Source: Klebsormidium nitens (Eukaryota > Plantae > Klebsormidiophyceae). From it: a stretch of 64,000 nt of DNA. Within the stretch, counting starts at the first letter, position 1. Each line of letters begins with the position of its first letter. Position numbers and translations under genes: made by a program. The notes under the pieces are model-generated. The model searched no databases, was not told the DNA's origin, and saw only the letters and a program-made list of their open reading frames with translations. The stretch spans positions 28,282 through 92,281 of the forward strand of contig DF237317.1 of the NCBI GenBank assembly GCA_000708835.1, in the 5' to 3' direction. Shown here in pieces: positions 1 to 64,000 of this stretch.

Positions 1-1373
1 GCTACTTTTAAGAAGTCATCGCTCAGTTATATCAATGATCAATGTCAACAACGTGGTTCGGTGACGTCAACGAAGGCATACGAGGCCCCAGGGGGTAATT
101 TTTTGCACATTTGTTCTACAGCTTGCCAGCTCCTTGAAGACAATGTCGCATTGCGGAAACATTAGAGGTGGGAGCATGTACGTAGCTCGATGCATGTTTC
201 CTTGAGCCTGCTCATGATATGTGCACATCCTCCACAATGGCGGACTCTGTCCGAATTGCAGATTGCGTTGATTATGGATATGATCCATTGCAAGGCCGGA
301 GATAGGCTGACTGATGGACCAGCTTTAAGTTAACTGCAGATCAGGATTTATTATGTACGATCTAAACTGAGCTCCTGTTAGTACGCATATATTTCCAATC
401 ACTCTATTACATTGACCCATGCACACATTGTTTTGTGGTAGACATAGATATGCCGCATGCATTCCTTGGAGAGCGATGCACTGATCAACAGCTCCTGATT
501 CGCTCTCAAACCTTGCACCATGCACCATACCATGTGCGGCCCATGCATGGTTCCGAAGTAGCATACAAATTGGGACAAACCAATTAGCCCTTCGGGGATG
601 AGTCAGATCCACCAGTGAGCAACACAATATTTGTACCTTAAACAACTTGTTTAAGATGATGCTTGGCAGGCATTATCACCCCCCGCTTCACGAACTTCTA
701 GGCAAAGTTCGGAAACAATCTGTGAAGTGGCGTAACCCTTGCATGCGACTAAAAACCTTGATTCAGTGTAAACTAGAGTTGACTCTTTGCCTGTTCATCA
801 GCAGAGTTCTATCGTCGACCAATCTAGCTCGGGGGTATCGCCCGACGACTGCAACATGGTAGAAATGGAGAAGTCCTTGTGATGTTGCACCTTGCCGGAA
901 AAGAGCTGACCGTTGGGTTGTAGATGAACAATCTCTGAAAGCGCCTGCGCCGCAGCAGCTCTTCGACAATTGTCGAAAGCTGTCCTGTAGATGCATGTTT
1001 GACCAGAACGAGACTAAATGAAGGTAGTAGGATTCAAACGTACGTTCTGGCGGACGAGTTCTGGTCAAATGTGCTCTCTGCCCTCTCTGGGACGCCATGC
1101 TTGTTCCCTGCAAAACGTGACGATGTGTCAACAAAGTATATACGTTCCCTCTAACCGATCACCCCGAAGAGCCAAACCGAATTCCCAGTACTACTCGTTG
1201 GCCAGTCTCATGCAACCATCTGGATTTTTGTGTCCAAGAAAGCCGGAACAGTCATCACGGTATTGGACGTGACATTTACCTGAGAAGTAGAAGCTTGTCC
1301 TCGTGCAAGACCTCCTTCAACAGTAACTGGCGCCACAACTGCCCAAGCTCCACCGTAGAATGCTTCGAGCCGC

Positions 1374-3971
1374 TCATGTGGTCCACACTTTGGCAGTCCC
1401 ATCCACAGAACATGTCAGCAGACAGGGCTGGGCCGTGTGAAATGCGAGGCCGGTCACCTGCAGACAGGGGGACAGATTGACTCGTCAATCAAGAGCCAGA
1501 ACCATGTTTTGACAGTGCATTCGCAAGCGAGCAAGCGCCGGAGTGGGCACCCCAACTGACGTACTCGAAAAGGTGACAATAACCGCACAGATCGCCGAAG
1601 TAACACTTTAGAGCAGATTTTTGTCCGGAAAGCAGCCTGGGCTCGGTGTGACCATACCGTGCCAGCGTGTGCCTGGAAGGCGGTCCTGGTGGCCTCCTCG
1701 ACGAGGTCCCAGCAGAAGACTTGGCCGTCTTCGGAGCCGCTCAGCACGACCGCGTCATCGTTGCTGAAGCAGCTGCCCAGCTTGTACGACTGCACAGCAG
1801 AAAACAACCTGAAGTTGAAGCCCTAACACAGCCCAAGCGCCAAATATTTATTCAGTGACGTGGATACAAGGAGCAAGGAATGACCGGATCGGAAGCCTGC
1901 AGTGTGGATATTCAGCAGATGGAGCTACTAGCCTGTTGCCCAAGTGCGGATCAGTCTGGGTTTGTCCACATGAGCTCGTGCTGATGCAGGAGCGTAGGAT
2001 GACAATAAAAAGGCATCATGTCCGCATGAGCTCAGGTTCGTAGGCAAAAACAGGTCAATCTCATTCTGACAGACGGTGGACAAGAGACTTGTTGACCAAG
2101 ATCAGCAGCCACGACAAAGATGACGAAGTAAAAACATGACAAACCCTCAGCTTGGCAATCCTAAGACCTTCTAGCTTCAACAACTACGCAGCGGGCAGAA
2201 TCGAAGTGCTGACCTTGTTTGTGTGCCCGCGGTACTCGTTGAGAACATCCCCCAAGGCCCTGCACGCATGACGAGGCAATGAAATGAGAACCAAGGAGAA
2301 AATCAGCCTCTCATAGTGTTTTTGTTGGAAACACCACCGCAGAACCCAGCGGTGGGGCAGCCACCAGGACTTGCGGTGATTGTCTTACCTGTCAATCAAG
2401 CGGAGGGTGCTGTCCAGGCAGCCTGCCAGGATGCAGTTGCCATCGTTAGAAAGGCTGATGCAAGTCACGGGCTGGCCCAGGTGGTCGCTCGTCACCCTGC
2501 ACAGCCCACGCGCACTGTCAGCACAGGGGCGTTTGGAAGGGCATCAATGGCAAAGACTTCCCTGCAACAAACAACGACCAAGCAAAACGCCAAGACAATG
2601 CAACTTTCAGCAAACGTGTTGATTAGCGAGCGACTTGGCAAGAAGAGTCTGATGAAGCTGCATGTTGACACACGCAATAGCTGGCGCACGAAGCTACTTA
2701 GTATGCATCAAGAAATGTTGACAATCAGTAAAAGAGAGGGGCCACATGGAACTCCGTCGACATGCTTGACCTTTGCTAGCGCAGTGGGTAAGGAACCAGG
2801 AAGATGGGGCAGATGACCACCAGCTGGACCAGATAATGGCTTACCTGCCATGCCGGATATCAAAGGTGCGCACCGTTCCATCGACGCTGCCACCCACGAT
2901 CTCGGATTTGGTCAAAGCAATGGAGGTCACGCTGTCGCTGAAGTGCTCCAAGGACTGTGAAGAAAGACAAAACGGCTAGGGGTAATCATTTCCTCTCAAG
3001 TTCTTCCATTTGTTGCACTTCCTGACTGTTTGCAACTCTCTCAAGCAAGGAGATAAAGCAGCAGTAAGCAAGAAATATGCAGCAAGCACAGACTCACGTC
3101 CAATGCTGACCTGTATGGCATTAGCGCTCTGCGACCTGCAATCCCAAACTCGAATACTGCGGTCGTAGCCCGCCGACACGACCACCGACGATTCATCATT
3201 GAAACAGACGGCATTCACCTGCACAGCAGCGGGAAAGCCAGAACAGAAGAAACAATTAGCACCACTTTCCTCACGACCTGCTCTTGTTCTTTAAATTCAG
3301 CAATTAGAAGGAGCATCTACTTGGTCCCCACTGGTTGACATTCATGAAAGGTGCCGAGCAGGAGGCGCACCTCGCTGTCATGGCCCCTGAATCGCCGGAT
3401 GATCCTCCCCGTGGAAACATCCCACAGGAAGACTTGCTTATCGCCTCCGCAGGACGCCAACCTCCCATTGTCACTGCAAGTAGAGATGGTGTGACTTTCT
3501 AAACTGCAACAAGCAGGCAGCATAACTCTCAAACTTTCCCTCAATGAAGGCCCAACAGATGCGTACTCACCACATATTTGCAGCGGGAACCGATGACTTA
3601 TGGACCAGCAAGGCAAAGAGCTGGGAGACACGCATAGCTTGCTCAAATGTTGTTCTTCCAAGTCATTGTGTTCTGCAGTTCATGCCCATTGTCAATATAA
3701 GTTATAGCCCAAAAGCAAGGCAGAAAAGCGTGGCGTACCTTGCTGCTGCCACGTCTCGCACCTCGTGTCCATGGCCAAGGTATGACTTTATTGCTAACCC
3801 TTTGTGAGGGTTCCAAAGCCTAATCGATCGATCCTTGCCGGTGGTAAGGCAATACTTCCCATCATAGTTGAAGCGCACCGACAAGACAGCCCCCTCATGC
3901 CCCTTGAGAGTTGCCGCTTCCTTTGTCGGAATGTTTGTAAAGCTAGCGGCGGTCATGGCCGCATCTCCCAT
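1374..3971 (-). CDS. WDR83: WD40-repeat protein WDR83/MORG1 homolog (spliced, about 8 exons)
   Basis: Exon peptides join into a 7-blade WD40 protein: LKGHEGAVLSVRFNYDGKYCLTTGKDRSIRLWNPHKG, DNGRLASCGGDKQVFLWDVSTGRIIRRFRGHDSE, VNAVCFNDESSVVVSAGYDRSIRVWDCRS, VGGSVDGTVRTFDIR, LGQPVTCISLSNDGNCILAGCLDSTLRLID, YRGHTNK-SYKLGSCFSNDDAVVLSGSEDG, VTGLAFH...TCSVDGTAKVWTT*. GT/AG borders seen, TGA at 1376-1374. Identity to WDR83 is from recalled family motifs. Confidence 0.92.
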
Positions 3972-4324
3972 CCTTCATGCCGTTCAGATGTGGATCATAT
4001 CAAGAGCGATTGGCAATCTCTGAAAAGTTTCTCAGACTCAAAGGCAAAGCAATGCATTCAAGTTGACTTGCAGTGCAAGCACCTGGAGCGGGTCGAAAGA
4101 GGTACCGGAGCTACGGGTATGGTACCAGGCTCTTATAGGTAATAGGTCTTCTGGTACCCACCTGGATAGACACGTGACCCATAGAAGCCTTTTGATTGGC
4201 TTTGAGCTCCGGCCCATGATCCTGTGGCGCTTGTATGTAATGGATTAGGGTTTGAGGCTGCACAGTCTGATGAGCAGGACCTGTATATGTATTAACGTTT
4301 GGGAAGGCGAACTCTGCAGGAGCC

Positions 4325-7300
4325 ATGCTCAATTCCACCAAGTTCTCCGCTGCAATGGCGTCAGGTTGTACGACCTATCTGGCAGCAGCTTTTCTGGTGG
4401 TGGTGTCTAGGGTAGTTGCCGCCTCGCTTGGTCCCTCTCCTGCTGGAGCTATGGCAGCCAGCTCGTTGCAAGCACATGGAGCGGAGCAGGCTTTGCCTGA
4501 GCAAGCAATAGCTGAGAGTCTGGATGCCACTTGGCCCCAGGTGGAGGCCCAGAGCTGGCCCGATTGCGTTGTGGGGCCTGACAACTACAAGTACATCTTC
4601 CTAGGTATGAAAGCCGATGCTAATCTTACTGGCAGTAGGAGCTGGCTTTGGGCGCACATAGAGATCACGAAAGTTTCCGTGCAATGTGTGGTACAAGTAT
4701 GATTCAGGGACGTTTTAGTGTCGGCTAGTTGGGCTGCATATTGAAGTGGGTATTGCATTCTCCGACGTCACGAAGTGTGCGCTGTACTCTTGCAGGGGCT
4801 GTGCCTGGGGGCACCAAGGAACTGCACATTGACCTGAGGAAGCAGTGGGATGGGGTAAGCAGGCCTAGTCTGCCACCTGGCAGTATTCTAATGAGGCACT
4901 GGCACCCCTGGGCAATCACCTGGAGTGCAATGCCAGAGTGGTGGAGTGTGACACCACTTATTAAAGACTCCGTCTAGAGTCGATTGACAACCCCCCATTA
5001 GCCCCGCCGCTCCCTGCATCACCTGACAAAGTCCAAAACCTCGAATCAGCTTGAATAATCACTGGTGCAGGCTCATTGGAATGTGGCGCCAGCAGCGTCA
5101 GCATCAACCTGCACAGATCAAAGATGACTATTGTCTGCATCTTGCAGGAGTCAGGGCCCATGCTTTGCCTACGCCGAGGAGGCCCCCCTCTCCCATCGAA
5201 TACAACATGTGAGCCATTGCATGATGCTGTCAAGACATCGTTTGCAGTGAGGCCTTCACACTCTGCTGCGACGTTATGATGGGCACACGGTGTGGTTCAT
5301 GTAAAGCTCCAACTGGGCGATTTTATTGACATCTCTCGACAAGAAGTCAGCTCTTGTTTGTTCGTCTGATGAGGACGTTGAGTTTTCTCATGGTATGAAA
5401 GATGAAGAAACCTTTGTGGATCAGATCGTACCCTCAGATAGCCAGTACGTCGTCAAAAGTCTGGGCTTGACAGTGAGCTACTTCGTGGCCAGATTGGCCA
5501 ACATCTGTCCTTACACGCTCTGGTTGGGAAGGACAGCCCCATCATCGCCTCTTTCCAAACAGCTCCCCATCCAATGCAGGGCTGTCTCTCTCGGGAGCGG
5601 CTACTGCGGCTGGCTGGGCGGTCAACAGCAGCTTTGTAGGCGCGTGCGGCCCCTTCGTTGCAGACATGCACCTTGCCCTGTCTGAGGCGCACGTCCTAGA
5701 AGGGCCCTGGTGGCTGGCCCTCTTCACGGACCCATCCGAGACGCGCTTCCAGTCCAAGATGGTGAGGACCTGGATGGCGAACTTTTCTGCATCCCCATAA
5801 GTCACGAAGCCCTCCCGTATCTTGTCTAGAATTGTTAGCGACAATCTCATCTCACAGGTTTCCAGGACAACACACCAGTAGTATGCTTGTCAATGAGCCC
5901 CAATTGCGATGCTCTGAAAAGTCGCTACTTACCTCTTTGATCCCTTCGCTATTATAGATCCAGCGGGGGCCCGTGTATCCCTTCTCCCTCAATGTCACCA
6001 TCGCTGGGTGCGGCAGCGGGGAGCAATGTCAGCAGAACAAATTGGGTTCTCTTCAGGCTGGCGGGGGCCTTGACTCAGATGCCACAGCTTCCCAGGCACC
6101 ACTTCGGCTGGCGAGCAGTCCCCCCTCCTTCGTTGAGGCCATGTTGCAAAACGGGCAGACGCTCTTGTCCACTCTGGAGTCCACTCTCCCCTGGTCAAAT
6201 CCGGCGCCTTCGGCGAGAAGCGATCCCACCGCCGCTGCCCCAGCAGCCACCTCAGCCGAGTGTTACTCTGCAAACCAGTCGTTCCCCTTGTATGTCCCTT
6301 CCCCCGCCACTCTCAACCTCTCTCTCCGCCTGCTGCAAAGCCCGGACGGAAGCCCGTTACCCAACTTCAGCGCTCAGCTAAGGTGGGGTGCCACTCCCGT
6401 TGTCCCCAGCATGGGGGCCCCAGTTCCGGACGGGCAGATCAGCATCCCGTCTGCGGGCCTCCTGGAAGCGCAGGTGCCGAACGCGCGGGCCGGGTGGTGG
6501 TACCTGCGGATCGTTTCTGAGAACGCCACTGGTGATGGGCGGTTCTGTGTGGAGTCGTGGCAATGGGAAGCAATCGGCTGTGAAGAAGGGCGGGCCGGGG
6601 AGCGGTGCGCGTGGCCAGTGACCAGGCTCGGGGTAAGGCCAGCCGGACCTCCTAATGCTTCCTGGTAAGAAGGGGACCCAGTCGACGAAGGTGGATCTTT
6701 GCTGTGAGTTGCTCCTTGCCAGGCTTTCCAATCTTCCAGAGCATCGGGGTTATGCTCGTGGCTCCTTGCTATCCACCTGTCTGCGGAGACTCGAAGGCCC
6801 CCCCAATACAGAAGGTGGGGTATCATTTGATTGTGGCCAAGTTCGCACCGTTTGGCGGTGCAAATAGAAAGACTTGTGTTCTGGCTCACATCTTCGACGG
6901 TCGGCCCGACTCTGTGCTTTTCCGTGTGTCCGTGCAGCGGGTCCTCACCAGCCCCAGCTTCAGTGCGCTGTATCGTCCCACCAGCTGGGCAGACACAGCG
7001 GGAGGCTGGTTCACCGTTCACATGTCCCCGCCGCTAGCCGCCATCAGCCAACGTGCAGTGCAGATTCGTCTGATCAACGCCGAGTCACCGAGTAGCAGCC
7101 TAGTAGCGAGTGGGCGGTGGGCGTATCTGTCATTTCCGATCTCGGACGTTTCGGCAGGTCAAACCCTCGCCGTAGAGGCACGCTGGTCTAAAGACTCGAG
7201 CCCCTCGGGACGAGTGCACTTGTTCTCGAAACTAGGCGCCGCTCCGACGGCGGACGACTTCGACTTCGCAACCTCGTTCAACGGGTCCACGAAAGCCTCG

Positions 7301-10300
7301 AAGAAAGTTGGGGTGGGGCAAGATTGGCCAGCAGACGGTGCCGCGCGCCTGTCCAGGGGTAAGACGGACAGCCTCAGCGTATCGGTGCAGTATCCTGCTG
7401 CGGGTGCTTGGTACGTGGGCCTGTTCTTTGCCCCCATTTTGGAAGACACGTGGCCAGCTGCTTCCGACCCCCCTGGGGAGGTGCTACCTGTGGAGTTGCG
7501 GGTGCGGGTGGGGGGCTGCCCGAGGGACTGCTCGGGACACGGCAACTGTGCGTCCTACTTCGACGAGGGCAGGGCGCGGGTCTGGAGGTGAGACGGGAAT
7601 GCTGTCCCCCGGCCTCGATCCTTCAGTCCTGCTAGAGCGGGGACAAGGAGAATCGGTACCGGACGGAAGCTAAGGCTGGGGCCTGTTGGATTTGCGGGNN
7701 NNNNNNNNNNNNNNNNNNNNNNNNNNNNNNNNNNNNNNNNNNNNNNNNNNNNNNNNNNNNNNNNNNNNNNNNNNNNNNNNNNNNNNNNNNNNNNNNNNNN
7801 NNNNNNNNNNNNNNNNNNNNNNNNNNNNNNNNNNNNNNNNNNNNNNNNNNNNNNNNNNNNNNNNNNNNNNNNNNNNNNNNNNNNNNNNNNNNNNNNNNNN
7901 NNNNNNNNNNNNNNNNNNNNNNNNNNNNNNNNNNNNNNNNNNNNNNNNNNNNNNNNNNNNNNNNNNNNNNNNNNNNNNNNNNNNNNNNNNNNNNNNNNNN
8001 NNNNNNNNNNNNNNNNNNNNNNNNNNNNNNNNNNNNNNNNNNNNNNNNNNNNNNNNNNNNNNNNNNNNNNNNNNNNNNNNNNNNNNNNNNNNNNNNNNNN
8101 NNNNNNNNNNNNNNNNNNNNNNNNNNNNNNNNNNNNNNNNNNNNNNNNNNNNNNNNNNNNNNNNNNNNNNNNNNNNNNNNNNNNNNNNNNNNNNNNNNNN
8201 NNNNNNNNNNNNNNNNNNNNNNNNNNNNNNNNNNNNNNNNNNNNNNNNNNNNNNNNNNNNNNNNNNNNNNNNNNNNNNNNNNNNNNNNNNNNNNNNNNNN
8301 NNNNNNNNNNNNNNNNNNNNNNNNNNNNNNNNNNNNNNNNNNNNNNNNNNNNNNNNNNNNNNNNNNNNNNNNNNNNNNNNNNNNNNNNNNNNNNNNNNGG
8401 AAGCTAAGGCTGGGGCCTGTTGGATTTGCGGGCATGTCAACCCAAAGCTGGACCTCTCTGGCTCTTGAGCGTCAGATCCTGTGGGAGTGGTTATCCGACG
8501 GCTGTGATCTGCGCATCCCGGGTTAGGGTTTCAAACGCACCTCATACCGTCGGATGCTGTGTTGCTGACATTTGAACGGCCGATAGCAGACAAGAAGAGA
8601 TAGCAACCTAAGGCTGACGTCACTGTTGAGGGTTCCAACAGCCCCTAGCCTTAGCTTCCGTCCGGTACCGATTCTCCTTGTCTCCGCTCTGCTAGTAGTT
8701 AGAGGAGAAAGCCTTGTCAAAGTGACGTACACGATAGGCGGCTAGGATGATGCAAGTAGGTTGGCACATCACAACCGTTTTCGATTGTTATCAATTTCCT
8801 GGAAGCCGGAAGAGACATGCTTTGTCACTCGTCAACATCCCTCCCGCTGGTTCTCGTGCAGCACGTGCGAGTGCGACCGGACGCACGGCGGCGTGGACTG
8901 CTCGGTGGAGGTGCTGTTCCCCGACCAGGAGTCGCGGCACGTGCTGGCCCTCACGTTGTCCAACGCGGCCGCCATCCCTGCGGCAGGCTGGGCCTTCACG
9001 CACCAGGTCAGGACAGCCGCATAACTACTACGTGCAGAGAGACGGAAATATAGTCAGCTGTTGGAGAGGAAGAGAAGTTTCACAGCCAAGCAAGGACTCG
9101 GGCAAGCTGACGAACGAAAACCTCTTCGTTACTTGACACGTGTGTTCCTACAGACGTCAGTCCGAGTCTAGACTCCTGTGTTGCAAACGTCCATCTGCCC
9201 GTATCGCGTGTCGTGCAGGCGTACCCCGAGTGGATCGTGTTCACGTGCGGCGGCCTGGCCAGTGCGGTGTACCACATGTGCGATGCCGGCAGCACCTGCC
9301 TCGCGCAGTACGGCACTCTCCAGGTAACCGCGGCCCCGCCCACCTCTTTTGCGCCTGCCGTCGAGTGTGCTCTGTACAACTCTCATAGGAGGTGCACGCT
9401 TCCTGAGGGATCCGCTTGGGCATCTAATGTTTGTTCGCCATCACGCTTACCATGTCTGCTCCTTACTTTGCCAATCTGCATTTCTTGACCTCAGCCAGGG
9501 ATCACAGTCTCCGTTCTTGCACCCGCCTCGCTGCCCTGTTCCCACGCCTCACCTCCTCCATTCGCCACCCCCCTGCAGTTCGCCGACTTTTTGCTGTCCT
9601 TCCTGGCGGTGGTCCTGACGTGCCTGCACCTGGCCCCGCTGCCGCCCCGCGCCACCGCGCCCGCGCAGCTGAGCGCCACGCTGCTGCTTGCGCTGGTCGC
9701 CAAGGACAACGCCACCAGGTGATGCCTCCCATTTAACCGCCTCAGAACAACGCTCATTCCTTGCAAAGTAGACTCCGACGTCTAATTCGTGTGAACATCG
9801 TAATATTCAGCGAGGACCTTCTCAAAGCTGGTCCGGTTGATTCAGATATACGATGCAGTTGAGAAGCCGATTGCGCCAAACGACAAGCCCGTTCTTTGGG
9901 AGGGTCAACAGTAACGCTGCTGTGGTTGCGCAGCGGGTGGAGTCTGGTCATTGTTGCCGCTTTGGGTGCGCTAGCGCTCGCGCTGGGTTGGGGGCTTGAG
10001 GCGGGGATGCACAGAAAGCGACAGCCGGACGGGCCACACCAGTCTTGGGGCGCCCACATGCGCCACGTGTTGGAAGCCAAGTGGTTGCGGTAAGTACGGC
10101 CCCTGATCTCTGAAAACCTAGACCGGCCGCAGAAGCGATCTGCTTTCTCCTTTCAGCGGAGACTCTGGCATCTGGCGTTTGAACCTTGAGTGCTTGGTGT
10201 GAGAATTACGTGTGTGGAGCCCAGCTTAAAGCCAACACCTCATTCATGCAACGTCCACCTTTCACGGGGAATCAAGCGTGCTAGAATGTTAGGAACTCCT

Positions 10301-11080
10301 CTTTTCTCCCCGTGTCAAAGCTGTTTCCATCGGTGCAGCTGCGTGGCGCTCCCAACCACAGCGCCCGCTTTGGTGCGGTGGTTTGGGCGGCGCTACCGGT
10401 GGCCGTACCTGGTGGGCGGGCTAGCCATGCTGGGCCTCGCGGCCGCGGCGTGGGCCTTCGAGTCTGGGCCAACCTACTGGTTCTGGCACAGGTGATGTCG
10501 CTCAATACGCACGGGTATCTCACCTTTGCCCTTACCGCCTTCTCTTCTTGGCTGAGGGATTGCACATGCTAACTCATCGCCTGAACCCAGACTGGTTCGA
10601 GCGAAATTGATCGGTTCAAGCTGGGAGCACGAAGACTACAATTGAGTTGGTAGGTGTCTAAACATGCGTTCGCGTGGATTGGATACGAACTGCGGTCGCG
10701 TTTTGAAAGCTCGTGTTAGATCCTTGAAGGTGCAGTGGTAAACAAGGATAGCGACACTCCCGACGTCAGTTGGTTGGATGTGGCAGCTCAAAAATGACGG
10801 CAACCGGCTTTGGGGCTCCGTTCCCAGGTGGCTCATTGCTGACCCGTGCGCCCTTTTTGTATGCAGCCTGTGGCACGTGGCCATCTTCATGTGCCCCTTT
10901 TTCCTGCTTAGCGCCACGACGGCCCCGCAGGACGCACGGGGAAGCGCGGCCGCGCAGGGTTATGCGGCGGTGCTGGACGAGGAGACGGACCAGTGTGCAG
11001 ACGTGGAAGAGCGGGAACTGAGAGTGGTGGTGGAGCCTCCGCGTTCCTCATTACCGGCAGGGGAAGGGCTCAGCTCCTGA
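4325..11080 (+). CDS. TMEM8/PGAP6/myomaker-family (DUF3522, CREST superfamily) membrane protein with signal peptide, large ectodomain and EGF-like motifs
   Basis: N-terminal hydrophobic signal (YLAAAFLVVVSRVVAA). EGF-like GGCPRDCSGHGNC...TCECDRTHGGVDCS joined across the 7589-8860 intron. TM region with LTLSNAAAIPA, ASAVYHMCD, FADFLLSFLAVV and a spliced WFWHSLWH motif. Stop TGA at 11078-11080. The start could be Met 4325 or 4355, and some ectodomain exon borders are approximate. Confidence 0.85.
7699..8398. other. Assembly gap (700 N) flanked by an identical 34-bp direct duplication
   Basis: ggaagctaaggctggggcctgttggatttgcggg occurs at 7665-7698 and again at 8399-8432, suggesting overlapping contig ends. 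The TMEM8 exons on either side splice in frame, so no exon appears to be missing. Confidence 0.9.
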
Positions 11081-12217
11081 ATGTAACTTACAGTCAAAAG
11101 TTCGTGCGAGGCGGCCAGGTATGAAAAGCCCATATTGCGAGATCAAAAAATGCTGATCCTTGAAGGCATCCTTGAAGGAGCGTCACACGAGCAAGAGCGC
11201 TGGTGGCGAAATGTTCACTAACTGCTGTACAGTATTGCAAGCTTAAGTTACTGGATCCAAGGATCCCGCCCGCATTAGTAAGCCAACTCCTTCGAGCAAC
11301 GTGAACGAAAGAGCTATACGTCAAAGTATACACGATTGCAGTTTAGCTCAGGCCTGTGCAGTGCGGCAATCAGCATACAAGAGAGCTGTTCTGAAAGTGG
11401 TTCTTTTCTTTTGGTGGACACTGCATGGTGAGCCGGTAGGATTTCCTACGAGCCTCGTATGCTGGCATGCTCCGAACATTTGTCAACGCGTCATATCAGC
11501 TGAATGGGCTTGGTCCATTGCTTCCGACCAAACGGCTTTTCGTCTTTCGTCTCGCTGTTTGTATGTGCTCTTGCCTACCCAGTTGTTTTTCGAGCGACTA
11601 TGGCCGTCTGCCAGACTATAAAGGCGAGTGGCTGGGCTACCCATACTTTCCGGCCCGCACCTCGTGGGGGCTCTGCCTGATCTTTCGCAGAGCGGGTCTT
11701 ACTAAAGCATTAGATGAATGCATGCATTCAGTTATCGCAGCCTGACGCGCAGCGCGGCATGTCTGCATCTGGCACCAACGAGCGCGTGCGGGCACGCACA
11801 TGTGATCCGATCAATCATCATTGCGCGGGCCATACTGCAAGTGGCATCCGGCACGTGCTGAAAACATACTTAAGCTAGAAAGTTACGCACCTTCGCATGC
11901 GTCATCACGAATGAAAGTATACATGCCAGGAAGTACTTTCATGACCTGTGAGTAAGGCATGGAAGGAGGTACGCGGCGTCGCCGGTCCCAAATCGTGAAT
12001 TGTGCGTATACTGAACTTAGTATCTCATGGATGTTCAGCATTCATACACGACAACTTGCCAGTTTGGACCGGGCCTGCCCTCACCTCGCAAACAGACACT
12101 CATATCACAGCATGCTGATACAAAGCTGATGTTGCGGACCATACAACACCGTCTGTGTTGGGAAGATTGTGCGTGCCAAGCTCAGGCTGAAAAAGCCCTT
12201 GTCACGGACATGGCACG

Positions 12218-15200
12218 CTAAAGTTTCGCAGTGGGCGCGTTTTTGGCGGCCGCCTCTGCGAGCATCTTTTCGAGCTCAAACTCGAGCTCCTCGCCCTCCG
12301 GCAGCGGAGATGCGTACCACGCGACTTCGCCGGCCTTCACCTCCGTCAAAGCTTTGGGTTGCCACTGCACGTACAAAGACGACGGTCACCTTCTTTGATC
12401 ACGTGGTCTCAAAAGATCAATGCGAGAAGCACACGACAAGCCCTCCTGCATCCCGACAAGCACGTCTTGCAGCATTCATACAGCCACGCCCTCTTGCAAC
12501 CGCCAGCGGCTACTCCTGGCCACAATGGGCCACGCGCGTGCACCCCGGCGTACCTTCGGTTTCATGTCCTTGTCCACCAGCATCGCGCGCACACCCTGCA
12601 TCAAAGCGCAGCAGCGCTACTGTTAGGACAAGTCACAAAGATGGCACACTCACACGAAGCCACGGGTTCGCGACTAAGGTGATCACCCGGCTCTGGCAGG
12701 CAAAGAACGCGCCGGTAACACAAGAGACAAAAACCAAGCGCAGCCAAACAACGGCAGGGGCTGCAAATGTTGGTCTGAAGACAGTAGGGGCCGTCACCTC
12801 GTAGAAGTCGGGCTTCTCCAGGCAGCGGTAGGTCAGCCGGAACTCGGTTTTCAGCGCCTTGCTTAATGTCAACGACCTGCCCCGCTCGATCTGCACACGG
12901 AACAAGAGGGTCACATCTCTAAAGGGTCCACCTTCGAAGCCCAAAAAATCAACGAGCAGCTCCCGCCTAGCCAAGCTGTCGGCCTTTCGAAGGCTTATGC
13001 CACTTTTGAGATGTATTCGTAGCCCTCCTCCGAGCGTCGACGTCACCTTTCAAGTTGGAATTGACCGGCACAGACACAAGTCATGAGTGTGCGAACCGGA
13101 GGCTTGGTCCGGGAGCAAATGCGCTTACCGATCGATGCGTGATTTTGAGGCTGGTGGGCGAGGCTTTTTGCATGGAGGCCAGAATGTCCTCGACCCACTT
13201 GTTGCCCGGCTCCCGTGCGGCCTTCCTCTGACGGGGGGCAACGGCAAACGGTCAGACAAGTCCGCAAACACAGAGATGTACGCTGTCCAAAAATGAGAAT
13301 CTTAAGCGCAAAAGATGGTTAAATCGAATAGGACAACGGCTGCAGGGCGGTCCGAGTCTGGCCCAAGAACTTCCAGCCAAAATCCTTTGCTAGAAAAGAG
13401 CACCAGGTTGCCCAGCAATTCGAAGACGCTCAAGACGACGAAGCAGCCTCACGCAGACTGTCACCGCAGCCCACTGGAGTAAACGCCACCGGAGGGGAAA
13501 GACCAACCGCACTTGCAAGATGAAGCAGATAAAGAGACGACGACATCTCTGCAACGAGAAAGGACACAAGCACAGTGGAGGCGGTGCGCTTGGCCTCACC
13601 AGCGCGCCGATGATGTGCTCCACGCTGTAGTTGGCGAAGCACTCGTCGATTACTTTTCGCCTGCATCATCACCGGGGCCACCGTCAGCGTCAAGACATGC
13701 GCCCCCAGATACTGGCACGTCCTAGCTTTGCAGCCCAGCTGGCCGGCCGTCACCCCCCCTGAGGTCGCGGCCGAACAAAACCAGACAGGACAGCCCTGCT
13801 CAAAGCTGGGCGCCTGCCACGATGCGACCTGGGCGTTTGCGCTAACGTCAACGTCTAGACTGAGGGTGGCGTCACCTTGCGAGGATGCTGACGTTGGGGT
13901 CGGCCTGGTCAACCGTGGGCCGCTCCGTGATCTCGTACAGCACGCTCTCGATGCCGTCCCGGCTGAAGTCGCGCAGCGCGCCAAGCCGCTCGATCAGCAA
14001 CGGCAGCCGCTGCAACACCGCACTCAAAAGCTCAACACACGATAGCAGGAAGCGCCGTCTATTCTTACCATAGACAAGAACAGGCTCGTCCCCGGCCATC
14101 CTCTGATACTCCCACCGTCCTCGGGCTTAGATTTCATCGCCGCATCCTCAATCTACCCAACATGCCCGGAATGCTAGCAAGGTGATGAGAATGCGCTTGG
14201 TTTCGAGCAGTTCGACTTTGTGGTGCGTACTTCTGAGGGCATCCAGTGCGTGGCCAGGCCGAGCGCCACCATGTTGGCGCCGTCCAGGCGGGCGCCCGTC
14301 AACGCCAGGTACATGCCTGCACCAGAGGACGCCAGCCGGGGTCAACGAGGGGCAAGCAACGATAAAGGGGGGCCATAACTGGGTAAAAGAGTGTTACCAA
14401 CAATCAGCCCAGCGTTTCTAGTCGATGACAAACTTGCTGATGGATGTAGATCGCAAAACGAGTAGTTTCTCAAGAGAACACAATGCGTACAGCAGCTATG
14501 GCTCGGAAACTACCAGGAATGACGTATGTAACGCTCTTGCAAACGTGCGAACGCCAGTCGGGCGCACAAAGGCCAAAGCCTCCGGTTCTCGGACTCCTGG
14601 ATAGACAAAGATTTGTCGCCTCACCAATGGAGCTATCTCGGAGGAGTGGACTTCGGTGGTTGAGGAACCACGAGGCGCCAACGTCGGGGTGCAGACCAAT
14701 CGCACACTCCGGCATGGCGCAGACCTGCGGGTAGGGTCACGACGAGATTGAGAGGACTGAGCAGAGTCGGACCAAGGCAGCAAGAGCCTAGGACGGGCGG
14801 GCTGACTGCACATGTGCATCACCGCGACACCCAAATGGCAGATACAAGCGATGGAACATGCAACCTGGATGGCCTCAGAGCGCGCGGCGGGTGCATTGCC
14901 TTACCGTGTTCTCCGTGGCGATCCGGATGGGCCCGTTGATCGACACGCCGCACCCGCCCCCCATGGTCACGCCGTCCATCCAGGCAATCTGAAACACAGG
15001 GCAAACAGATCGTTGGTGACCTCAGGCTCAATGATATACAACCTGAAGAAGGAAACGAATTCGTCAGAGAAAGATCGAAACAAGGACTACGTTTGAGGTG
15101 TCTTTGACGTGCCGGCTTGGGTAGCTGCAGTCACTACAAGCCACTCACACTGGCAAAACAGATCTTTGGCGACCTCTGGCTTGATGATATGAAACCTGAA

Positions 15201-16651
15201 GAACGAACGAGTTCGTCAGAGAAGCCCGAAACCAGGACAATATTCAAGGTGTCACTGGCATGCCGGCTAGGGTGGCTGCAATCAGTCCAACCCACTCACC
15301 ACCGGCTTCTGCATCTCCGCCAGGAAGTTGTTGACGTTGTACTCCCACCGGAAGAACTGCTTGCACTCTTCGTGCCGCCCTGCAATGGCAAGATGACTGT
15401 TACCCTCCGGTTGTAATCTGAGAGGGGCAGCAAATCGCATGCGACTACTAGCAGCTTCCGTCCAGCGCTAGAACCGGAACCACGAAGTCCTGTCAATGAT
15501 ATCACCACGAGAGCAACGCACTTGACAAAGGCCTTCAGAATACTCGCTGGAAACCAGGGGAGAATGAGTTTACAAGAGGCAGGGTTAAGTTAAGTAACAC
15601 CACTCACCAGCCTTTCCCATCTCGTACACTGCGCGCACATCTCCCCCCGCACAGTAGGCCCGCCCAGGGGGACCGGCTCCCTGTGCAGGAGACAAGTGTT
15701 TCGAGCGGGGCCCCTCTAAAGCTAAAAGGCCGCGCATCATATTGAAGATGTTGAGGATCTGTCACTTCCTGAAAGCAAGCGCTGTTAAATGCATGCCGCT
15801 GGGATCAACAGGTTATAAGAGCTGGTTTTGAATCCAAGAGTGTACTATCCGCCTACATGAGTGGTGTCCTCACCTTCAGGATGATGACACGAGCGTGAGG
15901 CCGGGCTTCCCAATTTCGCAAGGTCCTGGCCAACTGTTTCATCTGCATGGTAAGAAGCAAATTTCGAAACAATCCATGGGAAAACTGAGAACCCCCAGCT
16001 TGGTCTCACAATGTGCGATTATAAACCTCTGGCTGTCAGCAATATCGATGTGGGCCTAGTGGCTCCGGCTTCTTACCATGGGGGTATTGAGAGCGTTGAG
16101 AGCCTTCGGTCGGTTCAGAGTTACTACTCGCACAGGTCCAAACGCCTCTTCCAGTACCTGGCACAGCAAGCGGAGGAAGAAGCTGTCTTTTCTTTTCTAG
16201 TCAATCTGGTTGAAAACCACCTAAGCTCCCAGAATTCACCACCTAGCTTGCTTCCTTGAAATTGTTTTCTAATGTTGAGTCTGAATCACCGGAAGATCAG
16301 CAGAGAGCCCGCTGCCCAAAATGCAACAATCTGAACAACTTGAGTATCTGCATGCCACCCAAGTTTTCTCAGTTTTGGAGGCGCATAGAAGCACAGAGCC
16401 ACCTTCAGAATCCTCACCTCAGGCTCTGCCGCGGACGCCATGGGTGCTCTTTGATTTGGCAGGTCTGGTTTCACTTCAACCCCTGCGGGGGCGTGCGCAA
16501 TTGTGCGACACCCGTCTAACAGACCCCAGTTGCTGCTTGGCCAACCTTCTTTCAAAAGTTCACCTGACGGTAGAATTGACCTACTTGAAAAAGTGAACGT
16601 TGTTCTCAGCTGTGACACCAGGGAGCGAGGAGCCACCTGATGCCAATGCAT
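12218..16651 (-). CDS. HIBCH: 3-hydroxyisobutyryl-CoA hydrolase (enoyl-CoA hydratase fold), CHY1/HIBCH-like, with C-terminal PTS1 AKL
   Basis: Exons: MASAAEPE (ATG 16441) | [27 protein letters not shown] | KQLAR...RVIILK | [10 protein letters not shown] | FFRWEYNVN | [16 protein letters not shown] | [18 protein letters not shown] | ...DFYE | [14 protein letters not shown] | WQPKAL...NAPTAKL* (TAG 12220-12218). An upstream in-frame ATG lies at 16651. Confidence 0.92.
15002..15299 (-). repeat. Diverged tandem duplication (about 153-bp unit) filling one HIBCH intron
   Basis: 15002-15154 and 15155-15299 align along their length (aaacagatc..tgg.gacctc.ggct..atgatat..aacctgaagaa...ttcgtcagaga...gaaac.aggac...aggtgtc...tgccggct.gggt.gctgca.tca...aa.ccactcac). 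Confidence 0.85.
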
Positions 16652-17709
16652 CACTGCAAACGACAACCTACGTCTGCCGGCAGCTAAAAGCCAGCCGTGC
16701 AGGAATCAGTGTGGGGTCAGCACACCGTCAAATGCAGCTGCACCACCGCAGATACCACGACTGATGCACAGAACCTTTCACAGCCACTCTTGTGTAACAC
16801 CGTGCACGACCTCAAACACCACCACCACCAACTTGATCATCAGAGGCTGGGCAAAACTCAAATGCTTAAAGGGGACTCGAATTTGAGAAGCTCCCTGCCT
16901 CATCCCTTGACATTGCCTACGCTTTCTATGTATGTACAGCTAGAGAGCGACACCTAGAAATTCAGCATGGCACTTTCAACCAGGCTGAGGTAGCACATGG
17001 TGGCATGAAGTGCTGCAGCTTCCGAAGTGCACTCAACTAGAAACTCTACCGGAAAACTCGGACCGATTGGCAGCAGTCCAGTAACAGGATATCTATTGGC
17101 TGGCTACAGTAGCAGCGCACACCAACATTGTCGACTCTACTGAAAAGGTAGTCACCTCGTTCCTCAGGCTCTATCTCGTGACTTTTGAAGGGCGTCATGC
17201 GCGTTGAGTTTGGCAGAGGCGTCGGCGGCTTAAGCTTAAGCCTAAGGCGCTTGCTTCGGAAAACAAGCAAGAGTGATTGTTACTGTGAACAAAGACGTTG
17301 AGTTTGGCTGTTAGATTTGGCGCGCCAGGCCCGTGCTCTTGCAGAAAGGATGGTACGGCGATTGGGCGAGTCTTGAAACGGAATGCTCCTTGAGCCAGGG
17401 CTGGTGAGGCATTGCCCTGATGTTCTGAAGACTCTGAATAGTACCAATTGATAGGTCAGGGATTTGAGCAGGAGCTATCCAGTTATCTTCTCTAATATAT
17501 CATTTGAGGGCAAGTGATCCAGCTGATCCAAGCAGTGTAAAAACAGTGACGAAAGGAGTCAGCACCACCGTTGATCTTTGTGCATCACTGAGAAGGTGGG
17601 TGTTTATTAAAGTCGTCCAATGCAGCAAATTATGAGGCTGCCCTTGGACGACCGTGCTCATTGAGATTGAGAAGGGAAGGGAAATCTGTCGGCGGAGGCG
17701 TGAGTGGCT

Positions 17710-20700
17710 ATGAGTGCCCCAGGGAGACCTCGCAAAGAGCGCAGGGTCAGCTATGTCATTGGCCAAGCGCACGAGAATCAGGTGATGCTCGCGGCTTTTT
17801 GCTAAGCATCGCAAGCGGGGGGAAGGAGCTCTGTGGGTCTAGAAAGTGCTTTTGTTTATGAGGTGGTGAGGATGACTTGTTGAAAAGTTTTGCTTCGGAA
17901 TTCATCATCTAAAAGTGCTTCCGATGTCAGCTGTGGCAAAATGAGTGCAACAGTAGACCACCGATCAGGAGGACACACTATCCACTCTTTGCCCCTAGGA
18001 ATTGTCAGCGGCTAGGGGTTGATTGCAAAATGCATGGGAGAGCATGATGCCGTTCTCAACACAGATTGTCACCGTGCCCTCCTAGAGTCGCTTATGCCTG
18101 GGGTTTGTTTGCCTAAAGTGACTCGCAGTTGATGTGAGAAATATGTGTAAGACCTTTCGATCTGCGCCAAGGTATCTGTTCATTAATCCTTGGTTCGAAG
18201 CTCGGCAGATGCAAGACGAGGTAAACTCTGTGGCGTCAGTGCAAGGTACGTGGACATGAAAATCATCCCAACGGAGGGAAGTCCTCTCTTTCAGACCCTC
18301 ATCCTGTTAAGTATTTGCCTTCCTTCTCCTCCCCTGAATTGTCGCTCATTCTCTTGCAGCACTGCTCGGGTGTCACCGCGTTGCTCGATAAAGTTCCCGC
18401 GGCTGGGGGCGGACACACCCTGTTCAGCGCCGGAAGAGATGGGACAGTTCGCCGGTGGCAGGACGCAGATGGTGCCAATCCGACTTGGAGCGCAACGTTC
18501 GAAGCGCACACCGACTGGGTAAGCCCCTTGCAACTGACCTTTTCATCCCAGCTTGGAGAGAACATTCAGCATATAACCTTGATGAGGGGCCGCCGACTCG
18601 CTCTTGTTCTTCTGGGTGCTTTCTAGCAAACGCGTGCGCTTGAAGGGCGTGAGTCGACCGCGTGTGGCCTGCCTGCAGGTGAATGACATTGCGCTGGTGG
18701 GCGAGGACCGTCTGGTGTCGGCGTCCTCTGACACCACCATCAAGGTGAGCGGCCCGCGCCAGGCAGCACTCGTATGCATCTATCGTAGCTAGTGCACGAG
18801 TGGGCACTCTCAAGCATGATTCCCCGAGTGATGGCCTTTGCTCACTGCCCCTTTGGCCTGCAGGTTTGGAACGCATCCTCCTCGGGGGAATGCTTGCAGA
18901 CCTTTCGCGAGCATTCCGACTACGTGACATCCTTGGCTGCGGCGAAGCAGGTGAGGGCTCAGCCCCACTCTCAAGGAATGCCCAAAAGAGTCACGCCCAC
19001 GCCCAGTGCAGCGCCCATCGCTATCAATTCAGTCAACCAACTATCGCCTCCTCTTTAACCACGCCATCTGCAGGGAGCCTTGGTCTCTGCGGATCAGATT
19101 TTCCCCACGCTTGTTGTGAGATCCTTTCAATTTTCTTGCCTACCAGGTTCCTGTAGTTGCCTCGGCTGGGCTTGGGTGTGAGGTATTTGTTTGGGACCTC
19201 GAAGCGGCCCTTCGCCCGGTTGTGCGGGCTGCCCCGGACCCTGCCCCTTCGCCCCTCCCTGCGGTCCCTGCCCCTGGGCTGGCGTCCTCCACTCGCACCG
19301 CCCCCCCTTTGGCGCGCACCAGCAGTGCCCCTACCCCAGGCCCTCTCGCTGGCTCCCTGCATGGTTCCGGTGAGCCAGGCGCACGCAGGGCGACCCTGGC
19401 CTCCAAGATCCTGCATGTTCTGCATGGGGGGTCTACTCCCCTTCTATGACACGCTAGACTGCTTCTGACTTCAGCTTTCGTCAAAATGAAAAGGGGGTGG
19501 ACAGTCTGCAATTTGTGCTTCGAGGTAGTGTTTCTTAGCTTTTCTGAGTGTTCTCTTCTAAGCCTGGTCTGGTGCATACTCAGGTGCTGTCCCGGCTCTG
19601 GAGGGGCCGCGCCTGAGCAGCAGTGGGAGCGCGGCAGGGGCCAGCGGCAGCGGCGAGGGGTACCGGCCCGTGGCGTGCAAGGGGCACAAGCAGTCGGTGT
19701 ATGCGCTGGCCATCAACGAGGCAGGCACCCTGCTGGTCTCGGGCTCCACCGAAAACGTGAGCGTGGAACCCGCTTCTCTGCGAAACCCACTTTCTCGTCT
19801 CCAACCTGCTTCTCGTACGGATGTGTCTCGATAAAAGTGGTGGAAAGGGCGAGCGAGAGGTGCTGTCCTGCGGGCAAAGAGTTGCGCATAGCACCCATTG
19901 TCTGGGCAGCCTGAAGACGACCCGTTTTCAGGGGGGGCTGATAATGGGACATGTGCGCAGGCGATCCGTGTGTGGGACCCCCGCAGTGGCCAGAAGCAGT
20001 TCAAGCTGCGGGGCCACACCGACAACGTGCGTGCGCTCGTGCTGGATCCTTCCGGCAAGTTCTGCCTCTCAGGCTCCTCAGACGCCATCATCAGGTGAGG
20101 CGGCCGCAGCGCAGGATCGAAAAAGCGTGGACATCTCATTGGACTCTGCTTTTGGCTATCACCTGGGTAGTTCTATGATTGAACGACGATACCTTCACTG
20201 CCAGATTGAAGGCTGCAGAGCGTTGGGAATGTTAGCTTGCGCAAGAATATGACAGAACTTGGGATTCCTTGCTTAGGCTTTGATATGCTGGTGTGTCGAA
20301 GATAAGTATGCAAGAGTCTCCCGATTGGGCTGCCAAATCAAGGCAGCTGTTCTGCGTATATGAAAGTCACGGCTGATGCAGCTTGCCTGTCAACCACCAC
20401 CAGCATGGGTTTGACGCTTTGTGCTCAACAGATGTTACCTCGCCGTTGTGCGCGCAGGTTGTGGGACTTGGGCCAGCAGCGGTGCATCCACTCGTACGCG
20501 GTGCACACCGACTCGGTGTGGGCGCTGGCCGCCAACTCCGCCTTTGACCACGTCTTCAGTGGGGGCCGGGACGGTTGTGTGAGCCCGCCACTCCGTGTCG
20601 CTGACCTGCGCTCTCAGGGTCTTCGAAAGAGCTTGTCGGATCGACGTGTCTTGTCTTCTGCGCCCGCATGTCTTGATCTGTAGGCAGTCCCTTGTTCCCT

Positions 20701-23700
20701 TCTGCCCGTGGCCGTTTCCATGGCCGTGCCGTCTGCTGCAGCTCTCGGCCTCGCTGATCCACCCCCACCAGCAATTCCCCCGCACAGCGGTGCTTGTCCC
20801 AAGGCCGCTCGCTGATCCCCATGTTGTGCGCAGATATATTCGACGGACTTGTCGTCCCGCGAGAGCGTGCTGCTGGCGGTCGAGCCGCAGCCCGTTCTGG
20901 CCATTGCGCTGGCGGAGCGCGCCCCGTCCCCGCCATCTCTCTGGGCCTCCACCCCCGCCAGCGACCTCCACCGCTGGCCCGCCGCCAGCCCCGCGGGGGC
21001 CCCCTCGGCGGTGCGCCGTGCCTCCTCCTTCGTGGCGGGCAGCCTCGCCATCACCCGCGCGAGGGCCTCCGTTGACGGGTCGGCAGCCCCAGTACGTACC
21101 ACCAGCTACGAGCTCCCCCGAGGAGGGCTTGACTTGATATCTGCTTTTTCGGAGATGTCTGTCTCAGTGGGGTGGCAGAGGATCGTTCCTAGAGAACAGA
21201 TACAATTGATTCTGCAGACACCTCAGTAGGTTTTATTATTCAATTCGGAAGCAAAACTTGCAGCCCGGCCCTCCCCCCCATTCATTGGCTTGCCCCGTCG
21301 ACAAATCCAGCTTGCTCAGTATGCGGAGCCCAGCCCTGCCGTGCCGCTGACAGCTGTTTGCCGTCTTTCGCAGGTGCCGGTGGCGAGTCGTCCCCTGGCC
21401 ACCATCGCGGGCAGCCCCGCCATCGTGCAGCACGCGGTGCTCAACGACCGCCGCCACGTCCTCACCAAGGTACCGCCCCTCCTCGCGCTCCAGAGAGCTC
21501 GCTCGAAACTGGGATCAGAAACGCCGTGTCAGTCAGAGTCTGCTTAAGCAAGGCTGGCAGCCAAGAAGAGTGCTGCCGGTTTCCGATTTGCATCTTCAGG
21601 GGACCCGGTCTTTGCCTTAAGGGGGTGAACGGGTGAACGGGTGACACGGGTGTCGCTGAGGGCTGACTGCGTGGCTGTGCGGGGTGATGCAGGACAGTGC
21701 GGGCGAGGTGCAGCTGTGGGAGTTGACGCGCGGCCAGGTGGAGCAAAGCTACGGCCAGGTGGGCGCCGATCCACACGCGGTGCAGCCGCTCTCGAGTGAT
21801 CCCCCGTTTTGTAACTGTGTGGGTTGTTATGATATGCCAACGCGTTGAACGACAGATGCTGACCAGCTGCGCTCCCTCGTTGGTTGCAGGTTGACTTTGA
21901 GCAGAAGGAGAAGGAGCTCTTTGAGATGGTGAGCAACGGCCCCACCACTGCTCCGCTCTGGATGTGCCATCTTCAGATGCAGCTCTCATATCAACACTCT
22001 CGCAAACCTCCTTTGTGACATTGTTTGCCCCCTCTAGTTGCTGCCGTGCCGCCTCCTGGTCTAATGGGGTGTGTCGTGGCGGCGGTGCAGGTGTCGGTGG
22101 CGTCGTGGTTCACGATGGACACGCGGCTGGGCAGCATCAGCGTGCACCTGGAGACGCCGCAGTGCTTCGCGGCCGAGATGTACGCAACCGACCTCGCAAT
22201 GCCCAACGTGTCCGACGATCTGAAGGTGAAGCACGGGCGCTCATACCAGCCACTCTGGTACCGCGTGTGATTTTTGGGGGCATAAAGAAAGCACACGTCG
22301 AAACATGAGCGGCTTCAGGATGGCATCGCATCGTGTATCTGCGGGGTTGGGCAAGCCTTTGGCCAAAACGTTGCTTTATACTGGACAGAAAGTCATGTTA
22401 CCTGGGTGGCAAAGGCTTACTTGCCTAAGGTCCTGGCCACAATCCTGGCCACAATTCCCCCTTGGTACTTTTGCAGAACATGAAATGACTCCGCTCAAAG
22501 CGGACTACAGTTGAGGTTGGACTTCGATTGTCCCTCCTCTAAAAGTAGCACCACTTGCTGTCAACGGAAGGGTGCAGTCCCTGCCCTGCCCTCCTTGCAC
22601 CAGAAGGCTCCGTTTCCTGACGTCCTCCTGTTTGCGCGTTGCAGCTCAACCTGGGCGAGTACACCCTGCGCGGTCTCTTCTCCCATTGGCTGGCCGGCCG
22701 GCGCGAGCGCGAGAAGCGGCAGCCGCCCCCCGACCCTGCCCCCCAGGACAGCCCGTCCGCGCCTGGGGACTCCCCCGGTCCCCCCACCCCCGACCCCCAG
22801 GACCGCCGCCAGTCGGATAGCCAGCCCGAGGCGGGCCCGGCGAGCCTGCCCCCAGCCTTCCAGTTCTCGAGTGCCGCGCCGCCGTCCATCATGACGGAGG
22901 GCGCGGAGGGGGGCCCCTGGCGGCGGCGCGCCACAGAGCTGACGGGGGACGAGGGCGACGAGAGCATACCAGGCTGGGCTAGGGAGGCGCTTCATGGGAA
23001 ACTGCCGCAGCGGGACCAGGCCAAGTGAGCAAAGCCAAGCGACCGGAGCCGCCAGGATCATGGCACGTGCAAGCTGCAATGCATAGTCTGTGTTTGGATC
23101 GGCACTGGCTACGTGCAGGGCTGTGGCAGAAATAAGAAGAGTGTTGTAGCTTTTCCTGGTTGCTGCGAGAGCGGGCTGAGTAGGCATGCCTTTCCGGTGC
23201 CTGTTGTGTACTGAAGCGTTCTCTGGTGTGCCCCGCTGCCAGGTGCAGCTTCCACCTGGTGCCCGTGGAGGGGTCCGGCCTCAAAGCCTTGACGCAGGGC
23301 AAGCTCAGCGCGCCGCGAATACTCCGGGTACACAAGGTCAGCCACTGGCACTGCCGCCTGGCCTGCCGCCCTGAGCCGGCTCTCGCACGATTTGGAGCAT
23401 GCCGCCACTTGTGCACCTCCATGCGTAAGTACCAGTCTGCCGAAATGCATCTTTCTCGTTCTTGATACGGTCGTTGCTGATTACAGCTTTCTCTGTCGCA
23501 GGTAACGAACTACGTGATTGAGCGGTTGCAGCTAGACGTGCCGTCGGCATTGTCAGATTCAGGGCCGCCGGACGCGCATCCCGGCGGAGCCTCCAGCAAT
23601 GGAAGCGTCGACACGGGGCAGCCGGAGAGAGCGCCCACAAAGTCGACGCGGGTGGAGATACTATGTAACGATCAGGTGAGGGATGCATACGCGGGGCTGC

Positions 23701-23938
23701 CTGTGGCACACCACCGAACGGTCCTCGGCAGGAAGCCGTGGAGCGGAAGGTCCGCGTGTTCGTGATTTGCGAGGAACATTGTGAGACGATCGAAGGAACG
23801 CCAATCAAGTGCCTGAATGATCGGTACGTTCCGCAGGTACTTAAGCCGGAGTGGAGCCTCGCAACAGTGAAGGCCTATGTCTGGAAGAAGCCTGAAGATC
23901 TCCTTCTTCAGTATCGCACGGTTGTTGTTGCAGCCTAG
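17710..23938 (+). CDS. WDR48: WD40-repeat protein WDR48/UAF1 (plant LRS1-like), deubiquitinase activator with C-terminal DUF3337 ubiquitin-like region
   Basis: First exon [24 protein letters not shown], then [151 protein letters not shown], ending [30 protein letters not shown]. Confidence 0.93.
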
Positions 23939-25420
23939 AGATACGGCTATGGAACAGGGCGGGTCATCACCAAGTGACCCTCCGCCAATGTAAATGTTGG
24001 GCAGTTGTACTTATGTTTATAGAGTCCATCCGGAACGTCAAGCTGCAGCACCTGCTGCATTGCTTCCGGTTGAATGCAACTTCATGTTTGGAAGTTTGCG
24101 GGCACCTGCCGCGGCAGTCCCGCATTCCCGCCGTGCACAATTGAAGGCGGCACTGTGAGATTTGTGACGCCTCGGTGACCAATCCGGCCGGTTGTGAAAG
24201 GTGATACCATGTGAACAGATTTGCGACATAACATGCTGGAAGGGGTCAGGCGCAGGGTAACGTGGTAAGAGGCCACTATGATATGGTGTAAGATCTCGTG
24301 ACATCTGTGTAACTGAGCTGCCGCACGGTTGCACTCTTTATCATGGATCCTTATGTAAGGATTCGACCATATTCTACCGCCAACCATTGCGCAGGCTATG
24401 TCTTGGTCGCACGGCCAGCTCCTTGCAAGCTGTCTCTTGCAGCCGCATATGATTGTAAGGTCCCATGTGCCTTAACATTAATAATAGTTATATAGCTGAT
24501 CTGCGGCATACAGCCGGACAAGGCACAGGCTGCAGCACATCTATTTGCAACCGCGCGAAGTTCTGGCTCGCAGATCCGTTGTGCGCTTGACATCTATATA
24601 TGTACGGTTAACGTTATCTTTTCATATCCCTTCAAGCATACGCGTCATATTGCAAAGTATTTTGACCATATTGCACATGCATGCAACACAACGCACATTG
24701 AGTCTCTGCATATGTGCAGATTAAGTAATCCGGGCATCTTAATTGCACATGCATGCGACGTACGTTTCTCACTTGCGTGGCGTGCATGCGATCAAATTCT
24801 GGCAAGCCTTGCAGTGGCTGATTCTTGCTCACAGGAGCATACATAGAGTCATAACTTATAAGCATGCACTTCGACCGGCGGCTTCGATACACATTGCACG
24901 TGTGCAATTTTGTTTGAAGCTTGTTGACGGCAAGATTGTGTATCGATGATTACCATTGTAAAGCAGCGCTGAAAGCTCTGCATGCAGCGCATGACATACA
25001 AACATGATCGACGTGCCCGTGCCAACGAAGGGTAAAGACAAAACATTGCTGCAACACAAAAGCTTTCCGATCTTGACTTTGTGGGGCCTGCAGTGTCCAT
25101 GTCTGCATTGGGCTTCCCGATTCCACAGAGACCTTCCAACGCCCCCTGAAGTTAGTGCAGAGAGCGCACAAGGCCGAAAGATACAATAGACAACTACAGT
25201 CCTCGTACCCTGTTTCTCCACCTCCCTATCAACCTTGGTAGAGCTGCCAATAAGGTGTCTCAAATATGATCTCGAGACGCCTCCGCGTAACCATTGCCGT
25301 ACAAAGAATGATGTTTCTCAATGAACAAGTAAGACTCATCGGATAAGCCGCAGCACGCAAGAAACTCGCTATTCGCTAGGTAAGCTAGCATACCTCTGTC
25401 ATAGCCGTGCACGCATACGG

Positions 25421-28400
25421 CTAGAACTCAAGCCTCAGGGTCGAGGATCCGGGTCGATTCGGAACGGTCACCGCAAGCTTGTAAATAGACTTGTCATATG
25501 AGAACGGCAGGCCTTCTCCATCGAGAGTGCACACACGCGGCTCTGCTGAGCTGTACGCACCGAAGGAGCCTCCCCCAATCAGCGTTAGGTCCACAGAGGA
25601 GGTGCCACTGGGAGCCACCTTTTGAATCGCACCTCCAGAGTTGAACATGTCGGTCAACCCGATCGCCGCAAAGTCGGTTCCATTCAATCGCTGAACAGGG
25701 GCGATGGTAAAGACCTCGAACTCCTTGGCGGGCAGAACAAAGGACTGGCTGTGGGTCGCATCAACACGAGCCAAGGAGCCTGCAATGAGAAACCGTCCGT
25801 ACTTTCTCAGTCATGGTCTACGCAGAAGGTCGCATACAAAGCCGCAGACGGGATGCTTTGGTCCAAAACTGCACGAGGTGAGCTGCAACTTACGTATCCG
25901 GCTTTCCTCACACCATGGCACAATTGTGACGGGCAAGCCTGGCACGACCAGTGGCGCGCTCATCCGGCGGCGTGCCTCACCTGCTGTGTGGCTGAAGATG
26001 ACGACGTCCCCGGTCCAGTGCTCCCCCGCCAGCTGCTCCAGCCCGGGGATGTCTGCCCCCGCCACGCCGCCCGCAACCGGCCCGGGTGCCGCGTCGTGCA
26101 CCAACTGCACCTTGGCCGTCTCGCTCCACCCCGCGCCCTACACGGACACACGCGCAGTCAGCGAACGCGAGCCTCAAGCCGGGAGCACTGCAGGGTTCAA
26201 CCACATCGAGCATCACAGTGCATGCTGCACGACATCCGGGACCAAGCAAACAACCCGCAGCCGCTCCCCCTTCGCTTTTAAGGGCTGTTGATCATCGACT
26301 CCGCACGACTCGCTCCCTGTGTCAGCACTGACCTGGCAGTTGAAGGCGCCCACGACGGCGGTCGTCGCGTTGACGTTCCAGATCTTGAGCGGCGTCTTCT
26401 GGTCGCGGCAGGGGTCCGCGAAGAGGCAGTCCAGCGTGGGCCGCCCGGGAAGCAGCGCGCGCAGCACGCGGCCGTCGGGGAGCACCAGCTTGCGCAGCAC
26501 CGCGGGGTCGTGCTCGCCTGCACCAGCGGGGTACATTGGTCACAGCCGCACAGGGGGGCGGGGGCACAGGGATCAGCCGGAGGGAGCAGGAAAAGAGGAG
26601 GGTGCGACATCCGATAAGGCCGAAGCAGCACCTGAGCTTCAACGCAGCGCCAGCTGGAAATGGAGAGGGCACGCGTACCAGGGTGATCTGACACGTAGAC
26701 GGCGCAGCCGCCGACGGCGCGCGCTGCGGCATGATAGAAGGCCATGGGGTGGCGCGACTGGAACATGTCCCAGTCGACCACGAAGAGCTCGCCCATGAAC
26801 AGGCTGTTGTATGCGCATGAGGCCACGTGGATGGTGTGGCTCGCGGGGTCCTGCAGCATCACAGCGCCCAGTGTGAACAAGGCCGCAACTTGGACATGCT
26901 CCTGGTCATCAACGCAGCAGGACCACGCAAAAAAGCTTGGCCAGAAGTGTCGGTGGTCAGAGGTGGCTTCAATCCAGTCGGATACTCTCGGCTTGAGGAC
27001 GTCAGTAACTTGTTCTTCAAACAGTGAGCTCTTGTGACGGTGACTCACGCGAGGCCAGAAGTCGTCAGATGCGCGGACCGAGTTGATGGTGCGCGTGTGG
27101 AACATGGCGTCGTTGCCGTGGCTCATGCACGAGATGGCGTCGTTGTCCGGGAAGTGCGCCGCCACCGAGTCGCTGAAGCCCTTCTGGTACGCGACCTGGA
27201 TGGCCACCCGCCCGCCGAAGGCCTGCCCCACCGTCTCCACCGCGCTCTGCACGTCCACCTTGACGCCGTCCGCGCCCGCAGCCGCCAGGTACGCGTGCTG
27301 GTCCGAAAAGTACTGGCCCACCTGGGCGGGGTCCATCACGCCCACCGCATACGCTTTCATGTCCTGGCCAGAAAAGAGGCAGTCGCAGGCTTAATTCTCG
27401 AAATCGTTGGCAGAAACACCTTGCAATCCCAAAACCGAGGAAACAGGGAATCTGGAACGACCAGAATCGAGAAATGAGGAGCTGGGCAGTACTTCCAATG
27501 CTGATTCTGATGGTGAGCAACGTCGCCAATCATATGGAGATGCCAAACTGTTTTTCGCCGTCTTTACCTCGAGTGCTGCGTCCGGCTGGTTGCAGCGGAC
27601 GCCCGCGGTCACCACTGGTGCCTGCAGGGTCGATCCGTACAGGCCTGGCCGCACGCCACCCCCTGCACACAGACACGCGCGCAGCGTCTCGAGGCAGCGG
27701 TCGTATGGAGGGCTTGAGGAACGGAGATACGTTAAAAATTGGGGCACGTCGCTCAATGGTGTAAAGGTTTGCGTCGTTACTGTACTGGAGAGCACTTGTC
27801 CTGACGACGTCAGTATCTTTTCCAGCGCTCAAAGAGTCCAGACGAAAGGCAAACAACTGTTGCTTGCGCAAGCACGACCAGAACCAGGTTCGTTGAAGCG
27901 CGGCTCACAGTAGCCCCCCAGCGCGTGCCACATGAGGACCTTCTTGACCCCGAGCTCCGCTTTCAGCTTGTGGATGAACGCCTTGAGGCTCTCCGGCCTG
28001 GCAGGATCCCCCGCAGCATCGCCGGCCTCCCTCTGGAACTTGCCGTTCTCCTGGATGCGAACCAGCCGCGTGCTTGATCTGCGCACCACAGACAGGCCCA
28101 CCAGGTACCAGTCAGGCGGGTCTCCCGGGTTTTGCATTCACAGTCTGAACTCCCGAGGACACAAAGTCCTGTTTCAATGAGCCACCAGCCTTCCCTCAAA
28201 GCAAATCAGACACTACCGGAGCAGGCCCTCGCTCTCACATCCAACTAGGTCGAAAGACATAGGTTTTCGACGACGACAATCTTCGATCAAGAGAAACAAT
28301 ACAGAAAGTGCAACAGCTTCATGTGCAAGGTATGAGCAAAGTCTCAGGCAGAGCGGTGCCCCTCTGATATCCCGTGTCCTTTGTTACGACCTTGAGAGTT

Positions 28401-31351
28401 GGGTGGGGTCGGCCTCACTGTGTGCCGAGCTTGGGGTCCAGCTGCAGGGTGTCTTCCCCATCGGCGGCCACCGACTGCCACCCATCGTCAATGATGAGGA
28501 AGCCGGGAGGGGCGCCAGCCTCATGCAAACTGCACGCGCAGGAGCAAACATGAGGAACGCATGTAGCAAGCGGGGGAGCCGGAGTGCTGTGGCCCTGTGA
28601 AGATTGCATCAAGAGCAGTGATATCGACTTCGTACTCTGGCAATAAGTAAGGTACAGTCGCAGGATGTGGCCGGGTCAGCGACCAGTCCTTCCATCTGCA
28701 AAAGATGACATGGTTGGAGAGTGCAATTAAAGAAAAGGAGACACAGCATCGCCTGAGTTGCTCCACCCGTTTGTCAACAGGCCTCACCTCTTGAGGCCCT
28801 GCTCAATGCCTGCAGCATTGACCTGGGTGTAGAAAGCGTCTGCACCACAACCAGCAAAGTCAGCCAAGGCCGGCACAGGCACTGCAATTGGCCAAATTGG
28901 ATCATATGCTACCAACCGTGGACTTCTGACCTTGAACCACAACAACACGACAAAAGCTCGCAATCCTTTTCGACTTATTGCTGGATGATTGCGCGATTTC
29001 CGACGAACGTACTTCAGAAGCAACACATTGCGCTACTTATTTTGTTGTTGCCGCAGGAACTTCGCCCGCCAGCTCCCAAGCCAGGCGAAGGTCATGACAG
29101 CCCTGGCAACCATGTGTCTGCCTAAGCTCGCTTACCCCATGTGCACCACCCAAAGTGAGACAGCATCCCCGGAATCTGCAAAGAAAGCCAAGAGATGAAA
29201 GTGAGGGGAGGACTGCTCACGGGCAGAAATGATGTCAAGATAACCTGCAGATTCAACAAACTGCTGAGTATCGATTGGCAAGATGAGTTTGCCCTTACCG
29301 CATGCGGCCATCAAAGGTTCCTACTTCAACTTTAACACTTGAAAACCTGCTCTGTTGACCACTACTTAGAGCAATTGGTGAGGCCTTCACATGGCTCGAG
29401 CTTCACAGCCAAGTCTCCACAAGGGTCAGTGGCAGATCAAATCACCTTCTTCTGCGTCCTGGTCTGGAATGTCTGCAGGTGCTCTCTAACCGCCTCCACG
29501 CTCTTCTCAATGGCAACATATGGGTCTGAGTCAGAGCCGGCATATGCAATAGCCTTGAAAGTGGACTTGGTCACCACCGTGCTCCCTGCAGGAGATACAA
29601 AATGAGTTTGGGTGCCAAAACGCTGGACAAGAATGATTGCCACCCGTTCTTGTTGGCTCAGCACAACAGAGCCACGCAGACACGTCAGCAGCTTTTGCTG
29701 CCTTTTTACTTCTTTACTCTTCCTCAAACTGCCGCTAAAGCTCTCAGGCACTTGAAAGGAGTTGGAGCCTACATTTGCAGCTCGAAATGAAGCTCACCAG
29801 ACTCGACGACCAGCTGCAGCCTGTTGTTGCCACCACCCTGGAGACATGCTCGGAATGGACCCTCCACAATTGGCAGGATTACAGCATAAGATGGCTTCTT
29901 ATTCAAGCTCCCATTGCTGTCATCTGCCTTCAACTCTAGAAGAAGAAACTGCGTCTCGGCAGCCACATGATCACCACTGTCTGCAATCCTTTGGCACTGC
30001 ATGACACACCAAATGAGTAAGACCGCAGGAGGCGTGAAGGTGGAAGTGTCATCGAAACAGAGATTGCAAGATGTCCATGTAAGAAGTCGTACTCCAAACC
30101 CAAAGCGCCTGAGGATGAGAAACTGCATTTCCGAGGTGCATAGCACCTTAAGAAGTTTCTCGCATCTTCATCATTGATTGGGGAACCAGCCTAACAAAAT
30201 CTACAAAAGTGAGACATTGACAGTAGAATTTGCAAAGATCATGCTATTTCAAAGCAGCTCTTGCTATTGAGTTCAAAAATTACAACCAGCACGCTCATGC
30301 CATCTCTTAGTTGATTCTGCCAATGACGCCTATAAGGCTTTTATAACACGCGCAATGAGGCGCCGCCAGCCTTTTATCTCGCACGCAATGAAGCTTCTAA
30401 TCTGGACTTGCTTGTTGTTGTATTGTTATCCATTTCATTCTGCCCGTATGCTTGACGCCATCTTGCATCAGTACCACCATTTAAGATAAACAAGCAGGTG
30501 TCAAGGATTTCTGCAGTGTGATCTTCGCCCGCATAGACAAGTCATCCTAGCACAGAGGAGAGGTGGCATACCTGCCACCACAGCTTGAATCGAAACGAGG
30601 AAACAAATCGTGTGGCCCTGCAGCATAAGGCCAGATAAAGTATGAATGTGCTCCAAGCAGAGAACAAGCATGTTGAAACTTGCTCTCCACAAGTCTTCAC
30701 ATTTACATTGGGGGTTGATATCTTGAGACCAGCAAGAATTTGTCAGAATCTCAGAACCTTTGCTGGAAACCTCTCCTCGAGGAATGTGTAATTGACAACG
30801 CTTGAAATGCATCACAGGCTCCATTTGAGATGATGGTCAATATAGGCAGTTCCGCAATTCGTATCAACCAGCTGGCTCAGCTTGAGAAATTGCTCTCCAC
30901 AACTGAAGGAGTCAAAAACTCAAAATCCTTACGTCAAGGTACCGAGGTCAAATGTATGAGCTGAATCCGCCTGGCTGGCAGAGGCTCCAATGAAGGCTCC
31001 TGAGGTGGTGGTTGCCGGAGAGATAGTCACGTTAGGTGCAATCTCTGATAACAAGGTCCTTCCGCCAACAAGAAGAGAGCGGTCGCTCAATTCCACGCTG
31101 TTCTCCATTTTCTGTCCAACTTGCTTGATCGGAGATGACACCGCTGCCTGGCAGTCGACCTTGCAGGGTCTATTGAGGCGCGGGTTTGAGCGTAGTCTGC
31201 GGATATCCGAGCTGGCCGCCAAAGCAAGGGGCGTTTGCTGATGCAGCAGGGGACAAGGTAACAAAAAGGTGGAAGAAAGCTGAAGAGAGCGACCAAAAGA
31301 CTTGGTGGTCAAAAGCAGACCTTGGCAATTGCGAATCACGATTTGTGACAT
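25421..31351 (-). CDS. GH36 seed-imbibition protein / alkaline alpha-galactosidase / raffinose synthase family
   Basis: Exons: [20 protein letters not shown] (ATG 31108; in-frame upstream Mets at 31351 and 31378), [54 protein letters not shown] (nucleophile motif), RASDDFWP (acid/base motif), [70 protein letters not shown]. Ends LRLEF* at 25421. Confidence 0.93.
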
Positions 31352-32006
31352 GACGAGGGAGGTGGTAGCTTCCCACAATCAACAAACTGAACAAGGTGAC
31401 AAGCGCAGCGCGGCTTGCACAGAACAGGCTAGGGAGGCCAGGTATAAACAACCTTCAGGTTTCATTGTCAATGGGAATCAAAAACAACCTCTTCAACGAT
31501 TATGGTGCTCAATGCTCATGCCAACGGGTGGTAGGTACCTATCGACACCCGTACCATGATTACGTATCATTATGGGACACAACTCGCCTTCGTTGGATCA
31601 ATGCAGTGCTGCTGGCAAACACACGCCGTTGATGAGCCCTGCTGGTGTTTCCTGACGGTTGCGATCACCGGAGAGTGGCATTTATTCTGATTTTAACGTC
31701 GACGTGCATGCATTCAAATCTTGCCCAATCCGTCCTCAGTGCTCACCTTCAACAATTGGCTGCAGACCGTGTGCCTCGCTCTAGTTCTTGCAGAGTGAAG
31801 TCAGAAGGAGCCAGAGTCTAGGATTTAGAATCTTCTGGAGAACCGCAAGTCGCTTGCCTTTGCAGCAGTTTTTGCCACTTCCTCGCACCATTTTTCCTGA
31901 ATGTCACATTGTCATTCTTCTTACTGTAGACAGTCAAATCCACGGTGTCTTTTAGCGTGACTTGATATCTTGTGAGAGATTCTTTGCGCCGCAGAAGAGT
32001 TGCACA

Positions 32007-34103
32007 ATGTCGTCCATGACCATGTCGCGATCAGTAGCGCTCAGTGGACCAAGCGCCTGTGCGGCAGCAGACCTGAGGGCCTCTAGCTTGAGCAGTAAGT
32101 CCTACAATGCCAGCGCTCAAGTACCAGTGCTCAAGTCCTTTGAAGGTCAACAGATGCAAAGAGGACGATATGGGGATTGCCACATTGCAAGGGACTTGCA
32201 GTGTTTTCGCCGTTCGGGATGATATACCAACAAAAATGTTTCTTTGATGTGTAGGTAATTTGGCAACCACTCCGAGCCCTGTTGGCCAGAGGTTGCCTAT
32301 GTTGGGGTTCTCGGGTAGCAAGCAGAATTGTTCAAGGAGAGCCTGTCGAGTGGTGTCTGTTCGGGCGCTCACCAACAATGAGGTTGATATCGAGAAGGTG
32401 AGTGGTACAGACAGCGCCAGAGTGTTTCACTTGGTAATGGTGCATGGTAGATATCGTCCGTGCACAACCTGGGCGCTGCAGTCAAGATGGCTAGACTGCC
32501 ATCTGCTCTTGATGCACGTGGTGGTAGACTCACCAAGGTCGTGGATATCACATCCTTGATGCATTGTGAATCCTGGCTAGCCTTTCCTACTTTGTTCTAC
32601 ACTGATGCCCTGGCCAATCGAAGGATTGGGAAACAAACGGGCAGCAGTCTAGAATCTGCAGCCCTTTCAAGTTTCCACGGTTTTTTGGGATTTTCAGTAG
32701 TTTGTTGTATTCTGTCTGCCGTTCTTTTACGAGTGAAAAACTTTGTTGTGCTGCAGGTTCAGCCAATGGGTGATCGATTGTTTGTCCGTGTTGATGACGC
32801 ACCACAGGTGAGTCTGCACTCGTCTGTCAACGGGAGGAAGCTTCGATGGACGCATTAGGAGCACCATAATTGAGTTACCTCATCTATGCACGCATGCCGT
32901 TCATAAAGTTTCGATTTGTATGCCTTAAGTCCAAGACCTGTATATCTAGCGTACTGAAGATTTGACTGGAGACAATTATTAACATGGGATTCGAGCTACT
33001 TCTACAACTCATCTGAATCGGCCAAGGCTAAACACGTGATGGTGGGGGTAATTCTGGGGGCTTAGAGTCTACCTTCTTCTACCGCAAGTTCGTCAGATGC
33101 AGTGCACGTCAAGATGTAGAGATGTGAGTCTTGGATGGAAACAAGCGGACCGCCAGGGTCTTCCGATGTGTCTTTTTGTGGGCCGACACCCAAGCCTGGA
33201 TGATCTGACAATTAGGGATAAGCAACATCGTTGTCAACATTGCGGTGCAATGTTCTTCCAGGCCACAGCAGGAGGCATTCTGCTTCCAAAGTCATCAACG
33301 TCAAGCGAAAAGTTTCTTCTGGGGGAGGTGAGGTTACACGCACTTGAGAGCTTAGAACAGGATGGAGAGAAGCGGGTATTTAGTTTCCCAGCCATAGTCA
33401 TGGCTGAGTTTGTACCGAGTTATATTGTGAAATTTGGTCGCTTACAATTTTGTTGCATGAGTGGTCACGGTCATAATATTTGGCATCAGGTGCCTTGATT
33501 CTGATCGCATGCCCTTTTTGACTGGCCGCTGGATCATACGTTCGCTGTCAGCATTGAGCACTCCATGCGGAGGGCGTCGCAGCGCACGAATTCTTGGCCT
33601 GTACAAGTTTCGAGGATATCTCAGTTCCTCAACTTTGGGAAGCACGGTGGGTTCTGATGCACCCAGTTTGGTCAGTAGTAACCCGCTCATGTTTCGATCT
33701 GTGTCTTTACTTTCTTTATATGTACATCGTGTAGGTGTTGGCAGTGGGCAAGGAAGCTAGCGGGGCATATAGCAAGGGGCAACGAGTGCTCTTCACGGAT
33801 CTGCATACACAAGAGGTTGGTTGCCCCCATGGCCTTGCCTTCGACCGCTAATCTTCTGCCAACTGCACCGCCCAGTACTTTACCTTGTAAACGAGCTAGT
33901 TTCAAGCCGCGACTAATTTCATATGTTGCAATGAAGATTCGAGCAACTGTTGCAGACCTGACCTGAACCTTGGGGGCGTGTGATGTTCTTCAAATCGGGC
34001 AGTCAATATCAATTTTTGTCTTCTCTCGCAGGTTAACCTGGGCTCGCGGAAGGATAAGCTTGCCTTTGTCAAAGCTAAGGACCTCTTGGGAGTCGTCGAA
34101 TAG
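32007..34103 (+). CDS. CPN10: Plastid-type 10-kDa chaperonin (Cpn10/GroES), single domain with transit peptide
   Basis: Six exons: 32007-32094, 32255-32397, 32757-32807, 33262-33327, 33735-33815, and about 34032-34103. A Ser/Ala/Arg-rich N-terminus precedes VQPMGDRLFVRVDDAPQ-ATAGGILLPKSS...GE-VLAVG...KGQRVLF...-AFVKAKDLLGVVE*. Splice phases are consistent. Confidence 0.9.
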
Positions 34104-35588
34104 GTGCAGTCGTTTTATATGTAGGGACACTTTTTGGTTGTTTGAATATCGGACTTGCAAACAAAGAAACTTAAAATTTCTTGCGGCTCCCAGCTGGCCC
34201 ATCATTTCTCGGCCGCTCAGGGTAAAAACATCTATATGGAAACCAGGTGTCGACCTGCTCCGCTTCTTGTTTGAAGAAATGGATCCATTCTGAACATAGG
34301 TACACTTACCAAGAGACCAGGAGCATTGAGAATCTTGGGACAGTTAACCACGACACGAGATCGAAGCATTGCCAAATATTTGAGTCAGAATCAGTTGATC
34401 GAAACCCGCAATTGTACCCACGGTCTGTTTGTTTACAGATCAAAATCTCAAACAACCAAAGGATGGCCGAAACTCAAGATGTACATCTGCAGAAGTATCT
34501 CAAGCTATCAATCATAAATCGAAAGAAGCGATGCTTACAAGCGATCTGGTCGATAACCAATTGAGGTGCACCAGAACCCGAAGCTGGTGAATGTCGATTT
34601 CATGATGCTTCTAAGTTTTCCATCAGCACGTTCTGCATGGCAGAGCGTCATTAGTATACAGTTGACGTTTCAGATCTAAGCGTCACTTGCATGGTTCCTG
34701 TCTATGTCGTGGACTATATTTGAACAGCCTTATAGACCTGCAACTGGATCCCCGGCGCATTTAGTTACTAGTGATGCATATAATGTTGAGCAGAGCCAGT
34801 GTGAGATATCGAGTGACTGGGCGCGGCCGACATTGCTTTGCGCCAGCCTACATAGATGATTAAATGCCAAACCAGCGCGCTTAGAGCTCAGCTGGTCAAT
34901 TGTAGTGCACATACCATCATTGATGCAGAGCTGTAATGCATCGGATAGTGCTTCTATGACTCGATATCGAGGCCACTTCTATGACTTGGTTTCGAGGCCA
35001 GGATCGAAACACAATTGTTTTTCGAAATATACAATGATGAAAAGCTATGCTTGGCAAAACCTGCTCACCGTCACTGCTGCGCACCTAAATGGAAGCTACA
35101 TGTGAGCATGAGGCTTTCCGCAAGTCTCCCCTGCAAACTCTTTTGCATTAACAACTACTACTATGATACAGAGCCGGAATCTGCCCATGCCGACCTTGAC
35201 TCTAAAACGACCCCCTAATCTAGGCAAACAACTGCAAGTCGCCCGTTTCAGCCAACTGTACACTGCACTGTCTTTGTCGTGACCACTGCTTGAACGACTC
35301 AATACAACAAGGAACCAGGTCAAAATCAACTCTTCAGCTCACCTTCAATACAGACTTGGATTGCGCCTGGACATCAATCGACGACTAAAGTGAGCTACTC
35401 TTAGTGCGGTGCATCTTGATCAGGGTGCATTTCACCAAAGACTAAGCTGAACTACTTCGACCATGAATGTTCAACCTTGCTTCCGGCATGATGGATTCGT
35501 ACTAATGTTCAATCCATCTGCAATGTGGTGGCCCCCCCAGGGCCCAACGTGCGCCGCCCCCAGTACGGCCAACTTGTACCCCATCTGC

Positions 35589-36377
35589 CTATTCCCTGCC
35601 CTCTCTCTCCTCCCTGGAGACCACCCGGCAGACCTGCACCAACTCGCTGTCCCCATCGGAAAGGTCGTCGCATCTCTCCTCAATCCAGCACTGCACATGC
35701 TCCAGGAAGGTCTTGTTCCCAGGCCGCTCGGATCGCTTGATGTAAGTGGCGGCCTCCCGCTCGGTGTACGCGTCAATGTGCTCGTCTGTCGCAGCCGCCA
35801 TGCTGTCCGAGTACGAGGGATACGCAAAGTAGGCCTGCGCCTCTGCGGCCGCCACCAGCCGCTCTTCCTCGGGGTGCAGCTCCGACGCAGTGACGTGCAA
35901 GTCACGCAATGCAATGGCAAGGCGCTTGTAGTGGCCCTTGTCCACCCCCTCCAGCTCGTCCAGCCGCTCCACGCCCGCGTTGCTGATGCTATACACCTCG
36001 CCCTTCACATGGTGCCCCTCGTCCCGGTTGTTGAGCATGAACGGCACCTGGAACGGCCCGCACACCAGCGGGTACCGGTGCTGCGTGCGCGCCGTGCCCA
36101 GGAAGTGTGCGGTGCCCTGCTGCACCATGTCCTCCATGAGCCAGTAGTTGCCGAACCCACGCTTTAGGGTGCCATACACGAACGCCAGCTGGCGCCGAGT
36201 GAAGGCCTCCTTTGGACCCGCAGGCTGTGAGAGACCATGAGAGCGTTCGCGGACGGGGGCTGCTGGAGAAGGGGCTGGCCACCGCTTAGAGGGAGCCTCC
36301 GGAGGAGAGGCCCGGTAGGGGGTGGTGGCAGGGGAGTGCTGGCATACAAGAGGGCCGCAGCACAGGGCGCGCGTCAT
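35589..36377 (-). CDS. AIG2-like gamma-glutamylcyclotransferase (GGACT-like)
   Basis: Single ORF with AFVYGTLKRGFGN, PLVCGPFQVPFML, VKGEVYS, LDELEG (catalytic Glu motif) and HYKR. The true start is uncertain: the first ~50 codons may be UTR or intron because an acceptor-like tctcacag precedes the domain. Confidence 0.88.
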   Translation of the reverse strand: MTRALCCGPLVCQHSPATTPYRASPPEAPSKRWPAPSPAAPVRERSHGLSQPAGPKEAFTRRQLAFVYGTLKRGFGNYWLMEDMVQQGTAHFLGTARTQHRYPLVCGPFQVPFMLNNRDEGHHVKGEVYSISNAGVERLDELEGVDKGHYKRLAIALRDLHVTASELHPEEERLVAAAEAQAYFAYPSYSDSMAAATDEHIDAYTEREAATYIKRSERPGNKTFLEHVQCWIEERCDDLSDGDSELVQVCRVVSREEREGRE

Positions 36378-37391
36378 GCTTACTTTGTTTGGGTTCTATC
36401 CGGATTGTCCTACCTGGAACAGGCCACAAGTAACCAACACCTGCAATTGGAGGCAGCAGGAATCAAAGGTCCAGGGAAAACGGAGCACGCCACATGTACC
36501 ACATGTCACAGTTTGAAGCTACAAGATGGATAAGGATTCGGCCAGGCATGAAAAGCAATCCTCCAGAGAACGATGGGCCCCAGGTCAATCATGGCACGCT
36601 CCATAAATCTCCAATTCTTACTTATGTACAGAAGGTAACACCAAGTTGCTCAGAAATCTTCCCTTGAAACCGTTCAAGCCCACAGTTCAGAGGCAACAGA
36701 ACAAAGTACAGCAGTCCACAGCAGTAACCGGAACTTCTGCAATCCCCCGAAAATTGTCAAAGGGTCACATTGAGTGCTTGTAAAAGTTCAACGGACAAAA
36801 TCTGATCGGATTGTTTATGTACCACGTTTGCACAGAATCATCTCAAGAAAGCTGCAAGCGGCGGCATTGACTGCAAGAAACCTTTATTACCAGCATTCAC
36901 GAGTTTCAAAGCTACCTGCCTCCTGCTCCACACCCGAAGGTGTAAGCGCATGCAGGCACTCTTCGCTATGCCCACCAAATGATTCAATCAACTCCTCAAG
37001 AAGGTAGACTAAGACAGGAACCTCACCACTATGTGTGGCCTAGATAACGCGGTTCCACGGAAAGAAGCAGAAGCGCTGAGCCAGACCGTCGTCCGAGCAT
37101 CTCACAAAACCTAGACCAGCATAACATTGACTTCTCCAGAAGCAGACACTTTCATCCTCCAACGGGACATGCACATTGAAGGCTATCGAATGGACCGTAT
37201 GATGGAATTCCGAATCTCGAAGCCCTTCTTTGCGCATTTCCAAGTGCCCAGCACTGCAGCAGGAAAGTGCAGGTCGCAGGCAGGTCGCAGGGAGGGTGTC
37301 GAGTCAGGACTCTGGATAAATTTCAGTTTTATGTTGAGTAATAGGCGCCTAGGCTGAGTTAGATCAGCTCCCCGGGTGCAAGCAAACTAAG

Positions 37392-37418
37392 AACCTAAAC
37401 CTACCTAAACCTAAACCT
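37392..37418 (+). repeat. Short telomere-like (CCTAAA)n tract
   Basis: aacctaaacctacctaaacctaaacct in the divergent GGCT/SWEET spacer, about 500 bp upstream of the SWEET ATG. Confidence 0.5.
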
Positions 37419-37912
37419 GTCAACGTGTTTTAAGCAGGTTCCACCTTAACCACTAAATCAATAGCACACATTTCCCTGGCCACTGGGTTGATCGAACTCA
37501 CCAATGACCATAGCCGTCGGTGTGTGCGTGCGTCCAGTTATTAAATTAACCCGACATTAAAAATCGAGACTGCTGGTTTTCTGGTCAACTCGTTCAACAC
37601 GAGCTTCGCTAACCATTACCACGCAGGACTCGTCACGGTCCAATTGTGAGAGCCGCTTGCCCAGCAAGCTTTGTCCCCGTGCCTAGTTGAATGGGTGGTA
37701 CCAGACTCGGAGGTCACAGACTCGAAATCGAATTAAAATGGCGCATGGCTTCAGAGATGCTTTGACAATTTTGCTCCTTGAGGCACCTTGATCCTTGCGC
37801 TTGCAATTGGCAGATCGGCACGATCAGCAGCATCGAAGCCGGTGGTTTTCTTGCCTGCCCCTACATGACCAAATTCTCTGCTTGGGGGCGAGCAGTCCGG
37901 CTGGAGTGAGCT

Positions 37913-40349
37913 ATGACATGGGTCATAGAACCTGGGGTTAAGACTGCGCTGGGAGTGATAGGTGAGGGGAGGAGCCCGCCTGGCCAATCAAGCACCGACG
38001 CGCGGGCCTTGATCACAAGTGGTCCTTTGACCGGTGCCTGTAGATCTGGGGTCCCTTCTTCAAGAAGGTCCAATCTGGCGGATAACCTTCAGCTTCCTGC
38101 GAAGCGTTGCCTTTCCAACCTTTTTGCGAAATGCCTGGCTTCTCTTACATCTATTCAAATTGAGGGGACAAGTTGTATTTGCACTCTTGCACCTGTGTTG
38201 CTATAGGGCGGGAGGCATGGCCTGCGCTCCGCCTATGTCCCACCTGATCCCCACCCCTGTGTGGCTGCAGGAAACATCACCGCTCTTGGCCTGTTCTTAG
38301 CCCCAGTGTAAGTCTGTTCGTTGAAAACCCTTTTCCTGTCGGCTTCCTTGTTGGCAGTGCCCATCACACGTTGCACACTCATTCGGGCCTTACGTCAAGA
38401 CATCCGTCAGACACGTTGCCCTGCGCTCTGACCCCGCTGCCCCCTTGCCTGCCTTGCAGCAAGACCTTTGTGCGCATCCTGCGCGTGCGCGGGGTGGAGG
38501 ACTTCTCGTGCCTCCCGTACCTGGTCACTTTCCTCAACTGTTCGCTGTGGACTTTCTATGGCCTCCCCGTCGTGACCCGCAGTGCCATCCTGGTGGCCAC
38601 CATCAACGCCGTTGGCACCGCTCTTGCCCTCTCCTACTGCCTCATCTACATCACGCATGCCCCGCCCCCGCAGCAGGTCAGCCACAGACAATGAGACAGA
38701 CATGCTGTGAGCTCCATGGGGTGTTTGTGCCTCCCATGCGCCCCTTGGGGACAATCATCACAATTTTGGAGTATCTGAGCCCCACCCATGTCAGACCGAT
38801 TTTTGTAGGCCGATCGATCCGACCTTGCCACGTACCCATCTTGTCTCAATGCAACCACCAAGCTACAGAACGAAGTACGTCAACTGGCCTTTCTGCTGCA
38901 CCTTGTGATTCCTTCTGACTTGGCGCCCGCAAATAAATGCAGCGGCGCACTGGGGCGCTGCTGGCGGCGGAGGGCCTGGGGCTGGCAGCGGTGGTGCTGA
39001 TTGTGCTGCTGGCGTTCCCATTCCACATGCGCACCACAGTGGTGGGCATCGTGGCGGTGGTGGTCACCATCGGCATGTACTGCGCACCCCTGGGCAAGTT
39101 GGTACGACCCTCAAAGCTCTAGCCTTTTCCTGTTCAAGCATTTGAGCTGGGCATGGGTAGTTCTTTCTGTTTTACCGTTCAAAATTTTCGGATTCTTTAT
39201 TTTGATACACCGTCATTAATCAAAGCCAGCCGCCCCTTTCTGCTGAAGCGACGGAGTCAGGCAGCTGACAAGAGCTGCCTCCGGGGATGGCTGTGGGATT
39301 CGTATGCGATGCGGCACCTGTTTACTGAGAGTCACATTCGTCGTTTGCCTTACCGAACGCCGAAGTATTTCGCAAACATCAGACTTACTTTGATTATAAT
39401 AGGTTTAGAGGCCTACCAGAAACATAAGCTGACCTTCAATAAATGCGGCAGCTGGGCAGGCCCTGGGACACGTAGGATTGGTTGGGTGAAATTGGGGGAA
39501 GCCTTGATAGCGTGTCTTCGAGTACCAAATCTACACGAGCATCCGGTGGTCCAATAGCCCGCAAAGCAGAAGCTGATGCTTGCTTTCCAGGTGGGTGTTC
39601 TGCTTGACTCCCCCCCTGCTCTGAGGCTGCCGTCCTGTCTTTGTGTGCAGCGGCAGGTGGTGCGTGATCGCAGTGTGGAGTACATGCCGTTCCTGCTCTC
39701 TCTCAACGTCCTCCTCAACGCCACTGCCTGGACTGTCTACGCAGTGTATGCTCACGACATTTACGTCCTGGTGAGTTGTGCCATCGGACAAGATATCCTT
39801 TGTTCATGCGAGCAGGACTGGGCGAAGTCGATTGGAAACCTGCTTCTAAATCGAGAGTTGGGCTCTCTTATCAGTTGGGCTTGAGCCGAACAGTGGTCGG
39901 AAAAAGCTCGCAAGCTTACCCATTTTCATCTTCAAACCTGAACGCCAAGCAAGAGCCCCGTCCGGCCCTTGTCCCCTGATTAGAAATTGAACCCTTTGTA
40001 GATCGTCGGAAACGTTGGTCCGTTGTGGGGCACATAGGGACCGATTTTTACGTGTAGGAAGCAATTTGAGCGGATCCAGATCGACTAGCTCCTCCCTGTT
40101 TTGCAGATCCCGAATGCGCTGGGGGTGTTGCTGGGCACAGCCCAATTAGTGCTGTATGCGTGGTACTGCAAAGAACGGCCCGCGCCAGTGGCTGACACTG
40201 AGAGCGGAAGGGGCGGGAGTAGCACGCGGGGTGGGGCTGCGCTGCACAAGAACCTGAGCGCCCGGCAGCTGCTGGGCAGGACACTGTCAACAGGAGAGAA
40301 AGGAGGGGGGGAAGAGATCGAAATAGGAAACGGATTGGACAGTAAGTAG
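37913..40349 (+). CDS. SWEET: SWEET (MtN3/saliva) sugar transporter, six exons
   Basis: MTWVIEPGVKTALGVIG | NITALGLFLAP | KTFVRILRVRGVEDFSCLPYLVTFLNCSLWTFYGLP...TINAVG | ...GMYCAPLGKL | RQVVRDRSVEYMPFLLSLNVLLNATAWTVYA | IPNALGVLLGTAQLVLY...DSK*. Two MtN3 repeats. Confidence 0.95.
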
Positions 40350-41682
40350 AAGGTACAAAAGCACGCGGTCAAGACAACATTTGTCATCACAAAAGGTACT
40401 ATATACAGGTTATACTTGTGTCGTTGGAAATCAACGGCCACCAGCCGAGTGGGCCACGTCCATAAGGGCAACCCAGCGAGCCTCAAGTGTTTGACAGAGA
40501 TCGAGCTACGGAACACGGACGACTGGAGCCTTGCTCTTGTCTGGTGGCCTTTGTGGCAGACAGGCAGAGATCGGAGCCAGATCTTGAGGTTTTCAAGCTT
40601 CGTATGGCATTGGTTTTGACTTGCTGATTCTGAATGTCAGGGTTATTCCTGTCATAATGGTTGTTAGACTGCTGAGGCCGGTGAGCAAAACTTTGAGCTT
40701 GGGGTGCGACACTGCTGAGCGATTGGAAAGCTGCGGCCATCTTCTGAAATAAGTGAGGCTTATTATTGCTGAACGTTACAAGTATGCATACCCAGGCATG
40801 TTAACGAGCTTCCTAAGATATTTGCGGACGCATCATCCGAGTCCCGTCTTAAGGCTAGGTCGGGAGGGTGGTGCATTGCTTTTCAGTGGCTTGGGTGCAA
40901 CACGACTAGCCACTGGCAAGTATCTTGGATTCCAATATTTGGCGGTGACTTTCATGTCATAAATGATATGCAGCCAGGAAAATGGGCGTGGGGTTAAGGT
41001 GGGCGATCAGCAGTTGCGGATCCCGACATGAATCCGGTACTTATAAGTATACATATACCAGAGCCGATTCAGTCACTCAAAGTGCGCCGGGCTGTCTAAT
41101 TATCTCAATGAAAGCTGCCGTTCGTGTAAGGAGAGCTCGAGGTGTCTATCTAAATATATACAGCTATACCATGCAAGCATTGATTTTTTAGGGCATCGAT
41201 TCACTGCATGCATGGTCATGCAGGCCATGGCATCGCATACTTGTGGATGAGCAGCAGTACCGTACATGCACCGGATGTCGCTCGACTGCTGCAGCAGCTA
41301 AACCGCCCACGCTCGAGCAGATCGCTCGGCTCACCATAAAGTTTGGCATCATGTCTCGCATGCGAGGCCGGCATGGATTGATTTTGGCAACGAAGGCCAT
41401 TCATGCAACATAAAATCCAACATCCAAACTAGTATAGATCCGCTATCATATATAAGCACGGCAATGAAGGGGCGCACTACGGCGATCAATCTTCACTTAG
41501 GCTCGAACATCACCTCCACAAGCAGAGTCGAGCTTACCAGGGACAAGATCGCATACTAGCTCTCTGAATGCTGACGTGCATGCCCGTTGGAACGACTGCC
41601 TCTTATAGCCACTTACAGGAACGACGGCCTGAATCAAATTCACTTTTGCTCATGCACTTTCGAAAGACTCGTCAATGGAGAT

Positions 41683-43299
41683 TTATGAATACGTGTCAGG
41701 TAGTCGGTAACCTGTCAAAGTCTTCTGTCCAGTATAAATCCTACCACTTTTCGGCATTGCGTTCCAGTACATGGTCAAGTTCAAATCTCGACCCCTCATA
41801 TTCCGCCCCTGAAAAGGTACAGTGGGCCATATGAATGTAGTATCGCCAGCCACTCCAGGATCTCGAAACTGACATCCCCATATCATGTGTCCGAAACACA
41901 TTTGAGCAGGCAAATACTCCGTTCCACAGAAGTATCTGGTGCAATCTCGCAAGCTGCCATTCAAAGCAATGTAACAGAAGGGAGACGCAAAGCCGAAGTC
42001 AAGACCTGTCTATCCTGCGGGCCGCATAGGCAGCTCACCTGATCCACCAGGCGATACTTGTTCTGCACCCGAGGCAGTGCAATGAGCGCATCCTCGCGTC
42101 GCTCGATGATCCGGTCCCACACTGATACCTGCGCCGCACCCGGGGTGGATTGAAAGAGAAGCACATTTTAACTTACACAGTGCTGTTTTACGATTGATGT
42201 CTGGGTTGTGATCACAACAAGCATCAGAACGACAGAGCCAACAGAGACTGACAACCAACAAGCGATTGCACTTGGGCCGAGTGAGATGCATCCAGCCTGT
42301 ACCCCTCAGGGCAGCCTGGTGTAGCGCCGCTGACCTGGTTCACGGCGTTCTCCGGGGTTGCATACTCGACAGCGAGAAAGACAAACAGCTGCACAGCAGA
42401 AGGTGCCAGTCAGTGGGCGGTTTGCTTGCCGTATAATGGAATCATAATGAGCATTTTGTGTAGGCTAGGCTTCTTGTGCATTAGGCCTAAGCTGACACTA
42501 GATGCAGGCTAACCGCGAGTTGGCTCTGACCTGCTTTGTGTTCCATGTGAAGACGCTCCGAAGATCTGCAGAGATGTTGAAGGCGAGAAAGGCCTGCACC
42601 CAGCATGAGGGCAGCCGTCAGCTGCCGGGGCCTGCCTCAGTTGGCCACCTGGGTCACACGCTCATCAACCATGGCAAAAGCAGTCAACAGGCAAAGCCAG
42701 TATTGCGCCATCGCGTGTGAGTCCTGTCGGGCTGCCGGCGGCCGGTGGCGGCGGTGCCAGCCAACCCGGCAGCGGCGCGGCCCACAGGTGTGGCGCTCAC
42801 CTCGTCATTGCCCGCCTGCGACACCTGGAACCTGTCGACCTGGACAATCTGCAAGGGGGCCGCAGTGAGGGTCACAGCCAGCAATGCTCTGGCTCCTAGC
42901 AGACTAAGCACTGGCTGAGGAGGTTTGACGTTGTGCAGTGTTTCAATGACTGCCATCTGGCGGCCACTAATCCACCCTCCACCAGCACACATCAAAAAAA
43001 CTTTCGTGCAAGAATGGCATCCAAGTGACCAAGGTGCACAGGCACAGAGCCAGGCAATGTCAGCGCAGACCGCTGTCCGACAGGAGGCACTCTGTGGCAT
43101 CCGCTGCAGTGCTAATGTACTTCAGCTCAAGGCAAGAGGCAGGAGAGAGCGCCAGCGCAAAAGTGGGGCTCACATCCACCGCCACCACCGCACTGTCGCG
43201 ATGGAAGTAGTCCGTGATGGAGGCGAGGATGCAGAGCACGACAAGCACCGATGCAACAAACGTAAGCAGCGAGTTGGTCCGGTACAAGAAAGTATGCAT
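41683..43299 (-). CDS. SPCS3: Signal peptidase complex subunit 3 (SPC22/23)
   Basis: MHTFLYRTNSLLTF...TDYFH | IVQVDRFQ..GNDE | AFLAFNISADLRSVFTWNTKQ | LFVFLAVEYATPENAVNQ | VSVWDRII...NKYRLVDQ | GRNMRGRDLNLTMYWNAMPKSG...YS*. Confidence 0.95.
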
Positions 43300-43904
43300 T
43301 GCGCCACCGGGTCGGGGACGCAGCGAAGACTGGAGAATGGAGCACAGCCCTGATCAAGTTGTGGAGGCAAATTGTCACAGATTATAAAGACTACCCATGT
43401 GAAGCCGCAAGGGCAACTGTTCAATCACAATTTGCAATCTAGCTCTCAAATGTCCCTTTGACTGTCTCACTGTCAGCTGCCAGTGCAAGTTGCAATGTCG
43501 GGCCTCGGAGTCCGCACCCAGTTTTCTTGAAGTCCGGCCAAATTGCTCTTCGAAGTTCAAGTGGACAAGCCCAGAGTTAGGGCAATCCCTCAACTTCCTG
43601 ACACCAGCTTGGCTGCATGAAGGTGGTGACGGGGAGTGTTGACCGCCGGTGTCAAAGCTATGGCCTTCTAAAAGAAGTAGGAATGCTGCCGTCCTCGCTT
43701 CCAACACTCGGAGTCGTAGGCAATTGTTGCAGCAGCATTGTCAGCAGCCAACAAAGCAGACACCTGCTCATGAATCACAAATGGATGCAGGCCGGCGTCA
43801 AAGCTGAAGTCCTGTTCCCCTCATTCATTGTTGCGCCCTAGCTCGTGATCCCAGGGTAGCGGCCGGCTGCGGCGTCTCGCCATCCTCCCGCTGTGTGTGC
43901 GAGC

Positions 43905-46900
43905 ATGCGGAAGGGCGGTGCGCGCTCCGGTGCGAAGGTGGCAGAAGCGGACGGGCCACAGTGCAATGGCTGCGGCAGCACGTTCAGCCTCTTCAACTGG
44001 AAGGTGAGGACCACTCCAGGGACAAGACCGGGCGTCACAGGATGCGGGGGCAGTGGAGACAGGTCCACAAGCAAAGTCTTGGCAAAGGCCTGTTGCCAGG
44101 GCTTAGAGTTGCCTGCTTCCACCTATGTCAGAAGGTGCACCAGCTTTGTTCAGACGTTCAATGTGGTCTTTGCATCGCTGACGAGCCCTTCGAGATGGTT
44201 TTCCATCTTGTCGTGTGTCTCAGATTCTTGTTCTGAACCTCCCCCCCCTCCTTCCTGTGGCGTTGCAGCACCACTGTCGCCGGTGCGGCAAGGCCTTTTG
44301 CGACGCCTGCTCCAAGGACCGCGCCGTGCTGTCTGCCCCCGAGTTTGGCAAGGAGCCGCAGCGCGTGTGTCACCCGTGCAAGGTGGCGGAGCGCCGCGCG
44401 CGCCTGGATGGTCACGGCAAGCGAGGTGACACAGCGGTACCCCATCTGTCACCTGCTATGACCCTCTTGGCTTGACGTCGGTGAGAATTGGCCAGAGCAA
44501 CGTGGACATATATGAGAATAGCATCGCACACTGCTTGCCTCCCCCAGCTTGGCACTGTCGGGTGACTGCCCCTTGAGTCATCTGGTGGCTGTGTGCAGGC
44601 AACCGGCGCGGTGCGGCGCCGGAGGACAGCGCCCCGGTGGTGGACCTGGGCCTGGGGGCGGACCCTCTGGGGGGGGACCAGCTGGGAGACTCCCTGACTG
44701 CGCTTGACCTGGAGGACCCCCTCGTAGCGGCCACGCTGGAGGACGCCTGGTTTGGAGGGGCGGCGGGGGCAGCAGCCGATGCCAGAAAAGCCAGGGGCAA
44801 ACCAGGTAAGGGGGGGCGCAGCAACGCGCAGGAGCGAGGGTTGAAGTGGCTCTCTTGGGGCAAGCTTTCAGGGTTTCGGAAGTGGAAAGACGGCTCTGAA
44901 GCTTGCAGCAAAGGTGAAGGTAGCCGCCCCCATCTCTGAGCTGTTTGAGTGGGCGGTGGCACTCTGTTCCGGCTGCTATGGCCTTCGTTGCCCATTGTAC
45001 CCATCACCCGCTCATGCACGGTCAAGGGCCTTTGTTAACCGGAGGTGGCTCCTCTTGATGTCCTCCCCTTGCGCAGTCTCCGCCGGCGCTGCGGGGCGCG
45101 GCAAGGCTGCTGGCGGCGCCGCTTCTCCCGGAGCCGTGCCTGCCGCGCGGGGCAGCCCCGAGGGGGCAGCAACGGACGCGGTGCAGGCGGAGAAGCGGCG
45201 CGCGCTGGCGCTGAGGAAAGCAGGGAAGCCGGACGAGGCACTGCAGGTGAGAGGGGCTCGTGGGTTGGCAGGGGAGAGAAGAAAGGCATGCCCGGCGACT
45301 TGCCTGGAGTCTACTGCCACCCCAAAAGTTGAATACGCTGTTTGTGACGCTCACGCCCTCTTCCCTGCGGGGCCGCTCTTTGTGAGGCAGTGAGATCGAT
45401 GGTTGTCCGCCCTCCTGAGCTTTTTTTGTTTTGGGGACAGGCCCTGCGCCACGCACACGACCTGGAGGCGCAGGCGGGCACTGGTGGGGCCAAGGGCAAA
45501 GCGGCTGGTGCCAAGAAGGGGCGCTCCATGTTTGACGTGAACGAGGACGACATGGCAGACCCGGACCTGCTGGCGCAGCTGCACGACCTCGGCTGGACCG
45601 ACGACACCGAAGCCAAGAAACCGCGCAAACGAGCAGCACCGCCTGCCGGGGGGCCCGGGGCGGAGACGGCTGCTGTCCCGACAAATTCGGCAGGGCCGAG
45701 CCCAGAGAAGCGGGCGGCCCTGGAAGCGGAGATTGTGGAGCACAAGAAGCGCGCGCTGCAGCTGAGGAAAGCGGGGCAGCTGGAGGCGTGGCGGGACGAG
45801 ATGGGCGTGGCGCAGGCACTGCAGGCTCAGCTGGAGCAGCAACAGCAACAGCAGGCGCCGCCCAGCGCAGCGGGGACACCGGGGGGCAGCGAGGCGCCGA
45901 GCGGGGCGAGCTCAGACGAGGAGGCGGACCCGGACGTCCAGGCAGCACTGCAGCAGCTGGGGTTTGACAGACAGCAACAGGGCGGGCCAGGCGGCGTAGC
46001 AGGAGCAAGCCAGAACAAGGGGCCCCCAGGGGTGGCGGAGCTCGAGGCGCAGATATTGCGGTATAAGAAGGAGGCGCTGGCGTGCAAGAGGGCGGGCGAC
46101 CTGGACGGGGCGCGGGCAGCCATGAAGCAGGCCAAGCAGCTCGAGGCACAGCGCGACGAGGCAGCGCTGAACGACAGCACGCCGGCGTCGGCGCCGGCCA
46201 CCCCCCCCCAGCCAAGGGCACCGCGGTCTGGCGGAGTGAGATCAGGGCGCACGGCTCCAAGAGGCAGGGACGGCGATGGAGAGGCGGAGCCGGAGGTGAC
46301 ATCAGAGGACGAGCAGGACCCGGAGATACTGGCGGCGCTGCGAGAGATGGTGCGACAGTCGTCCAGGATTCCCTGTTTATACTAACGATGCTGATTCAAA
46401 CCGATTTGGCTTTCGTGGTTTGAAAGCGGGCTGGCATGAAGCAGCATAGTGTTGTCGAGGCCCCTTATATCTTTTCTATCTACTTGTGCAGACCCTTCCT
46501 TGGGCGAATTTAAACCTGACGCTTGTTTGTAGGTCCCGAACGGGTGGTCATTGCGCTTGTGGGCCAAGGCATGCGGATGGGCTCCCCCTTGTGACGGCTG
46601 CTGTGGTCTGTTGCAGGGCTGGCAGGACGAGAGGCCCCCAACGGCTGCGGGGCTGCAGCGCCCGGCGTCGGTGCGGCGGGCGGAGGAGGGGCTGGGCGCA
46701 CTGGTGGGCGTGGTGGAGGACATTGCGGCGCAGAAGGCGCGCCTGGAGCAGGAGGTGGCGGCGCACAAGCGGGCCGCGCTGGCCAAGAAGCGGGCGGGGG
46801 ACCTGGAGGGGGCCAAAGCCGAGCTGCGGCAAGCCAAGTGAGACAGCCCACCAGGACGCGGTTTCTTGAAAAAGCGCTGTGCGCTCGTGTCTGGCGACTC

Positions 46901-49900
46901 TGATCGTCTTGCACTGGTCTGTCCCCGGCTTTGCGTCTTCTGCCGTTGAGCACTGGGGCAGACCTGCGTGTGCCAGTTTGTGCCCGGCTGCATCCTCGTG
47001 CAATGCAATCTGCTCCATATGCGGGCACTCGGCCTAGACGCATCTCCCGCCTGGTGCGCTCACCGCTGCCCCGCCCTGCCCCTCCCCAGGCTGATTGAGC
47101 GCCGGCTGGAGGAGGCGGAGGAGGCGGAGGCCGCGGGGCTGGAGCCGCTGGACATGCTGATGCGCGCGGGGCACAGCCACACCACCGCCAGCACGGGGCC
47201 GAGCTCAGGCGCGCGGCAGGAGAGCAAGCCGCTGGCGGCCATCATGGCGGAGGCGATGCACAGCGACAACGTGGCGGAGCCGGACGTGGACTCGGACGAT
47301 GAGAACGACCCCGAGATCCTGGCACAGCTCGCGCACATGGGCTGGCACGAGGACGCGCCCGGAAGGGACGTGGCGGTCGCACCGAGGGTGGCGGCAGCGG
47401 AGAGGCTGGAGGGGCTGGCGGGGCGCGCAGGAGAGGTGGCGGCGCGCAAGGTGGCGCTGCAGCAGCAGGCACTGGCGCTCAAGCGGCAGGCGCTTGCGCT
47501 GAAGCGCGAAGGCGACGTGGAGGGGGCCAAGGCCGCGCTGGGGCGCGCCAAAGAACTAGAGCGGCAGCTGGAGCGGGGCGAGGAGCAGGAGGCAGCCGGG
47601 GCGCCAGGCCGGGCGCGGCTGCAGGCCCTGGGGAAACGGGGCACGGCGGAGGGGGCGGCTGCCGGAAGGGGCCCCGTGGATATGGCGCACGTAGCCCAGC
47701 TGCTGGAGGGGGGAGAGCCCGAGGTGGCGGTCACTGAGGACGACGAGCAGGACCCGGAGATCCTGGCGGCACTGCAGGTGAGCAGCGCAGCGGCGGGGTG
47801 GGGGCTCCGCAGCATCGTATGACCTACATCCCTCGAGCTTGAGGAAGCGAAAGTAGGTCAGCAACGAGGACAGATTGGTACACTCACGTCAGACTAGGTG
47901 TCAGTGGCGGCTCTAGCCCGAATCCTCGAATAGAGACAGACTACCCATTGAAAGCATCAAAAGCGGGGTCCGTCTGCCTCAGCAGATGCAGCGGTGTGAT
48001 CCCTTCGCTGCCGATGCTTACGCCGCACCCCCGTCGTGTTTCATGCTGAGGTGCGAGTAATGTGGGTGCCTGGAGCGAGGCGGGGTTACGCACTTTATTG
48101 GGAATAATGATTTTGAACAAGATTAGTGCGCATCAATTTGCAACGAGGTTTCTCCATACGAGGATTTCTGACCTGCGAGATGCATGCGCACGGAAATTCC
48201 GGCAGTGCATGCAGACCTCACGTTGCCGACCCTGCTCCAGGAGATGGGGTGGCAGGAAGAGCCGCCCGCACGTGCTGCCCCGGCTGCTCCCCCCGCCGCC
48301 CCGGCGCCGGCGGTGGCCAGCCCGCAGGAGTTGCTGCAGCAGGCGGGGGCCCTCAAGCGGCACGCGCTGGGCCTGCGCAAGGCAGGCCAGATGNNNNNNN
48401 NNNNNNNNNNNNNNNNNNNNNNNNNNNNNNNNNNNNNNNNNNNNNNNNNNNNNNNNNNNNNNNNNNNNNNNNNNNNNNNNNNNNNNNNNNNNNNNNNNNN
48501 NNNNNNNNNNNNNNNNNNNNNNNNNNNNNNNNNNNNNNNNNNNNNNNNNNNNNNNNNNNNNNNNNNNNNNNNNNNNNNNNNNNNNNNNNNNNNNNNNNNN
48601 NNNNNNNNNNNNNNNNNNNNNNNNNNNNNNNNNNNNNNNNNNNNNNNNNNNNNNNNNNNNNNNNNNNNNNNNNNNNNNNNNNNNNNNNNNNNNNNNNNNN
48701 NNNNNNNNNNNNNNNNNNNNNNNNNNNNNNNNNNNNNNNNNNNNNNNNNNNNNNNNNNNNNNNNNNNNNGTGGCGCGCGGCGCTGCAGCAGGCACACGCA
48801 CTCGAGGAGCAGGCACAGCACGCGCCCGCCCCGGCCGCCGCGGCCACCACAGCGGATCTCACCGGAGGGCATACGGGCCCACCTGCGAGCAGCCGAAGAG
48901 ACGAGGGCGGCCTGGCTGGGCCCCCGGCCCGGCCCAGCGTTGGACTGCCCCACCCCGCGGCACACATTTTCTCACAGCCGGTGCGACCGCCGGCCAACGT
49001 AGCCCCGGAGCTTACGCCCGTCAGTGCCGGCCCGCTGCCAGCCGACCTCTTCTCGAGCATGCAGGAGCCTGCCTTCGGGACGGCAGGGAGGACGCCCCAG
49101 GCTGCAGCCGCGACCACGTCAGGCCAGGGGGCGAGGGCGGAGGCAACTGGAGACGACAGCAGCACGGCCAATGACGCCGGGAGACGGTTCTTCCCGGAGA
49201 GCCGCAGAGAGCCGCTGCGAGCAGGGGCAGCGGCGGTGTCGCAGGAGGGGACGGGGCGGGGGCCTCCCTCAGACAGCAGTGCACCAGCAGTGCAGCGAGA
49301 CCCAGGGCGAGCGGTGGGCACCAGCGCAGGCAGGCCAGGGCTGGGCAGCCCACAGGGCGGCGCACCCAGTGATCCGCCCACCCCGCAGCCAGACCGCCGG
49401 CGCTCCGACGGTGACGAAGCTTTCAGCGCCCCGCCCCATTATTGGCCTGAGAGCAGCCCCGAAGCAGCGCCAGCCGCCCCTTCACCGAAGGCAGAGAGCG
49501 CCCGGCCCCCTGCGACGGCAGCGTCCGGCGGAGTGGGCGTGAGCGAGCTCCAGGAGCAGATTCGCGCGGGCAAGCAGGCGGCGGTGCGGCTGAAGCGGGA
49601 GGGCCGCCTGCCGGAGGCGCGCGCCGCCCTGCAGCAGGCACGCGAGCAAGAGAGGCAGCTGGCCGCGCGCGGGGCGGCCGCAGAGGCAGCGGCGGCAGAG
49701 GGGGGCTCCGTGGGGGAGGACGAGAGCGAGGGGCCAGTGGAAGACGCGTTCGACCCGGACATCGTGGCCGCGCTCAAGGGCCTCGGGTGGAGCGAGCAGC
49801 AGATCCGGGGGGGGATGGGGGCCGGGCCGGGCAGTGGCGCGGGCAAGCCGGCCAAGGTTGCGGCACCGCGAGGGGAGGGGGGCCAGCTGGAGGACCGGAT

Positions 49901-50006
49901 CCGAAGTGAGAAGCGGCGGGCAGTGGAGCTGAAGCGGGCGGGGCGGCAGCAGGAGGCGCTGGCGGTGCTGAGAGAGGTGAAGCAGCTCGAGAAACAACTC
50001 GGGTAG
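43905..50006 (+). CDS. N-terminal FYVE-domain protein with about eight DM14-like helical repeats (plant FYVE4-like candidate)
   Basis: FYVE signature [14 protein letters not shown]|[15 protein letters not shown]...RVCHPC, followed by repeated K(R/K)xAxxL(K/R)xxGxxxxAxxxLxxAKxLE units and D-P-E-I-L-A-x-L-x-x-x-G-W motifs. Ends [10 protein letters not shown] at 50006. Interrupted by an N gap. Confidence 0.85.
48394..48769. other. Assembly gap (376 N) inside the FYVE gene
   Basis: The N run splits one repeat: ...LRKAGQM before and [14 protein letters not shown] after, compared with [18 protein letters not shown] in another repeat. Little coding sequence may be missing. Confidence 0.9.
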
Positions 50007-51481
50007 CACCGCGGTGGCGGAGAGGAAAACAGGGTAACATTACTCTTTCTATCTTCGATGCTTCACTCAGGGGTTCGACTGAGCGGTTTGGGACATGAGG
50101 ATGGCATGGTCCTCTGAGTGAGCCGAATTGCAGCCTACGGCTCATGCGAAGCTCATCCGCTGACGAGCTCAAACCTGCGCGTTGAGAAAATGATTCGGGA
50201 GAAGTTGTGCTTTCTTGACAGCGGGCCGGGACGAAAAGCCAAAGTATTGTATGTACAGATTGTGGGAGGCGAACCTAAGCATCCGCTCCAACAGGTGAAC
50301 TGCGATATACGAACTTTTATATTATTGTTACACTCTTAGTCTGCAAAGCACGATGTAAACAGTGGAGTCGACAATCATTCTTCGACGCCACACGTTTCCC
50401 ATGTGAGCTTCAGACAGGAACTAATTGTCAGTGCCACTTTCCAATATCGTTGCCACACGCGGCAGAACTTGCCTACATTAGGCGGCCGCCCCGCTTCAGG
50501 CTTTCATCTACGATCAAAACGTTCTTGTCATGCAGAATTAAGCACATGCACCGGTTCAAACCGATACGCTTAAGTTATACATGCACTGCAAGCGGTGAGT
50601 TTTACCCACATGGCTTTTAGGCACATGGTCGACGCGAAATCGCTAACAATACTCAGCTAATTCATAAGGACAGTCATCGAATCATATCAGTCAGACTGCA
50701 TGCAATAAGTTCATGCGCGCGCATACTACATTGCTCAAGATGACCCGCGGCGACCGCATGTCCACATGGGAACTCCGTCGAAATGATATACTGATACAGT
50801 ACAAAGGGGATACATGCCTAGAACCATGCATTTATATTGGATCGTCTCACGCCGGGTCGCCAGAGGTTGCTGTCAGCGCGGGTGGATCGCTAGCGACTTG
50901 ATAATTGTCGTTGTTGCCCACAGACTACGTTTCATGGACCGCTGCTATGCGTGCAGCCAGCATCCGTGCCAAAGTGTCTCATTATGCAGTCACTGCCCAT
51001 AATCACTGCAAGTATTCATGGGTGCATCACAACCGTCCAGCTATGCCCTACAGTAGTATATCGGACTCTTTTACATACGTAAGGTGCAGTCAACACCAAT
51101 CTGCACCAGAACCCTCGGCACTTTAGCGGACTGTCTTTGGAATGTTGACAAGAATTGGTAGAGTAAAGTTAATTTAAATCATTATGGCAGCTCTGCCGGT
51201 GGGCATTCTCGAACATTGTTGTTCTTGGAACGTGGCAACGTGAAAGACAGCCACCGTAAAGATAGAAACACGGCCACAGAATACTACCGGCTGCAAGCAA
51301 AGGTAAAACCATTGGCAACAGGGCTAAGCCTCAAATTTTCTCTGGTGCACACTGGATCCGAGAGAGGGGTTCGCAGCTCGAGACTCTGAAACTTGTAATG
51401 CAGGCCGTGTTTATCCCCTTACATTTTAGACTCGATGAAAGCGTGCTCTACTCTTCCTTCCCTAACATCCTGCCTATCTGA

Positions 51482-54400
51482 TCACGTGGCACTACGCGGA
51501 GCATTCACAGCCCGTTCGCCGGTGGGCCTTGCCTTGGGGGTCCGCGCCTGCCCCTCCCCGGCTGGCATGCTGCTGCCCTTGCATCCGCCCGTTGGCGACG
51601 CGGCCTTGCGCTGCGCCAGCTTCGCCTCCCACTGCAGCGGGCCCATGGGTGCGCGCGCGGCAGTATTCACGTTCCCCGGCGACAGCACCTTGGGCGCGGC
51701 CGCCTCCGGGTCGGCCTTCCCGTTGGGCAGCGTCAGCAGAGCGGGCGGCACCGCCAGTCTGCTCACCATGCGGACCGGGGTGCGGGAGGGGCTCTCACAG
51801 GTGCGGGCGGCCTGCAAACACAACGAGGCCACCCGTTTTAGAAAACGGGGCGGCGACGCGATACAGGCGGCACCGGTAGCAGGCAGCGTCCGACGGGCGC
51901 GGCAAACACCAGAAGCTGGGTACAAGGGCAGCAAGCTTCCGACGCTCCTCCCGTTCATCGTCGCGATCCTCGAGGTCGCTCACCTGTAGCGGTTCCCCTC
52001 GGCCGCCGGTGTCGGTGTGCGCCTTCCAGTTCTGCAGCAAGGCGGCCACGTCGCGAGTGCGCGGCGTGGGGTCGGGGGACGCGGTGGCCGCGGCAGCCCG
52101 AGGGAGGGCGTCGCGCCCGAAGGTGGGGGAGCGCACCAACCGGGCGGGGCTCACGACGGGGGAGGTGGCCACCTGCACCGTCAGTCGCAGGGGCGCGCGG
52201 CCTGTAGCCAACTGCGAGGGCGGGACTGAGTACGGCCCAAGCCGCACCGCTCCTCCGGGGTGCTGCGAGAGGCCCGCAATGGGCATCCGCAGATAGGCGG
52301 AGCTGGGGGCGGCGGGGTGCGCGGCGAGTGGGGCGGCGGGGTGCGGGGGCCCGTGCTGCTGCTGCTGCGCCTGGAACTTGACCATAATGCGCTTCTTTGG
52401 GGCCTGGTGCCGCGCAGTGGCCGCCTTCACGTTGCCACCGCGCGGCGTGAGCGACATGCCCACGCGCGCCATGATGCCCGCCCGGAGCGCCTCCCTGCAA
52501 ACAGTGCGGGACACGTGTCGGGGAGGGCAACGAAAATCTTCAAATGAGACAGCTTTCAACAGCATGACACCCGGCTGCTCGACGCTAGGAGACACTCTTT
52601 GTCAACTTGACACCGTACTTCGATTGTCCCTTCAAAATGGATGGATTACTGCTTTCCAATTGGGCCGCCACAAGGTTAGTTGAAAATCCAGTCGTATTGA
52701 GTGAGGTTGTCGACGCTCTGGATTCTCTAGTCCTCATCGGTCGCAACGCGTCGGCAGTGCTGCCCCCCGGCGCCCTAATCCGCTCACCTGCTCGGCGGGT
52801 CGCTCGCGTGTGCCTCTTTCTCCCGCAGCTTTTCGTTCTCTCGGCGGTGCTTGCCCACGTGCCCTCCTAGCGCCGCCCCCGTCTCGAATTCAGCTCCGCA
52901 CTCGCCGCACTGGTGGAGGCGCGCTGGGCCCACCTGGAAGAGGCACACACCCGGGGAGCGGGTCAGGCACTCGGGAAGGGACCTGCCTTGCGCCATGGCC
53001 GCGTGAAAACACTTTGCAGGACCAGTGCTCTCATCTTGTCGTGCATCCGAAGGCGGCATGCCGTAGCTCACCTTGGTCACTGCGGCGCTGGTGCTGGACG
53101 TGAGGGTGCTCAGGAAGCGCGGGTCCGGCCGCCCCCCCGTCTCGGGCGCCCCCCGCGGCTGGCCGTGCAGCGCTTGGGCGCCATAGCGCGACAGGCCGGC
53201 ACCCGCGGGGCTGCCCATGCTGGCAGGGCGGTACGGGGCGGGCACGTGCGCCGCGGTGGGGCGCGCGTGGAAGCGGCTGGGGGTCGGCCCCGTGGCCTGG
53301 GGGCTGTTGGCGGGGGAGCTCTCTGGGCTGCTGGCGCCCGGCAGCTGCGACAGCACGCGCTTGCGCTTCTCGCCCCCAGGCCACGTGTCCGTCTGCGCGC
53401 GGCCCGGAAAGAAGACGCTGCTCTGCCCGATGGGCACATTCTCCGCCCACTCGGCGCTCAGCCGGGCCGCCGCATGCCACGCCCCACCAACCGCGACTGC
53501 CCGCGGGCGGGGCCCTCCTATACCTATTGCGACCGGCTGCGCGGCCGCGGGGGCCACCTTCTCCGTGGGGCTGGCGACCGTCATCTCGACATCCTGGGGG
53601 GGTTCACTTCCAGCAGTGGCGGCGGCCCCTAGCCGCGCCTTGACCCCGAGGGGCGACGCGGCGAGGGGCTTGGTGATACCTCGTTGCGCGACGCCCCGCT
53701 CGCGCTCGCGCTCTCGCTCCTGCTGCTGGAAGTGGATAGCCATTAACAGCTCCGCCGAGTCCTCGCACTCCGCCCCGCCTCCTCCTGCCGTGGCCTCCCA
53801 GCGCTGCGCCACATCGCGCCCGGTTCCCACGGGCGACTCTTCCGCTGCATTGCGCCACCCGCCCTCGCCCCCTCCCCCCATGCGCACCTCCTCCTCCGCC
53901 TCCTCGTCGTCGTCGTCGTCCATCCACGCCGGCCGCCCCGGGACCACGCACCGGCTGCCCGAGGCCGACAGCGGCCGCCCGAAGGCCGCGCGGTGGGGTT
54001 CCTTGGGGTGTGTGCCGGTGGGCGCGCGCTTGCGCGGCTTGGCCAGGGCCTTGGGCGCCTTCTTCTTGGCCGGGGTGGGCCCGCTGGAGTGGATGCGCTG
54101 GTGGCCGCCCAGGGCCTGCCCCGTGCCGAAGTCCTTGAAGCACGTGTTGCACCGGTAGCGCCCGTTGGCCAAAATGCACCCGCCGTACACCTCGCGCCCC
54201 ACCTCCAGCGCGCGCGCCTGCACCGCAGCGACGGGTCAGTGCGCGCACAACCATGCAACAGAGACAAGAGAGCCTCTTGGCGGAGCAACCTGCTGGAGAA
54301 CCGGCTTTGGATAAACATGCAAAGCACCGCTGCAGCGTGCCAAGTAAGTCTTCGACTCTGTATCCGGTACATACGTCCCACCGGCGGCCGCCGTCCTGCG

Positions 54401-57400
54401 GCTCTTGTCCATTTGGTGCCCTGTGGCTCACCTTGGCGTGCGGCTCCGCGGCTTCCCTCCTCTCTGCCGGCGCCCCGGCCGCGTGTGGCTCCGCCTTGGG
54501 CCCCACTTCGCTGCCGTAGTGGCCGTCTTCCGACATGGCGCGCAGCTCCTCGAGGCGCCGCCGCCGCTCACTGCGATGCAGCTTGCGGTGGCTCCCTGCG
54601 CGCCAACCACAGACAGCCACCCCTTCAGCAAACTGGCTGCAACGGCGCCGCCACCGCAAGCAGCGACACGTGAAAGTGGCCCACAGATCATTATAAGAGG
54701 GTCGGCGCAATTGCCAGCCAAGGTGGGGGCCAAACATCCTTGTGAGGAAACGCAAGGTATCCTTTCGATCGGACTGCGTGCGGCATCGGTTCGACGAAGC
54801 AACCCTCAAATCTGCAAGCATGGATCCTTGCCAACCTCGTGTATAATGTGCCGATCCTAGCTCTTGCCTTTCGAGCAGTTTTTCATCCAAGCCGTCCGGT
54901 CCTCCTTCAAACCGTCCAGGTTGATTATCCTTTGAGATTGGTCTTTTGGGATCTAGTCGCATCAATGGTGGAATTCTAGCTTGTCTGTTTTCCCGCTTGA
55001 ATATTTACGACTATACAAAAGACTAAATCTTTTTTGAATGTGTTGTAATAGCTCAAAAGGTTACGTGATAAGGGGACTTTACTACAGAAGCTTTAGCTCG
55101 ATTCTGGCCGAGAAGAAGAGCAGGTTGTTTGAAGCAGAGGTTGGGGCGGCTTAGACTGACATAAGAATTGGACAGAACAATCTCAGGGCCGCCGGATCAG
55201 TTGAGCTCGTACGGGCCTGAGAGAGGGGCCAGGATGCTGCGCGGGCCGCGCGCGCGCTCACCGAGCGACCTGGCGCTGGGGAAGACGGCGGTGCACTCGT
55301 TGCAGGCGAAGACGTGCGCGTCCCGCTCGCTGCCGCTGCTCTCCATGTCCCCGTCGGACCCGCTGCCGTCCGCGCCCACGGGTGGCGCCGTCTCGTCCAT
55401 CTTCTCCTCCCGCCGCCACTCGTCCGTCTGCCACTCGAAGCTCTCGAACCGCCGCGGCTTGCGCATCCTCCTGCTGCGCGCGGCCGTGAACGGCAGCATG
55501 TCCCCCGCGCCCACCTCCTCCGCGCCCGGGCCGACTGTCGCGGGCTGGCCCTCGCCGCCCTCCTCTGCCGCGCGATCGTCTGCCCGAGCCTCTCCGGTCG
55601 CGAGGTTCACCTGGGCGTACTGTGCTGGGGGCGGCTCGGGCGCGGCCTCGCGGGTGGGATCCGCGTCGTCGGAGCCCCAGCCCGCGGCCATGGGGCCGTA
55701 GGGCGCGCCGTCGTGGTAGGGCTCCGCAGAGGGCCCGCGGCGGACGACGGCCCCCGCGCTGGGCCCGTGCATGCGCTGGTGACCATCGCGGCCGCGCGAG
55801 GTGGGGAAGGTGGCGTCGCACTTGCGGCACTGGTACTTGCCGGCCTTCTTCATGCGCGGCCGCCCCGCCCGGCGACGCCCGTATGCGTCGCCGGCGCCCG
55901 CCTCGCCGTCGTCCATGTCGTCGTCGTCGCCCGAGTCGTCGCCCTGCAGCAGAGGGCCGCGCGTCAGCGCCAGCGGAGGAGCAGCCGCGAGAGCGAGGGG
56001 CCAGCGGGCAGCACAGCAGGCAGGCAGCGGGGTAAGGAGCATCTTCGCACAACCCAGGACACGGACACGGTTTGAGCTGGGCGATCTGATTCCATCGATC
56101 AGCCAAAAACTCAAACTCAGGCCTTTGAAACGACTGCAGGAACTTCGAGCAGAACGTTCGCAAGGGCCGAAAGACAAATATTGACATATGAGGGTTCGAG
56201 TGGTCCCAATGCGGAAGAAGGACGAAAGAACGGGCTGCACGACAATCACGAACGTAAGCACAGGCGACGCTTCCGGTTAGTGCTCTCTCGGGTCTATTTT
56301 AATGAGAAGTTCCCTTCATCAACCCTGAGGTGGCTAGTGTTGGTGTTATTGTGGAAAGTTCACAGCCTGCAGCTATTCTTCGTGCAGCATCCCTGCAACC
56401 CTCATCTTTGTCGCGATGCTCACCGGCTGCCGGTAGATGATCTCCCCCAGCACCTCCTCGTCGTCCAGGTCGTCTCCTGCGTCCCCTTCAAGCGCGCACG
56501 CCACCGGCTTCTCCTCGCGTGCCACCAGGAACACTGCAACACCAGAGCGGCTGCGATCAGGAGGGCCCTTCCCTCAATCAAGGCAGAGGGAGACAGCTGG
56601 CGGCTGATGCGAGACGCAGGAGGGGCGCAAGTGCCCCCCAGGCTCGTCTCGCTGGCCATCTTGGGGCTCTCACCGTTGATCTCAGGCGGTGGCCTTGGCC
56701 CGCTCCTGATGCCCTTCATGGGGGGGAACTGCTGGCCCCCGTGGACTCTCTGATGGCCCCCCAGAGCGTGCCCGTTTTTGAACCAGTCCAGGCAGGTCGG
56801 GCACTGCAGCCAACCGGGGCCCGGAGCGCGGGACGAGTGGCCATCCCCCTGCCACGTCGCACAAAGAATGTCAGCAATCAACACCAGAGGCACGTACACG
56901 GCTCTTGCGAATTGTGCCAGTACTTCATAGCGACCGACAACGTGGGGCGATGGCCCGATTGACGGCCTGCACCCCTGCAAAGCGCAGGTCCCTCACCTTG
57001 GCCTCCGTCTCCTGGTCGTCGCGGGGCAGCCTGGCCCGCTGCGCGGGTTGGTGCGTCTTCTGGTGCCCCCCCAGCGCCTGCAGCGTCTCGAAGCCCTTCC
57101 CGCAGGTGCGGCACCGGAAGCGCTCGCTGCCAGCGGGCCGCTTGTGCACCACGCGGTGGCCCCCCAGCTGCTGCGCACTCTCGAAGCTCAGCCCGCAGTC
57201 GGGGCACACGTGGCGGCCCGCGCCAGCCGGCCCCTCAGGCCCCTCGCTCCCCTTGCGTGACACCCTGACAGGGACAGTTCATGATCAGCAAGCTGTGACC
57301 ACTAGTCACGCCCGCACAGCAGACGTGTATAGTGAACGGCTCATAGATCAACGTTCAAACTTTGTTCAGACACACATATATCTGCCTTTGACCTGTCCTC

Positions 57401-60261
57401 GCTTAAAATGGCAACATTCAATTGAAAGGAACAAGGGACAGGCGCCCACACGCTCGAGCCCTCAGAAAGCTGCTTCCAAGCGAGAAAGGACGCTTCACGA
57501 CCTTGAGAAGATAGGGTGCGAGAAGGCCATGTTGAAAGTAAAAATGCGATAGGAAGTTGCACGAAATCATCCACGCATTCGCTTCCATGGCCACAGCTCC
57601 GCCCTACCTGCGCCCCCTTTCCCACTCGTCCTCATCCGGGGATCCCTCCCGCCTCCGCTCCATGCTCGCGCGGGCCTCCAGGAATTGCTGCATCCACCAA
57701 TGGCGGGGGTCGCCCTCGTGCGTGCCCTCCGCACACAGCGCCACCTCAGCTGGTAGTGCGCCCTCAACCTTGATGTCGCTGCTCCGGATGATCCCGTTAC
57801 CGGCCTGGCCGTCTGCGATGCTGTCGCTGCTGTGCAGCTTGATGGCAGCCATCTGATGGCTGAGCTGCGTGGAAGTGGTCTCCGGCCGCACCGCCGCCGC
57901 CACCAGGCTCGCTGCCGCGTGCTGCTCCGTCCAGCCGTCCTCCACGTAGGCGCCGCGCCCGCCCTGCTGCGCGGCTCTGCGCTGCCCCAGGCTGAGCTGC
58001 AGCGCGGCGGGCGACCAGGCCTCCTGGGGCCCCTCGCGCGCCTGCTCATCTGGCCCTCCCTTGCTGGCCTCGCCCTGCCCGGCAGCTTCGGCAGCCACCC
58101 GCAGCAGCTGGGACAGCGACAAGGGGGCCGGCCGCTGCATGCGCGGGCTCTTCATGGGGTCGGACAAGCAAGGGGAGAAGCCCCCTGAAAGAGCTCCTGG
58201 GCGAGGGGTGATGGGGGGCGAGAAGGGGTGGGGAGAGCGGAGGCTGGTGGCAGGAGGTGCGGGGGGGCTGGGCAGCAGCTGCGCCTGCTCCGCCAGCCAG
58301 GCGGCAGCCTCAGTGGCAGACATGCGGGCGAGGCCCTCGTCCTGGCGCAGGGGAAGAGCGGGAGGGGGGGTGTGAGAGGCAGGAGCAGGTTAGGGAGGAC
58401 ACAGACAGCGCAATGATGAACCACTGACATTTTCTGACGGGTTCTCGAAGGCAATTCTCAGAGAAGCAGAGTGATCATGTCTGTTCACCTTGATCTGTGG
58501 ACACAGTGAATATAAGCTGAGCTGCAAGGAGCCAATATGTTTTGGTGCTGCCTTCCTGGCCCCCAGGCAGCACTTTGACTGAGGCGCCAGCAGGCTGTAG
58601 GACAGGTTGCTGGTGTAGCGCGTGCCTCTGGAGACTAACAGCAGCTGCCTATGGTTTAGCAGCTCAGCTGCATCCGCCATGACTCTCTGAGAGAAAACAA
58701 GCAGCCTGATTCCCTGGTTTCCACCCATGCACGCAAGGGAGAACCCCTTGAGAATGTGGGGTTGACTTGCAGTGAGAGCTGGTGCGGCGCTCACTTGCTC
58801 AAAGTCGTGGGTGAAGTTGCGCGGTGCCAAGTGGCCTATGTACTTGAGCGCCGCAATGTCGTGTGCCGCTGCGGCCCTCTCCGCTGTGGTGAAGTCTCCC
58901 AGCTCCACCAGCTCGGATTGGCCGTCCTCCGGCTCAAACATGAGGTAGGAGCGCCACCTGCAGGCACACAGCAGCGCTCCACTCAGAATGGCAGCATGTT
59001 GTGGAACAAGGCAGGCTCGAGTACGTCTGCTAAAGAGACTGTCTCGCATGAATCCAATATCAGCTCCCGCTGTGCACTTTCTACAGCAAGAATGGAGGCA
59101 GACAGAGAGGGAGCAGAGCATGCAAGTTTGTGTGATTGGGGCATGTCCTCACCGATCGCCCCGCTTCTCGACGCCTTGATACTGAGGGTCCAAGTTTGAG
59201 CTCGGGTAGGCCGTCGGTGTTTCCGGCTTTTCGTCAAGGACGCTCAGGTTGTGTGCCACGAAGCTCAGCAGCGCCCTCGAGGCATCAAAGTATTCCACCC
59301 CCCTTTGAGCACCTTTTGTGAAGCGTGCCAGAGCCGGGCAGCAGTAGTAGACCATGTTCCGGCCATTGCCCTTGTGCACTGTCTCCAGGTGCCAGCCCAG
59401 CCGCTCCAGGCGCGGCCAGACCCCCATGTGGAACAGGTCCGACATCTGGCTGGTAGGCGTCGCGCGGATGTCCATCTGCGCCAGCTCCTCCTGGATCTCC
59501 AGCGTGCTGCAGTCGCGGTACCGCGAGTTGGCCACCAGCCGGCTGCGCCTGCTGCTCTTCTCCGCAAACAGGTGGTAGTGGCAGCTGCTCAGGTCGTCCT
59601 CCTGGCCAATGCTGAACGCGGCCCACAGCGTGGCAGCACTCGAGTGCTTCCTGAGCAGGCGCACAAACTTCTCCAGGCTCATCTCATTGCGGGCCATCTT
59701 GCTGTGTGCGTCCATGATGCGGTCCTGGACCTTGGCGTCGGTCACGTGGTGGAAGAGCCTGGCCAGCAGCTTGCGCCCGCGGTTGCCCAGCACCATCAGG
59801 CTGCCGCGCACGTGCTGCTCCTTACTGTGCTGCAGGCTGCTCAGCTTGAATGCATGGTAGAGGGGATGGAGGGCGCGCTTGAACTTGTTGTAGTAGTACC
59901 AGCGGCACTGAATGAAGTTCTTCTGCTGCCCGTCACCAATGAACCTCGAAATTGGTTTGAAGTTTTTCTCAAAAAGGAAGATGCCGAGCACAAAATCCTT
60001 CTCTTCTTCGATGCTCCATGTTGTGGACCCAATGCTGTAGTCTGGCCAGAGCGCATGAGCAGGGCCCTCTGTGATTGGAAGAGTCTTGGAGAACCTGTCC
60101 CGACGCTGCCAATAGGGGTCGTCTTCATGCAGGGCCGGCTTCCAGACAGTGGACCGTGCCGGCTTGGGCCTAGCTATTGGCAGCTGGGAGATGTCCACTT
60201 GAAAGTTGCTACCCCGTCTGACTCTAGGAGGCTCCGAAGCTGCAGCATCATCGCCCGCCAT
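51482..60261 (-). CDS. Large multi-domain transcription factor: ELM2-like/SANT module + AP2 domain + seven C2H2 zinc fingers (about 13 exons)
   Basis: Every junction checked is GT-AG with matching phase, e.g. GAT CG|gt 59152..cag|G TGG 58957; CGC AG|gt..cag|G GTG; CTC G|gt..cag|GG AGC; AGC AG|gt..cag|G GAG; CTA CAG|gt..cag|GCC. Stop TGA at 51484-51482. The donor after the 58697 exon is the least certain. The 5' end may extend upstream of 60261 (possible acceptor ctctag 33 nt before the ATG). Confidence 0.8.
52845..57206 (-). other. Seven C2H2 zinc fingers, five with QALGGH-like helices
   Basis: CPDC..QQLGGHRVVH; CRTC..QALGGHQKTH; CPTC..HALGGHQRVH; CRKC..RGRDGHQRMH; CNEC..RSLG|SHRKLH (spliced); CNTC..QALGGHQRIH; CGEC..AALGGHVGKH. 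Confidence 0.92.
58795..59181 (-). other. AP2/ERF-like DNA-binding domain split by one intron
   Basis: Spliced peptide YQGVEKRGDRWRSYLMFEPEDGQSELVELGDFTTAERAAAAHDIAALKYIGHLAPRNF follows the AP2 pattern YxGV...W...I/L...LGxFxTAExAAxAxDxAA...G..A..NF. Confidence 0.85.
59240..60230 (-). other. ELM2-like motif + SANT-like domain + conserved plant domain (family of Arabidopsis At1g09040/At2g47820-type proteins)
   Basis: RVRRGSNFQVDI (ELM2-like R-V-G-x-x-Y/F-Q), WSIEEEKDFVLGIFLFEKNFKPISRFI...WYYYNKF (SANT-like), then MSLEKFVRLL, FSIGQEDDLS, DLFHMGVWPRLERLGWH and RGVEYFD. These match my recollection of that plant family and need HMM confirmation. Confidence 0.7.
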
Positions 60262-63200
60262 TGAGGCTGTTTTTGGCGCCTCCTTCCGATCGGACTAGAG
60301 CATGTGAGCTACTGCGTGCCGGTATACTCAGCTTGAGATTGTAGCACAAGGATCTAGGCCATCAACTTTCGTTATGAGCGAGCTTTTGGTGCAGACCGAA
60401 GAAGCACAGCTACAAGCACTTTCCGCAGAACGGCAATTTGCAAAGGGCATCCTGCAGCCAATCTCCTGTTGATGGCATCTAGCTTGACTGCTCTAGGTTC
60501 TTGTGGCTTCCATCAGCTCAGCCTTTTGAGCCTGATGAAGCAGCGTGTTGCTTCATAGGCATGCTTCCGTTTGCCTGCCAGACACAATGATCTGAAAGTT
60601 TGGTGCTCAAACTGTGCAGCCTTCCCGGGTGATGTCAGGTCCTGCTTCAAAGCTACGGCATTGTGTTGACGCAAAAGAGCTCAGCCAGTCTCGAGCTAAG
60701 CGATAGTAGAGGAGGGAGCTGTCGTTCTGGATCGTGCATGTCTATGATTGGTACGTACTGCAGTGTGTTTCGACCCGGTATACTCCGAGGTTGTTCAGTA
60801 GCATCTGCTTAAGATGTACTGTATGTACCCTTTTCTTTGCTCCGCAGCTTCAAAACGCACCTGCAGCAGACGCTTGCAGACCGTCTCTGGATCTCTAGAG
60901 TCGAGGCCGTATTGTTGAGACAAGCTTCATATGGACGTGACTTTTGGTACATTCTGCCCACTTTACCCATGCAAAGGCCGCGCGTGTCAGTTTGGGTACG
61001 CGTGCATCTGATACAGAAGCCATTCAGTGTGTGGTTGTACGGGACATATGGTCAGGTCGCATAGTCCTAGCATCTAAAGGGCGCCCCTTTAATGAAGTGT
61101 TTCCGTATTCAACCAGAGTCTGAGGCATCCATCGGTGAACCAAATTGAGGTGAATCAATTGCAATCAAACGTTTGTAGACGGTGCAGACGTACATGTAAG
61201 ATTACATGCCTGGTTCCGTAGTCCATCAAACAGAAAGTGTTGTATTGCAGACAGATCCAGTATTTGGTTCATCAATTGATGACATATGTAACACAGGTAC
61301 TTATTTGAACAGGGTTTGAACATCCCGCGGCCGGAAAAGGTGATTCTCGTCAATGACTCACGTAGGTGAAATTAACTGCACCTGGCATTTGCATACCTAC
61401 TCACAATGTACAACACAGCTACCGTAGGTTTGGGGAGCCTACAGCCCGCCTACCGATGTCTACCGGTAGTACCGGTATCTACAGTAACAGCCTAGAGGAC
61501 CAGTATGTACACGTACCACCCAGCACAATCTCCGTAACCTGTAGATAAATATCATTCCCGGAAACTAGAACAAAACGAAGGTACCGGTACTACGTAAGTA
61601 CGTACAAAGTCATACGGGCCTGGCACACCCCTGGCACAAACGGTAGGCAAAAAAAGTGTGCGAGCAGGTAGCAGATGCCCGGGTTCAGAACCCGCCGGCC
61701 GAAGTTGAGGCAAAACATGCGCGTTCCAAAGCATCGAACCGCAGCCCTCCACCGTCAGATACATCGATCTTGCAAAATCATGGACCACATCAGATTCAAG
61801 GTATACATATTCCACTTCGGGCGGCCGGGCCGGTCCGCAGAATCGACATTTTGGCCGGTATGATTTCTCCACCGGTCGATGGCACAGTGACAACGCAAAT
61901 CGGACGGTGCAGCACCACCGCTGTTGCGCTGTGCAAAATGAGCTTGAAAATGGCGCCTGAGGTTTGGAAAAGTTAGAGGTTATGAGGTCCGACAGCCTGC
62001 GTTGCAATGGCATTCCCCAACGCATCCCCCTGATCCCCGCTGTTTGCCAACACTGAATTAAGCGGCGTAATTTCACTTACCGCCATGTCGGACGAGCAGA
62101 TTCGGAATCCTCGTCGGTAAACGGTGAGTCCCAGAGTCCCCAGTCCAAAGGAGTCGACTTCACCTAGTGGAATCGGGTATGATCGGGGTGGAATTATGGC
62201 GGCCAATGGCCCTGAGTCGGTTTACTTCTAGCTCACAAAGGAAGGAAAAGTATGGCCGTCCATTGTTGTTTCAAATTGGTTTAGGCTTTCAAGGCTTATG
62301 TTCCATGTCACAAATTCGGAGTGTAAATTATCACGAGAAATACAAAAGAAAAACGGCGATTGAGCTTACTTTGTCTAGCTCAACGCCCTGCTTCGACCTG
62401 GGACCTTCGGTCACAAAGCTTGCTGCTCGACATGAAGCAGCCAGTGAGCAGACACATCGGACGGCCATTTTCGAGTAGAGTTAAGTGATCATTTTCATCT
62501 TTCACCGTCTCAGAGCAACTTTGATTGGTGGTTCTTTTCAGTCTTCGAAGCGCGGCCTAATGCTCAAAGTATGAAAGTAAATGTAAACGACCATCCACAA
62601 TGGCTCCGTGGGCCTGTCAAATGGCCAAGTCAAAATCATAGTCTTGCGCAGTCCAGAGTGTGCGCTCAGGTCTTCACTGCTATTGGCGGCAGAGTCTCTT
62701 CAAGCAAATACCCTGGTCGAGGGCCCCGATGAAAAGGCTTGTTTCCCTGAGCCTCAGCCAAGCCGAAAAGTGAAGTAAGACGAGGTCGGACTCTCAGAAA
62801 GTTTTCACGGACCAATTTTAGCCTTCCTTGGTCATGAACCTGGCTTCAAAGTAGTATTATGAAGAGAAATTTTCTCCAATATTCGAGATGTAGCTTGCGC
62901 CCGCAGCCGAGGCGCCAGCGGCGATTCAGGAAGTGGCCACTTAACCGCTCGTGATTTTTTGGATTCGCAATCGTCAAGACTTGCAGTGTAAACGAACCTC
63001 ATTGTAACATTGCCAATTTCGGACCTAGTGTGATTGTGTGAGTTCATTCTATACAACTCAGCCGCATAGCAACCATAGTAGTACATACAAGTGTACATTC
63101 GTGATTGGGAAAGAATGGACTGTTGCTGAGTGCGTACGATCCGATAGACCCCGATTCGGAGTTGATATTGAATCGTATGCGCCCGGGCCCGGCGGTCACA

Positions 63201-63633
63201 GTGATTTCCGGCTTGTAGCAGCATATTCAAATGGCATGCGGTGGCATCTTTGACGGCATGAAACCGGCACCCACCCGGCATGATTTTACGGCACGGGCAT
63301 TTGATGCCGGAGTAGATGTCCGGCATACCACCAAGTGTGCTTTGATGCCGCGCTGCGGCCGGCCATCTAACAGCATGCCGCTTCGATTCCCCCTCTGCCG
63401 CACATTCTGCCGCATGGCTGCCGCCGGCTGCACGCCGGCGTCTTTGCCGCAACGCCGTGCCGCGGCGCAGCTTGTATTGCCGCCCGACCAGTCACCCGTT
63501 GCCGCTCTGGTGCCGCTTGCAACTCGGGGTCTCCGCCGCCCGGCTCTCAGCAGCCCATCGGTGCTGCCGCCCGGATTCATTTACGGCGCCGAGGGAGCCG
63601 CCCGGCCGGACTCCGCCGGGCCGGGCCTTATCC

Positions 63634-63668
63634 GGCACCTCGGGGGCACCTCCGGGGCACCTCCGGGA
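63634..63668 (+). repeat. Three near-identical 12-bp tandem units (gcacctccgggg) within a CCGG-dense stretch
   Basis: ggcacctcgggggcacctccggggcacctccggga read directly from the sequence. Confidence 0.75.
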
Positions 63669-64000
63669 CTCTTTCGGATGCCGGACGGTTATAAGGGTTC
63701 TGGCAAGCGGTGCCGCCTATGCCGCCGGCACCTTCCGACATAGATCCGGGCGTGTTGCAAATTTCCAATGAGCAAAGCCGGTACTCGCTTAAAGCTGTAC
63801 CTGTAACGATTACGACTGGTTAAGCCTAACCTCGTTCTCGACAGGATTTCGTTGACCGCGAGTTAGCGAAACGGCGGTGGTTACGTCTTAACGACGCACT
63901 GCGTAGCTGTCTGCAAGACGGCGTAATATCCCGGATGGATCGGCTTCAGTGAGCCGATGTCACCGTTCAGGATAAGTTGTGTTCGGCATCGCCGTTCGAT

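Follow-up and report, generated by a model that had tools for sequence, protein, structure and literature searches.

Arabidopsis SANT1-4 (AT1G09050, AT1G09040, AT2G47820 and AT1G55050; PMC12902250) bind HDA6, which needs them in order to occupy unmethylated genes (PMC10808059). ELM2-SANT proteins bind HDAC1/2 and scaffold class I HDAC complexes (PMC4344507). RAV/TEM proteins (AP2 plus B3) set a precedent for plant repressors in which AP2 is joined by another DNA-binding domain. Several animal ELM2-SANT proteins bear zinc fingers, of the GATA type in MTA and RERE and of the C2H2 type in TRERF1 and ZNF541, and plant Q-type C2H2 proteins usually have one to five fingers. Here we describe a locus on the Klebsormidium nitens scaffold DF237317.1 (GCA_000708835.1) at which a SANT1-4-type module, an AP2-like domain and C2H2 fingers lie in one open frame; all positions below refer to the window, the 64,000-nucleotide stretch of DNA that was analysed.

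Twelve exons join into one open frame

On the minus strand of the window, from 60261 to 51482, the open reading frame fragments can be spliced via introns that are all GT-AG into 12 exons, yielding a single 1845-aa frame with no stop other than the terminal one. The earlier note had proposed that the many ORFs form one long frame through phase-compatible GT-AG introns, and this part of its model stands; its exon set, however, probably took the intron at 53071-52934 for coding. The GC3 is 0.79-0.93 in each exon, and the introns lack periodicity. The encoded domains are, in order, an ELM2-like motif, SANT/DUF7952, DUF7650, a divergent AP2 domain split by intron 1, and seven C2H2 fingers. For comparison we used orthologous loci from a Logan assembly (L001, 87% protein identity) and from JGI metagenomes (L002, 71%). 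The features of the locus are as follows.

59153..60261, minus strand: exon 1 (aa 1-369 plus 2 nt), with the start ATG, ELM2-like motif, SANT/DUF7952, DUF7650 and first AP2 strand
60178..60225, minus strand: ELM2-like motif RVRRGSNFQVDISQLP (aa 13-28), the family motif, with weak alignment to the start of the MIDEAS ELM2
59605..60018, minus strand: SANT and helical extension (DUF7952, aa 82-219), above the Pfam cutoff
59251..59454, minus strand: DUF7650 alpha/beta domain (aa 270-337), 38 bits against a cutoff of 27
58831..59187, minus strand: AP2 domain (aa 359-412), interrupted by intron 1 (59152-58958)
58795..58957, minus strand: exon 2, the remaining AP2; dN/dS 0.07, 87% identical in L002
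57608..58341, minus strand: exon 3, AP2-subfamily-like linker start, low-complexity sequence and LQLSL (aa 538-542); dN/dS 0.29
57265..57607, minus strand: intron 3, the AP2-to-finger junction, with a small conserved ATG..GTGAAG island at ~57530-57498
56997..57264, minus strand: exon 4, fingers 1 (57144-57212) and 2 (57051-57119); zf-C2H2_6 at 57.7 bits
56674..56848, minus strand: exon 5, finger 3 (56741-56809); dN/dS 0.08, 92% amino acid identity in L002
56424..56533, minus strand: exon 6, acidic linker with conserved EEVLGEIIYRQP at its end
55944..56423, minus strand: intron 6, site of the GenBank split; gene A stop at ~56376, gene B ATG at 56042
55262..55943, minus strand: exon 7, finger 4 (55767-55835) and the first half of finger 5
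54432..54595, minus strand: exon 8, the second half of finger 5 (which spans 54576-55310 across intron 7)
53072..54217, minus strand: exon 9, finger 6 (54089-54157), a basic KRKR run and low-complexity sequence
52934..53071, minus strand: intron 9, with conserved AAG/GTGAGC and CCAG/G and a poorly conserved interior
52788..52933, minus strand: exon 10, finger 7 (52847-52915)
51984..52494, minus strand: exon 11, with the conserved motif VGMSLTPRGGNVK..KKRIMVKFQAQQQQ (52356-52463); dN/dS 0.23
51482..51811, minus strand: exon 12 and stop codon; stop identical in L001
51321..51481, minus strand: conserved 3′UTR block abutting the final stop, 85% identity to L001

An 11-exon model was tried and rejected: it leaves L001 frameshifted with two stops, and adding intron 9 cures the frame. 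In the window this intron can be read through silently because it is 138 nt long, a multiple of three, and stop-free; in L001 its length differs by a net 8 nt (3-nt and 11-nt gaps), and read-through there is frameshifting. The GenBank model of the downstream part, gene B (see below), also uses intron 9, as 33 + 992 residues make up its 1025 aa. The block that follows the final stop is the sole strongly conserved UTR-like block at the locus, and a TGTAA is located 61 nt past the stop.

The whole arrangement is conserved in related Klebsormidium-clade sequences. Both orthologous loci retain every exon, nearly every splice site and all seven fingers: the projected ORF is complete in L001 (1826 aa), and in L002 it is open to the contig end (at least 1671 aa). 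A further locus, L081, shows the same pattern. Against L001, identity is 85-95% in exons, where every gap is a multiple of three, and 57-73% in introns, where gaps are ragged; all of the first ten donor/acceptor pairs, together with that of the added intron 9, are retained. The dN/dS ratio against the ortholog is 0.30 when read in frame, as opposed to 1.43 and 1.56 when the frame is shifted. A pseudogene or a mis-assembly is ruled out by this in-frame ratio and by the frame staying open in independent assemblies from three sources. The three-class observation is real and well above chance.

The N-terminal module belongs with the plant SANT proteins

Exon 1, which matches the GenBank model exactly, has a dN/dS of 0.09. 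DUF7952 scores 67.5 bits against a gathering score of 33.4 and is covered over the full profile (1-131/131), and the exon also gives a Myb/SANT-like match. The SANT region is modelled as helical with pLDDT 80-95, and its tyrosines Y123 and Y124 are invariant. The DUF7650 model reaches pLDDT 82, with weak matches to MBD/TAM-like folds. The DUF7952-DUF7650 order is the same as in seven land-plant members. The connection to Arabidopsis SANT1-4 was made through family names and a Brassicaceae homologue (Sinapis alba KAF8116141.1).

Upstream of SANT, 125 of the 149 family members carry the motif PR[VI]GxxYQ[AV]x[IV]P, of which the K. nitens variant is RVRRGSNFQVDIS (aa 13-25). The N-terminus around this ELM2-like motif is highly conserved and is predicted to be disordered (pLDDT <50). 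The label ‘ELM2’ that had been given to this region is only partly borne out: the motif is recognisable, but Pfam ELM2 (PF01448) finds no match in the K. nitens protein at E values up to 1; in one relative ELM2 scores 20.6 bits against a cutoff of 21.7. Among solved structures, the MIDEAS ELM2-SANT comes closest to the N-terminal module (E 0.004 over about 60 residues). A fold search with the whole module returned nothing significant, and searches of indexed sequences for homologues of the SANT module and of the AP2 plus linker of the GenBank gene A product (P0153) gave zero matches.

A divergent AP2 domain is followed by seven C2H2 fingers

AP2 starts at the end of exon 1 with 10 residues (YQGVEKRGD-R) and resumes after intron 1, in agreement with the initial reading that the SANT-to-AP2 junction lies within or across exon 1; the position of intron 1 within AP2 is identical in L001 and L002. 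The AP2 profile (PF00847) is matched over its entire length (1-54/54) with 21.9 bits for the domain alone and 17.8 bits in the whole protein, against a cutoff of 33.3. Among domains of solved structure, the matches include WRI1 (7wq5, E 5.1e-7), ERF096 (5wx9, E 2.8e-6), AtERF1 (E 0.04) and TEM1. Arginines that contact DNA in canonical AP2 domains are replaced at several positions, including R-to-Q and R-to-E in the first strand. An in-frame TAG at the exon 3 donor is absent from L001 and L002. A single LxLxL at aa 538 (LQLSL; LQLAL in L002) is kept in all three taxa, about one being expected by chance at such length, and there is no EAR motif of the DLNxxP type in the protein.

All seven of the C2H2 fingers that the sequence had first been read to encode were recovered, with C-X2-C-X12-H-X3-H spacing in the window, L001 and L002. 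The top-scoring finger model is zf-C2H2_6 (cutoff 25 bits). The QALGGH signature is exact in fingers 2 and 6, reads QQLGGH in finger 1, HALGGH in finger 3 and AALGGH in finger 7, and is lacking in fingers 4 and 5. Finger 5, which is split by intron 7, is restored by splicing in the window and in both orthologs. In exon 4, conservation sets in precisely at the acceptor AG, and there is no in-frame ATG upstream of finger 1. Exon 6 has a dN/dS of 1.22 over 36 codons, too short a stretch for coding selection to show. The conserved VGMSLTPRGGNVK..KKRIMVKFQAQQQQ motif of exon 11 has no Pfam match.

Sequence comparison favours one gene over two

GenBank divides the locus in intron 6. Exons 1-6, encoding SANT, AP2 and three fingers, make up gene A (KFL_003680185, 869 aa), the hypothetical protein GAQ87669.1 (A0A1Y1IE28), which is identical to exons 1-6 and sits in the 90% cluster of P0001. 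On the strength of this match a chlorophyte origin, suggested by the GC-rich exons and the TGTAA past the stop, was discarded. Exons 7-12, with fingers 4-7, make up gene B (1025 aa). The junction that the earlier note had doubted, the AP2-to-finger junction between exons 3 and 4, proved sound, being used by KFL_003680185 and conserved in four related sequences.

If the locus consists of two adjacent genes as annotated, A would end by read-through of the exon 6 donor and B would start at ATG 56042, an arrangement that we consider unlikely. The division in the GenBank models on DF237317.1 speaks for it, as do the gene A product, which closes with 16 intron-derived residues and then a stop, the size of intron 6, which at 480 nt (769 nt in L002) is among the longer ones, and a ~80% conserved block that it holds between the two closest genomes. 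However, L001 and L002 have unrelated sequence where gene A has its tail and stop past exon 6, the gene B ATG lies within a 47-nt segment missing from L001, a stop precedes the exon 7 acceptor by two codons in L002, and the exact 869-aa product occurs in no Logan contig. Both the donor and the acceptor of intron 6 are conserved, with identity changing precisely at the GT and AG, and the 99 nt before exon 7 look like the 3′ end of an intron, being pyrimidine-rich and holding a CTGAC branch-point-like site. Nor is the conserved block special: comparable ~80% blocks are present in introns 2, 5, 7 and 8, it is undetectable in L002, and its candidacy as an internal promoter or 5′UTR was rejected on these grounds; an Rfam search of the block returned nothing. 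Alternatively, and in our view quite improbably, one locus could give several products, namely the full-length fusion and finger-only isoforms made via internal promoters or alternative first exons. The window and L001 share a phase-compatible ATG and GTGAAG donor in intron 3, and the public annotation had some reason for starting a model in intron 6; but the rest of intron 3 is less conserved than any other part of the locus (60% identity), and among ~8 ATGs in its 343 nt a chance match would not be surprising.

Since neither the gene A stop nor the gene B start is conserved, the comparison favours one gene as the better model, and we infer that exon 6 is spliced to exon 7. Were there two genes, the three-class fusion would persist, with three fingers instead of seven. 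Candidate origins of finger-only isoforms are the ATG..GTGAAG island in intron 3 and a start within intron 6 or exon 7. Two sequences considered as transcript-derived evidence for the junction, P0163 and P0164, both prove to be genomic read-throughs.

The protein is likely a repressor with its own deacetylase adaptor

By analogy with described relatives, the protein is likely a DNA-binding repressor with a built-in HDAC-recruiting module. The N-terminal 350 residues constitute a divergent SANT1-4-type member (ELM2-like extended motif, SANT with helical extension, and DUF7650) and, as Arabidopsis SANT1-4 and the animal ELM2-SANT co-repressors do, may bind an RPD3-type histone deacetylase. The AP2 domain and the seven dispersed fingers, with disordered linkers between them, would supply sequence-specific DNA contacts, so that the fusion protein would bring the deacetylase to its own target sites and cause repression. 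Land plants would divide the same job between separate DNA-binding proteins and SANT-HDA6 adaptor proteins.

It could instead be that the AP2-like domain and some of the fingers are degenerate relics that do not bind DNA, and that the protein is a scaffold or adaptor recruited by other factors. The sub-cutoff AP2 score with its first-strand arginine replacements and the missing QALGGH of fingers 4 and 5 speak for such decay, but constraint within the gene is strongest on the AP2 exon, and the zinc ligands are kept in 7/7 fingers, which are nearly invariant across the three taxa; we give the relic reading little credence. Taken as a whole, we hold it reasonably probable that a single 12-exon gene encodes a 1845-aa nuclear regulator that couples an HDAC-binding SANT module to DNA-binding AP2 and fingers and represses its own targets.

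Novelty and implications

We found no paper that describes the locus or its architecture. The earlier note's term ‘undescribed’ holds for the literature, from which the architecture is missing, but not for the databases, as a SANT, AP2 and three-finger protein is already in GenBank/UniProt as hypothetical. The architecture is new and its modules are known. Neither AP2 nor C2H2 was detected in any of 149 distant relatives of the SANT module or in any of 77 metagenome loci, and the fusion therefore looks Klebsormidium-specific; that land plants keep the modules apart, as had been stated from the outset, agrees with the land-plant SANT relatives checked, which lack both AP2 and C2H2.

Should the model be right, a transcription factor of a streptophyte alga combines two classes of plant DNA-binding domain with a histone-deacetylase adaptor of its own, the fusion is under purifying selection in its clade, and a split gene model is mended in a reference genome widely used for studies of plant terrestrialisation. 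Transcription factor family counts are also affected, since the assignment rule decides whether the protein counts as AP2, C2H2 or SANT. The model would further offer a testable hint as to the DNA-binding partners of land-plant SANT-HDA6 complexes. A bolder, ‘Rosetta stone’ proposal, to which we attach a low probability, is that land-plant SANT1-4/HDA6 are brought in trans to unmethylated targets by AP2-family and/or ZAT-like C2H2 proteins and that Klebsormidium hard-wired this arrangement; if true, it would suggest candidate factors that direct the plant SANT-HDA6 complex to particular genes.

Comparison with known systems

The closest counterpart is the SANT1-4-type land-plant family, which has the same two Pfam domains (DUF7952 and DUF7650) in the same order, both above cutoff in K. 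nitens, and shares the ELM2-type motif upstream of SANT and the invariant SANT tyrosines. The K. nitens module is ~25-31% identical to the land-plant members and scores 67 bits in Pfam as compared to their 130-194 bits; unlike in the land-plant proteins, it occupies the N-terminal fifth of the chain, with DNA-binding domains following. The animal ELM2-SANT co-repressors (MTA1, MIER, RCOR, RERE, MIDEAS/TRERF1/ZNF541) are analogous in architecture and not orthologous, and the similarity is weak. Since each module belongs to a known type and fusions of ELM2-SANT adaptors to zinc fingers already exist in animals, the locus does not reveal a new biochemical principle, the fusion of an HDAC adaptor with fingers included; to our knowledge, AP2 domains and plant Q-type fingers are absent from the animal ELM2-SANT proteins.

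The K. nitens ..AAAAHDIAALKYIG.. resembles the AYDLAALKYWG of the AP2 subfamily, and the HMMER alignment with WRI1 runs on into the inter-repeat linker; compared with the AP2/ERF superfamily (WRI1, ERF096), the K. nitens protein has a single, sub-cutoff AP2 with replaced first-strand arginines, fused to other modules. With the plant Q-type C2H2 proteins (ZAT/ZPT/SUPERMAN, zf-C2H2_6) it shares dispersed, QALGGH-like fingers with the same ligand spacing, but it has seven of them over ~860 residues, fused to SANT and AP2; it lacks a C-terminal DLNxxP EAR motif and has one conserved LxLxL only. In RAV/TEM proteins the second domain is B3 and not C2H2, and a chromatin-adaptor module, as carried by the K. 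nitens protein at its N-terminus, is not part of their architecture.

Exon structure and orthologous loci

The minus strand at 60261-51482 carries many ORF fragments: the first matches Pfam DUF7952, DUF7650 and a Myb/SANT-like profile, the second gives a partial AP2 match (Pfam), and five later fragments contain C2H2 fingers. Joined at GT..AG sites, these form an 11-exon frame of 5676 nt with one terminal stop, bearing out the earlier note's claim of one long reading frame. In this model GC is 0.60-0.76 in exons and 0.50-0.66 in introns; GC3 is 0.79-0.93 across all exons, and periodicity is absent from introns. The SANT-to-AP2 fusion can, as claimed, be seen inside exon 1, which closes with the first AP2 strand (YQGVEKRGD-R), the rest of the domain following after a 195-nt intron; finger 5 is also divided by an intron and is restored by splicing. 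Exons 3 and 10 each resemble a terminal ORF, because in-frame stops arise at their donors (TAG 57605-57607 and TGA 52785-52787, respectively). An Rfam alpha_tmRNA match in exon 1 (59911-60052) reaches 15.9 bits where the gathering score is 50 and was dismissed as chance.

We compared the locus with an ortholog from the Logan assembly of SRR23617307 (L001), with a JGI metagenome contig (L002) and with two variants of the L002 lineage (L081 and L082). Against L001, exons of the 11-exon model are 85-95% identical, with gaps in multiples of three save one, intron identity is 57-73% and the gaps there are ragged, and all ten donor/acceptor pairs are conserved. That one exceptional gap, in the long ninth exon, is all that uncovers a further intron, intron 9 (53071-52934, minus strand), which reads through silently in K. 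nitens since its 138 nt are a multiple of three and stop-free; two gaps, one of 3 nt and one of 11 nt, make its length differ from that in L001 by a net 8 nt, and its sites are conserved (donor AAG|GTGAGC, acceptor CCAG|G). With intron 9 removed, the resulting 12-exon frame is open in both, encoding proteins of 1845 aa (window) and 1826 aa (L001) that share 87% identity and the same stop. The dN/dS ratio against L001 is 0.30 in the model frame and rises to 1.43 and 1.56 when the frame is shifted, a pattern that agrees exon by exon save for the 36-codon exon 6.

L002 matches the window in exon order and intron positions, down to the codon at which AP2 is interrupted and the residue at which finger 5 is; the L002 exon 10 donor forms a similar stop, TAG. 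The L002 frame stays open up to where the contig ends, a length of at least 1671 aa, and its protein is 71% identical to that of K. nitens, with all seven fingers. Between L081 and L002, gaps in multiples of three are confined to exons and splice sites are kept, except for one uncertain intron 9 donor: at L002 9910-10229 (and its L081 equivalent) the boundaries are ambiguous, two donor/acceptor combinations preserve the frame, and the donor chosen for L002 is not conserved in L081.

One gene or two

The close protein cluster P0001 includes the K. nitens hypothetical protein GAQ87669.1 (KFL_003680185, UniProt A0A1Y1IE28), whose first 853 residues are identical to exons 1-6, which identifies the window as K. 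nitens GCA_000708835.1, scaffold DF237317.1. GenBank divides the locus into two genes. The first model, gene A, shares our introns 1-5; its frame then passes the donor of exon 6 and meets a stop after 16 more codons, for a product of 869 aa. The public annotation therefore already unites the SANT module with AP2 and three fingers. The second, gene B (1025 aa), takes as its start an ATG within intron 6, at window position 56042, and continues in frame through the intron 6 acceptor into exons 7-12; it also uses intron 9, since 33 + 992 = 1025 aa. Intron 6 is thus where the public annotation breaks the locus, and it leaves the AP2-to-finger junction intact.

It was the latter junction that the earlier note had questioned. 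The public model also uses it, and sequence identity falls away exactly at the donor of intron 3 (57607-57265) and returns exactly at the acceptor, with 38 identical bases following the AG. The in-frame TAG at the exon 3 donor is incidental, as L001 has GTACGG and L002 GTACAG at this position. Exon 4 contains no in-frame ATG before finger 1, and the first downstream Met follows finger 3, although fingers 1-3 are strongly constrained. Within intron 3, a small island (57498-57530, minus strand), phase-compatible with exon 4, is conserved between the window and L001; in it GTGAAG comes 32 nt after an ATG. It could serve a finger-only isoform as an alternative first exon, or the likeness could be due to chance.

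At intron 6 (56423-55944), conservation switches at the GT and at the AG. The read-through tail of gene A is unrelated sequence in both L001 and L002, and in L001 this region stays free of stops for over 60 codons. The ATG of gene B sits in a 47-nt segment absent from L001, where no in-frame ATG occurs between the last upstream stop and the intron 6 acceptor; in L002 a stop lies two codons before this acceptor. A pyrimidine-rich stretch of 99 nt precedes exon 7 and includes a CTGAC site, features expected of an intron 3' end. Intron 6 holds a block conserved with L001, and introns 2, 5, 7 and 8 hold similar ones, of about 60-85 nt each and about 80% identity; none has an Rfam match, and the intron 6 block has no counterpart detectable in L002.

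Blocks conserved with L001 in introns of the minus-strand locus
58342-58413, intron 2
56590-56652, intron 5
56180-56279, intron 6
54859-54925, intron 7
54218-54278, intron 8

On this comparative evidence we prefer a single gene, which is probable, and with which the public annotation disagrees; the finding would correct a reference annotation.

The strongest non-coding conservation at the locus is the 161 nt right after the final stop (51321-51481, 85% identical to L001), a stretch that probably functions as a 3'UTR element. At 61 nt past the stop the window, unlike L001, has a TGTAA. Exon 6 ends in an invariant block, EEVLGEIIYR(Q/N)P (56424-56459), and exon 11 (52356-52463, aa 1577-1612) contains a motif near-invariant in K. 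nitens, L001 and L002, VGMSLTPRGGNVK.ATARHQAPKKRIMVKFQAQQQQ, with no Pfam match. A neighbouring annotated gene at about 46373-50006 (L003 13995-17628), on the plus strand relative to the locus and convergent with it, encodes a 1246-aa FYVE/UBA-domain protein; scaffold DF237317.1 ends at the upper end of the window (64000).

Domains of the protein

Domain scores were taken on P0153, the stored spliced protein of gene A. DUF7952, a SANT domain with a helical extension (aa 82-219, 67.5 bits), and DUF7650 (aa 270-337, 38 bits) are both above cutoff, and among solved structures the MIDEAS ELM2-SANT comes closest to the N-terminal module (E 0.004). Of the ELM2/SANT module claimed earlier, the SANT part stands, and ELM2 is represented by a motif and not by a Pfam match in P0153: PR[VI]GxxYQ[AV]x[IV]P precedes SANT in 125 of the 149 distant relatives listed, K. 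nitens has RVRRGSNFQVDIS, and the ELM2 profile reaches 20.6 bits in one relative, short of the cutoff of 21.7. In the structure model the N-terminus, though conserved, is disordered; the SANT region is helical, and DUF7650 is an alpha/beta domain. Folded alone (59251-59454; pLDDT 82), DUF7650 most consistently, if weakly, resembles methyl-CpG-binding (MBD2/3/4) and BAZ2B TAM domains, with non-significant matches (E 0.5-1.5, probability 0.4-0.66); the likeness is noteworthy given that in Arabidopsis the SANT proteins act together with MBD proteins.

The AP2 domain (aa 359-412) spans the whole Pfam profile at 21.9 bits, below the cutoff of 33.3; it matches solved WRI1 (E 5e-7), with the alignment extending into the AP2-subfamily linker, and solved ERF096 (E 3e-6). 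All seven C2H2 fingers previously counted are present in the spliced frame, with C-X2-C-X12-H-X3-H spacing; QALGGH is exact in two and near-exact in three, zf-C2H2_6 scores 57.7 bits (P0153), and judged by these features the fingers are of the plant Q-type.

Extent and possible function of the fusion

An exhaustive HMMER search with exon 1 returned a single close cluster, P0001 (94% identity). All 208 other matches at E up to 0.001 are distant, with 24-34% identity for the 149 listed; the seven longest of these have DUF7952 and DUF7650 only, and the named ones are land-plant 'SANT domain-containing proteins'. Not one of the 149 listed shows an AP2 signature or a C2H2 finger, and at another 77 metagenome loci (824 kb) with SANT-module relatives neither AP2 nor Q-type fingers lie nearby, which leaves the Klebsormidium clade as the one group in which the fusion is seen.

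The Arabidopsis SANT1-4 proteins (gene identifiers in PMC12902250) interact with HDA6, whose occupancy at about 1000 unmethylated genes requires them (PMC10808059), and in plants as in animals, RPD3-type deacetylases are bound by ELM2-SANT proteins (bioRxiv 10.1101/2025.08.11.669681; PMC4344507). On that analogy, residues 1-350 would recruit a deacetylase and the AP2 domain and seven fingers would read DNA, together making a self-targeting repressor. LQLSL is conserved and a KRKR run is present, both weak as functional evidence.

The proposal of an undescribed composite regulator was largely right, its functions being ones that we infer. The literature searched does not mention the locus or the architecture. 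The proposal was overstated in novelty, as an uncharacterised public gene model already covers part of the fusion. The domain architecture is new, conserved and lineage-restricted and its modules are known; the adaptor-plus-finger principle is already present in animals.
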